Part shown: in pieces, positions 1 to 49,981 of the stretch
Position numbering within the stretch: position 1 is the first letter of the stretch
Layout: each line of letters starts with the position of its first letter
The notes under the pieces: generated by a model
What the model saw: the letters and a program-made list of their open reading frames with translations, nothing else
Told to the model about the DNA's origin: nothing
The model's database searches: none
Translations under genes and position numbers: made by a program
NCBI RefSeq assembly: GCF_006345805.1
Contig: NW_021834252.1
Span: 1 to 49,981, forward strand
Length of the DNA stretch: 49,981 nt
Direction: 5' to 3'
DNA from: Octopus sinensis
Lineage: Eukaryota

Positions 1-868
1 ATGACTATTATTTTTCGGAAGTTATTTATCGTTGATTTTTATTCGAGAAAAACTCTGCTGAGGAATATCTTTACAGAACCCGTTTTAAACCCCTTTCTCG
101 ATCATTCGTCCATAATTTCTTTTTTACTTCTCTCTAATTATCTCGCTGTCCACGTTGTTCAATTGGCTAAGTCCACATTCACGAAGGAGAAACGCATGAT
201 CAAATGCACTCCACTTGTAAAACAAATTTGTTCATACATAAGAGACTGTTATATTAATGTACCTTTCTTTCTTAATGATGGCATTTGAGATCAATTTGGC
301 TGCCGTATCTAGCAATAAGGCAAGTACGTAGAGTGTTCCTTGCTTTTCTTGCAGCTAGCTTTTTTTAAATTTTCATTATAGAGAACTGAACTACATTAAC
401 CCCGTCAGACAAGGAAGTAAGAACGGTCACAGTTCTGCTCTTCTTTTTCCTCTCTATATTTCGCTGATTAAAAATTCCATTTCATTTTAATCCTTTGCAC
501 TATATTTCAACGGATGCAAGATTTTTACCAAGTTTAAGACAAAATTCATACTGTGGTATATCAACTGGGCAGCATAATCGGTAGAGCACCGAACCTAATA
601 CATCACTAGCTGAAATCAAAATACTTCCTGGGGCCATAGAATATGTAACTGATAAATACTGATGGCAATTGAATCAATCGTTTCTCTCCCATAAATTGTG
701 AACTTGTTACACTGTGAGAAATCGTTATCACTGGATTGTGTTTCATTGTTCTCCGATTGCTAAACGATAACCAGCAAAAAATGTGGGGCTCTTTCTTATT
801 CGAGTGTAACCCTCGCCAAAAATGTCTTGGTTTTCTGCCTAAGTTGTAAATGATTGTTACGAGTAATG

Positions 869-1020
869 GAGGGCGGGGAATTGCCAGAATCGTTAGAGTA
901 TCGGGCAAAATGTCTTACCGTATGTTTTAACTTTTTTATGTTCTGAACATAAATCCTGGTGAGAGAGGTTTTGTCTTTCATCCCTCTGGAGTCGATAGAA
1001 TAAAGTACCAGTAGAGTACT
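869..1020 (+). mobile_element. Diverged tRNA-derived SINE, family A
   Basis: Degenerate head (gggcggggaattgccagaatcgttag) and core (gtctttcatccctctggagtcgatagaataaagtaccagt) align by eye with the better copies at 4822-5041 and 7731-7963. Confidence 0.7.
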
Positions 1021-1034
1021 AGAGTGCAGTCCTT

Positions 1035-1175
1035 GTGGAAGTAAGGTGTCTTGTGTGCCTCAATGATCCTGAGAGCAATGCCAACTGAGTGTAAGCTCCT
1101 GGTGGGATCTCCCGTGCTAGAAAGGTCAAAAGATAGAGGCCAGACTAAAGTGGGCCACCCCTTTCCTAATGTAAA
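1035..1175 (+). mobile_element. Fragment resembling the 5' UTR of an RTE-type non-LTR element
   Basis: cttgtgtgcctcaatgatcctgagagc...aagctcctggtgg...aggtcaaaagatagaggccagactaaagtgggccac is homologous to 27170-27270. The RTE assignment is from recalled similarity. Confidence 0.45.
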
Positions 1176-1478
1176 AATAGGTTCATGTAGCACGAACCAT
1201 CCTACCTAGAATAAATCAAAGTTACACAAACATTGACGAGAAATCGAAACTGACAAGAACTGTGAGAGAAAGGCCTTCTTTCATGAAACATAAGGGAGAG
1301 TAGAAAAAACAGGGAGAAACTGGAGAGAAACAAGAAATACATTCCAGAGTCGAGGACGGGGGAGAAAAGTTTTCGATAGGAAAGGAAGGCCTTAAATAAA
1401 TAAAGTATTGGAGTTAGATAAATTGGTTGACCCTCTGCGCCCAAATTTAAAGCTTTGTACCAATGCCAGGAAATACTG

Positions 1479-1652
1479 ATTTCAAATTTTGGCACAAGGC
1501 CAACAATTAAATCGATCCCAGTGTTCAACTGGTACTTATTTTGTTGACCCCGAAAGGAAGGAAAGCAAAGTCGACTCCGTCGGTATTCGAACACAGAACG
1601 TGAAGCCGGAGCAAAGCATTTTTCCCGACGTGGTAACGATTTTGCCAACCCA
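1479..1652 (-). mobile_element. SINE family A (tail 2a), diverged with internal deletion
   Basis: tttcaaattttggcacaaggcc...aactggtacttattttgttgaccccgaaagga...aaagtcgac...ggtaacgattttgcca is the reverse complement of the family A layout. Confidence 0.8.
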
Positions 1653-2824
1653 GAGTCTTAATGCTAGAAAATATTATTATTAAAGAGATGTGAATTAGAA
1701 GGATCGTTAGCGCATCGAACATCCTATCTAGGTCAATGTTGCTTTTCATCATTTCCGGGCCAATAATATAAAGTACCAGTAACATATTAGGTGTCTTTTC
1801 TCAACAAAATTTCTGGCTTTATGCGTATGTCAGAAAAAATCTTTACTATTTCTGGAGCGAACGTCAAAATGGCTGCAGATAAACTGTTAACCAGATGTCA
1901 TTGATAAGGTTACTTAATCCCAGGTCTGCTTTGATACGGACAAAGCTATGTTGATAATAGTCAAAAGATCAACTCTTTTTCCTAGAATAAAGGATTTTTA
2001 ATGTGTCCTATTTTTATTTTTTAGATTTTAGTAAAATTTAAGGGAAATTCCGTTGCTATTTCTAGCAGGTCGAGTGACAGTGCAAAGGATATCTAATAGG
2101 CTCATACTGAAGTAGTTATTTAGTGAAGAAGACGGTGGTGTGAAAAAAATGATCGGGAAATTTAGTCTAAATCAAAATGAAAGTTACAGCTGGTATCAGT
2201 TCGCTCCCTGTACGCTCCCTTCATTTGCATAAAGATGAATGCAACTGAGATAGGTTTTGGAAACGGCTTCTTTGCATTTGTCAAAGATGAGTTAATTTTA
2301 ATTCCGTTAAAGGTACGTATCCTGACGCACAGATTGGTATCTACTCCGACGTAGAATTTGGATGTGTACGGTGGATGTTGTCTAGAAAGAATATTAAGAA
2401 AGATGTGAGAAGCGTGTGATTGGCTGATATTTTATACTTAGTATTGAATAGACATTTGAACTAATTATAAAGGGGAATAGTTAATTGCTTAGTCTAACAT
2501 ACTGGACTCATTTTCTTCTTCGGTGAAAAATAATTGTTATATTTTGTGAACTTTTTTCTGATAATTGATGACGCAGAATCTTATCAGCTGCCATGGTGAC
2601 AACAATATTCCTTATAAATAGCTATATGCAATTGATGGGATTCTCTGACGAATTCAGCGATGGACAATCAGTTGTTCTTCGTTGAACGAACGCTCGTCGC
2701 CTTAAACTAACGTGTAGGTGGCTGCGTACTTTACATATACATACACTCTTTACGCAGTTCCAAAACCGAATTAGCGCGACTTCAGAAGTCTCAAAGATTT
2801 TGAATTACGAAGCATTCGAGGGTT

Positions 2825-2985
2825 TTTTCTACACAGTTTCTGTCCCCCCAATTCTACTCACAAATCTTGACTCGAGCCGAGGTTTATGGTAAACATTCTT
2901 GTCCAACGTACCATGTAATAAAACAGAACTTGTGATCTTACGATTGTGAAGCGAATTTCTTAACTACTCAGTCATGTATGAGTAT
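2825..2985 (-). mobile_element. Decayed head half of SINE family B
   Basis: cagtttctgtc...aattctactcacaaatcttgactcgagccgagg...cttgtccaacgtaccatg resembles 13790-13930. Confidence 0.55.
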
Positions 2986-4424
2986 TTTAATCTTCGGATT
3001 AACTCATTGATTTGTGAATTGAACTGATTAGAGTTTGAGTGCTGCTCAGTATGAGGAGAAATGTTAGCAGTTGTGATATTTTAGCGGTCTTGAGTATGAA
3101 TATAGATTGGTATTCCAGAATATCAGAGTGCAGCCAGTCCACGGTGGTGGGAGTGAATGAATAGAGGGCTTTCATACATACGGCGGAGAGTTATACAAGT
3201 GGCGAGAAGAGATATAAAAGCTGTTGAGGAATCGTATGATTGGCTGAATGCCTTTTATGTAATATGGTAATATATGGAGAAGTGAAATAATTACGAAATG
3301 GAGGTGAGCAAATAGTTTTACATGCAGCACAACGCTACATGTATTATGAATGCGATTTCTTATTGATCTCACTTAAGCTGAAGGATCTATATTTATTTTC
3401 ATTTGCTTAATAAAGGAATTTACAGTAAAATTAGTTGTCCTTATATCGCCAGGTGGGTATCAGATACTATATTTTGATTGGCTTGTATTCTAGCCAATGG
3501 GAGATTTCACTCCTACTCATTATAGATAGTATATTAAATAAACTGAATATACACATCAATCATGTGACTCCGCATCTTCAGTGTAGAAGACAAAAATATC
3601 TCGAACGCCTTGACCACTTAAGTCATGTTCGGCAAAGTGGTCAATATTAACCACTGGGGTCTATAAAAACGTGAAAGTTTTTAAGCATTAAGGGTGCTTA
3701 TGTATTAGCGAATTAAGCATGGAAGAGCATGGTCATTTAAGGCTGAGGTGTACCAAATACCGCTGCAGTAACTAGTTTTCACTAAATACATATTTCTCTT
3801 TAAATATTTCCATTATATCAATATAATATAACTGAATTGTTCTATATCAATTTTATTAAGTATTTTCACTAGATTTCTTCAGATATTTCTTGTAGAAAAA
3901 GTGGAAATTACACAAAAGAACGAGCTTATCTTTATTAAATCAAGAAATTTTTTTATTAAGTATACCTTTTAGTTATATTTTGAAATTTACATGACGGAGG
4001 TCGATAGATTATCAAAGATTTCATAATGGTTTCAATGATAAAAGAATTTTACCTGCTCTTGACGTACATATTTGATTCTTTGCGAAGGTCCAGTTGTTGA
4101 TAGTAACAGGAAATATTTATTATCAGCATGGAATGAATGGTCTACATAATTTCTTATTTGATTAGTTCTGGGGGTACCACCGCAACTCCGAGTTTTTATC
4201 TTCTCATATATGGGTGAAAATGGAACCGAGAAGCGACAAGGAAGAGCCTCAGTTTAGAATGAATGATTTTTACTCCTACTAAATATTCTCTAATGCTTAG
4301 TCTCTGCAGTGAATTCAAACTCACAAACACAAACACATACAACGACGCACACCCCCACCGGCCTATTTATATATATATATACATGAAACAAATAGACACA
4401 CACATACTATAAGGATAAAAAGAG

Positions 4425-4490
4425 TTTCAAATTCTGGCACAGGACTAGCAATTTCGGGAGAGGGGCTAAGTCGATTACATCGAACCCAGT
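4425..4490 (-). mobile_element. SINE A 3' half (tail 2a)
   Basis: tttcaaattctggcacaaggactagcaatttcgggagaggggctaagtcgattacatcgaacccagt. Confidence 0.8.
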
Positions 4491-4507
4491 TGTTGGCTTT
4501 TTCCTTG

Positions 4508-4613
4508 TTTAGGGGTGATTACTTAAGTACCAATGAAACACTTGGCTCGATGTAATCGACTAGTCACCTCACCCCTCAAAAAAATTCAGGCCTTGTGCCT
4601 ATAGTAGAAAGAA
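4508..4613 (+). mobile_element. SINE A 3' half (tail 2b) followed by an ATT tract
   Basis: ttaagtaccaatgaaacacttggctcgatgtaatcgactag...ttcaggccttgtgcctatagtagaaaga then (ATT)n. Confidence 0.8.
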
Positions 4614-4660
4614 TTATTATTATTATTAATATTATTATTATCATTATTGCTATTATTATT

Positions 4661-4692
<32 letters not shown>

Positions 4693-4725
4693 TCATCATC
4701 ATTATTATTATTATTATTATTATTA

Positions 4726-4762
<37 letters not shown>
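4614..4762. repeat. Compound (ATT)n/(ATC)n microsatellite
   Basis: Directly visible trinucleotide runs. Confidence 0.95.
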
Positions 4763-4764
<2 letters not shown>

Positions 4765-5213
4765 GGCACCAAGTTGGCAGAGTCGCTAGTATCCCGGGTA
4801 AAATGCTTAGCGGTATTTCGCTGGCAGAACTGTTAGCACGCCGGGCGAAATGCTAAGCGGTATTTCGTCTGCGTTACGTTGTGAGTTCAAATTCCGCCGA
4901 GGTCGACTTTGCCTTTCATCCTTTCGGGGTCGATAAATTAAGTACCAGTTACGCATTGGAGTCGATGTAATCGATTTAATACCTATGTCTGTCCTTGTTT
5001 GTCCCCTCTGTGTTTAGCCCCTTGTGGGTAATAAAGAAATAGGTATTTCGCCCGTCGCTACGTCTACGTGCTGAGTTCAAATTCCGCCGAGGTCGACTTT
5101 GCCTTTCATCCTTTCGGGGTCAATAAATTAAGTACTAGTGAAACACTGTGGTCGATTTAATCGACTAGTTCCCTCCCCCAAAATTCCAAGGCCTTGTGCT
5201 TTCGGTAGAAAAG

Positions 5214-5259
<46 letters not shown>
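4763..5259 (+). mobile_element. SINE A host copy (tail 2b plus ATT tail), interrupted at GGTATTTCGC
   Basis: Head at 4763-4821. The element resumes at 5042 with the B box (gagttcaaattcc), core and tail, then (ATT)n at 5214-5259. Confidence 0.85.
4822..5041 (+). mobile_element. Young SINE A (tail 1) nested in another SINE A with a 10-bp TSD
   Basis: A box tggcagaactgttagc, B box gagttcaaattcc, tail ...ccccttgtgggtaataaagaaata. GGTATTTCGC is present at 4812-4821 and 5042-5051. Confidence 0.9.
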
Positions 5260-5260
<1 letters not shown>

Positions 5261-5447
5261 GTCATACAAGTAACGGAGAGATTCAAGAAACGAGATACGT
5301 GCCTGGGAACTTATCAAAGTTTAAAATGTGCGACGCACGACACTTTCGGCCTTTGAGTCGTTTGTGGCTTCTGATTAAAAATGTAATAAAATGTGTACTC
5401 ATATTTTGAATTCTATCTTGTTGGTTCTACTAAACCTATGTGTGTGT

Positions 5448-5537
5448 GAGTGTATATATGTGTGTGTGTGTGTGTGTTGTGTGTGTGAGAGAGAGAGAGA
5501 GAGAGATAGCGTGTGTGCGCGGCATGCGCGTCACTGC

Positions 5538-5596
<59 letters not shown>

Positions 5597-5649
5597 ATAT
5601 ATATATATATATAGATAGATAGATAGATAGATACACATAAACATATATA

Positions 5650-5690
<41 letters not shown>

Positions 5691-5782
5691 TAAGCAGCCC
5701 TATATCTACTTGTCTCTGTCTGTATATATATTTATATACGTATATATATATAATATATATATATATCTATATCTATATATAT

Positions 5783-5812
<30 letters not shown>
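5448..5812. repeat. Compound (TG)/(GA)/(TA)/(GATA) microsatellite block
   Basis: Directly visible. Confidence 0.95.
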
Positions 5813-5813
<1 letters not shown>

Positions 5814-5815
5814 TT

Positions 5816-5924
5816 TATAGAGGGCATTATTACACATAAATGCCTCACGCTAAGAGGGACATAAGTCATTACTACCAAAATTTAACTAATCATGAGGCAT
5901 TTATGTGTAATAATGCCCTCTATA
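5816..5924. mobile_element. MITE-like hairpin in TA context: perfect 32-bp inverted repeats, 45-bp spacer
   Basis: tatagagggcattattacacataaatgcctca (5816-5847) is the exact reverse complement of 5893-5924. Confidence 0.7.
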
Positions 5925-6089
5925 TAATATAAATTAATATTTTCAAAGGAAAAAAATTATTTTCGAATTTTTTCTCTTATGAGTTTTTTCACGCTAACTA
6001 CCTGATAATTTCTTGTTAAGATTCCTTATTAAGAAGTTATCCTTAATTGTTAAATTTATATATATATAAACATATTCACATATAGATAA

Positions 6090-6137
<48 letters not shown>

Positions 6138-6301
6138 ATCTACATATATATACATACATGCATACATACACACACACAAACACAGACACACACATATGAG
6201 AAAGATATAAAGCAATGAAGATTCAGGGGAATAGAGTGAGACAGAACAAGTGCGCGAAGTGAGGGAGAGAGAGGGGGAGGAAGAGAAAGAGAGGTGATAA
6301 A

Positions 6302-6335
<34 letters not shown>

Positions 6336-6820
6336 CAGCCAGGCAGGCAGAGAGGGAGAGACCGTTGAATGCTACAGCATGTACACAACAGCGTAAAGTT
6401 CGTTGAACATAGCCAGATATCTGAATTCTACTAAACATCATCAAAACGAGAAAACGAAGGTGGATAGGAATACGTGTTCGCAAGCAGCACCGGTCTAACA
6501 CACTGTTTATGCAATAATAATAACTACTAGATATGAATATAAATATGCAAATAATATATGTTGATGGTATTGCTGAGGAAAACAGCAGCGAACATTTCAT
6601 AGCACTCTGTCGCAATGCACAACCGCCAAAACCGATTTCTTAGAAGTTGACACATTTCTACAGATTTATTCAAAATATTTGCCGTACATTAAGAAAAATA
6701 TAATTCCGTGGAAATTCCTTTTTCTTTTTGGAAATTTATATTATTTATATAGTTTTCTTTTCTCTAAATGGTCTTGGAGAAAAATATACCACACCTGCCT
6801 CTCTATATGTATATATATTT

Positions 6821-6824
<4 letters not shown>

Positions 6825-6911
<87 letters not shown>

Positions 6912-6930
6912 ATATATATCTATATATATA
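6825..6930. repeat. Long (TA)n microsatellite
   Basis: Directly visible. Confidence 0.95.
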
Positions 6931-7149
6931 TCTAATATAAATTAAAAACAGAACACAAAGGAACACAAAGGATGTGTTCTGTTTTTTAATTTATATTTTT
7001 AATTTATATTTGCTATATCCCCTCTCACCTCTGCCACTATCTGGCATATACAGGTGCTTACACTTATCAAGTATTCACTCTAAATTTACAGTACCTATAT
7101 ATCCATATATGTAGTGGGTGTATATGTTTGTATCTATATAATAGAATAT

Positions 7150-7340
7150 TGATTCCAAATTTTGGCAAAAAGTCTGCAATTTAGGAGTAAGTCGATTACA
7201 TCGACCCCAGTAATCAACTGGTACTTAATTTACCAATTTCGAAAAGCAAAGTCGACCACAGTGGAATTAGAACATGAGACATAGAGACGGACGAATCACC
7301 GATATTTCGCCTGGTGTGGTAACGATTCTGCCAGGTAGAC
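7150..7340 (-). mobile_element. SINE A (tail 2a), diverged
   Basis: ttccaaattttggcaaaaag...aagtcgattacatcgaccccagt...aactggtactt...aaagtcgacc...ggtaacgattctgccag. Confidence 0.8.
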
Positions 7341-7680
7341 GACCAGTGATATAAGAGACTACAATATACTATATATAGTGTGTATGTACACATACACACA
7401 TACACACACACACACACACACACATAAATAGCTACACAGATAGATATATGTTATTGATAATAACTAGAAGGCTTTTCATTTCTATTCCTTTCAATGAATG
7501 GCGCTTTCTCCAGGAGGTACCGTGTCCAACGATCATCAAGCGTTTCAAATCTGGACCGTTTAGGGGTGGCCATATCACCAAATCACATGTATAAATTACT
7601 TCCTAACAACTAAATTTTGGGCCCGATTTCGATCCTTACTAGACCTTATCATAACAGCACTCAATAAAGTCCAAGATATA

Positions 7681-7730
<50 letters not shown>

Positions 7731-7735
<5 letters not shown>

Positions 7736-7963
7736 CTTCATTGCCCACAAGGGGCTAAACATAGAGGGGACAAACAAGGACATACAAACGAATTAAGTCG
7801 ATTACATCGACCCCAGTGCGAAACTGGTACTTTATTTATCGACCCCGAAAGGATGAAAGGCAAAGTCGACCTCGGCGGAATTTGAACTCAGAACGTAACG
7901 GCAGACGAAATATCGCTAAGAATTTCGCCCGGCGTGCTAACGTTTCTGCCAGCTCGCCGCCTT
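7731..7963 (-). mobile_element. Full-length young SINE A (tail 1) monomer between microsatellites
   Basis: Minus strand reads aaggcggcgagctggcagaaacgttagc...gagttcaaattcc...ccccttgtgggcaatgaagaaa and runs into (TA)n. Confidence 0.92.
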
Positions 7964-8034
7964 CTAAATGTATGTATGTATGTATGTATGTATGTATGTA
8001 TGTATTATGTATGTATGTATGTATCCACATATTG

Positions 8035-8270
8035 TGGTGCGTGGCTTAGTGGTAAGGGTGCTTGTTTCTTGATATTCTGACTGTGGGTTCGATTCCCGGT
8101 CCGAGTGGCATGTTGTGCTCTTGAGCAAAACACTTCATTTTGCGTTTCTCTAGCACTGTGTGGGGACCGGCATGTCAAAGACTTGACCGAATATTTCCTT
8201 TGCGTGTCGTAAGAGGTGACTGAAAGTGCTTGAGTTAGGAGTTGCATCCGAATCGTAAAAGTCTCACCAG
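8035..8270 (+). mobile_element. tRNA-derived SINE (family G/E) with CORE-like and V-like segments
   Basis: A box tggcttagtggt and B box ggttcgattccc are visible. gtgctcttgagcaaaacactt (CORE-like) and gtcgtaagaggtgact...ttaggagttgcatcc (V-like) are named from recall. Confidence 0.65.
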
Positions 8271-8473
8271 CAACGACTACACTTACAGACCAGAGGGTTG
8301 GAGGATAATCGCCTGAGTGGTCCCTTACAGGTTTTAAATGTCTTAATCACGCCTCCAATGTATGTCTGACGTTGAGAGTGGTGAAGTAATTTCGTTTGTA
8401 AAGCAACGGTTTCTCGGTTTTTCTTTGCGGTGTTAATAGATCAACAAAAGCTATATGCTTACATACATACGTA

Positions 8474-8475
<2 letters not shown>

Positions 8476-8558
<83 letters not shown>
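8476..8558. repeat. (TC)n microsatellite
   Basis: Directly visible. Confidence 0.95.
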
Positions 8559-8560
<2 letters not shown>

Positions 8561-9002
8561 GCACTCACACACCCATGTATATACCAAACTGTAAGGCCAT
8601 AATTTTGTACCCAGGTTGGTGAGATTCTGCACAGCATCACATATTTTCAATAATATAGTCATTGAGTACGTAATCATTTTTTTTTCTGAATTTGTTCTTC
8701 TAACTTCTTATAACAGACAGAAAAAAAAAGAACATTTTTTGCAATAAACATTGGAAAGTTTTCTGATTAGGAAAATAATTAACTTAGAGCAATTACGAAT
8801 ATTATTAGCCTGATTTGAAAACTGTTTTCCCAGTAAGTAAAAGAACTGCATGTAAGAAGAACTTTTATTTAAAGTATTTTGGTTTGTCTTTTAGCTTTTC
8901 GTTGTTTCATTCTCATTGTTTACACTGCGTCGATGGGGGGAAACCGCCCGGAAGGGTTTTAGTCAAACGTATCGACTTCAGTATTAATTTTCTTAAAATC
9001 TG

Positions 9003-9128
9003 GTATTTATTCTATCGGTTTCTAATACCGAAGCGCTGAAATACGGGTACGTAGGTACACGAACACCGGTTGTCAAGCTGTAGTGATGGATAAACACAAA
9101 CACAAAGACACACTCATAGACAGATAGA

Positions 9129-9171
<43 letters not shown>

Positions 9172-9328
9172 TACGGGCTTTTTTCGTTTCTGTCTACAAA
9201 ATCCACTATCAAGGCTTTGGTCAACCCGAGATTATAATAGAAGACACCAGCCCAAGGTGTCAGACAGAAGGACTGAACCTGGGACCATGTGGTTCGGAAG
9301 CAAGCTTCTTACCAAATAGTCACGCCTT
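9003..9328 (-). mobile_element. SINE family B lacking its 3' tail
   Basis: tattctatcggt...ggttgtcaag...internal TA run...tctacaaaatccactatcaaggctttggtc...gactgaacctgggaccatgtggtt. Confidence 0.85.
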
Positions 9329-9756
9329 CAGAAAGCAAATTCATTTACTGCAACAAACATTGGAAAATTTTACTGATTAGGAAAATAATTCACGTACACC
9401 AAATATTAAAATTATTACCGTAACTTGAAAAGCCATGTTTTCCCAGGAAAACATATAAGCATGCTAAAAATAGACTTTTGTTTTACATTCTAAATTAGTT
9501 TGTTTCTGGATTTTGTGCTCTTTTCTTTCGAAGCACAACTTGATTCATTTTTCTGAAAGTTCTTGGAATCAATAACGTTTAGTATACCAACATCCCTGAA
9601 GCATGTATACCAATTGAAGCATGTCAACATCATTCCAAAAGTAAACGTAAAAGATTTAATCTCCCATGTACTAAAATCTTGTAATTATATTTATCTTAGT
9701 TGATATTAAAGCTGACTGGTTAAGACTGGGTATTTTTGCTGATATGAGTGTATATA

Positions 9757-10019
9757 CGAGGGAGGGCTGAAAAGTTCCTGGCTTTGGGCAAAAGAGAAAT
9801 ACAGGAGAATTTGTTAATTAGGATTTTATTCAAACTATTTCTCTCTCAGATTCACACACTTGTTGCAGTGGTCCTCCAGTTTTACTAAGCCCTGTAAAAG
9901 AACTGGGAAGGTCGGGCCTCGATCTACTTCTGGTGGGTCAAAGACTACGTAGGGATGTTCTCCATAGGAATATCAAAGATACCTTTAAAGCCAGGAAATC
10001 TTCAGCACCCCGCTCCTCG
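9757..10019. mobile_element. Tc1/mariner-type MITE with TA TSD
   Basis: Left TIR cgagggagggctgaaaagttcctggcttt; right TIR (rc) cgaggagcggggtgctgaagatttcctggcttt. TA at 9755-9756 and 10020-10021. Confidence 0.8.
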
Positions 10020-10416
10020 TACACAAGATGCAAAAGAAAAAGAACCTCCCATAGTTTGCAGGTTTACAAATGTTACAGCGGCAAACGCGCTGCGTACATC
10101 GTTCAAAACCAAGATGGGTACTGAAGAAAATGAAACAAAAAAAAAAAAAACGGGAGCCCAGTGGAAGAATTATTACTATAATTCAAGAATCCAGTGTTGT
10201 TACTACATCGCGCAAATTAGGCTGATTAGGCGTGAGAACTGCGTTAAGAATTAATTCACGTCTGCGAAATACTCATCCACATAATGCATTTATACGTCTG
10301 TTTAACGAGTAGGTAATTTAGTAGATCGAACAGTCGAATACTAATCGTTGAAACAGACTGAAGATCATCATCAACATCATTAAAATCATCATCACCTCCA
10401 CCCCCATGAGAACTTC

Positions 10417-10464
<48 letters not shown>

Positions 10465-12667
10465 AGCAACAACAGTAACGTTAACAACAATAGTTCTATT
10501 TTCTATTCCAACTCAGGCCACCACCACTAACCTAACGTGTCTGACGTCTGTTATTGTTGAAACTACGAGAAGCAAGGTTACACGTGGTAGCTTGACCTCC
10601 CGAAAACAGCAGCTTAGTCTCTCTTAAATCGCACCTAGCCCTTTTCAAGCGAGCAGTCAGTTTTAGATATACCTTAGATGACGAGCTGATCAGGTTTGAA
10701 ATTCATTTTATCATAGATTTTCTCATTCTACATCGACCTGGGTCTAAACAACAACAGCATCTATTATTACTATCTGTTACATGTAGCTTTGGATTAGCAA
10801 TAAGTTGTGCCATAGCTTTGCTCACGAACAACGAACGAATAACAAATCTACACACCACGTCAGTCTATTTGATATTCGTATGGAGAACATCCCTACGTAG
10901 TCCTTGACTCGCCAGAAGTAGTAGCCGTATCTACCTTAAACCACGTCTTTCTGTCCGCAGAACAGTTCATATATTGATTTTGTACTCCAGCAGAGTACAT
11001 AGTGCCTGATAGACGATAAGATAGGCAAGGCCCACGTGGTTTTCATCACAAAACTCATCGATTTGAGCTAACCAGAGGACTAACCAATAACAACAACTTA
11101 TAATGTTATATTTAATTTACAGTCTGTTTCCCCCGCTCTCTTGCAAATAGCTAAATTGAGCTCAACCCACACACCATGGCGACTAACAGGAAGACAGCTG
11201 TTCACTATATCTAATGAACGACAAATGATAATTTTGAATTGCTTTGCTGATTAGATTTATTTTAGATTGATGAGATTAACTAAGGTTTTAGTCTCAATGG
11301 GATGACATTTGTCTTCTGACACCAATCAATACCAATACCATTTCCAGTTCTATATGTTTTTATTGTCAGTCTTCACTTAAACTAAGCTCAGGTGGCGAAG
11401 ACTAGAAAAGCTTTCAGACTGAACATTAGGAACTGAATAACAATGAGAGTATAACGTAGTTTTTTTCTTATATTGTATATAATATCCGGTTTTGCACATT
11501 TCCAGTCACGGCTTGGATGCCTTATGGGGATATTAACTTGACCCTTATACTTGACATTTCTTAGATGAATGAATAATTTCTAATATTGACTTTTGATATT
11601 TATACAATTTTGCTTACACGATTAACGTCTTTTGGAAAACATGAAACCCGCGACTTACCACTTCCTACGCCGCAAAAAGATGATGGAGATGATGGAGATG
11701 ATGGAGATGATGGCGATGATCCTGAACCACATTTATATCACTTTCTGTTGTTTTGTTTTTTTACCTCAAATGTCTCTTTATTCCTAGAGCACCTCTTTGT
11801 CCCCTTTGTTTTACTTTCAATTTCTTTTTATCCTCTCATTACCAGTTTGCTTTCGATAGAGTCATATCTACCAAAGAATTGCCCCGGTAAATTACGTACC
11901 AGAAATACGTTAAAGGAAATTGAAAGAATGAGAGTTGATTTACGTGGTCATCTGACCTGTAAGAAATAGCAACAAAATCCCTCAGAAATGAAATACTTGC
12001 ATGAAGTATATATTTGAGAGACTAGTCTGAGCTGCATCTCATACGACGAAATAATCGCAGCTAGTATTCTTTTGGTTATATATCTGTTGTATCACGACTA
12101 ATCTGGAAATAAATAATAGGAATGAATAGGGACACCTTCTTGAAATGTAAAGTTCACAGTGAAAACAATACTGATTCCTTGACATCAGCAAAGCACTTAG
12201 CCGTACCCGATAGAGGACAAGCGACTATTACCCTCCTGTTAGGTCTATCTATCTCATCATTAAACTGAAAGCTTGTTTGCAGATGAAGCCATCGGAAACT
12301 GTAATGGCGATAACGTCTCCAACGCACGTGATAGTCTTTATGTTCCGATGCAGCATCTACTTTATCAATTCTGTATTTATGAGAGTTTAAAAACTTCGAA
12401 AGACATGAAGTAAGTAATCTTTAACGATAGAACTCGAAGTACATACATCTATAAATATTATTATCTTTATAGCTTTAACTATTTCAAGTCCCATCGTAAA
12501 AAAGTAATTTACTACACATTTCTTGCAGTTTATAAATTCTTATAAAGTAAATAAAGTAAATGGCTAACAATTCTCGCTCGTAAGAACAAAGTTTCTAACA
12601 TGGCAATAAAAATTCGAAGTGCTGTTTTGGGAAAATTGCATAATAGTGGTTTTATCTCTAATTATAT

Positions 12668-12710
<43 letters not shown>

Positions 12711-13510
12711 AGTCCCAAGCGTCTTTATCTGCGTCTCTATCTCCATATCAGGTCACCTTGATTCCTCTTATAGCCACTCTTTACCCCGCGGACATAGTCC
12801 TCGATAAATACTTCGGGGTGTAAGTTCAAATTATATGAGCAAATACGTGTGTTCTATAATGAGCATCTCTACATGCTGTGTAAACTGGTTTTCCTGCAGA
12901 TAGGACACTGACATTAGGAATCCTAGTCTGTCAGTTTATCTAATTTGACGTTATAAATGATGTTACGTTGGTGATGTTGCGGCTACACCGTGTATAGCAG
13001 GCACTAGGTTCGATTCCTATAGTTGATATTACGACTTATCTGTCCTATTTCTTGATTGCATATGTGTATATGCGTTCTTAATTGGTCATTAAGATACAAT
13101 TTCGATATGTCATATGTAGAGAAATCGCAAGAGATCACAGAATTGTAAATTAGTTTAGCCGACGGCAGGAAAGGGTGAAAGTCCCTTGTACAGAGAAATT
13201 GACTTGGAAAATAGGCATAAAATTGAAGGGTGGGGGGCGGGTGATAAGAAACGGCAAATAAATAAAGAAACTGACAGGTATTTGTATGTATGTGTGTATT
13301 TGTATGTATGTATGAGTGTGTATTCTCTCTCTATATATATATATGGTAGTAACTAAATGTGTTTTAAAAAAGATTTTCAAAAAACTCACATTTTGTAGGG
13401 AATAAATGTTTGAATGTCGATCGTATTTGGAAAAGATTGATAGATATTTGTATGTATGTGTGTATTTGTATATATGTATGAATGTGTATTCTGTCTCTAT
13501 ATATATATAT

Positions 13511-13736
13511 TACTCTTTTACTCTTTTAGTTGTTTCAGTCATTTGACTGTGGCCATGCTGGAGCACCGCCTTTAGTCGAGCAACTTGACCCCGGGACTTA
13601 TTCTTTGTAAGCCCAGTACTTATTCTATCGGTGTGTTTTGCCGAACCGCTAGTTACGGGGACGTAAACACACCAGCATCGGTTGTCAAGAAATGTTGGGG
13701 GGGGACAAACACAGACACACAAACATATACACATAA

Positions 13737-13776
<40 letters not shown>

Positions 13777-13930
13777 GACGGGCTTCTTTCAGTTTCCCTC
13801 TACCAAATTCACTCACAAGGCTTTGGCCGGCCCGAGGCTATAGTAGAAGACACTTGCCCAAGGTGCCACGCAGTGGGACTGAACCCGGAACCATGTGGTT
13901 GGTAAGCAAGCTACCTACCACACAGCCACT
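13511..13930 (-). mobile_element. Full-length SINE family B
   Basis: Minus strand: tRNA head (agtggctgtgtggtag...ccgggttcagtccc), gcaccttgggcaagtgtc, central gccttgtgagtgaatttggtag domain, internal microsatellite, and tail ...ctccagcatggccacagtcaaatgactgaaacaac followed by short taaaagag repeats. Confidence 0.92.
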
Positions 13931-14807
13931 TACCTTCAAAGCGTTTATCATGGATCGTGAAACTCAGTTTTTTCGATGCACTTTGTACATACATATATAT
14001 CTTTATATTCATATATTTATTATATAAAGATAGAAACATACACGCATACACACACACACACACGCACGCACACACGCACACACACAAGAAATGCACATCA
14101 CGTGTAACTGAACTTGTGTGCTATATTGTAAGTACTTTTTGCGTATGAGTAAGTCAGCTAACTTTCAGAAACCAGCATCTTTGTGCTCTAAATGACATTT
14201 TAAAGTCATTAGCAGTAATACTTGATAGTTTCACGGGTTGTGACGATATCCTTAGTAACGTTGTCTCGTGTGGTGGACTCGTGAAATCGGCAGAGGATCG
14301 ATTGGTAATGCGTTACAGTATTTATTCAGACTCTTTGCGTTTCGAGTTCAAATTCTGTAGTTGCCAACAACTGGATCTTGAATGGCTTTAACATGGTTTG
14401 TAGAATTCGGGTCAGCACACCGGTTCGTGGAGAACTTTTTTCCGCCTTCCAGCCAGTGTTGGACATTGTAAAATATGTCACGGGCTCTCTCTTTCTTCCT
14501 CACTAAACGATTTAGAGAAAACCACTACTTAAAATGTGTTGCCTAATTACAACGAAACGGTTTTGACCAATTAAGAATTGTCTTGCTGCCTTTAATAGTC
14601 TATGCTTTGTTGGCCATTTTATAATGAGCTCCATACCATATCCCATTCCTATCGATTTGCATATTTGCATAAATATAATCTTCCTTGAATATCAATTATA
14701 TTTAATGGTAATTTTTCTCAATGAGACACTTTTAATTTGTGTAATGATCTTACTGAATAAACCATTTCATTGACATTTTGTTTTAATAATCTGATATTTT
14801 GTAATAT

Positions 14808-14985
14808 TATGCTTAACGATATTTCGTCCGTCTTCACGTTCTGAGTTCAAATACCGCCGAGTCAACTTTGCCTTTCAACCTTTGTTGATCGATGAAATGA
14901 GTACCAGTTGTGCACTGGGATAAATGTAATCGACTGAGCTCCACCCTCAAAATTTCTGACCTTGTGCCAAAGTTTGAAATCAACA
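14808..14985 (+). mobile_element. SINE A (tail 2a), head partly lost
   Basis: atttcgtccgtcttcacgttctgagttcaaatacc...gagtaccagttgtgcactggg...ccttgtgccaaagtttgaaa. Confidence 0.8.
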
Positions 14986-16847
14986 TAATGCGGTGGTTAA
15001 CTTCATAACCTAGACACGTACTCTGGCGCCTATAAATAACTGAGGCGCTACCACCAAAACATTTATGCGACTGGTTGACAAAGACACAGACAGAAACACA
15101 CTGATAACTCTTAGTCACAGATGTCTCTTCACTTTGTCTATTCCAAAGCTCCTACAACAGTCTCTGTTCTGTTGAACAGCTAAGTTGCATACGACGTCAC
15201 TACAAACCCATATTTTTTTCTTTCTGTTACCGATTTATATCTCTTCCCAGAACTGCCTCATAGGCTGCAAGATCAGTCTGGCTCCAAATTCCCTGGCTGT
15301 CACCAAGTAATCGATGATAACTTCAAGACAAATATTCGATCGGTATACATTTACACACGTGGTGTCTATTTACAGAAAAGTCCCCAAGTGTGGTGTAGCT
15401 TTTATTTTGACTGTTAAATCCTTTATATAATCAAAATTGACTAAAAACTTTTAACAATTTCGAACTCTTAACGGAGAGAAAATTTAATGAAATCGTCCAT
15501 TAATATAATATTTATTTTATCACATTCAGAAGTTTCCTCGCCTTCATTTCCTGAATGTGAGCAGCGTAAAATAAATCAAGGGCAGTTTCTTTAGTTGTTT
15601 TGTTGATCAGTTTAGAAATTTCGTGAACTGTAATTTACATTTCAAACATCGTTTCGAATTATTTTTGACGTTTTCTTTATTGAAAATTCTGTTATGGCGT
15701 TTAGTAAATTAATCTTGAGTTATTTTCTCCTTTTTTTCTGTGGAGTGAGAAGATTATGTTGTTTTTAAGAATTAAGAATATTCTGACTTTATGAGATTCT
15801 GTAAAGTACAAGCACGGTTTAAGCCAGGCTTTTAATTTTCACTAAATGCTTGTGTTTTTTAGGATTAGGAAACCAACTGTAGTGTTGTTCATGCATTATT
15901 TAAGAGCCTTAATCATATGAGAAAAGTCAAGTTCACGTAGTCTCCCTAACAGTCATTGCTGTAACAAAGGAGGAAATAATTTTGTCATAAAATCAAGCAT
16001 GATTCGAAATTGGAAATTGAATTTAAGGAAAGCACAAAATCCAAACGTTTGATTTTTGAAACGAAGTTCTTAAAATGTCTCCTTATTGTTAAATATATAC
16101 AGTACTATTTCATTCTATGTAGAAATCATCAGCATTACACAACCTAAGATTTATTAATTAAATATTTCATGAAGCCAGGCATAGTAATAGTCTTGAGGAA
16201 ATTTTGGAATGTGATTTTTTCTTTTCTTCATATAGAATGTTAGTAGATTAGAAATCGAGAGAATAGACAGGATGCTATTACTAACTGTTTTCAGGGAATT
16301 CTATTATGTGAAAATATCTTATAGTATCCGATAATTTTTGTTTTACTTAGAAACAACTTCACAAAATATCTTCCGGTGAATTGCTTAAAGAGTTAGTATT
16401 CGATGTGAATGGACTCAGTTTTGATAAAGGATAACTGAACGATTTTCATTCTACGAAGATCTCCACGTTTTCAGTAAGTAAAAGACGATGATTGCTGGAA
16501 AAATATCCGACATATGAAAGATCTTCCGGGGAGCTGCCATCATCTTTCTCGATGTATGATTTTGTAACGTTATAAAATTAAAAGTATTACTTTTGTCCTT
16601 TAATGCATTTTCCAAGTCTAAAAGCTATTGAAGGTACTTCTTGAATTAGAAGGATATTGTAACAAGTAGGAGATTCATCCAATTAAAATAGTTGTCTCAG
16701 TGGTTTAAATGCACAAGAAAAATTTATTCAGCTAATGAAGAAGCTTCAAAATTAGGAAGACATCAGTTTTACATTCATATATTTAGTATCCGCGGATATT
16801 TTAAAACCAAACTTTTTCAAAGACTTAAATAATACTAAGTTAATCAT

Positions 16848-17060
16848 AAGGCTGCGAGCAGGCAGAATCGTTAGCATTCCGGGAAAAATGCTTAGCGACA
16901 TTTCGTCCGTCTTTGAGACGACTTGAAATTCAGCTGAGGTTGCTTTTGCCTTTCATCCCTTTAGGGGTCGATAAAATAAGTACCAGTCAAACAGTGGAGT
17001 CATTGTAATTGACTTGCCCCCTTCCCCGAACTTGCTGACTTTGTGCCAAAATTTGGAGCT
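16848..17060 (+). mobile_element. SINE A (tail 2a)
   Basis: aaggctgcgagcaggcagaatcgttagc...ttgcctttcatccc...ggggtcgataaaataagtaccagt...ttgtgccaaaatttgg. Confidence 0.85.
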
Positions 17061-17635
17061 AATATCAAGTTTAATCAACTGTTGGTGTTTTTGCGAAGCT
17101 TCTATAGATAATGAGACTATCTGCGAATCACAAGATTCATAAGCAATTAGGGAATCTAATTTTTTTAGATATTATATGAAACGTCGTTAAGTTTGATGTT
17201 AGTAAGAAGGAAAGATAACTGAGTGAGAGAAAGAAAAGATAATGATTTGTACATCGTGAATAATATTTAAGTGAGGGTAATATAGAGTGCAGGGCTGCGC
17301 GTATTTCCAGTTCTTGCTTACGTTTAGACATTTGAATCGATCACCGTTATTAAGAGGATTTGGAAAAATTTCACAGCTTTGAAAGATAGTCCTATCGAAA
17401 GAAATTTGAGAGCAGCATTTTGAAATGATTTACTTTGCGAGGATTAACAATCATCAATTCAATAAGCAACAAAACTTAAATATTAATTAAATGCTTATAT
17501 TTGATATGCGGTGATAAATTAATTAGAAGTGGCCAAAGACTTAGTGATTCAATTATAATTTACGACTTACAACCCCAATCGATGGCAGTACCAGAACATA
17601 TGACTAGGTTAACAAAGGCAAAACACTTATTATTA

Positions 17636-17637
<2 letters not shown>

Positions 17638-17677
<40 letters not shown>

Positions 17678-17840
17678 GTGTGTGTATGCATGTATATATA
17701 TATATATATAAAACAAGGAAGACGAAGAATGAGATACATACATGCGTATATATATAACATACATACATACGTATATATATATATATATATATAATATATA
17801 TATATATAATATATATATATATATATTATATATATATATA
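17638..17840. repeat. Interrupted (TA)n block
   Basis: Directly visible. Confidence 0.9.
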
Positions 17841-18384
17841 ACATCAACGATACGTGAAAACAGAAGAACGTGATATGACATTGCATATATATTTTGATAT
17901 ATGTCAAAATAAGCAACAAGGATATCCAAGGTAGTGTAGTACAATCGTTTCATGCTACTTAATTTTATTGAATAGTGAAGTTGTTAAGTAAAAATTTATT
18001 TACGATAAAAATTCTGAATAAGACATTCAGTACAGTTCGCTAGCATTTAACATCTTTTTCTCTCACTTATTTCCCCTCCATGTGTTGCTTTAGTTTACCA
18101 CTGGCAGCGTGTGCGACTTGAAACGTTGCATTTTATTATATGTAAGATAATATTAAGGAAGCAGAATGAATTACCGAATACAAAAGCCAAACAGAACAAA
18201 TGAATAGAGACGATATTACAGCAACGATGTAGACTCGCTGTTGGATAATTTAGAACACTTCAAATATAATAAATATGAATTATAGACAGAACGATTCCAG
18301 CTGATGTAGAATGATTTAGAATGTCAGTCTTATAAATTGAGCCAATTTCAAAGCTTCAAACGCTAAAGTGCTACTCACAAAAAA

Positions 18385-18424
<40 letters not shown>

Positions 18425-18889
18425 GCGTGGTATGCGTGTATATACATATATTATTGTGAGGATAATTGTAATAATGGTACACCCCTCCCATGCGACGAGT
18501 GGTATGTTTTGGTCATTATAAATAGGTGACGTCGGTCAGTGAGAGTACATAGTAGACGGTCGTAGACTGTCGTGGGCTGACTGGTCTTATTAACTATATT
18601 TCTATACCGGAGTGGGCGTTATAACAATCCGACATTAAGGATTACAACAGCGGCGACGAGGATTACAACAGTGGCGACGAGGATTACAACAGTGGCGACG
18701 AGGATTACAACAGTGGCACAAGGAATTAGTAAACTCACGAAGAATTAACAAATTCATGCGAAATTAAGAAACTAATGATGATTAAATGAACTCAAAAGGT
18801 GTTGCGAAACTCAGAAAAGTCTTTTTTGAGAATTTTACTGTATACAAAAGCGTAAAATTATGGAAGATTTATTGACCGGTTTCCTCGAG

Positions 18890-19810
18890 TTGAAAAGCAG
18901 CAACCATAAGAACAATAACAGCAGCAGCAACAACAACAATTGCTATTACAGCAATAAATTCTGCAATTAATGAATAGTAAGTCGTCAGGAAATGCTAAAA
19001 AAATGTTTCCACCAGATTATGTTACGAACTCGATAACAGAGTTTAAGTAAGAACCTGACAAAGGAGTTACCATCGAGGCTTAATATAGAGGATACGAACA
19101 AATCTTTAAAAAAGAGTGCAAATATTGAGACGACGATATGAAAACGCGTTTAATCTCAAGGAAACTGGCAGCAAGAGAACATGATCGTTTCATCAATTAC
19201 ATACTCCCGAAAAAAACCTTCTGACATAAACTTTAAAGATACAATAGACATAATGAGTAAACTTGTTTAGTGAGAAAAACTCGTCGTTCAATACATGTTG
19301 GAAATGTTTGAACCTAGAAAAGAACAACGAGAAGGTCTGCATTATATATATTGTTAGAATTAATGGGGAATGGGAAAGGTTCAAGCTGGACGAATTTACG
19401 CCAGATATGCTCAAGTGCCTGATATTTATTAGTTAATCAGGGACTAACTGCAGAGACAGACGCAGAATTAAGAACAAGAATTCTTGCTAAGCTGGAACAA
19501 AACCAGGCTGTAACCCTACAACCAGTGTCAGAAGAGTGTGAAATAATAGTAAATTTAAGATACGATTTAGAGAAAATTGAACAAAGATTGCTCCCAAGTG
19601 AAACAAGTGCGAAATAGAATAGAAATCAAGTGTGTACTAAAACACAGTACAAACGGGATAAAAATCAGGTAAAAGAGAAAACCCATGTTTTACGAGTGGA
19701 GGTCCACACCCGAGATAAAAACTGTCCGTTTAAGAAAGCGGAGTGTTTCAGTTGTCGAAAAATTGAACAAATAAAAGCACAGTACAAAACCAGACGACAA
19801 AACGTTGGAA
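18890..19810 (+). pseudogene. Gypsy gag pseudogene
   Basis: Poly-Q start, then manual translation across stops and frameshifts: SITEFK*EPDKGVTIEA*YRGYEQIF...RKLAAREHDRFINYILPK...ERFKLDEFTPDMLKCLIF...DAELRTRILAKLE, and a decayed Cys/His knuckle (CPFKKAECFSC). This matches the Mag-type gag pattern. Confidence 0.8.
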
Positions 19811-19890
19811 CAAACAAAAAGGAATAAATAAGATGTCAGCGAAAGAAAATGTAATATAACAAAGAGGAAATTCGTAAATGTGAAAATTAA

Positions 19891-20012
19891 AAATGCAATA
19901 CCTGTATTTCGCTGCAAAATTACCCACAATAAAAAGTAGATCTTGATCAACAGTACATGTTCCGTGGTCGAGACTACACAACAATTTCGTTGGTCCTTTA
20001 ACCGGTTCATAC
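19891..20012 (+). pseudogene. Gypsy integrase N-terminal fragment
   Basis: KCNTC...AAKLP and VPWSRLHNNFVGPLTGSY correspond to the CxxC and PWSR(I/L)H(I)DFAGP motifs. The fragment is cut by a microsatellite at 20013. Confidence 0.75.
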
Positions 20013-20244
20013 ATGTATATATATATACACATATATATATGTATGCATGTATGTATGTATGTATGTATGTATAAATATAACCGCATGTGGGTTTTATGCG
20101 AGATTTTCTGTATTTTTCTTTGGACTCTTCTCTTTCCGACGAAACAGGTTTCTCCTTTCATCCAACATCAAATTAATATATCTCTACTGCACGTCGTCAC
20201 ATTCGTTCATTTTCCTCTGTTTCTAATTGCTTGTTTTTCGAATC

Positions 20245-20283
<39 letters not shown>

Positions 20284-20569
20284 GAACAATGGCACATTTT
20301 AAACTTCAGGAAATTCTTACGTATTTGTACTGTTCAGCTTATAGATTGTATTTATAATGTGCGTGATAGTTGGTTGGTAGAATTCTTTTTCTGAAGACCT
20401 TAGATTATCCAGTGCACCAATTATTATAGGTAAAATGCGAATTTATAATCGGCGGCTTCGCAGCAGTTGTCCATAGTTATACTTTTTCTCTTCTATCAAA
20501 GAGATATCCACATCAGCAGAACAGCTGATCTCTATGACAGTACATACATTTTCTTGTCTTCCCCAAACG

Positions 20570-20818
20570 ACAACATCCAGTCTATTATGACAAATGTTTG
20601 GATGGGAATGTTCCACCAGTATTCCTTCTGTCGACGTTTGAGTGTGTATTATTCAATAATAAGGTGATTCTCTATATTTATTCCAATGATATTCTATGTT
20701 GATTTTGCGACAACGTTGTGTCGTATAGGGAGGTACTGCCTTGATGACATTTTGGCACAGCTGCTAATCGCACGTATGAAGTCTTTCACAGGAATATGAC
20801 GTAATCTTTTTCCGTCAC

Positions 20819-20849
<31 letters not shown>

Positions 20850-21100
20850 GTATGTATGTATGTATGTATGAATGTATGTATGTATGTACGTTTGTATGTT
20901 TGTGTAAGCACATTGCGGAGAAAAGAAAAGCTATCCAACAATCCGGTGCACTGAAGTAATGCAGTGGTTTAAGGGTTCCTTGACAAACAGAACCCAGCAT
21001 GTTGTAAACGATGGGATTTACTCAAAACCAGAAAATATCATCAGAAATCTTTCTCAGTCTGCTGTGTTCTGGCCTTTTCTGTTTATGATTCGTATATTCT
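20570..21100 (+). pseudogene. Decayed CR1/L2-type reverse transcriptase fragment, split by (TATG)n
   Basis: YVDFATTL near 20695 (cf. YLDFAKAF) and QWFKGSLTNRTQHVVNDG...SQSAVFWPFLFMI (cf. WIxSFLxNRxQxVVVNG...PQGSVLGPLLF). Confidence 0.65.
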
Positions 21101-21496
21101 TTACTTTTTACTCTTTTTCTTGTTTCAGTCATTTGACTGCGGCCATGCTGGAGCACCGCTTTTAGTCGAGCAAATCGACCCCAGGACTTATTCTTTGTAA
21201 GCCTAGTACTTATTCTATCAGCACCTTTTTGCCGAACCGCTAAATTACGGGGACGTAAACACACCAGCATCGGTTGTCAAGTGATGTTGGGGGACAAACA
21301 TATACACACACATACACACACACATATATATACATATATACGACGGCCTTCTTTCAGTTTCCGTCTACCAAATCCACTCACAAGGCTTTGGTCGGTCCGA
21401 AGCTATGGTAGAAGACACTTGCCGAAGGTGCCACGCAGTGGGACTGAACCCGGAACCATGTGGTTGATAAGCAAGCTACTTACCACGCAGCCATTC

Positions 21497-21500
<4 letters not shown>
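21101..21500 (-). mobile_element. Full-length SINE family B
   Basis: Colinear and highly similar to 13511-13930. Confidence 0.92.
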
Positions 21501-21553
<53 letters not shown>

Positions 21554-22430
21554 ACATTGCAAATATCTGCAATATACTTGTAGGTGAGTTTGAAAGAGAC
21601 AGAATGATTACTGTTCGAATATCTTTGATGACAGCCCTCTGCAGTCACGACTTATCCGGCAACAAATAACTGCAACAACAGCAGCAGCAGCATCCAGTGA
21701 AGAGTGAAATCCATTTCCTGGATATTCATTGATCCGTGGCTAATACATTTCTAACAGAACACTTAAACAAATCTCTCTTTCTCCCTCTCTTCCTTCTCCC
21801 CCTCTCTCTCCCTTCCCCACTCTCTGTCTGTCTCTCAGTCTCCCTTCTCTCTTTCTCTCTCACACACACTCACTCTCTCTCTCCCTCTCCCTCTCCCCCC
21901 TTATTAGCTACTGAATAAACGGAAGTTTCAACACATCTCTTCTTATTACATAAATATTGATTTCTAAACATTGGCACAAGGTGACCGCCGAACCATTAAT
22001 AGTTATACATGTGGTTCATTATGTGTGCATGCGAGCACATGGGCATGCTTGTATGGTGTACGCATGTGTGTATGATACATGGAAATGCATGAGTGTAAGT
22101 ACCTATATATATATATATATTTGTGCATGTGTGTGTATGTATATATATGTACGTGTATGTATGCATATGTACATACCTACGTGTATGTGATGCTATTATT
22201 TAATAGCGTCTAATAAACACAAGTTATTAAATGTGAGCTACCATAAGTTTCATGCTCTGAGAGTACCATAGTTGGATGAACACGTATCGCGTGCAGTGTT
22301 CTCTCCTTGTAATTTTCCAATTGTCCAGGCTCAAAATAAACGTGGCTGCTCTCTGAGAAGAAGCGAGAAAGAACAAGTGGTACACAGCAATTTTTTGTTG
22401 CTGATCGCACCAGTAACGGAACAGTACAAT

Positions 22431-22615
22431 ACCATTTACTTGTTTCAGTCGTTAGATTGCGACAATGCTGGAGCACCACCTAGAAGAAACTACCCCAGTA
22501 TTTTTTTTCTTAAGCCTGGTACCTTTTACCAAAACGCTAGGTTACGGGGACGTAAACACACCACCACCGGTTGTCAAGCGGTGGTGGGGGACAAACACAA
22601 AAACAAAAACACATA

Positions 22616-22650
<35 letters not shown>

Positions 22651-22830
22651 TCTATGTGTGTGCATACAACGAGCTTCTTTCAGTTTCCGTCTACCAAATC
22701 TACTCATCCCTTCAAAATGCTTTGGGCGGCCCAAAGATGTTATAGCAGAAAACGCTCGCACAAGGTGTCACGCAGTGGAGTTGAACCCGAGATCATATGG
22801 TTAGGGAGCAAGCTTCTTACCACACACCCA
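22431..22830 (-). mobile_element. SINE family B, more diverged
   Basis: ttgtttcagtc...atgctggagcacc...ttacggggacgtaaacacacc...cagtttccgtctaccaaatc...cacgcagtggagttgaacc. Confidence 0.88.
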
Positions 22831-23429
22831 TAAAATGTGTGACAAAGTGATGTACAGGCGAGGGATAAATAGTCCCCATTCCATTACGCTTCAAAGGCTT
22901 CATCCAGTTGTAGCTGTCCAAATGCAATAAATTGTCGGCTAAGAAGAACGAGTGAAGTTGAACGTATATCGAAGAAGAATGATAGACGAACAATCACGTG
23001 AGTTAGAAATGTATTTATATGAAAAAACTGCATATAGCATTTCTATGTTTTAAGACCATCTTGTAAATGATGTATGGAACTTTTCGTACTAATATATTTC
23101 TTATACCCGTTAGTGTATGCCTGTCATTTTTCTGACAAGATATATGTGTTTGTGTCCCACGGGTAGCTTTCGACTTTTCTATCCAAAAATGATTTTCAAC
23201 CAAATACTTAAATATCTTATTTATAGCTCTAAGCGCTTCGAGATCTACTGTTCCTAAAAAGAAATATGTATATGTGTGTGTGGGTGTATGTATGCATGTG
23301 TGTCAGTATATACATATGTGTGTGTGCATATGCATGTATGTCTGTATATGTGTGTGTGAGTGCGTGTGTGTGTAACATTAAAATCCCACTATCGATTTAA
23401 TGAGTGACACCAAACTTAATTTTTGTGAA

Positions 23430-23799
23430 TATTTTAGCACCAATTTCGGAGAAGAGGGTGACTCGATTAGACCAAACCCTATGATTGACTAGTACTTATT
23501 TAATCGTCTCTGACAGGATGAAAGACAGAGTCTACCTCGGCGGAATTTGAACGAGGGACGTTGAAGACGGGCGTAATGCCTATTTCTTTACTACCCACAG
23601 AGAGGACAAACAAGGACAGACAAACGGATTAAGTAGATTATATCGACCCCAGAGCGTAACTGGTACTTATTTAACCAACCCCGAAAGGTTGAAAGGCAAA
23701 GTCTGCTACGGCGGAATTTGAACTCAGAACATAAAGACAGACGAAATGCCGCTAAGCATTTCGTCCAGCGTGCTAACGTTTCTGCCAGCTTGCTGCTTT
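23430..23799 (-). mobile_element. SINE A dimer: tail-1 unit (23581-23799) joined to the B-box half of a tail-2 unit (23430-23580)
   Basis: Minus-strand junction ...gtagtaaagaaata|ggcattacgcccgtc... is at the same position as in 5041/5042. Confidence 0.85.
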
Positions 23800-23922
23800 A
23801 ATCCTTGTGAATATTAAAAAGAAATTTAACATAACAGAGACTGAAGTCGATGATTCTAAATACAAGAGCAACATAATATTGTAATATGTGACAAGGTATG
23901 AGTGCAAGTTTGTATTAATCGC

Positions 23923-24270
23923 AAGGCGGCGAGATGGCAGAAACGTTAGCACACCGGGTGAAATGCGTCTGCCATTACGTTCTGAGTTCAAATTCCGCCG
24001 AGGTCGACTTTGCCTTTCATCCTTTCGGGGTCGATAAAGTAAGTACCAGTTACACACTGGGGTCGATGTAATCGACTTGATCCGTTTGTCTGTCCTTGTT
24101 TGTCCCCTCTGTGTTTAGCCCCTTGTGGGTAGTAAAGAAATAGGTATTCCGTCTGCCGCTATGTTCTGAGTTCAAATTCTGCCGAGGTCGACTTTGCCTT
24201 TTATCCTTTCGGGGTCGACCAATGCTTTGTGAGTGAGTTTGGTAGATGGAAGCTGAAAGAAACACGTGGT
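23923..24270 (+). mobile_element. Composite SINE: A tail-1 unit (23923-24142), A B-box half (24143-24220), family B central domain (about 24215-24270)
   Basis: ...agtaaagaaata|ggtattccgtctgcc...atcctttcggggtcgacc|aatgctttgtgagtgagtttggtagatggaagctgaaagaa. Confidence 0.88.
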
Positions 24271-24690
24271 ATCTTTTGTCTTTTACGGATTTCAATCTTT
24301 AGAATGCAAAGGACGAAGAAATAAGAACCCATAGTATGGTAGAAGCCATAGCCACTAATAATAAAAAGGAGTACTGATGGAATGTTCCTGTGAAAACCTC
24401 AATTTTTTAGAATATTATCGATCCACCTCAGCTGACTTTTGCGAATCAGTTTCACACCGGCATTCGGTAATCACGTGGCAGTCCAATAACTGCGCTCGTC
24501 TTTTCTTTCATACCTGCCATCTCTGATGATCACAGTTATGAGATTATCCTCAGATTACCGCTCCGGCTGTAATGGATCTATAAAACTGTATTATTTGATT
24601 AATATACCTTTTCTATTCACAAATATACGAGTATCTTTCTTTTCTGGTTCATGAATTTTTGGTAACTACACACACATACACACACACATA

Positions 24691-24766
<76 letters not shown>

Positions 24767-24795
24767 ACTTTATTTAAAGCAGCAGAAAATTCAAC

Positions 24796-24842
24796 AAATC
24801 CTGTTACTCTGAGTTTCCCGTTGCCGTTCATCGGACAGTTTT
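24796..24842 (-). ncRNA. Minimal type I hammerhead ribozyme-like motif (mirror copy)
   Basis: Minus strand reads aaaactgt CCGATGA acg-gcaa-cgg GAAA ctc a gag ta acagg. Stem II has two GC pairs closing a GNRA (GCAA) loop. Confidence 0.5.
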
Positions 24843-24846
24843 TGCA

Positions 24847-24893
24847 AAAACTGTCCGATGAACGGCAACAGGAAACTCAGAGTAACAGGTTTT
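24847..24893 (+). ncRNA. Minimal type I hammerhead ribozyme-like motif
   Basis: Stem I aaaactgt/acag(g)tttt; core CCGATGA (24855-24861; C replaces the canonical U4); GAAA at 24872-24875; palindromic stem III ACTC-A-GAGT; GUA cleavage triplet at 24882-24884. Stem II is poorly paired in this arm. Confidence 0.45.
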
Positions 24894-24991
24894 GTTGAAT
24901 TTTCTGCTGCTTTAAATAAAGCATATTACTCAACCACTGGTATTTGAGTACTCTTTTTTCCACCTTGTTTCACATTTATGTGTTACTCCGG

Positions 24992-25049
<58 letters not shown>

Positions 25050-25548
25050 TATTATATATTATATGTATATATAATATGTATACTTATACACAGGTATACC
25101 TAACCGCACGAAGGTATACATACATCTACATACATCAGTGCAAGTGAAACAAGCAAACAGCATTACAAATGGGAGAGAGTTTAATTGAAGAAAGCTGGAT
25201 GATACAACGACCGAAGCCTTGTGACTAACATCTAAGATGACAGCCCAAGTTCGAATATATAAGTGTATTTCTGTTATCTTTCGTATTTGCAATTTTGTGG
25301 TTCATGTATAGAAATATCATTGAGACAGCTGAGTTGTATTTATTTCGTGAGAGATGAAACTAATCGAACGAAAGGAAACCAAGACAGCATAAAATCTCCC
25401 GTAGTTTGAGTAGAGTTCTGTTACTAATGAAGGTTCACAAATACGATGGAATATGATGAGATAGAATGTATCTCTACGTAGCATTATAATTCACATGGAA
25501 TATCTTAGTCTTGTGGAATTGCTTTAAAATACTCCTATGAGATTGAAC

Positions 25549-25985
25549 AGAGACGTGTAACCAAACGCATACCCTCCATCAGACACCTACCATACTCTGA
25601 GCGCCTTGTTTCCCTGGGCATGGATTCACTGAAGCTCCGGCGTCTGGCGATGGACTTGATAAACACCCGCAAAGTTATCAACCACCTCACCAACAACAAC
25701 ACTGAACACCTTTTTGATCTCCATGTGTCTAAGACACGTGGACATGCCTACAAAGTCAGAAAACAGCATAGCTCCCATGACTTTCGGAAACATTTTTTCA
25801 CGCTCAGAGTTGCTGAAGCATGGAATAAACTGCCTGCGTCAGTTGTTGACTGCCATGACACTGCATCCTTTAAGGCCCTCATGCTTTCCGAAATCCGTCG
25901 AAACTACACCTGATTATACATACACTTTAGATGAGTTGTAGTGCACCTGAGCACTGTACACAATTATTATTATTATTATTATTAT
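25549..25985 (+). mobile_element. 5'-truncated CR1-type LINE 3' end with (ATT)n tail
   Basis: QRRVTKRIPSIRHLPYSERLVSLGMDSLKLRRLAMDL...TRGHAYKV...RKHFFTLRVAEAWNKLP, stop at 25911-25913, short 3' UTR, ATT tail. Confidence 0.9.
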
Positions 25986-27151
25986 AAAGAAACCAGTAAG
26001 AATTTCATGAAAAATTAAAAGTGTGAAAGACCGTGTACATATAAATTGCATTTTTTGTGGAAAACTACGGCCACGGGCCCACAGATGTACTGTTTCCGCT
26101 CACTTTCTCTCCTGTCGCTCCAATACTGGCTATTGATACTTTGAACTAAAAAAAAGTGTACACCCTTACAAAAGCACGATTTATGTAGCAGCTTCACCTT
26201 TTGTCGTTCCTATTTTCCATTAATCCTCAAACCCCTTGCTAAATAATACTTCGTTCAGTTCCACCCCTTGCCCAAAAAAACCACACGCTTATAATCACAC
26301 CCTCTCTTTTTCTTTCTTGAGGATAAAGGTGCATATATTCTACTTGAGCATTAAACTCATCAATCTCCAGTCTGGGGGAGTTTTCAAAGATTATGAACAC
26401 CACTCTTCATCCGACTAAATGATCATAAGTTATGCATTAAAAAAAACTGCAATGCTATAACACAATGTATTTACTACTAAACCGACTTCCTCAACTTTCT
26501 GAAAAATATTAATATTGCTGCAACACATTATGAACATTAATAAAAATCAATACACTGAAATATATTTAATATGTTAACACACATAAAAACTTACTATGAA
26601 TTGACTCCGGAGATACATCTCCACGTTTTCTTTTTACACCGGGATTAGAGATAAAAGAATTGCGGAAAACTTAAAGCACTAAAACTGCTCTAAATTTGAA
26701 ACTCACTCTTCTTGATTCACAGTTATTTCCTTTTTTCTGCAGGACTCTATATCTTAATGATATCAGTTCAAACTTCGCTGAAGTCGATTTTAAATCACTA
26801 TGTGGTGAAGTAAGGATATCTATTCAGTCAAAATCATTCATGTCACAAAATTGTGTGGGTTAGAACCGGTGTTTTTAACTTTGCTTTTGGATCGACAGGT
26901 GCCGCTTTACTGACACTAAGATCTATTAATTTCTTTCAGTCCTTCGTATAATTACCTTCATAGGTTCCTACATCTTAGGGCAGTGATAGCAAATCTATGA
27001 CACAAGTTTCTACACAGACATATAGGAGAATTTTGTGTGACTTGCGATGGACTATATTTAAAAAGTCTTTCTGCATTATCTTGTAATAAGAAAACATGTC
27101 CATACACATTTACCTAAAGTTAAGATACATGTATCTCTCATAAGGTCCAGT

Positions 27152-27459
27152 CATTGTTGCGATGTAGTAGCTTACGTGTCTCAGTGACTCTGATAGCGGA
27201 GCACAAGCTCTTGGTAGAGCCTCAAATGCTGAACAGGCCAAAGGATATAGGCCAGACTGAAATGGACCACTTCTTCCTAGACGTAAAAACTGATTTGTGT
27301 AGGGAAGCCAATAACCCTACCTAGAAAAAAAAGGGCTAAGTTACAGAAGCATCGATGGCAATTTAAAACCAATAAGACCAAGGAAAGGACGGCCTAGAGT
27401 TGGGGACAATGGAGAAATGACGTTAAGGGCCAATGCTTTATAGGGAGCGAAGGGCTTAA
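27152..27459 (+). mobile_element. Short RTE-like derivative (5' UTR-like part joined to 3' end-like part)
   Basis: The 5' part is homologous to 1035-1175. The end ggagaaatgacgttaagggccaatgctttatagggagcgaagggcttaa resembles RTE 3' termini (recall). Confidence 0.45.
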
Positions 27460-27461
27460 TA

Positions 27462-27559
27462 CAGAGTGTCTATAAAGTCGTTGTGCAATTTAGTTCTGTC
27501 ATGTACAGTTACAAAGCTACAAATATTTTAAATCGCACACGGGCTTTATAGACACCCTG
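27462..27559. mobile_element. 98-bp Tc1/mariner-type MITE with TA TSD
   Basis: TIR cagagtgtctataaagtcgttgtgcaattta vs rc cagggtgtctataaagcccgtgtgcgattta (26/31). TA at 27460-27461 and 27560-27561. Confidence 0.8.
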
Positions 27560-29942
27560 TATATAAATAATATAAAATACATGAATGGATGTTATAGAGA
27601 CCACAATTACGACGGGATTAGTAAAGAAATTAGACTTCCGATAAGTAAGGCCCAAAAAGGTCCGGAAGCGCTGTCCTAAGGTTGACAAAGATCTCATTCT
27701 CGTTTGTGTTTCTCAGAATAGAAATAAGGTACTGAATGGTTGTATCAAACGTTTTACTCTTTTGTAGAGCAGAATAATTACCGTTCTGAACAACTTTGCA
27801 GAATAAACAGCAACTTTTAAATGATTAAAACTAATTATGGAAGTCTGAAAGTTATATGTGGGTATTTTTAACAAATAATGGTAAGGAATGAAATAGAAAG
27901 AATAATGTTAAGTAAACTACTGGATGTATGGTTGGGTTCGTTTATAGTTTTCTTTAATATACATTTTTATACAGCAATAAAGAAACAATATTAGAACTGT
28001 AGACAAATTAGATATTTCGAAAGAACTTACTTATGTGGTTAGGCGAAGACAGTGTAACGCAGTGATCTCCCTTTTCCACTTATACGTCCATCGAAGAGCG
28101 GGAAGTAGCACAGAAGGGACGGGGCGGGAAATTTATTCCAGGTTGAGCATTATTACCATTATTATCCTCATATTTGTCTTTCGATCGATTAACAGTTCTT
28201 CAACTTTTAATGTTTTACTTTAATAATTTTCCGTTCCTTGCTTTGATTACATATACATATATATATATATATATATAATTTGCAAGTTTATCGCGTATTT
28301 CCTTGCAGGATCCAAATGATAATAGTAAAGATTGTGTGTGTGAATGTGTGCATGTGTATGTCTAAGTGCATGTGTGTGTGTGTGTGTGTGTATACGTTTA
28401 TGTTTCTTAATATGCAGGTGGTTATTTGCACGAGTGTGTGTTTGTACTAGTGTATGTATATATATGTATGTATGTGTCTGTGTATATATGTAAGTGTGAA
28501 TACGAGTGTGTTTATGTAACTGTCAATGCATATGTATATATATGACCATCTGTTTTTGTGTTTTATTCGTTTGTTTTATTGATTGTTTACGAAACTAAAA
28601 CGAAGAAATTAAAACTCAATCACATTTGTAAAGTGTGTATATCAGTATATGGCAATAAAGGTAAGTATATAAATGTAAAGTATTTTGTACGAGAACATTT
28701 ACTGAAACAGGTGATGCACTTTTACGTAAATCTTTTCATAAATGAACATCTCGCTGTAGAGGCCGCTTCAGGAGTTTCATCACAGTTTCCCGTAAAATCC
28801 AATTATGAAACACAGATCCTCGCCAAGGCAAATGAAGTTATATATTTTGTACATATATTTACTTCACCAATATTTCAGCAAGTCCCATCTGTGGCTAAGG
28901 TGGGCGAAAATTATACATTTTTGAAAAGATGTGGTAAGTACACTGATACAGTGCAGGGTCGAATTTTTCTTTCTTTCTTTCTTTACCTTTTTATTTATTT
29001 ATTTATTTATTGACCATCATTGGTTTTGTGACGTGGCAGAACCTGCTGAGCAATAATACTAATATATTATCATCGTTTTTCAAGAGTTAGAAACTTACAT
29101 TGTTTGCGGTTTTATTTCAAATACATATTTTTTTTGAGTATCTTGTAACTCATATTGTATTTAATATCCATTTTGGAATATATAAATAATCTTTAACGTC
29201 TATAAGGATGACAAAGGCCATGTTTTCATTGTTATCCTTATTGATAAGTATAGACATGTAGACAAGCTAATAGTGCTTCAGTCCGCATTGGTGTAAAAAA
29301 TAAGCTTGCCTGTGATATTCCTATTAATTCTCCATCCATTTTTTTACCAAAAGATATATGAAGTTTCACCATTTACACTTCCTTTAAAATCGGTATCCAG
29401 TTCTTATGTAAAGTAGTCCGTTTTGGGTTCACTGTTTGATCCGTCTCCACGATAAATCTTTGCGAATAAAAAAGAAGCATGTATAAATAGATATATTCCA
29501 AGATTTTCTTCACACATGTTAATCACAACCAAACACAGTTTCAGAATACCGCAATTGGAAGAGCAGAAACGAATGTATATATATATATAAGTGCGTGTGC
29601 GTTTATGTGTGTGCGTTTATGTGTGTGTGTGTATGTGTTTTTATGTGTGTGTGTGTATCAGGGAACATGGAAAAGAGGAGAGAGTGTTTCAATGCAAGAC
29701 TGATTTATAAAAGTAATAATATTCGCTAACATTCAGCTGCGGGCAGATTTATCATGCCAATTGTCACTAATACTTCATCATCAAGGCAGTTACGCTTTCG
29801 GGTTCTATAATTGCGCAACCCTTCATTAAAATTATACAAGTGTGTTTTTATATAATTCTATCAGGCCTGTTTGTGTCAGTTTCTCTTCTTTCGTTTTGTT
29901 TGGATGTTTTTGACACCCCCTGTATTGTATTTTTTTGTTCCC

Positions 29943-29978
<36 letters not shown>

Positions 29979-30311
29979 TATTTGTTTATTTGTTTATTTG
30001 TCAGACAAGTTGAATGATGTTTAATTAAGAAGAGATAGGGGGGGGATGTGTGTAGGAAATGAAAGTGAAAAGGTGCAAAAAGTGGAATAAATAGACAAAT
30101 AAATAAATAATGGTAAGAAGGAATGGATGAAGATAGAAAGGAATGGTTACCTTGACGGTGAGCAGAATATCACTTTATAACCCCCAACATAGCGGTGAAT
30201 AAATATATTAACTACAACTACATTTATCATCAAACTCAAAGCTGCCGGCTCCTCTATCAAAATGGCATTATTAGACAGATTGTTGGTAATTGACTAATTT
30301 GTTGTTATTTA

Positions 30312-30348
<37 letters not shown>

Positions 30349-31439
30349 TCAGATAAATCTTAACGAACGTGACGAAACCCGCAATTGAGAAATAAACCAT
30401 CGCTTCCCTTCTGGGTACAGAACGAATAAGGCAATAGTATTTATTTCGTGAGAGGAAGTATGTGATATTGCAATGAGGTGGGTACAAGGAAACGTGAAAC
30501 TCAAAGAACGAGAAAGAAGATAACGTTCGAGAAACAGTGTTTTTTTCTGATTTAGGGAAATAATAACGTGAAGAAATATGATCGCTATGAAAGTGAATCT
30601 TATGATAAATTGTTCCTGGTTTCGATTAATAAAATGTTGTCTTTGGATAAGGGCAAAACATCATTAGTAAACATGTATGACAATGAAATTTTTTTTTTAA
30701 ATTGTTCAAGTGTTAAAAGGGAAAACTTTTACTGTGCGTAGGATTCTGTAAGGCCATCATGGAAAAAAGTGAACCATTTCAAATGAAAAACGTTTATATC
30801 CGAAAGTAATACATTTACAGTTTATTTTTAATATTATTTCACATTTATATCTGTTTCGGAAATAAAATTCTTCCTTAAAAAAAAAATAATAACTTTGTCT
30901 TTTTTCCTTGCTTTACAATCTTGTGGCTAGCTTTTGGAAAAAAGCACACTCAGTGCTTGAAATCGATTTAAGATGCGATAGAGAATGAATATAAAATAAC
31001 GTTAAGAATAATAATGATGAGGATAAAAATAGCAGCAACAATATTTATGATATTTTATCATGCAAAACAAAACTGCAAATGTGTATTAAATCTAACAAGA
31101 AATATAAGGTCACTTGCTTCGTAACATGTACCTGTTAAGTTCGAAAAAGGAATAAGGATCTGTAGAATATTATGATACTATGAGGAGAAGATGGGAAGAA
31201 AAAGTAAAATTTCTTTTTCCGTTAATACATATTCAGTTCCTAAAGTTAAATGACTTTCGGAAGATGGTGGAAATCAAATAAGAACCAACGTGTAAAAAAA
31301 AAGAAAAAAAAACAAGAATCTACACAACTCGATTCTTTTGCAGAGACGTCTTTTATTATTAGAGAACAGCTTCAGTCAATACTCAGAGTAGTGTGACAAA
31401 CTTTAATACTAACACCTCACACTCTCTCTCGTAACGCTC

Positions 31440-31487
<48 letters not shown>

Positions 31488-31715
31488 ATTGAGAGCCTCT
31501 GCACGCCAATAGATTTCATTGTGAGCATCATTGCTATTATTGCTTTTGCTGTTATTATTATTATTATTATTATTATAATTATTATTATTATTGTCGTTGT
31601 TGCTGCTGTTGTTCTTGCTGTGCAGTAGTCAGTGCTTCTCACCAATCTAAAATCACTTACTGAGAGAAATAGTGAGAGGCTCTTTATTTAGTGAAATCTT
31701 ATAAATACGCTGCGA

Positions 31716-32160
31716 GTGTGTGTGTGTGTGAGAGATAGAGAGAGAGAGAGATGCTATGTATGCGTGCGTGTATGTGCATACGTCAATCGTGTATATGTAT
31801 GTGTATGTGTGTTATGTGAGTGTGTGTGTGTGTGCCTGCTTGAGTGTGCGTCTATCCACTGTGACAATCCAGCAATGATTATAATAACTGTTTCGATCAG
31901 GGGAATAAAAATGACGATGGTGATGATGATGATGGTGATGATGATGATGATGATGATGAGGAGGAGGAGGAGGAGGAGGAGGGGGATGACGACAATGACC
32001 ACGACGACGACGACGATGATGATGATGATGAGGACGATGATAATAATAATGATGATGAACGCATTAGTTCACAGTGATGCTTATAAGAAGGAAAGGAATG
32101 AATGAATGAAAGAATGAAGGAAAGAAGGAAGGAAGGAAGGAAGGAAGAAGGAAAACGACA
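31716..32160. repeat. Compound microsatellite block (TG, GA, GAT, GAG, GAC, GAAT/GAAG)
   Basis: Directly visible. Confidence 0.9.
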
Positions 32161-32368
32161 GAGAAAGCAAGCAGACAGTGAATAACTTACATGAAATACA
32201 CAGCCATCCTTGTGGTTTTTGCCATGCTATGGTGGAAGATGAGCGTGGCGGAGTGGGATTTATTATGCAGTACAATTGTTGTTGTTATATAGAACACCGC
32301 TTAGAATTTAAAAAAAAACACACGTTATTGTGTCTATCTAACGATCTATCTGTCTGTCTATCTACCTA

Positions 32369-32452
<84 letters not shown>

Positions 32453-32801
32453 AACGTTGATGAATTGACTACACACCTATGTCGGTCTTGTTCAGGAAAA
32501 AAATAATAATAAATAAAAGTAAAATATATATAACACTTACACCTTCTTATTGCACATGCTTCCAGTTACGCACACACACCATTATAAACACCGCGGCACC
32601 TTTCTCTCCTCAGTCTCTCCTCCTCGCCCTCGCTCTCTTCTCTTCTTCCTCTCCTTCGCTCCGTCGTCTCTCCATACACACGTTCATATTGACATGCATG
32701 TATACAAGCTATTGAAGATTCAACTACTTATAGCAAACTTATAATAGAGATCGGATGGTTTTGCTACTACTGCTACTACTACGACTATTATTATTATTAT
32801 A

Positions 32802-32845
<44 letters not shown>

Positions 32846-33351
32846 CATTTACTTCCATCTGTACTCATTATTGTTAATGATTATTACTGCAGTCTGACAG
32901 GTTTGGTTTGTTAAAAGACTGTACTTATCACTGTCTCGTGCCGACAATGTGTGTATGAATGTGTGTGTGTGTGTGTGTGTGTGTAAGTTTTGTTGTTAAT
33001 GACAATGGACAAACATTCACCCACAACTCTATTTCACCTAAAACATTAGCAGGCAGCTCTTAAATAGATATAAATATATGTTGTGTATGCGCTTGTTTGT
33101 CTGTGCGCTTGTGTGTTTACGTGTGCCAGCGTATGCGTATGTCGGTAGTAATTCTCACGAATTACAAACCTTGATAGCTAAGCAATATCCTCAAGACAAC
33201 AACGTTAGTGTTATGTTTATGAATGTAAAACAAGAAAACAAAAAAACTAAAGCTAAAAAGCCATAAAAAAGGACAAAAACGAAAGCTAAACACTCAAGCG
33301 AACATACAAACCATCAAATATGTGTTTGTGTGTGTGTGTGTGGATGAATGT

Positions 33352-33508
<157 letters not shown>

Positions 33509-35789
33509 GTTATATGGAGATACTTGTATGTTTGTATGTATGTATGAATGTATGTATTTGTGTATGTATATGTGTTCGAATTTCAAAACAATTAAATGAG
33601 AAATATTAATTAGTGATTGAAAGTTTAATTAGAAATGAGGTGTGTGCACGGATGAGTGAGTGGGTGAGGGGGGAGGGGAGGGGGAAAGGGATAAAGAGAG
33701 AAAAGAATTGTTTAAGGTTTATTCAAATTATTATCACTATTTATAATGCTACTACTAATAATAATCATATAATTATTATTAACAAACAGACGTTAGCATC
33801 ATACTAATAATTAAAACAAAACATCTACACATGTATGTATGTATGTATGTATGTATGTATGTATAATGAAAGCGGCTGGCAAGGAAAGAAAGCTATTATT
33901 AAGTCGAATGTATTTGTGTTGGTGTACAAGTGTATGCGGGGGAGTCTGTGTGGCAGTGTGCGATGTGCGATGCGGGGCTGAGACAAGGACAGGTAATGCA
34001 ACGAAAGACAGAGATAGTGATGCGGAAACACAACAAAAGCGCGGTAGAAAAATTAAGTGAGCAAGAAGAGAAGGATAGAGAAGGATGAAGAAAATTTAAT
34101 TTAAAGAAGGTTTGAATTTTTCACGTAACTGAGACATCGGAACCATTGGAACCATCCTGTAATTGTTGGATAATTTTTGTTTGTATATTTTTCTCCTTTT
34201 CTCTCACTTTCTTATTTTCCTTTTCCTTTTCTTTTTTTTTTTCTTTTAGCTTTCAATCTAATATCTTTGTCCATTAAATAGAATTATCGCCATCATCATC
34301 ATCATCGTCCTCATCATCATCGTAATGCTTATTGTTATCATTGATGTATTAACTATCGCTGGAGACGAAAGTGTTTAATGACACCAATAACTGACCAAAT
34401 TTTTTCCAATCCATCGGCAAGGAGGGGCAGTTATAAATCTTTTCTTATTTGTTTTTCACTGTTGTATTTTTATTATTATTGTTATTATTATTATTTTTTT
34501 ATTATTATTGTTCCAATTCTTCAGCACTTCTTTCTTTCGTTATATGTTATTGTTCACTCTTTTATATTTAATTTTTGTCATTTGTAAACCATCAAACCAT
34601 TTCTTATGTCTATGAAGCACCATCTCTGACAATAAATAAATAAATAAATAGAAACAGATGGAAAACTGGTGCTGCCGTCGAGCCTGGTTTTATTATACTA
34701 TAGTATATACTAGTGGCTTTGAGTAAACGTTGGCAGATTAATGTCGGCGCCTCTATTGGTGGTGCTGGTGGTGGTTTGGTTTGGTTTGACGGTGGTGGAG
34801 CAAAGAGGGAAAACTGCTGGTGCAAAAATCTGTGCTACTTAACTAACAAGCAACTATCGGACTGTGTTGAATCAAAACTAGTTGCAAAAACCGTGCCAGA
34901 GAGAGAGAGAGAGAGAGAAGGGGATAGAGGGAGAGAGGATAAGGGAGAGGGAGAAAAAAGCATCAATAACAACAAGAGAAACAAATATCTGAATTCATAA
35001 ATATATATATACATATATAAAAAAAAAACGTTTTAAAGAACTTAAGATGTAAATCAGAATCTCACACATACAGAAATACACATACATACATACACACACA
35101 CACATACACACACGTACACGCACGCACACATGCACAGAGACATACACACACACACACACGAACACCAACCATTTGAAAGTAAATGTGAGGTACAAGAAAG
35201 ACAGGACGAATAATTATAAAACGAAAGAAATTTAATTAAGGCGAACGAGACGTTCTATGTTAGAATGAGATGCACTAAAAATAGACTGGAACAACGACAC
35301 AAACACACACAGACACACACACACACACACACACGTACAGACTCAAACGTACATAGTTACAAACACAGTAACATCTGACATAATCGCAGATATACAAGCA
35401 CACACACACACACACACACCTATGTACTGGCATACATACATATTTAGACACACCTGTTAGAATGTATTTATAAATTTTGCTAAATTTGGTTCGTCATCTT
35501 ACCAAAACAGAAGTTGGTAGCGTTCCTGTTGTAGCTGCAGAAACGGCAGCAGCAGCAGCAGCAGTCTTGCCATGCCGTGCTAGTGTCGATGTGGATGGTA
35601 CAACGACTGCATTTGTATGGTTTATTTACACTAATATATATTTCAATTCGTCGAGCTGCTTTAAACAACAACAACAACAATACCAACATCAAAAACAACA
35701 ACAATAATAACAATAATAATCACAAGAACAATAATCAGCAGGTAAATAAATACCTTTAGATATGCATACAAGCAGTACATACATATGTA

Positions 35790-35866
<77 letters not shown>

Positions 35867-36609
35867 GTATATATATATATGTATATTCATACATACATAC
35901 GTCCATACAAACATACATAAATACACACAAATATATTAATCCACACGTATACATGCACATACATAGGCAGGTGCCTATCCGACAGCTTCTCTTAATTTCA
36001 TCATAAAACAACCTGTCCAATTGTTTTTCTGGATAATTTCTTTCGTGACTTATATACACAAATGAATGAACACACATTTTTAAGTACACGTATGAACACA
36101 CACAAATACACACACACATAACACGGACACACACGTACACACACACACACGTATGTATGCATGTATGTATGTATGTCTTTCTGTGTGTGGGTGGGTATAT
36201 AAAGACATACATAAATACATTTATATATTCATATGTATACATGTATACATGTATACATGTATGTGTGTATAATGATTAAACGTGTGTGTATGTGTGTATT
36301 TGTATACGCGTATATGAAATGGCATCTATAGGTATATTGGTATTTATCTACAGACAGACACAACCATACGTGAAAGTGTATGGCAATTGAGTTAGTAAGG
36401 AGATTTACCTCTTCAAATGTTTACTTGTAATACATTAATGTCACTGGCTATACCTGAAGGACTTATATCCCTCACCTGAATTCGCATCACACCTGGAGTA
36501 CACGTAATGTTGCATCCCCCGTCTACTCGTACGGCTGTCGAAGTGTGCCTGCATACACGCTTACACATATACATACATATACAGATATACATGTATACAC
36601 ATATATATG

Positions 36610-36665
<56 letters not shown>

Positions 36666-36959
36666 GAGAGAGAGAGAGACAGTGACAGAGAGAAAGAAAG
36701 CAAGAGACAGAGAGAGAGAGAGAGCGCTCGTTTAGTGTGTACGCGTGTATGTAATGTATGTGCGTAAGGGACTAATATTTGTCGAACGGATGGTGTAAAC
36801 GTATATAGGTACGTGATTGACTGTTCGATACTTTATCGATTTTATATATAGACATATGTGCGCGTTCGCACGCACGCATACACAGACCCAATGATATATA
36901 CCTTATATAATATATATGATGAATGATATGTATGTGTTTGTATGTATCAATATGAATAT

Positions 36960-37069
36960 ACATGCTTTATATAACAATATTATATATGTATAATATACAG
37001 ATATATATAATATATTCATATATTTATATACATATACATACATACATACATACTTATATATATATATAT

Positions 37070-37165
<96 letters not shown>

Positions 37166-37191
37166 GATATATATATATAATATACATATAT

Positions 37192-37253
<62 letters not shown>

Positions 37254-37266
37254 CATATATATATTA

Positions 37267-37300
<34 letters not shown>

Positions 37301-37311
37301 CATATATATAT

Positions 37312-37344
<33 letters not shown>

Positions 37345-37350
37345 TTATGT
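36960..37350. repeat. Long interrupted (TA)n block
   Basis: Directly visible. Confidence 0.95.
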
Positions 37351-37712
37351 ATGTATGTTTGTATACGTAAATATGTATGTATGTATATTCAAATGGCGAG
37401 AGATAGAAAGAGAATAACATGATGTTTGAGGGAAGGGTGGGTGAGATAAGAGTGGTATCATGAATAATAGATAAACGCTTATGAAACATCAAACAACCGT
37501 ATATACCTTTGAACAATGTAACAACCATCCATGTCACTATGGGCTATACAGCTAAACTGATTAGTACATACAACAAAGAAACTAGCTGCCTATCTCTCTC
37601 GCTTTCTCTCATTGTCTTCTTACTCTCTTTCACACAAACACAAACACACACACACACACTTTCTTTGTTACTTTTTCCTCTCTCTCACTCACATAGATAT
37701 GAATCAAATATA

Positions 37713-37763
<51 letters not shown>

Positions 37764-37959
37764 GCGTATGTATATATATACACGCGTATGTATATGCATA
37801 CACACACATATGTATGTATGTGTGTGTGTGTATGCGCGTGCAGAGAGAGAAAGTAGGTGAGATAGATATGGTGAAAGACAGAAAGACAGAGCGCTATATA
37901 GAGGCACCCGAGAAAGACAAATAGAAAGATGCATATGTAAGTAGATAGAAACATAGATA

Positions 37960-38071
<112 letters not shown>

Positions 38072-39316
38072 TAAAGGTAGGCAGATAGGTTCAGTTATGT
38101 ATGTCTGTATGTATATACTACCTCTTATTTACCTGTCTATTCATCTAAATATTTAGAACACTACTCTATAAAATGCTTTATTGACAAGCAATACCTGCAA
38201 TAGGATCGATAAAAATTTCACTATTTCTCTACAATATTTGACATATAGACACATTAGAAAATATCGATCTGCATCACACTAGCATACCCGGTTTCAGCAC
38301 CTCTATGACAGGAAGACACAACTACAAACTAAGAAGGAATGCTTACAGAAGCACAGCCCTCACTCTCATTAAATAACCATCTCCAACATTATTCTGACGT
38401 CAATGGTTTATACTTCACGTGTAATGTTTGATGCATGCACCAACACATCATGCTGGATATTGAATGTAAATTTGTTCAGGATCTCAGAAACTATTAGAGA
38501 GGCATATTTTACATTCAGTTTTTTTGTTGCTTTTTATTTTTTGTTTTTCATGCTAAGTGAATGAGATGGAAATCATCATAGATGTCATAGATACGATGTT
38601 CAAACGATTAAATTAATTCCTTTGATAGTCGACGGGAAACTAGGATCCCTAATGAAATACCTGCAGTTGGTTTGAAAGGAAAATCGGTTTGCACATTATG
38701 GTGGCGTGTCAAGCCATCGTTGTAAGGTCATAATTTATGTTGACATGGCAGAGTTAATATCAATATATGTGTTTTAAAATAACCAGGCTCTGAGGAAACA
38801 GACTTAACTGTGTTGCCCTATATACAGTGTAGTTTACGTGTAACGGTAAGCTTGTATGTCCGCAAGGAGAAGAGAAACATGACGTTTCGGAACGGGTTCT
38901 TTATCATGGATAAAGGAAAATATCTCATCAATTGAAAAACACTTCTCTCTCTCTTTCTCCCTCTCCTTTTCTCTCTCTTTCTCCCTCTCCTTTTCTCTCT
39001 CTTTCCCCTCTCTCTCAGACCAAGAGCCAATTCTTAAACATCATTCTACTCTTCTCTCGGTCGCCATACACATTTATTCAATCTCTCAAACTTCTCAGTG
39101 AAATGTGTGAATAACAGGGTAACATTGTACTCATCAGTTCTACATATTCTTAATGATCGTTACAGTGTTGAGCCTGATTTACAATGTGGTAATTATTTGT
39201 AAGAAATTAATTGCATTATTGTGTGTAAATTGTTTCGATCGTAGACATTTCACAGCACCGCAGCAAGAAGCGAAACACCGACGATGGAGCTGTGACCTAC
39301 ATCGTATATTATATAT

Positions 39317-39947
39317 GTTAGTTAGTTAGTTAGTTAGTTAATTTGGCTCAAAAGCAAATAGCAAGGCCATGTAGGGGGCCATGGAGTTAAGTACAGGGTG
39401 GTGTTCATGTAAAGAGTTCAGGCCACTTGAGGTCCAGGGAGGCTTTGAACAAAGCGGTCGTCGGCATCTTCACCATCTCGTCTGGCAGCTTGTTCCACGG
39501 ATCCGCAACCCGGACGGAGAAAGCTCCTCTCCTTCGATTGAGATGAAATCGTCGCAGGTAGAGCTTTTCGGAATGACCCCGCAGCCGACGCTCTGGAGCA
39601 GGAGTGAAGAACAGCTCTTTCAAGAGGTTACACTTTCCACTTATGATGTTGTGGGCGAGAATGAGATCACCACGGCGGCGGCGTTTTTCAAGAGAATAAA
39701 GGTCGAGCGTCCTCAGCCTTTCTTCGTAGGACAAATTTTTGAGACCATGAACCATGCGGGTAGCCAGCCTCTGGACTCTTTCGAGGTGCTGTATGTCTTT
39801 GAGGAGATAAGGAGAAGAGGCTTGAATCCCATACTCCAATATGGGTCTCACCAGCATGACATAGAGTGGCAGGAATATGGCTGCTGTGAGCATTCCGAAT
39901 GACCGTCGAATCAAAAACAGAATTCCGCGCGCTTTGTTGGCAGCATT
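39317..39947 (-). mobile_element. Young 5'-truncated CR1/L2-type LINE 3' end with (TAAC)n tail
   Basis: Uninterrupted frame AANKARGILFLIRRSF...LVRPILEYG...LERVQRLATRMV...SLEKRRRRGDLI...LRGHSEKL...FSVRVADPWNKLP, stop at 39405-39407, tail (TAAC)n at 39317-39340. Confidence 0.92.
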
Positions 39948-41584
39948 ATTTTGGTTTATCGTTCATCTCAATCCCAACTGAGTCAAGCTCACACTTCCCC
40001 TTCAATGCTCCTCAGATATAGCTATATATAGTTATATCGGTCATTAGTTAAAACAGTGACATTCATCTAATCATCAAACCTAACCATTACACCCGGTCGT
40101 ACTGGTCTTCAACTCAACCAAATTTCAATAAAGTAAGTACAATAATATACTGGATGGGTGTATACAACTATCCCTCAGATGCCTGCAACTTTAGCCATAT
40201 CTCCACACTAAATATGCCATTGATTGTACCTTAGAAGCCAGTAATTCACTGAAGTATATACATCCGTGACACTAATACGTGAGAAAGCATTAAACCGACT
40301 TTTTCTTCATCAAATAGAAGTTGCTAAGAAACTATCAACGTTATTTGAAAACAATTTTAGGTTCAAAACATTCCCATAACCTAAATCAATATGGAATATA
40401 ATTGGAATTCTCTTTAAGAGTTTATTTTGGAGTAACACACAAATTTTATTCGGTGATGTAAAATTGCAGTTCCCAGCCGTTTTTATTATGTATTACGCAC
40501 AGGATATATATAAATGTAGCAAAACCTCCGATAGCTTATTTACAAATGCCCTAATAAGTCATATTAATATAGAAATTTAAATTACATTCCGTAAATAAGC
40601 AGTGCATGTATACACAGAATCATTCATTAAATATCTGTCACTAAACTAATGAGACTTTGCTACAATTCATAAATTTCATCATTTAGTCGTGGTTGAATAT
40701 TTAGCAAAGCGACATGTGGTTACGCTTTCATTGACAATGTCTTCGTTTTGATGTCAGTTAATGACAAGAGCGTCAACTCACACAAATATATGTTGCAAAA
40801 AGATAGTAACGCTTTTAGAAAGCTTTCACTGCCATCTCTGACACGGTTCTTTTGTATCGGTATCCAACAGGCGCCAATCAATAGCCCAGCATATTTTGAT
40901 ATCAATAAAATGTCGTCGCAGGGTATATCAGTAAGTGGTCTTGTTCTGCAGCGGTGAGATTAGTTTTATCGTAGGAATCCACAAATAATGAATGCAGCTT
41001 CCCGTTGAAGAGAAAGAGAATAATAACGAGCAAGTAGGTGTTGAGCCTGAGATACTCACACGTTACGTTCCGTAATACTTCTGCTTGGTCAAATGCATTC
41101 GCGTTACGAAAAACACGGACACATGCTGTATTTCACTTCTAAATAGAATCTTTTCCATAAAAGCAGATTTTTAGAAAAAGCATCTGTCATGCTCATCGAA
41201 ATAAGTAAGTTTTTTTGTAAATCCTGTATTGATTTGTAAAGTTTGTTATTGTTTGGTTGACTAAAATATATCAGTGAGATATACTTATCGAGTTCCACTC
41301 ACTAATTATTAATAATGGTTTTCGCTCTCTCATTAAACTATTTCATCTCGTTTCTGAATACATAAGTACGTTGCGGTACTTTATCATTGGACAAAATATG
41401 CGTTTTAATGTAAAACAAAAGGATAAGCAATAAAGTCTATTTCACTTGTAAAGTTGTGCAAATTAAACATTTTCACAATTTGATTATACACAAAGAACGA
41501 ATCATTACCAAGGATATCAATTGTCCGTGAAATTAATACATCACTTAGAAAAGGAAAACAAAAAACAAACAAATTATAGTAGTG

Positions 41585-41782
41585 GTTTCAAATTTTGGAT
41601 CAAGACCAGCAATTTCAGGGAGGGATAATTCGATTACTTGACTGGTATTTATTTTAATTGATCTCGAAAAGATGAAAGGCAGAATCGACCGCGGTTGAAT
41701 TTGAACTCAGAACGTAAAGACGGATGAAATGTCTCTAAGCATTTTGTTCATTGTTCTAATGATTCTGACAGCTCGACGGCTT
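41585..41782 (-). mobile_element. SINE A (tail 2a)
   Basis: ggtttcaaattttgg...accagcaatttc...gatgaaaggcagaatcgacc...aatttgaactcagaacg...ctaagcattttg. Confidence 0.85.
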
Positions 41783-42137
41783 AGATACAAGTTATAATAC
41801 TGGCAGGGGTTATTGCTTTTGAACGTACAACGAAATCTTTAATAGAACATGACACCTGGTTTTGATTGCAGGTGAAAATTGCATCTTCAAATTGTCATTT
41901 AATCTCCTATCTTCGGGGACGCTTTTTTTTATCGTTCAAAAATATCCGTATTGACAGTTGTAGATACAAATCCACGGCAAATATAGCTGAAATAATTTTG
42001 CCTAACCTCATAAAGATCACATAACGACCTAAAGTAATGCTTAGCATTGACATACGCACTCTTATTCATTTGTAATGTGAAAGCCTTTGACTTGTAAAAG
42101 ATGGTCGAAGTGGCCACAATTACAATGCTTTCACATC

Positions 42138-42347
42138 GGTTTCAAATTTTGACACAAGGCTAGCAATTTCGGGGGAGGGTTAAGTCCATTACATTGACCC
42201 CGGCGCTCGATTGGTACTTATTTTATCGACCCTGAAAGGATGAAAGATAAAGTCAACCTTGGCTGAATTTGAACTCATGACAAAGATGGACGAAACGCGC
42301 TAAGCATTTTGCCCGGTGTGCTAACGATCCTCCCAGCTCGCACCCTA
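42138..42347 (-). mobile_element. SINE A (tail 2a)
   Basis: ggtttcaaattttgacacaaggctagcaatttcgg...ggtacttattttatcgaccc...aatttgaactc...gtgctaacgatcctcccagctcg. Confidence 0.88.
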
Positions 42348-42975
42348 AGAATGCCTTTGTATTATTTCGATGTCTTACTTGAGCGGGCTGAGGTTTAAAT
42401 GACGACAAAGACGGTGTCATTGAGGGCCACCACCACAGCAACAGCTCTCTGTTCGTTTGTCATTTTTATCCTCACACTAGAGAGTATCGTTACTCGTCAT
42501 AAGACGGGTAACATTGAAAGTATGCTTTTGCAACCAATATCAGGAAATATGGCATAAATACAATAATAATAATAATAGATCTGCTTTTAACAAATTTCTT
42601 GCTGCTTATACACAATATGAAATGAGCACTTATTTTCAAAAGAAAATATTTGTTATCTGGAAATATAATTAAATAAGACTATATTAAAAAGTAAAAAAAA
42701 AAAATAGAAGCAAAATTGCTCTCCCTGTTGATTATATATTATGGAAGTTAGCTTTCTCTCTCTCTCTCTCTCTCTCTCACTCACTCCTTCACCTCTCTCT
42801 CTCACACACTTTTCTTTTCCTCTCTTTTTCTCTTACATCGCACACATATATTTATACATACATATGTGTATGTGTGTTTTTACTCTTTCTTCCTCTCCTC
42901 CTCCTCGTCCGTCTCTATGATTCTCTCTCTCGCTGAATGTGTGTATGTAGGCGTGTATATATATATATATATATA

Positions 42976-43223
42976 GTAAAGACTCCCTTCGCACATGAAT
43001 GATCATGGGATTGCACCTAGAAAGTTCCCCCTCCGAGGCACAAGTCCGGGCAAGGTTCTTTATCGAGGACCAGCAGTCGCCCATGCACAGAAGCCTCCCC
43101 ACTTCGTGCCACCGATGTTATCCAAAGATAAAAGCCAAGGCCGATACAGCTTGGTGACAGTGTCGTTGCAACACATCTCGACATATGAATGAACTGGAGC
43201 AAAGTGAAATAAACTGCCTTCGC
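42976..43223 (-). mobile_element. SINE family G body and tail; head lost
   Basis: The minus strand starts in a CORE-like segment (ctttatttcactttgctccagttcattca) similar to that in 8035-8270. The remainder resembles a recalled octopus SINE body. Confidence 0.6.
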
Positions 43224-43404
43224 TATATATATATATATGAAATAAAAGCAGCTCTAGTATAATAAATATCAAATGCAACACATAGTATGTAATAATATTT
43301 ATTACACTAAAGCAGCTTTTAATTCATAAGTAGATTTTCTCTTAAGTATGCAATTTCTGGGCCTACCAGCTCGCAATTTTACAAGCCATGAACATATGAA
43401 TCGT

Positions 43405-43640
43405 TGGACTGCTTGGGGGATTCGCCTTCAGCCCAGGTGAGTACGTGATGTTGAAAAGCCACAAACATGGCTCAACATCGATGTCCATCACTCCCAAACA
43501 GGATTGGGGTGAGTTATTTCGCCTGTTCATGATTTCTAAGGTGTTTTGATACCTGCCACATGAGAATTGTGTACTTCGCTATGCCATTGCAGTCCACGGA
43601 AAATACACAAAGCGTATACATTAGTATATGTATTTAATAA
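43405..43640 (+). repeat. Unclassified interspersed repeat F, copy 1, ending in (TAA)n
   Basis: Aligns by eye with 48485-48709 (tggactg, gtgatgttgaa, ccatcac.cccaaa, agttat, aggtgttt, attgca.tccacggaaaa, agtatatgta.ttaat). Confidence 0.7.
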
Positions 43641-43669
43641 CAATAATAAAATAATAATAATAATAATAG

Positions 43670-44956
43670 CACCACCCTAAGGCAGATATACAACGAATTT
43701 ATCTGCCAAGAAAAGAGGGAGGCCGTGGTCTTTTGCAACTGGCAATAACAATGAAGATTGCTACAATTGGCCTAGACACCTACCTGAAAAACTCTGAGGA
43801 CTGGATGTTAAAACTTGTCTCAAAACATGAAAACAAGAAAGCATCATACTCAGTCACAAAACAGGCAAAGGAATATCTAAGTGAATTCCGAATACAACCA
43901 ATTTCGGAATTAGAGATAGACATACAAGAAACAAGCACAGAAAAAGCGAGGCGCATGAAAACCCGTGCCAAAACTGCGGCCTTAGATATTCTGAATAATA
44001 AATGGCAAGAAAAACCTCTCTATGGCAAATACCCAAAGAGAGCGAATAATGCAGATATTGACAAAGCCCTGACCCATCAATGGCTAATGGCTTCTGGCTT
44101 AAAATCTGAAACAGAAGGGTTTATCATAGCAGCTCAAGATCAATGCCTACTAACAAGAAACTACCAGGCCAACATATTAAAGATCAGAAGCAGTCCAACA
44201 TGTCGTGTATGAAAGCAACAAAATGAAACCATTGACCATGTGGTCTCCATGCAGTCTTCTAGCGCCTACAGAGTATCTCAACAGGCACGATAGAGCTGCA
44301 CAATATATTCACTGGGTAATCTGTAAAAACCTGGATTTGCCCCATGAAAAAAACTGTTGGGAACACAATCCACCTCCAGTGCTTGAAAACGACCACATCT
44401 CACTCACTCCTCTGGAACTTCACCATTCAACTGACAGAAAGATAGAGGCAAATAGGCCAGACATCATATTGAAAGACTTCAGACAAAGAATGCCTCCTCA
44501 TTGATATGACTGTCCAATCGATATAAACGTATCTGTCAAGACCTACCAAAAACTGAGCAAATATAAAGATCTTGAAATAGAAATCAGCAAAATGTGGAAC
44601 CTGAAGACTAAAACAATACCTGTTGTCATAGGTGCCCTGGGAATGATAGCGAAAGGGGCTGATTGCTACCTAACTCAGATACCAGGAAACCCCAAAATGG
44701 CAGAAATTCAAAAGATAGTGCTCATGGGAACTGCCCATATCCTACGCAAATACTCTCTATGTAATCCCAAGTTTAAAACAAACTTTTTTTTTAAATTTAT
44801 GTATTAGACATTCACTTGTACAACACCAAAAAAACCCAAATATATGGCACACAGACTAGACATAAAACAACGTGAATTTCCAACCTGTTGTCTCTTGAGG
44901 TCTCTGGGTGAGACTTGGAGCCAACTTGTACAGACATAAACAAAAGTCAAACATAG
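43670..44956 (+). mobile_element. 5'-truncated R4/Dong-type non-LTR retrotransposon (RLE endonuclease) inside a (TAA)n tract
   Basis: HPKADIQRIYLPRKEGGRGL...GLKSETEGFIIAAQDQ...CRV*...ETIDHVVS..C (CCHC knuckle), RHD, NRPDII, KYKDL, IPVVIGALG; several stops and frameshifts. TAA repeats lie on both flanks. Confidence 0.88.
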
Positions 44957-45043
44957 ATAATAATATAATAATAATAATAATAATAAATAATAAACAAAAA
45001 CACAACAACAACAATATACTAATAATAATAATAATGATAATAG

Positions 45044-45089
<46 letters not shown>

Positions 45090-45202
45090 TTTGCGTAATA
45101 GATAAAAAAAGCAAGGCTGTGTAGATATTAACTATGGTCTCTATAGCACTTATTCAGCATTATCTGACACCTTTGAGTCTCAGGGACACCATTATCTCTT
45201 AT

Positions 45203-45261
<59 letters not shown>

Positions 45262-45274
45262 TATACCGAGAGAG

Positions 45275-45410
45275 GGTGGGGTTAAATCTATTTCATCTTT
45301 ACAAGTGTTCAACTGGTATTTATTTGATCGACCCGAATGGGATGAATGGCAAAGTCGATCCCAGTGAAGACGGACGAAATGCGGTAACGATTTTACCAGC
45401 TCGCCGCATT
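45275..45410 (-). mobile_element. Decayed SINE A with deletions
   Basis: caactggtatttatttgatcgacccgaatgggatgaatggcaaagtcga...ggtaacgattttaccagctcgccgc. Confidence 0.75.
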
Positions 45411-45894
45411 AGCGCGAATTAATATTCATTAGTTTCTGTATCCATCAATCAAGTCGGTTGACTTGTCCGGATTAACAAAACTCTTCCACCCCGGATGTCC
45501 TGATCTTTCACAGCAGTCTTACTATCCGGAGCCTGATATCCAGTCTCTTCCACAACATGGTAGTTATATGCTCTTCTTGGTCTGCCTGATACATGTATGT
45601 CCGTTCATGATTTTCCAGATTAGGAGATCGTTGTGTACTTCATTCTTGTTTCTCCAGCACTGTCCTGCATAATGTGTTCTTTCTCTGATTACCGAGGCGA
45701 TATTAGGAAGACTATAGTACAGTTTGTAAACTTCAGAAATTCTGTTAACCCCAACTATCCATGAACGTTAACGGGGCCATGAACGTTAAGGTGCCGTAAC
45801 AAAAAGCTATAATTTGCGGGATGAGGGCGACAGAGTTATAGTTATATGCGCAGGCTCTTCTTTCCTTTGTATCTTCTTCTGTTTTCTTTTTTCT

Positions 45895-46262
45895 TTTTTT
45901 TTTTTCGTCATTGAACTACGATCATGCTGTGCAACCACGTTAAGGCGTTATAGTCGGTACTAATTCTATCGGAGCCTATAGCCGAATCGTTAAGTTATGG
46001 AGTTGTAAACAAACCGACAGCGTTTGTCAAGCAATGGTAGGAGAAACAAAAAGAGACAAGAAGACACACACACGTACATAAACACACACACACACACACA
46101 CGTGTACGACGGACATCTACACAATCTCCATTTACGGTATTCACTCAGACGACATTGGTAGGTCCGAGGCGATTATAGAAGACACTTGGCCAAGGTGCCA
46201 CGTAGTGGGAATGAACTTGAAGATGTGACTGCAAAACGAGCTTCTTAACCACACATCTATGC
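45895..46262 (-). mobile_element. Decayed SINE B
   Basis: aattctatcgg...gccgaatcgttaagttatgg...tgtcaagc...agaagacacttggccaaggtgccacgtagtggg. Confidence 0.8.
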
Positions 46263-46436
46263 CAGTGGCTTTGGCTAATTAGTAAATTAGAATTAAGATA
46301 GAAAAGTGGATGAAAAACATGTGTGTTTATTGGGCAGGACATAAAGGGATATCCTGCAAGTATGAATTGAGGTTCATACAGAAATACGAGAGGATTATTT
46401 GAACGCGAGAATCCTCAAGACACTTGTTTAGTACAC

Positions 46437-46507
46437 AACATCAGCATCAATACCACTATCATCATCATCATCATCAACAATACTGTTACCACCACTGTCA
46501 TCATCGT

Positions 46508-46548
<41 letters not shown>

Positions 46549-46570
46549 TGGTCGTCATCGTCGTCGTTTT
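46437..46570. repeat. Compound (CAT)/(CAG)/(CGT) trinucleotide block
   Basis: Directly visible. Confidence 0.9.
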
Positions 46571-47120
46571 CCTCATCAAAATGCTACTGGAGCAGCTAAC
46601 TCAATCTTTCTTTCGACAATAAAATTTAGGCCATTTCCATATTTCCCTGCGTCTTTTAATCTTATATATAGAAGATGCGAGTAAGTTATTAATTTTTGTT
46701 TCTATTTTTTTATTGTTCTTAACTCTATATTTCTTCTTTTTGTCCTCTGTCTGTGTGTCTGCATCAAGAGTTAGATATATCATATAAATGTCTGGAAAGT
46801 TAGAATACCGACAAAGCCAAAATAAAATATTGGAAGGTAATGAAGGCAAGAGTCGTAAAATGAACGTCTTGGTTCCACCTCACTCAACACATGAGACAAT
46901 GGGCTGCTAGATATAGCAGCCAACTCTCTTTCAAATCACACCATGTCATAGAAAACGACACACTGAATAATGTAGTGCTGGAGTCCCTGAGCATAACCAA
47001 AGAATAGAAGGGACGATCACGGCAGGAACTCCTTTAAGCATAAGTCTATACGAAGGGTCAAGCAACAGCAGCATTCCCTAACTGTAACTATAGAACCCAG
47101 CTTGGCCTATTATTTCGTTT

Positions 47121-47288
47121 TCTTTCTTTTACTTGTGTCAGTCATTAGTCTGTGACTATGCTTGGACAACTTTAATCGAACGAATCGAACCCACTATTTA
47201 TTCTTTTCAGCGCCTGGTGATTATTCTATCGATCACTTTCACCGATCTGCTAGTTGAACGTAAACATACCAACACCAGTTTTCTTTCC

Positions 47289-47342
<54 letters not shown>

Positions 47343-47505
47343 TACACATATATGTACGACAGGCTTCTTTCAATGTCCGTCTACCAAATCCGCTCACAAG
47401 GCTTTGGTCGACCTGAGGCTAGAGTGAAAGACACTTGCCTAAGATTCCACACAGTGAGATTGAACCCAGAACCATGAGGTTAGTAAGCAAGCTTCTAAAC
47501 ACACA
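47121..47505 (-). mobile_element. SINE B, diverged
   Basis: ttacttgtgtcagtcatt...tattctatcga...acgacaggcttctttcaatgtccgtctaccaaatccgctcacaaggctttggtcga...gaagacacttgcc. Confidence 0.85.
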
Positions 47506-47787
47506 TACTATTCAAATCTCCTTCAAACTAAATATTGCCATAGTAAGAATGAAAAGGACCTATCATTCAATTGTAACATCTGATATGACGATGTGGTCAT
47601 GGCTGGAATTCTTTTGATCATAGTTACTATGTTCTAAACAATAATAACATCAACAACACGGCATATCTCATTATACACTAGTTTCAAAGCATAGACTCAC
47701 ACGGAAACACGTTCACAAGCACACATATAAAACACATACACACACGTACACATTTATATAGATTTAAATTTACATACTGCTTTGATA

Positions 47788-47990
47788 TCTATTATATAAA
47801 ATCCGTTCTGTCTGTTTGTCTGTGTGTCTTCTAGGATCTCGGGCATCCTCCATCCGATTGCGATCAAATTTGATATGTAGATACCGACGGTATCTGGGCG
47901 TGTATAAATCTTGAAAAAATTACAAAGATCGATTCCAGGTGAGAATGCGATCGATAAAGCCGTTTTTGTCCTGCTTTTCTTCCGTCAACC
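47788..47990 (+). mobile_element. Probable non-autonomous Helitron-like element, 5' part
   Basis: A|TCTATTATATAAAAT start, a short (CTGT)-type run, then ccgattgcgatcaaatttg. This layout is typical of invertebrate non-autonomous Helitrons. No clean CTAG|T end was found. Confidence 0.5.
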
Positions 47991-48484
47991 TGTACATAAC
48001 TGAACCTTCAATTTTTTGTTGTTTTTGTACTGCTTAAAGGCACGTTTCTTTCCTGCCAAGCTTATTATTTAAACTATGTTTGTGTTCTCCCAGTCAACAG
48101 CCTTATCATTACTGGTACTTTAAACTCTTCCGTTGCATATTTGTGTGAATAAAATCGTTTTTCTTTGGAATAGAAAAAAAGTCTATCTTTATTTCTTCTT
48201 TTGCTGGTGTCTCAAATTTAGGTTAAATCAGTGTTTCTCAAAGGGGAGACCTATGGGACGGTCGGACAAGTTGTTCTGAGAAAATTTGGTTTAAATGTTT
48301 GACATCTCAGCACCGTCCATTGGACGGGGGGCGGGCGTTTTGCTCGTATATATATACACACATACATACATACATACATAAATGCACATACTGCTTATAT
48401 TTCATATGTAACTTTTCTTTTTGCTAAGCAATTCCCGGCCGGCCGACCAGCTCATAATTTTACACACCAAGAGCATGTAAGTCA

Positions 48485-48708
48485 TGGACTGGCTGGGTGA
48501 CTTACATTCACCTCTGGCAGGTGGGTGATGTTGAACATGCCTCAAATGGCGAAGCACCCGTTGCCCATCACACCCAAATGGGATTTAAGGTAAGTTATCT
48601 TGCGTGTCCACCACCCAGGTGTTTCTAACACCCAGCGCTTTGAGAGTGTATATACTCCCCCACGCTATTGCATCCACGGAAAAATACATTAAGTATATGT
48701 AGTTAATG

Positions 48709-48756
<48 letters not shown>
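48485..48756 (+). repeat. Unclassified interspersed repeat F, copy 2, with (TAA)n tract
   Basis: Homologous to 43405-43640; (TAA)n at about 48705-48756. Confidence 0.7.
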
Positions 48757-48761
48757 TATAG

Positions 48762-49815
48762 ATAAGTTTCTTTATTGGCCACACAGGGCTGCACACAGAT
48801 GGGACAAGTTACAAGGTAGAGCTTTTCTTTTGGGGATAGAAGAACAAAAAACCAAAGAAAAAAAAAAAAGGGGGTGGCGTAGGTTTTCGATCAAGAGGGA
48901 TCGTAAAAGGGAAGAAAAGAACAAAAACAAAAAAAACAAAAAAAATTGAATAAAATATAAAAAGAATAAAAAGAAAAAAGAAAAGGAAAAGGAAACAAAA
49001 GGAAAGAGAAATGAAAAAAGAAGAAAAAAATGGGAAAAAATAGGAAGAGGAAAAAAAAAGAACGATCAATAGGGATCGTGTATCACAGTGTTATGATATA
49101 TGGTGTAAAGGGGAAAGCAAGTAAGGTTTATCCGTGGAAGAAAAGCCTACGAAAAAGACCACGGTAACCTTGGTCATACTTGTTATATGTTACCACATTG
49201 TTTGCAAGTGGGTAACCCTCTGTTTTCAATTTCTGGCGTTCATAGGATTATGCTCAAGGTGGCTTCGTCATTCATACGTGCCATCCTTGCTACATTCACC
49301 CACAAAATTTTTTAAAACATTCGCTAGACAAAAACTTGCCTCTCTACTCTCACTTTCCTTTTCAAGTGGTACTTGAAGAAGTTGATGAGAGATTGACCAG
49401 AGAGGAAAGTGTTTGTCTCCAATCTTTCAGACGCGTCCACCAGATACATTCTTTCGCCATAGCCACAAGGATGATGAAAATAGCTCTTCCTTCCCGTTTG
49501 AAGGAAGGAGGCGTGACAATATTGACGATAGACTCAGCTGATAAACCGACTCGTCCCACACGTGACAGAAATTGTCGACATAAGCCCACAGGTCGGAAAT
49601 TGTTGGACACTGCACGAGTGCGTGCAGAACGGTTCGTCGCTCTGACCGCATCTCGGGCAGGTCGGCCCCGTGTTTCTCGAGCCGTGTCTGTAGAGCTTAT
49701 CCGGAACGGGTAGCGCTTCTCGGTAGCACTGCCAGGCCAGGGATCTCTGGAAGTTGTCCATGGGCCCTGGCCCGAAAGTCGTCCTGAACAGGCGGGTCAG
49801 GTACTCCTCGTCGAC
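48762..49815 (-). mobile_element. 5'-truncated L1-clade (Tx1-like) LINE: ORF2 C-terminus (zf-RVT) and 3' UTR
   Basis: FQRSLAWQCYREALPVPDKL...CPRCGQSDE(T)VLHALVQC...AMAKECIWWTRL with frameshifts; probable stop at 49240-49242; T-rich 3' UTR; AATAAA at 48776-48771. The Tx1 subclade assignment is an inference. Confidence 0.8.
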
Positions 49816-49981
49816 GTTTCCAGTTAAAACGTTTCCAGTTAAAACATTTCCCAAGAATAGTCAGTCCGAGGGGTTTTGTCTGTACTAAGCCAAACATGTT
49901 TTGGGAGAGTAGTGAGGCAGAAAGGGGAAGAGGGAGAGATAGAGATATATACATATATGCATATATATATAAGAGAGAGAT

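What the first reader, a model, noticed from the sequence alone, without database searches (positions are those of the whole stretch)
4763..5259. Tail-1 SINEs repeatedly end at the same GGTATTTCG site inside another SINE A (apparent self-targeted insertion)
Seen: three of four tail-1 copies join ...AAAGAAATA directly to the motif between the A and B boxes of a second A copy (5041/5042, 24142/24143, and 23581/23580 on the minus strand). At 4.8-5.0 kb the host head is retained and GGTATTTCGC is duplicated on both sides (10-bp TSD), and the host looks more diverged than the insert. The junction forms an inverted repeat, GAAATA-GG-TATTTC. Established: many Tx1-clade endonucleases are sequence-specific, with targets including snRNA/tRNA loci, microsatellites and other transposons. 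Inference: a Tx1-like enzyme cuts this site, so the SINE lands in its own relatives and splits their Pol III promoter, giving a LINE-SINE-SINE targeting system.
Basis: partly seen in the sequence, partly recalled or inferred. Interest (0 to 1): 0.8.

Follow-up and report, generated by a model that had tools for sequence, protein, structure and literature searches.

The report
Octopus SINE fused inside relative SINE
Three of four copies of one octopus SINE subfamily are joined, at exactly the same base, to the back part of a related SINE, but most of these look like two-part elements copied as one unit, not three fresh hits by a site-specific enzyme.

Summary
Three of the four tail-1 (T1) SINE copies end ...AAAGAAATA directly against consensus position 50 (GGYATTNCG) of a second SINE A unit, at 5041/5042, 24142/24143 and 23581/23580(-). 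Chance cannot give this.

New anatomy: the junction is the first base after the loop of a strong 12-13 bp hairpin in the SINE head.

The targeted-insertion reading is only partly supported:
- The 23.5 kb dimer has no host head and is flanked as a whole by a 16/18 duplication, so a host SINE that simply lost its head is unlikely.
- At 4.8 kb the 'host head' is about 19-21% diverged, while the supposed host remainder is 4.5%, as young as the T1 unit (p=0.007). The 8-10 bp 'TSD' is therefore doubtful.
- The 24.1 kb copy is T1 + A(50-127) + a piece of another SINE.
- The only LINE 3' end and the solo T1 are not at the motif.
- The three downstream units end in three different 3' parts and share no excess rare mutations, so a single master dimer is also unlikely.

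Best reading (confidence 0.42): a hot-spot junction formed repeatedly, then composites copied as units. Only about 70 kb of octopus DNA was reachable; genome-wide counts would decide.

The parts
4763..4819 (+).
   Evidence: nhmmer. It is 18.5-21% diverged at positions shared by both consensuses, like the old tail-2 monomers and unlike the unit at 5042.
4820..5041 (+). T1 unit, 5'-truncated at consensus position 11-13, ending ...AATAAAGAAATA.
   Evidence: T1 model positions 11-233, 194 bits. It is 95.5% identical to the T1 consensus.
5042..5260 (+). Second A unit from consensus position 50 to a T2b-type tail, plus an (ATT)n tail (5216-5260).
   Evidence: It is 4.5% diverged, the same age class as the T1 unit in front of it.
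4812..4821 (+). Upstream copy of GGTATTTCGC. The downstream copy is at 5042-5051. This is the apparent 8-10 bp target-site duplication.
   Evidence: Read directly. The final GC may belong to T1 positions 11-12. The age mismatch between the two flanking A parts makes a true TSD doubtful.
4842..4871 (+). Example of the head hairpin (consensus positions 33-62, loop 46-49), here in the T1 unit. In the interrupted units only the 3' arm (from position 50) is kept.
   Evidence: Fold energies are -16 kcal/mol (z -4.6) for T1 and -14.5 kcal/mol (z -3.6) for T2. The hairpin is intact in young copies and decayed in old ones.
23582..23799 (-). Full-length T1 unit of the 23.5 kb dimer (an older T1 variant with a 13-14 nt tail deletion).
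   Evidence: 89.5% identical to the T1 consensus.
23434..23581 (-). Second A unit from consensus position 50 to a short, degenerate tail-2-like end.
   Evidence: It is 20.7% diverged against 10.7% for its T1 unit (p=0.044).
23798..23815 (-). Upstream copy of the duplication AATATTCACAAGGATTAA. The downstream copy is at 23416-23433. Together they flank the whole 23.5 kb dimer.
   Evidence: 16 of 18 bases match exactly at both ends of the dimer. Only 36 of 20000 random placements in the window do as well.
23923..24142 (+). Full-length T1 unit of the 24.1 kb composite (13-nt deletion in the head).
   Evidence: 96.4% identical to the T1 consensus.
24143..24218 (+). Second A unit, consensus positions 50-127 only, with T1-like diagnostic bases (GTCTGCCGC).
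24219..24268 (+). Internal fragment of an unrelated SINE ('B'), joined to the A unit at the shared CGGGNCGA microhomology.
   Evidence: BLAST finds six other B copies with the same segment.
7731..7963 (-). Solo T1 copy, youngest of the four (about 2% diverged), followed by (TA)n and not by the motif.
48767..49870 (-). 5'-truncated LINE 3' fragment with frameshifts and a CCHC zinc knuckle. Its last ~45-50 nt are homologous to the T1 tail. It is followed by cttatctatat(ATT)n, not by the motif.
   Evidence: Six-frame translation. Tail match: BLAST 80% over 50 nt and nhmmer E=0.0012. zf-RVT scores 26 bits, below the 27.5 cutoff; its relative P0001 scores 38.6 bits.

Best explanation
The three junctions belong to composite SINEs. 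Each is a complete T1 SINE joined, at its exact 3' terminus, to the part of a SINE A that starts at consensus position 50. Position 50 is the first base after the loop of the head's 12-13 bp hairpin (an anticodon-arm-like structure).

The most likely history has two steps.

1. **Junction formation.** The junction is made at DNA level, when T1 is inserted by its own L1/Tx1-type LINE partner at this hot spot of an A copy. This would explain why the T1 terminus is exact. It must have happened more than once, because the downstream units are of different kinds.
2. **Copying as a unit.** T1 has no Pol III terminator. Transcripts started at the T1 promoter would therefore run on through the remainder of the A unit, and the downstream unit's own LINE partner would copy them elsewhere through that unit's 3' tail.

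The copies in this window are mainly such second-step units, not three primary insertions.

**Shown:** the fixed junction; its position at the hairpin loop edge; the whole-dimer duplication at 23.5 kb; the equal youth of the T1 unit and the downstream unit at 4.8 kb; the absence of T-runs in the 4.8 and 23.5 kb units.

**Inferred:** the nick at this site, the read-through transcripts, and which enzyme does what.
For: - **Junction position.** All three junctions are at consensus position 49|50. That position is the loop/3'-arm boundary of a strongly predicted hairpin.
- **Exact T1 terminus.** The T1 terminus at the junction is the same ...GAAATA as in the solo copy. With no TTTT in the T1 units and none before the end of the 4.8 and 23.5 kb composites (the 24.1 kb downstream unit has one at 24199), that terminus is more likely set by LINE-type priming than by a physical RNA end.
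- **Mobility as a unit.** The 23.5 kb dimer is flanked by a 16/18 duplication abutting the T1 head and the downstream unit's tail (p about 0.002). The duplication begins AATATT, like the 12-13 bp duplications of tail-2 monomers, which begin TATT, TAAT or TAGT.
- **Same age at 4.8 kb.** The T1 unit is 3.6% diverged and the downstream unit 4.5%. The upstream head fragment is 18.5-21% diverged.
- **Repeated formation.** The downstream units end in three different 3' parts and show no excess of shared rare substitutions.
- **Nested insertion at the same place elsewhere.** In O. vulgaris locus L002 (12680-12990), a 5'-truncated tail-2 SINE sits at TATTTC (position 52). The duplicated host segment carries the same derived tggctcttta block.
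Against: - No unambiguous primary nested insertion is in hand, meaning a host head and host remainder of equal age with a clean TSD. The 4.8 kb locus fails the age test.
- The only LINE 3' end and the solo T1 are not at the motif, so any specificity is at best partial.
- The 24.1 kb composite shows no duplication and ends in a fragment of another SINE. That looks more like template switching or recombination.
- Read-through transcripts are not demonstrated.
- The sample is 3 junctions in about 70 kb.
- The consensus sequences were built from few copies, so divergence values are rough.
Confidence: 0.42

Rival explanations
1. Each of the three junctions is a separate primary insertion by a sequence-specific Tx1-like endonuclease that cuts GGTATTTCG, so T1 lands in its relatives and splits their Pol III promoter.
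For: - The junction is at the same nucleotide three times.
- There is an 8-10 bp repeat at 4812-4821 and 5042-5051.
- T1 shares its tail with a LINE fragment carrying a zf-RVT knuckle.
- O. vulgaris carries 56 Mb of L1-Tx1 elements (PMC13282606).
- SINEU elements mobilised by Tx1-Mar target a Mariner family (PMC4494074).
Against: - Two of the three junctions have no host head.
- The 23.5 kb dimer has a whole-unit duplication directly abutting the T1 head. A primary insertion would need an exact deletion of the host head to give this.
- At 4.8 kb the head is 18.5-21% diverged and the remainder 4.5%, which does not fit one host (p=0.007).
- The LINE copy and the solo T1 are not at the motif.
- The LINE clade is untested.
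Confidence: 0.15
2. RNA-level chimeras. During reverse transcription of an A-type SINE RNA by that RNA's own LINE partner, the enzyme stops or runs off at the hairpin loop (position 50), perhaps on a loop-cleaved or modified RNA. It then jumps to the 3' end of a T1 RNA. Each dimer is a new chimeric retrocopy.
For: - The anatomy matches known template-switch chimeras: a complete 5' partner, a 5'-truncated 3' partner, and a duplication around the whole.
- The break lies exactly at the loop edge of a stable RNA hairpin.
- Both units are equally young at 4.8 kb.
- The 24.1 kb composite has a second switch-like joint at a microhomology with SINE B.
- Template jumps giving 5' extensions are described for Tx1-associated SINEs (PMC4494074).
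Against: - Known chimeras have variable break points; here the point is fixed.
- T1 has no Pol III terminator, so a physical T1 RNA 3' end at ...GAAAUA is not expected. Yet all three junctions use exactly that terminus.
- There is no microhomology between the cDNA end and the T1 end.
- No A copy starting at position 50 was seen without an upstream SINE, though the number of copies is small.
Confidence: 0.18
3. One or a few master dimers. A single chance nested insertion created a T1-A(50) composite that then amplified as a family. The shared junction is inherited, and there is no targeting at all.
For: - At least two of the three copies behave as mobile units.
- The two T1 units without a host head share TAGTAAAG.
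- Single shared variants exist between pairs of downstream units: C59 and TACTAGT in the 5042 and 23580 units, GCTA in the 5042 and 24143 units.
Against: - The three 3' parts differ, and the diagnostic bases at positions 59-66 differ.
- Shared rare substitutions among the downstream units do not exceed the background between unrelated copies.
- The T1 units track the age classes of monomeric T1 and do not form their own lineage.
Confidence: 0.2

Closest known systems
SINEU families mobilised by Tx1-Mar LINEs in crocodilians, which insert preferentially into the Mariner-N4_AMi transposon (Kojima 2015, PMC4494074)
   Same: A SINE whose presumed partner is an L1/Tx1-type LINE is found again and again at one place inside another transposon family. 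5' additions and chimeras accompany it.
   Different: Here the target is a relative of the SINE itself. Most copies lack the upstream part of the target. The LINE copy in the window is not at the site. The LINE clade and the shared target preference of LINE and SINE are not shown.
Sequence-specific Tx1-clade LINEs: Keno in U2 snRNA genes, Kibi and Koshi in microsatellites, Tx1 in Tx1D (Kojima and Fujiwara 2004, as cited in PMC4494074)
   Same: These are APE-type endonuclease LINEs with narrow target choice, including small-RNA genes and repeats. The site here is an anticodon-arm-like hairpin of a tRNA-type SINE head.
   Different: No endonuclease or reverse-transcriptase sequence of the LINE is available here. 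LINE and solo SINE flanks in the window are (TA)n- and (ATT)n-like, not the motif.
Composite or dimeric SINEs that amplify as one unit (for example tRNA-dimer SINEs and Alu; reviewed in PMC4758252)
   Same: Two SINE-derived modules are joined at a fixed point. One copy has a duplication around the whole unit, and in another both modules are the same age.
   Different: The second module varies in subfamily and 3' part between copies, and no diagnostic substitutions are shared across both modules.
Chimeric retrocopies made by reverse-transcriptase template switching (U6-L1 type; Buzdin 2003, as cited in PMC4758252)
   Same: A full-length small RNA-like 5' part ending at its own 3' terminus is fused to a 5'-truncated retroelement, with a duplication around the whole.
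   Different: The break point is fixed here and not variable. The acceptor has no obvious physical RNA 3' end at the junction.
3' transduction or read-through mobilisation of downstream flank (known for L1; from general knowledge)
   Same: The lack of a terminator at the T1 end would carry downstream A sequence into the transcript.
   Different: Here the transduced flank would supply a second, different LINE-recognition tail that takes over mobilisation. This is not demonstrated.

Membership tests
Target-specific Tx1-clade LINE/SINE partnership | The partner LINE belongs to the Tx1 clade (by reverse-transcriptase and endonuclease phylogeny). | not testable with these tools
   Only about 1.1 kb of the LINE 3' end lies in the window, with frameshifts. 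It gives only a zf-RVT hit at 26 bits, below the cutoff of 27.5; its relative P0001 scores 38.6 bits. There is no PDB relative. The domain is shared by L1 and Tx1 groups.
Target-specific Tx1-clade LINE/SINE partnership | The SINE and the LINE share a 3' tail. | tested here: met
   Window 48767-48816 matches the T1 tail at 80% over 50 nt (BLAST E=3.9e-07; nhmmer E=0.0012). Both contain AATAAAGAAA.
Target-specific Tx1-clade LINE/SINE partnership | LINE copies and SINE copies sit at the same target sequence. | tested here: not met
   The single LINE 3' end is followed by cttatctatat(ATT)n and the solo T1 by (TA)n. One copy of each is too few to be final.
Target-specific Tx1-clade LINE/SINE partnership | Independent insertions: both halves of the target are kept, with a target-site duplication. 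| tested here: inconclusive
   One of the three junctions has an upstream head and an 8-10 bp repeat, but the head is 18.5-21% diverged and the remainder 4.5% (p=0.007). The other two have no head.
Composite (dimeric) SINE amplified as a unit | There is a fixed junction between two SINE-derived modules in several copies. | tested here: met
   Three copies join the T1 terminus to consensus position 50.
Composite (dimeric) SINE amplified as a unit | A target-site duplication surrounds the whole composite. | tested here: inconclusive
   It is clear at 23.5 kb (16/18; 36 of 20000 random placements). It cannot be read at 4.8 kb because both sides are (ATT)n. None was found at 24.1 kb.
Composite (dimeric) SINE amplified as a unit | Diagnostic substitutions are shared across copies in both modules (a common master). 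| tested here: not met
   Shared rare states among the downstream units are no more frequent than between unrelated A copies. The 3' parts differ. With only three copies the power is low.
Template-switch chimeric retrocopy | The break point in the 3' partner is variable, and the acceptor RNA has a physical 3' end at the joint. | tested here: not met
   The break point is identical in all three. The T1 units carry no T-run that would end a Pol III transcript at the joint, and the first runs in the 4.8 and 23.5 kb composites lie beyond their ends.
tRNA-derived SINE | The head is recognisable as tRNA-like. | tested here: inconclusive
   ARAGORN found no tRNA in the window. Rfam gave no tRNA match at the gathering threshold, or at E<=10 on one T1 copy. 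A B-box-like GAGTTCAAATTCC and a hairpin with loop TTAGC (resembling an Ala-AGC anticodon loop, from memory only) are visible in the sequence.

The most novel reading that the evidence does not exclude
The T1 partner LINE (L1/Tx1 type) nicks SINE A DNA at the edge of the anticodon-arm-like hairpin loop, between the positions equivalent to tRNA 36 and 37. T1 would then land repeatedly in its own relatives. The nested T1 would use its intact Pol III promoter and the host's tail to be copied onward by a second, unrelated LINE. That would be a two-LINE relay in which one SINE parasitises another.
Probability: 0.25. Interest if true: 0.65.

Novelty: new member of a known kind. Interest (0 to 1): 0.4.

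Why it matters
SINEs make up about 11-12% of the Octopus vulgaris genome, and almost all of its SINE families are unclassified (PMC13282606).

A fixed fusion point at a structured site of the SINE head would show how new composite SINE families are born in cephalopods. If targeting is real, it would add a case of a retroelement using its own relatives as a landing pad, plus a hand-over between two LINE machineries.

If instead it is only an amplified composite, the main value is practical. Repeat annotation would count these as two elements and over-count 'insertions into SINEs'.

Tried and rejected
**Getting more octopus DNA**
The LINE C-terminus gave one 929-bp contig.
- The CR1-like ORF gave one O. 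vulgaris locus, L002.
- A peptide spanning the junction gave nothing.
- The window's own ORF is not on record.
- Two other hits were not octopus.
- Two metagenome scans found nothing. The bacterial/archaeal genome scan gave one unrelated 22-nt match.
- A full-text search for the SINE sequences, and a search of one paper's supplementary file, found nothing.

**Readings tested and dropped**
- I first took the 3' flank of tail-2 copy b (AGTATTTCCTGG...) for another partial A unit. Alignment gave z = -0.4, and it turned out to be b's own 13-bp duplication.
- An apparent duplication around the 24.1 kb composite (gagtgcaagtttgta / gagtgagtttggta) is part of the SINE B consensus.
- I first read the L002 pair as a tail-2 dimer with an internal deletion. 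The shared derived block fits better with a 5'-truncated insert nested in one host.
- The junction inverted repeat is not significant as a functional hairpin. A DNA-level cruciform is weak, at -5.6 to -6.7 kcal/mol.
- The tRNA origin of the head could not be confirmed with ARAGORN or Rfam. The 22-nt archaeal match is not in a called tRNA.
- The LINE clade could not be settled through Pfam or PDB.

Full report
**Setting**

The window is octopus-type DNA: 35.7% G+C, dense in microsatellites and SINEs. A CR1-like LINE ORF at 39408-39962(-) is 96.6% identical at the DNA level to a copy on Octopus vulgaris chromosome OX597823.1. That locus, L002 (20.5 kb), was the only other octopus DNA I could obtain. 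All other routes failed. Everything below therefore rests on about 70 kb.

**The elements**

SINE A has a head that begins aaggcggcgagctggcag, a B-box-like GAGTTCAAATTCC, and a conserved body. It comes in three tail types.

| Type | Tail | Copies | Divergence |
|---|---|---|---|
| Tail-2 (T2a) | ...gtgccaaaatttgaaaYC | b, e, f, g, h, i, j | 13-17% (body); heads 10-23% |
| Tail-2 (T2b) | ...gtagaaagATT(ATT)n | d, and the unit at 5042 | d about 13% |
| Tail-1 (T1) | about 60 nt ending ...ccccttgtgggtaataaagaaata | 4820/4822-5041(+), 7731-7963(-), 23582-23799(-), 23923-24142(+) | 2-11% |

The last 45-50 nt of the T1 tail match the 3' end of a 5'-truncated, frameshifted LINE fragment at 49870-48767(-). 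Its translation carries a CCHC knuckle (zf-RVT, 26 bits; its relative P0001 scores 38.6 bits). O. vulgaris is reported to hold 56 Mb of L1-Tx1 elements (PMC13282606). The clade of this particular LINE could not be tested.

**Check of the observation**

It is correct. Three of the four T1 copies run without a spacer from ...AAAGAAATA into GGTATTTCGCC (5042), GGCATTACGCC (23580, minus strand) and GGTATTCCGTC (24143). All three start at consensus position 50 of SINE A. The fourth runs into (TA)n. With roughly 17 A units in 50 kb, three hits on one nucleotide and one strand cannot be chance.

**New anatomy: the site is the edge of a hairpin loop**

Positions 33-62 of the head fold into a 12-13 bp hairpin with the loop UAGC at positions 46-49.

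- T1 consensus: -16 kcal/mol, z -4.6.
- T2 consensus: -14.5 kcal/mol, z -3.6.
- Pairing probabilities are close to 1.
- The hairpin is intact in young copies and decayed in old ones.

All three junctions fall between C49 and G50. The partial unit therefore keeps the complete 3' arm and none of the loop.

TATTTC is that 3' arm. Its natural partner is GAAATG on the 5' arm, and the T1 terminus GAAATA resembles it. The hairpin formed by the junction itself is weak (-3.6 kcal/mol, z -0.4).

The loop sequence TTAGC recalls an Ala-AGC anticodon loop. That is from memory only. ARAGORN and Rfam do not call the head a tRNA.

**The 23.5 kb copy is not a host that simply lost its head**

It consists of a full-length T1 (from position 1-2) plus A(50 to a short tail-2-like end). 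There is no host head. AATATTCACAAGGATTAA (23815-23798) abuts the T1 head, and AATATTCACAAAAATTAA (23433-23416) abuts the end of the second unit. This is a 16/18 match, reached by only 36 of 20000 random placements in this repeat-rich window.

Tail-2 monomers have 12-13 bp duplications beginning TATT, TAAT or TAGT. The dimer's duplication begins AATATT, so the style is similar. A primary T1 insertion into a resident A copy would have left the host head between the duplication and T1.

Two readings remain. Either the dimer arrived as one unit, or a resident copy was converted through homology. Unit 1 is a patchwork of T1-like and T2-like bases, and the second unit is more diverged than the first (20.7% against 10.7%, p=0.044).

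It does have an A head (4763-4819), a T1 truncated at position 11-13, and an 8-10 bp repeat (4812-4821 and 5042-5051). But the divergences at positions where both consensuses agree do not fit one host:

| Part | Mismatches | Divergence |
|---|---|---|
| Head fragment 4763-4819 | 10 of 54 | 18.5% (21% over positions 1-49) |
| Supposed host remainder 5042-5169 | 5 of 111 | 4.5% |
| T1 unit | - | 3.6% |

The difference between head and remainder has Fisher p=0.007. In ordinary tail-2 monomers, head and body differ far less than this, and in either direction.

The head therefore belongs to the old cohort, and T1 plus the second unit are one young pair. The simplest reading is that a young, 5'-truncated T1-A(50)-T2b composite was copied into the (ATT)n tail region of an old relative. 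The overlap at positions 50-59 could then be a coincidence of roughly one in ten, or could reflect the same fragile site. A true nested insertion followed by replacement of the old remainder remains possible. Either way, the TSD is not the clean proof it seemed.

**The 24.1 kb copy**

It is T1 + A(50-127, with T1-like diagnostic bases) + about 50 nt from the inside of an unrelated SINE 'B'. The A and B parts are joined at the shared CGGGNCGA. There is no duplication around it.

**One master or several origins?**

The three second units end differently: T2b with (ATT)n, a short T2a-like end, and a SINE B fragment. They also differ at the diagnostic positions 59-66. Their shared rare substitutions do not exceed what unrelated A copies share. 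The T1 units follow the age classes of T1 in general. Several origins are more likely than one, but three copies give little power.

**A related case elsewhere**

In L002 (12680-12990), a 5'-truncated tail-2 SINE (12763-12834) sits inside an old tail-2 SINE at TATTTC (position 52). A 22-27 bp host segment is duplicated, and both copies carry the same derived block tggctcttta. So another SINE, with another partner, has used almost the same spot. Because tail-2 duplications generally begin TATT, one such case among about ten tail-2 copies could be chance.

**Mechanism**

Several findings point to a DNA-level origin of the junction, followed by read-through transcription and copying through the downstream tail:

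- The T1 terminus at the junction is exactly the terminus seen in the solo copy.
- The T1 units contain no TTTT. The first TTTT run lies beyond the composite at 4.8 and 23.5 kb, and at 24199 inside the downstream unit at 24.1 kb.
- There are unit-type features at 23.5 and 4.8 kb.

I give this combined account a confidence of 0.42.

The rivals are:

- A template jump at the hairpin loop during reverse transcription of A RNA (0.18). It fits the anatomy and the 24.1 kb mosaic. It does not explain the fixed break point or the exact T1 terminus without a physical RNA end there.
- One or a few master dimers with no targeting (0.20).

**Comparison with known systems**

The nearest precedent is the crocodilian SINEU families. 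They are mobilised by Tx1-Mar LINEs, are found almost only inside the Mariner-N4_AMi transposon, and carry 5' extensions attributed to template jumps (PMC4494074).

Membership in that kind is not established here. The shared tail is met. The shared LINE and SINE target is not met in this small sample. The clade is untestable, and clean TSD-bearing insertions are lacking. As a composite SINE, the fixed junction and one whole-unit duplication are met, but shared diagnostic substitutions are not.

**Verdict**

This is a new member of known kinds (a composite SINE, or a site-preferring SINE insertion), with a useful new detail: the junction lies at the loop edge of the head hairpin. Interest is 0.4. 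A genome-wide count of junction classes and of LINE flanks would settle it.

Noticed in passing
window 13775-13826(-), 21338-21391(-), 22664-22717(-), 47365-47407(-); L002 5743-5796(-), 16213-16255(+): There is a second, unrelated tRNA-type SINE ('B': ...ggttccgggttcagtcccactg...ccaaagccttgtgagtggatttggtagacggaaactgaaagaagcccgtcgt, followed by an internal microsatellite). A 50-nt piece of it is fused to the A unit at 24219-24268.
   Followed up: partly
window 39408-39962 (-): An open C-terminal ORF of a CR1-like LINE (relatives are bird and turtle CR1 proteins) is 96.6% identical in DNA to a copy on O. vulgaris chromosome OX597823.1. The family is therefore young. This ORF identified the organism.
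   Followed up: partly
window 4424-4505(-) / 4494-4610(+); 1480-1652(-) / 1721-1830(+); 23434-23799(-) / 23923-24268(+): Three head-to-head inverted pairs of SINE A pieces occur in the window. The first pair overlaps by 11 nt, like a twin-priming inversion. The two T1 dimers are only 123 bp apart in opposite orientation.
   Followed up: no
window 4611-4762, 5216-5260, 48700-48755: T2b-type SINE copies end in (ATT)n and sit in or next to (ATT)n arrays. The LINE 3' end at 48767 also runs into (ATT)n. This suggests microsatellite-primed insertion for at least one of the machineries.
   Followed up: no
L002 12680-12990: A 5'-truncated tail-2 SINE is nested in an old tail-2 SINE at TATTTC (consensus position 52), 2 nt from the T1 junction site, with a 22-27 bp duplicated host segment.
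   Followed up: yes
L003 3318-3339 (Natrialba taiwanensis contig): The SINE's B-box region TTCAAATTCCGCCGAGGTCGAC has an exact 22-nt match in an archaeal genome. No tRNA is called there. About 0.07 such hits are expected by chance in that collection.
   Followed up: partly
L001 (ENA metagenome contig, 929 bp): This contig carries a 73%-identical relative of the LINE C-terminus, followed by (ATT)n and a SINE A-like head. Cephalopod-like DNA is therefore present in a metagenome assembly.
   Followed up: no
window 43670-44209 (+), 25509-25910 (+): Two further open LINE-like C-terminal fragments have no Pfam match. The second is 78% identical in DNA to L002 13794-14153.
   Followed up: no

What the first reader, a model, noticed from the sequence alone, without database searches (positions are those of the whole stretch)
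48767..48807. SINE A tail 1 matches the 3' terminus of the L1/Tx1-type LINE in the same window
Seen: the LINE end (minus strand) TTGTCCCATCTGTGTGCAGCCCTGTGTGGCCAATAAAGAAA aligns without gaps to the SINE tail at 4999-5039, TTGTCCCCTCTGTGTTTAGCCCCTTGTGGGTAATAAAGAAA, at 34/41 identities. Both lie at the extreme 3' ends, and a further ccttg match sits upstream. Established: SINEs often borrow a partner LINE's 3' tail for RT recognition, mostly in the L2/CR1/RTE clades; this is less commonly seen for L1-clade elements. Inference: this LINE mobilises the tail-1 subfamily, and family A has swapped partner LINEs (tails 1, 2a, 2b).
Basis: partly seen in the sequence, partly recalled or inferred. Interest (0 to 1): 0.8.

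Follow-up and report, generated by a model that had tools for sequence, protein, structure and literature searches.

The report
SINE borrows Tx1-like LINE tail
In this octopus-like genome, one subfamily of a short mobile element ends in the same roughly 45-base sequence as a Tx1-like long mobile element, which makes that long element its most likely copying partner; such pairings are well known, but they are rare for this branch of elements.

Summary
The LINE 3' end (48807..48767, minus strand) matches SINE tail 1 (4999-5039) at 34/41 ungapped, or 40/50 with one 3-nt gap. In the rest of the window only the three full tail-1 copies score 26/41 or more; 1000 shuffled queries peak at 27.

The motif belongs to the LINE. 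Five related LINE copies from public contigs carry the same box at their 3' termini, 240-560 nt past the ORF2 stop. One of them is an apparently intact 5.2-kb element (L023). A profile built only from those five external ends finds the three tail-1 SINE ends as its top window hits (E about 1e-7).

The LINE has an endonuclease, a reverse transcriptase and a zf-RVT domain, and it scores closer to Xenopus Tx1 (346 bits) than to human L1 (194 bits).

Trans-mobilisation is inferred, not shown. The claim that family A "swapped partner LINEs" is not supported: tails 1, 2a and 2b all share the frame CCTTGTG-N9-GAAA, and tail 2b ends in (ATT)n, as the LINE does.

Three of the four tail-1 copies sit at one identical site inside older family-A SINE heads. 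One has a 10-bp target-site duplication, which hints at Tx1-style site preference.

Verdict: a new member of a known kind, of moderate interest.

The parts
48767..48816 (-). 3'-terminal box of the LINE (CCTTGTAAC + TTGTCCCATCTGTGTGCAGCCCTGTGTGGCCAATAAAGAAA). This is the segment shared with SINE tail 1.
   Evidence: 34/41 ungapped and 40/50 gapped against SINE tail 1. The same box ends five external LINE copies. Hit by the external-LINE-only HMM at E 5.5e-4.
48704..48766 (-). Spacer CTTATCTAT followed by the LINE's (ATT)n-type terminal repeat array.
   Evidence: Sequence; array. L003 and L023 also end ...GAAATC(ATT)n.
48817..49239 (-). Rest of the LINE 3'UTR. It includes a 158-nt T/C-rich block (48905-49062) bracketed by 17-nt direct repeats at 49079-49063 and 48904-48888.
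   Evidence: ORF2 stop placed at 49242-49240 by homology with the end of L023 ORF2. Block composition T116 C29 A9 G4.
49240..49900 (-). 5'-truncated, frameshifted C-terminal remnant of LINE ORF2 with its CCHC zinc-binding domain. The upstream limit is approximate.
   Evidence: Pfam zf-RVT PF13966, E 4e-8. 70% aa identity to intact ORF2 P0169/L023. 74.9% nt identity over 553 nt to L023. Homology traceable to about 49870-49900.
4822..5041 (+). Tail-1 SINE copy, 5'-truncated by about 10 nt and nested in an older family-A SINE.
   Evidence: The 10-bp TSD GGTATTTCGC lies at 4812-4821 and 5042-5051.
4763..4821 (+). Head of the older (outer) family-A SINE that received the tail-1 insertion. It begins directly after a 150-nt (ATT)n array.
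5042..5260 (+). Remainder of the outer SINE, with tail 2b (...GGCCTTGTGCTTTCGGTAGAAAAG) and its (ATT)15 terminal repeat.
7731..7961 (-). Free-standing full-length tail-1 SINE copy ending GAAGAAATA followed by (TA)n.
   Evidence: Its tail scores 33/41 against the LINE. Top hit of the external-LINE HMM, E 1.1e-7.
23925..24142 (+). Tail-1 SINE unit followed at 24143 by GGTATTCCG..., the rest of another family-A SINE. The 3' junction is the same as at 5041/5042. A 13-nt gap lies at the homologous head position (about 23965/23966).
   Evidence: Tail scores 33/41. HMM E 5e-7.
23581..23797 (-). Tail-1 SINE unit with a 14-nt deletion in the tail, followed (23580 downward) by GGCATTACG..., the rest of another family-A SINE at the same junction.
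   Evidence: The whole composite is flanked by AATATTCACAA(GG/AA)ATTAA.

Best explanation
The match reflects common descent. A Tx1-like LINE family of octopods (L1 superclade: ORF1 with a CCHC knuckle; ORF2 with AP-endonuclease, RT and zf-RVT) ends in a conserved 45-50-nt box, ...TTGTCCC.TCTGTG...CCCTTGTGG..AATAAAGAAA. This box often precedes an (ATT)n repeat.

A young subfamily of the family-A SINE replaced the last ~60 nt of its body with a copy of this box ('tail 1'). Family A has pol III box-like motifs in its head and a CORE-like body.

The most likely function follows the 'stringent' LINE model. The LINE's ORF2 protein recognises the box on its own RNA to start target-primed reverse transcription, and SINE RNAs carrying the box are copied in trans.

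Shown: homology of the tails, their terminal position in both elements, conservation of the box across diverged LINE lineages, and a standard target-site duplication on a tail-1 SINE.

Inferred: the direction of capture (LINE to SINE), recognition of the box by the RT, and trans-mobilisation.
For: 1. 34/41 ungapped and 40/50 gapped identity. No other window position reaches 26/41, and 1000 shuffles peak at 27.
2. The same box sits at the 3' terminus of five further LINE copies from independent public contigs, 240-560 nt after the ORF2 stop: L003, L011/12, L013-16, L017 and L023. L023 looks like an intact full-length element, with ORF1 of 475 aa and ORF2 of 1140 aa.
3. The tail-1 consensus is 71-83% identical to each of the six LINE ends, and 0 of 500 shuffles reach any of the six scores.
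4. An HMM built from the five external LINE ends only ranks the three full tail-1 SINE ends first in the whole window (E 1e-7 to 5e-7), above the window's own LINE end.
5. Tail 1 is confined to one subfamily of a SINE whose other copies carry tail 2, whereas the box is general in the LINE family. This argues for transfer from LINE to SINE.
6. The SINE at 4822-5041 has a 10-bp TSD directly after the box, so the box is the functional 3' end of a retrotransposed unit.
7. Tail-1 copies are young: three of the four have 0 mismatches in the 39-nt core, against 5-9 for tail-2a copies. L1-Tx1 LINEs are reported as recently active in Octopus vulgaris, with a joint SINE and LINE burst (PMC13282606).
8. 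A contig from the same source as several LINE copies also carries a family-A SINE head, so the two families co-occur outside this genome (L017).
Against: - No functional data exist.
- The window has only one LINE copy, and it is dead, so overlap of activity periods could not be measured.
- Tail-1 SINEs lack the (ATT)n repeat that follows the box in three LINE copies, whereas tail-2b SINEs have it. In classical stringent pairs the terminal repeats are shared as well.
- No convincing conserved stem-loop was found. There is only a 3-4-bp CCC-N5-GGG hairpin, and fold energies do not differ from shuffles.
- Three of the four tail-1 copies lie inside composites. If such composites are copied as units, tail 1 would be a passenger and the outer tail would drive mobility.
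- The external LINE copies come from unidentified samples (Logan SRR118693xx, JGI 3300045642), presumably other octopods, not from this genome.
Confidence: 0.75

Rival explanations
1. Tail 1 is a relic. The tail-1 unit now spreads mainly as part of a composite (tail-1 SINE plus the 3' part of a second SINE). That composite would be transcribed from the first unit's promoter and mobilised through the outer tail 2 and its (ATT)n repeat, so the LINE-like box is no longer what the RT uses.
For: Three of the four tail-1 copies share exactly the same junction...AAAGAAATA|GG(T/C)ATT.CG. One composite ends in tail 2b plus (ATT)15, the LINE's own terminal repeat. The composite at 23797-~23430 is flanked as a whole by an 18-nt near-repeat. 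Tail-1 ends carry no (ATT)n.
Against: - The copy at 4822-5041 has its own 10-bp TSD and a 5'-truncated start inside an outer head, which a composite master does not explain.
- The outer units differ in type (CGCCCGTC versus CGTCTGCC) and in their tails.
- The copy at 7961-7731 is free-standing.
- An outer element's own TSD would flank any nested pair anyway.
Confidence: 0.15
2. The LINE family captured its terminal box from the SINE (SINE to LINE), or both acquired it from a third repeat.
For: Sequence similarity alone has no direction. All family-A tails share the frame CCTTGTG-N9-GAAA, so some form of the box could be old in the SINE.
Against: The box is present in LINE lineages whose ORF2 C-termini are only about 50-70% identical, always at the same place. 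In the SINE the extended box is confined to one young subfamily. In the window and in 40 kb of loci the box was found only at these LINE or SINE 3' ends.
Confidence: 0.05
3. The window's 'LINE end' is a stray 5'-truncated tail-1 SINE fragment that happens to abut a LINE lacking its real end, or the similarity is chance.
For: SINE fragments are dense here, with about 15 family-A pieces in 50 kb. BLAST with short-query scoring gives only E about 0.05 for the pair.
Against: Shuffle tests exclude chance. Five other LINE copies end in the same box at the same distance from ORF2. The window LINE's box is more diverged from tail 1 (34/41) than the other two complete tail-1 copies are from it (about 39/41).
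Confidence: 0.03

Closest known systems
Stringent-type SINE/LINE pairs with a shared 3' tail (UnaSINE1/UnaL2 of eel, Kajikawa & Okada 2002; 58 pairs surveyed in PMC3472496; bivalve CORE/V/Meta SINEs with RTE, CR1, CR1-Zenon and Nimb partners, 35-61 bp shared, PMC11481361)
   Same: A tRNA-type SINE carries a 40-60-nt copy of the 3' end of a LINE's 3'UTR at its own 3' terminus. The box is conserved among LINE lineages, and only the SINE tail is replaced on a constant head and body ('mosaic' evolution).
   Different: The partner here belongs to the L1/Tx1 group, not to L2, CR1, RTE or I. No clear conserved stem-loop was found. The terminal microsatellite is not shared by the tail-1 SINE. No mobilisation assay exists.
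L1-clade LINEs with stringent tails: maize/sorghum LINE1-1_ZM with ZmSINE2/3, and Chlamydomonas L1-1_CR with SINEX-3_CR (PMC3472496, PMC3747384)
   Same: [quoted passage not shown]
   Different: Those cases are in plants and a green alga, the elements end in poly(A), and the maize lineage has a well-supported stem-loop. This case is an animal (cephalopod) Tx1-like element that often ends in (ATT)n.
Tx1-Mar LINEs and SINEU of crocodilians (PMC4494074)
   Same: A Tx1-clade LINE is proposed to mobilise a SINE. Tx1-group elements typically prefer specific target sequences inside other repeats, which resembles the recurrent insertion of tail-1 SINEs at one site of family-A SINE heads.
   Different: The SINEU link rests on shared target preference and shared 5' heads; no LINE with a similar 3' half was found. 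Here the link rests on the 3' tail, and a shared target preference with the LINE is not shown.
Octopus CORE-SINE OR1 (Ohshima & Okada 1994, cited in PMC4824008)
   Same: An octopus SINE with a tRNA-type head and a CORE-like central domain. Family A has a B-box-like GAGTTCAAATTCC and a body that resembles the 3' part of the CORE domain (resemblance recalled from memory).
   Different: Identity with OR1 could not be checked because no reference sequence was available. ARAGORN and Rfam do not call a tRNA in the head.

Membership tests
SINE/LINE pair with shared 3' tail (stringent type) | The SINE 3' end is homologous to the 3' end of the LINE 3'UTR. | tested here: met
   34/41 ungapped and 40/50 gapped. 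71-83% identity to six LINE ends, with 0 of 500 shuffles reaching any score. The external-LINE-only HMM hits the SINE ends at E about 1e-7.
SINE/LINE pair with shared 3' tail (stringent type) | The shared segment is terminal in both elements. | tested here: met
   In the SINE the box is followed directly by the 10-bp TSD. In the LINE it is followed by (ATT)n, (A)12 or flank in the window copy, L003, L011, L017 and L023.
SINE/LINE pair with shared 3' tail (stringent type) | The tail is conserved among diverged members of the LINE family. | tested here: met
   Six copies whose ORF2 C-termini are about 50-70% identical keep the box.
SINE/LINE pair with shared 3' tail (stringent type) | A conserved stem-loop lies in the shared tail. 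| tested here: inconclusive
   Only a 4-pair CCC-N5-GGG hairpin emerges from RNAalifold. Single-sequence z-scores range from -0.7 to +1.7.
SINE/LINE pair with shared 3' tail (stringent type) | SINE and LINE carry the same terminal repeats. | tested here: not met
   (ATT)n follows the box in three LINE copies but in none of the four tail-1 SINE copies. It does follow tail-2b SINE copies.
SINE/LINE pair with shared 3' tail (stringent type) | The two families were active at the same time. | not tested
   There is one LINE copy in the window and no genome-wide data. The literature reports only a joint SINE and LINE burst and active L1-Tx1 families in O. vulgaris (PMC13282606).
SINE/LINE pair with shared 3' tail (stringent type) | Trans-mobilisation depends on the tail. 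| not testable with these tools
   This needs a retrotransposition assay.
Tx1 clade / L1 superclade of non-LTR retrotransposons | ORF2 has an AP-type endonuclease, an RT and a C-terminal Cys-His domain. | tested here: met
   Exo_endo_phos + RVT_1 + zf-RVT in P0176, P0169 (L023), P0135 and P0164. The window fragment keeps only zf-RVT. The best solved structure is human L1 ORF2p, E 2e-56 over residues 7-858.
Tx1 clade / L1 superclade of non-LTR retrotransposons | The RT groups with Tx1, not with L1 proper or other clades. | tested here: inconclusive
   Bit scores: L023-Tx1 346, Tx1-human L1 263, L023-human L1 194, plant L1-like 131, R2 81. These favour Tx1, but no phylogeny with a full clade reference set (RTclass1) was possible.
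Tx1 clade / L1 superclade of non-LTR retrotransposons | Insertion is target-specific. | tested here: inconclusive
   Three of the four tail-1 SINEs share one insertion site in SINE heads. The LINE 3' flanks are (ATT)n x3, an unrelated sequence, and a SINE head at a different position.
tRNA-derived CORE-SINE | [quoted passage not shown] | tested here: inconclusive
   ARAGORN and Rfam give no tRNA hit. A B-box-like GAGTTCAAATTCC is invariant in the copies.
tRNA-derived CORE-SINE | A CORE central domain is present. | not tested
The resemblance to the MIR/OR1 core is recalled from memory only.

The most novel reading that the evidence does not exclude
The tail-1 SINE, and by implication the Tx1-like machinery that copies it, inserts site-specifically into the head of its own SINE family. 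The site is ...GCTTAGC^GGTATTTCG..., and homology between insert and target seals the 5' junction. On this reading a SINE inherits both the 3' tail and the target specificity of a Tx1-type LINE, and builds nested 'dimers' at a fixed position.
Probability: 0.3. Interest if true: 0.7.

Novelty: new member of a known kind. Interest (0 to 1): 0.45.

Why it matters
SINE/LINE partnerships show which autonomous element drives SINE bursts. SINEs make up about 12% of octopus genomes (PMC13282606), and most octopus SINEs are still 'unclassified', with no partner named in the papers I could search.

LINEs of the L1/Tx1 group were long thought to recognise templates loosely, because only 3 of 58 known pairs involve them (PMC3472496). 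An animal Tx1-like LINE with a conserved terminal box that a SINE has copied adds a case of sequence-specific template recognition in this group.

It also gives a concrete, testable 45-50-nt candidate recognition element. An apparently intact partner (L023) is available for the assay.

Tried and rejected
1. Chance match or stray SINE fragment: rejected (and the external LINE ends).
2. Tail 2 also derived from this LINE tail: local alignments of a tail-2a consensus against the six LINE ends are not above shuffles (2-251 of 500 shuffles reach the score), and the LINE-end HMM does not hit tail 2. Only the short frame CCTTGTG-N9-GAAA and the (ATT)n repeat are shared, so this stays an idea, not a result.
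3. A conserved RNA stem-loop in the tail: no signal beyond a 3-4-bp hairpin.
4. More copies from DNA collections: exact-pattern scans for the tail and the SINE core found nothing in metagenome, viral or prokaryotic genome contigs.
5. The first protein hits (L001, L002) and several Logan contigs stop before the LINE 3' end.
6. TSD of the window LINE: none found, and the 5' junction lies within about 100 nt of the window edge.
7. tRNA origin of the SINE head: ARAGORN and Rfam give no call.
8. Other LINE bodies in the window: the ten ORFs tested (122-193 aa) have no Pfam domain, and tblastn with L023 ORF1 and ORF2 hits only 49270-49824.
9. Identity of the source samples: the accession numbers appear in no searchable paper.
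10. The weak HMM hit at 3670-3644 looks like chance.

Full report
**1. What is at the coordinates**

Read on the minus strand, 48807..48767 is TTGTCCCATCTGTGTGCAGCCCTGTGTGGCCAATAAAGAAA. It is followed by CTTATCTAT and an (ATT)n-type array. 4999-5039 on the plus strand is TTGTCCCCTCTGTGTTTAGCCCCTTGTGGGTAATAAAGAAA. They agree at 34 of 41 positions without gaps. With one 3-nt gap the match runs upstream through CCTTGT to 40/50.

The window is 35.7% G+C and full of microsatellites and copies of one SINE family. Relatives of the LINE occur in Octopus bimaculoides, O. vulgaris and Argonauta hians records. The source is therefore an octopod-like genome, though the species was not determined.

**2. 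Is it more than chance?**

I slid the LINE 41-mer over the rest of the window on both strands.
- Only three positions reach 26/41 or more. They are the three complete tail-1 ends at 4999, 24100 and 7773 (minus), scoring 34, 33 and 33.
- 1000 shuffled versions of the query never exceeded 27.

BLAST's E value of about 0.05 reflects its harsh short-query scoring, not a weak signal.

**3. The LINE**

The window holds a single copy. It is 5'-truncated at about 49870-49900.
- Its ORF2 remnant is frameshifted and retains a zf-RVT domain (PF13966, E 4e-8).
- By homology with an intact relative, the ORF2 stop is at 49242-49240 and the 3'UTR runs to 48767.

Profile searches found hundreds of related ORF2 fragments in public contigs. 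They also found full-length ORF2s with Exo_endo_phos + RVT_1 + zf-RVT, including Argonauta hians GAB1606090.1.

Contig Ga0486131_00478 of JGI sample 3300045642 (L023, 5226 nt) carries what looks like an intact element.
- ORF1 is 475 aa with a CCHC knuckle.
- ORF2 is 1140 aa, and its C-terminus is 70% identical to the window's remnant.
- A ~243-nt 3'UTR follows.

Bit scores place the family with Tx1 inside the L1 superclade:

| Comparison | Bits |
|---|---|
| L023 ORF2 vs Xenopus Tx1 ORF2 (29% identity over 907 aa) | 346 |
| Tx1 vs human L1 ORF2p | 263 |
| L023 ORF2 vs human L1 ORF2p | 194 |
| L023 ORF2 vs R2 | 81 |

This is not a phylogeny. An Octopus vulgaris repeat annotation lists 13 recently active 'L1-Tx1' families (PMC13282606).

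**4. The box belongs to the LINE**

This was the key test. A single window copy could not exclude that a stray SINE fragment abuts the LINE. Five further LINE copies reach their 3' ends on the fetched contigs:
- L003...GTAAACCCTTGTGGTCAATAAGGAAATC(ATT)n
- L011/L012...TTGTCCCCTTCTGTGCTGGTCTCTGGTAGGCAATAAAGAAT
- L013-L016...TCCCGTCTTTGTTTAACCCTTGTGGTTTGAATAAA, cut by the contig end
- L017...CGTCCTCTCTATGTTAACCCTCCTTTGGGCAATGAAAAATT(A)12
- L023 (intact)...ATTGTCCTCAATGTCCTAGGCCCTAGTGGCCAATAAATGAAATC(ATT)n, at least 25 units

All lie 240-560 nt beyond the ORF2 stop.

The tail-1 consensus is 71-83% identical to each of the six LINE ends, and 0 of 500 shuffles reach any of the six alignment scores.

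An HMM built from the five external ends alone, with no window sequence in it, was run over the whole window.
- It ranks the three full tail-1 SINE ends first (E 1.1e-7, 1.4e-7 and 5e-7).
- Next comes the window's own LINE end (E 5.5e-4).
- Then come a chance-level hit (E 0.095) and the deleted fourth tail-1 copy (E 0.12).

**5. The SINE**

About 15 family-A pieces lie in the window. All share the core GAGTTCAAATTCCGCCGAGGTCGACTTTGCCTTTCATCC and a body ending ...GTAATCGACTTAA. After that point they differ:
- tail 1: about 62 nt, 4 copies
- tail 2a: ...GCTGGCCTTGTGCCAAAATTTGAAACC
- tail 2b: ...GGCCTTGTGC.T...GTAGAAA.. + (ATT)n

The match to the LINE begins about 12 nt after the point where tail 1 departs from the other tails. 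This is what capture of roughly 50-60 nt of a LINE end predicts.

Three of the four tail-1 copies have 0 mismatches in the 39-nt core, whereas tail-2a copies have 5-9. Tail 1 is therefore the younger form. Because the box is general in the LINE family but confined to one young SINE subfamily, the direction was LINE to SINE.

**6. The three tails are not unrelated**

The pattern CCTTGTG-N9-GAAA occurs 8 times exactly in the window. All 8 hits are at family-A 3' ends of all three tail types, against 0.92 expected.
- Its only hit in the 23 fetched loci is the LINE end of L003.
- The window LINE fits the pattern with two mismatches.
- The two tail-2b copies end in (ATT)n arrays, the LINE's own terminal repeat.

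Beyond that frame, tail 2 shows no significant similarity to the LINE ends. I therefore do not accept 'swapped partner LINEs'. Successive tail variants tied to one LINE family are at least as likely, but that too is unproven.

**7. Nesting**

- outer SINE head, 4763-4821, ending ...GCTTAGC GGTATTTCGC
- inner tail-1 SINE, 4822-5041, starting at TGGCAGAAC and so 5'-truncated
- GGTATTTCGC again at 5042-5051
- rest of the outer SINE, with tail 2b and (ATT)15

This 10-bp TSD proves that ...AATAAAGAAATA is the real 3' end of a retrotransposed unit.

Two other tail-1 copies (23925-24142 and 23797-23581 minus) have the same 3' junction, ATA|GG(T/C)ATT.CG, but different 5' arrangements. One is seamless and one has a 13-nt gap. 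Their outer units are of different types. About five further such head sites in the window are unoccupied.

Two explanations remain.
- The insertions are independent and favour one site, with the 5' junction sealed by homology between insert and target. This is my preferred reading, and it resembles the site preference of Tx1-group elements (PMC4494074).
- A composite is copied as a unit.

The LINE copies themselves do not show that target. Their 3' flanks are (ATT)n three times, an unrelated sequence once, and a SINE head at another position once.

**8. Mechanism and its weak points**

The best reading is the stringent model: the LINE's ORF2p recognises the terminal box on RNA, starts target-primed reverse transcription, and copies tail-1 SINE RNA in trans.

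Against it:
- There are no functional data.
- No convincing conserved stem-loop was found.
- Tail-1 copies lack the (ATT)n repeat.
- Activity overlap is unmeasured.

LINE subfamilies do differ at their very ends ((ATT)n, (A)n or none), so a subfamily without (ATT)n could be the actual partner.

**9. Comparison and novelty**

Shared-tail SINE/LINE pairs are textbook. They are rare for the L1 superclade: 3 of 58 pairs, all in plants or algae (PMC3472496, PMC3747384). The one proposed Tx1-SINE partnership (crocodilian SINEU) rests on target preference and found no LINE with a similar 3' half (PMC4494074). Bivalve CORE and other SINEs pair with RTE, CR1, CR1-Zenon and Nimb (PMC11481361).

I found no paper that describes a partner LINE for octopus SINEs, although curated repeat libraries may already encode one. 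I file this as a new member of a known kind, with moderate interest. The possible site-specific nesting is the more unusual lead.

Noticed in passing
window 4812-5051; 24134-24151; 23589-23572 (minus): Three of the four tail-1 SINE copies end at one identical junction, AAAGAAATA|GG(T/C)ATT.CG, inside the head of another family-A SINE. One has a 10-bp TSD, GGTATTTCGC. Either the insertions prefer this site or a composite element is being copied.
   Followed up: partly
window 1480-1499, 4591-4610, 5020-5039, 5192-5211, 7733-7752, 14960-14979, 24121-24140, 42140-42159; L003 1574-1593: All family-A tails (1, 2a, 2b) and the LINE end of L003 share the frame CCTTGTG-N9-GAAA. There are 8 exact hits in the window against 0.92 expected.
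   Followed up: yes
window 4500-4763 and 4763-5260: A tail-2b SINE (4500-4612) ends in an (ATT)50 array. The next SINE starts directly at the end of that array and itself ends in (ATT)15. Elements with (ATT)n tails seem to land in (ATT)n arrays. The window has about 12 ATT-type arrays, but most are not next to a recognisable element end.
   Followed up: partly
window 48888-49079 (minus strand): Inside the LINE 3'UTR, a 158-nt T/C-rich block (A/G-rich on the plus strand) is bracketed by 17-nt direct repeats, ACGATCCCT(A/C)TTGATCG. It looks like a later A-rich retro-insertion with a TSD on the opposite strand, or a local expansion. It is absent from the shorter L023 UTR.
   Followed up: no
window 49816-49845 (minus strand): A tandem duplication, GTTTTAACTGGAAAC x2, lies within the decayed ORF2 remnant of the LINE.
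   Followed up: no
L023 1-5226 (JGI 3300045642, Ga0486131_00478): An apparently intact full-length Tx1-like LINE sits in a metagenome contig, presumably host DNA. ORF1 is 16-1443, with an RRM-like N-terminus, the knuckle CYICGGLDHLKFFC and a long low-complexity P/T-rich region. ORF2 is 1489-4911. The element ends in (ATT)n.
   Followed up: partly
L017 2960-3036 (Logan SRR11869384): The LINE end ...GGGCAATGAAAAATT(A)12 is followed directly by a family-A SINE head starting at CATTAGCACGCCGGGCG. LINE and SINE therefore co-occur and abut in another dataset. This LINE copy ends in poly(A), not (ATT)n.
   Followed up: no
P0024 (Logan contig) versus window 49700-49560: P0024 reads ...NTGPSRSRCSQKVTKSFCTHS..., the same out-of-frame continuation (FCTHS) as the window LINE. 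The frameshift therefore seems shared: either a dead subfamily that kept spreading, or the orthologous locus in a related species.
   Followed up: no
P0112 / XP_014776104.1 (Octopus bimaculoides): In an older model of rho guanine nucleotide exchange factor 10-like (1276 aa), the first ~45 residues match the LINE's zf-RVT region. The later version, XP_014776104.2, is 1128 aa. This probably reflects a LINE fragment once annotated as an exon; whether the later version drops it was not checked.
   Followed up: no
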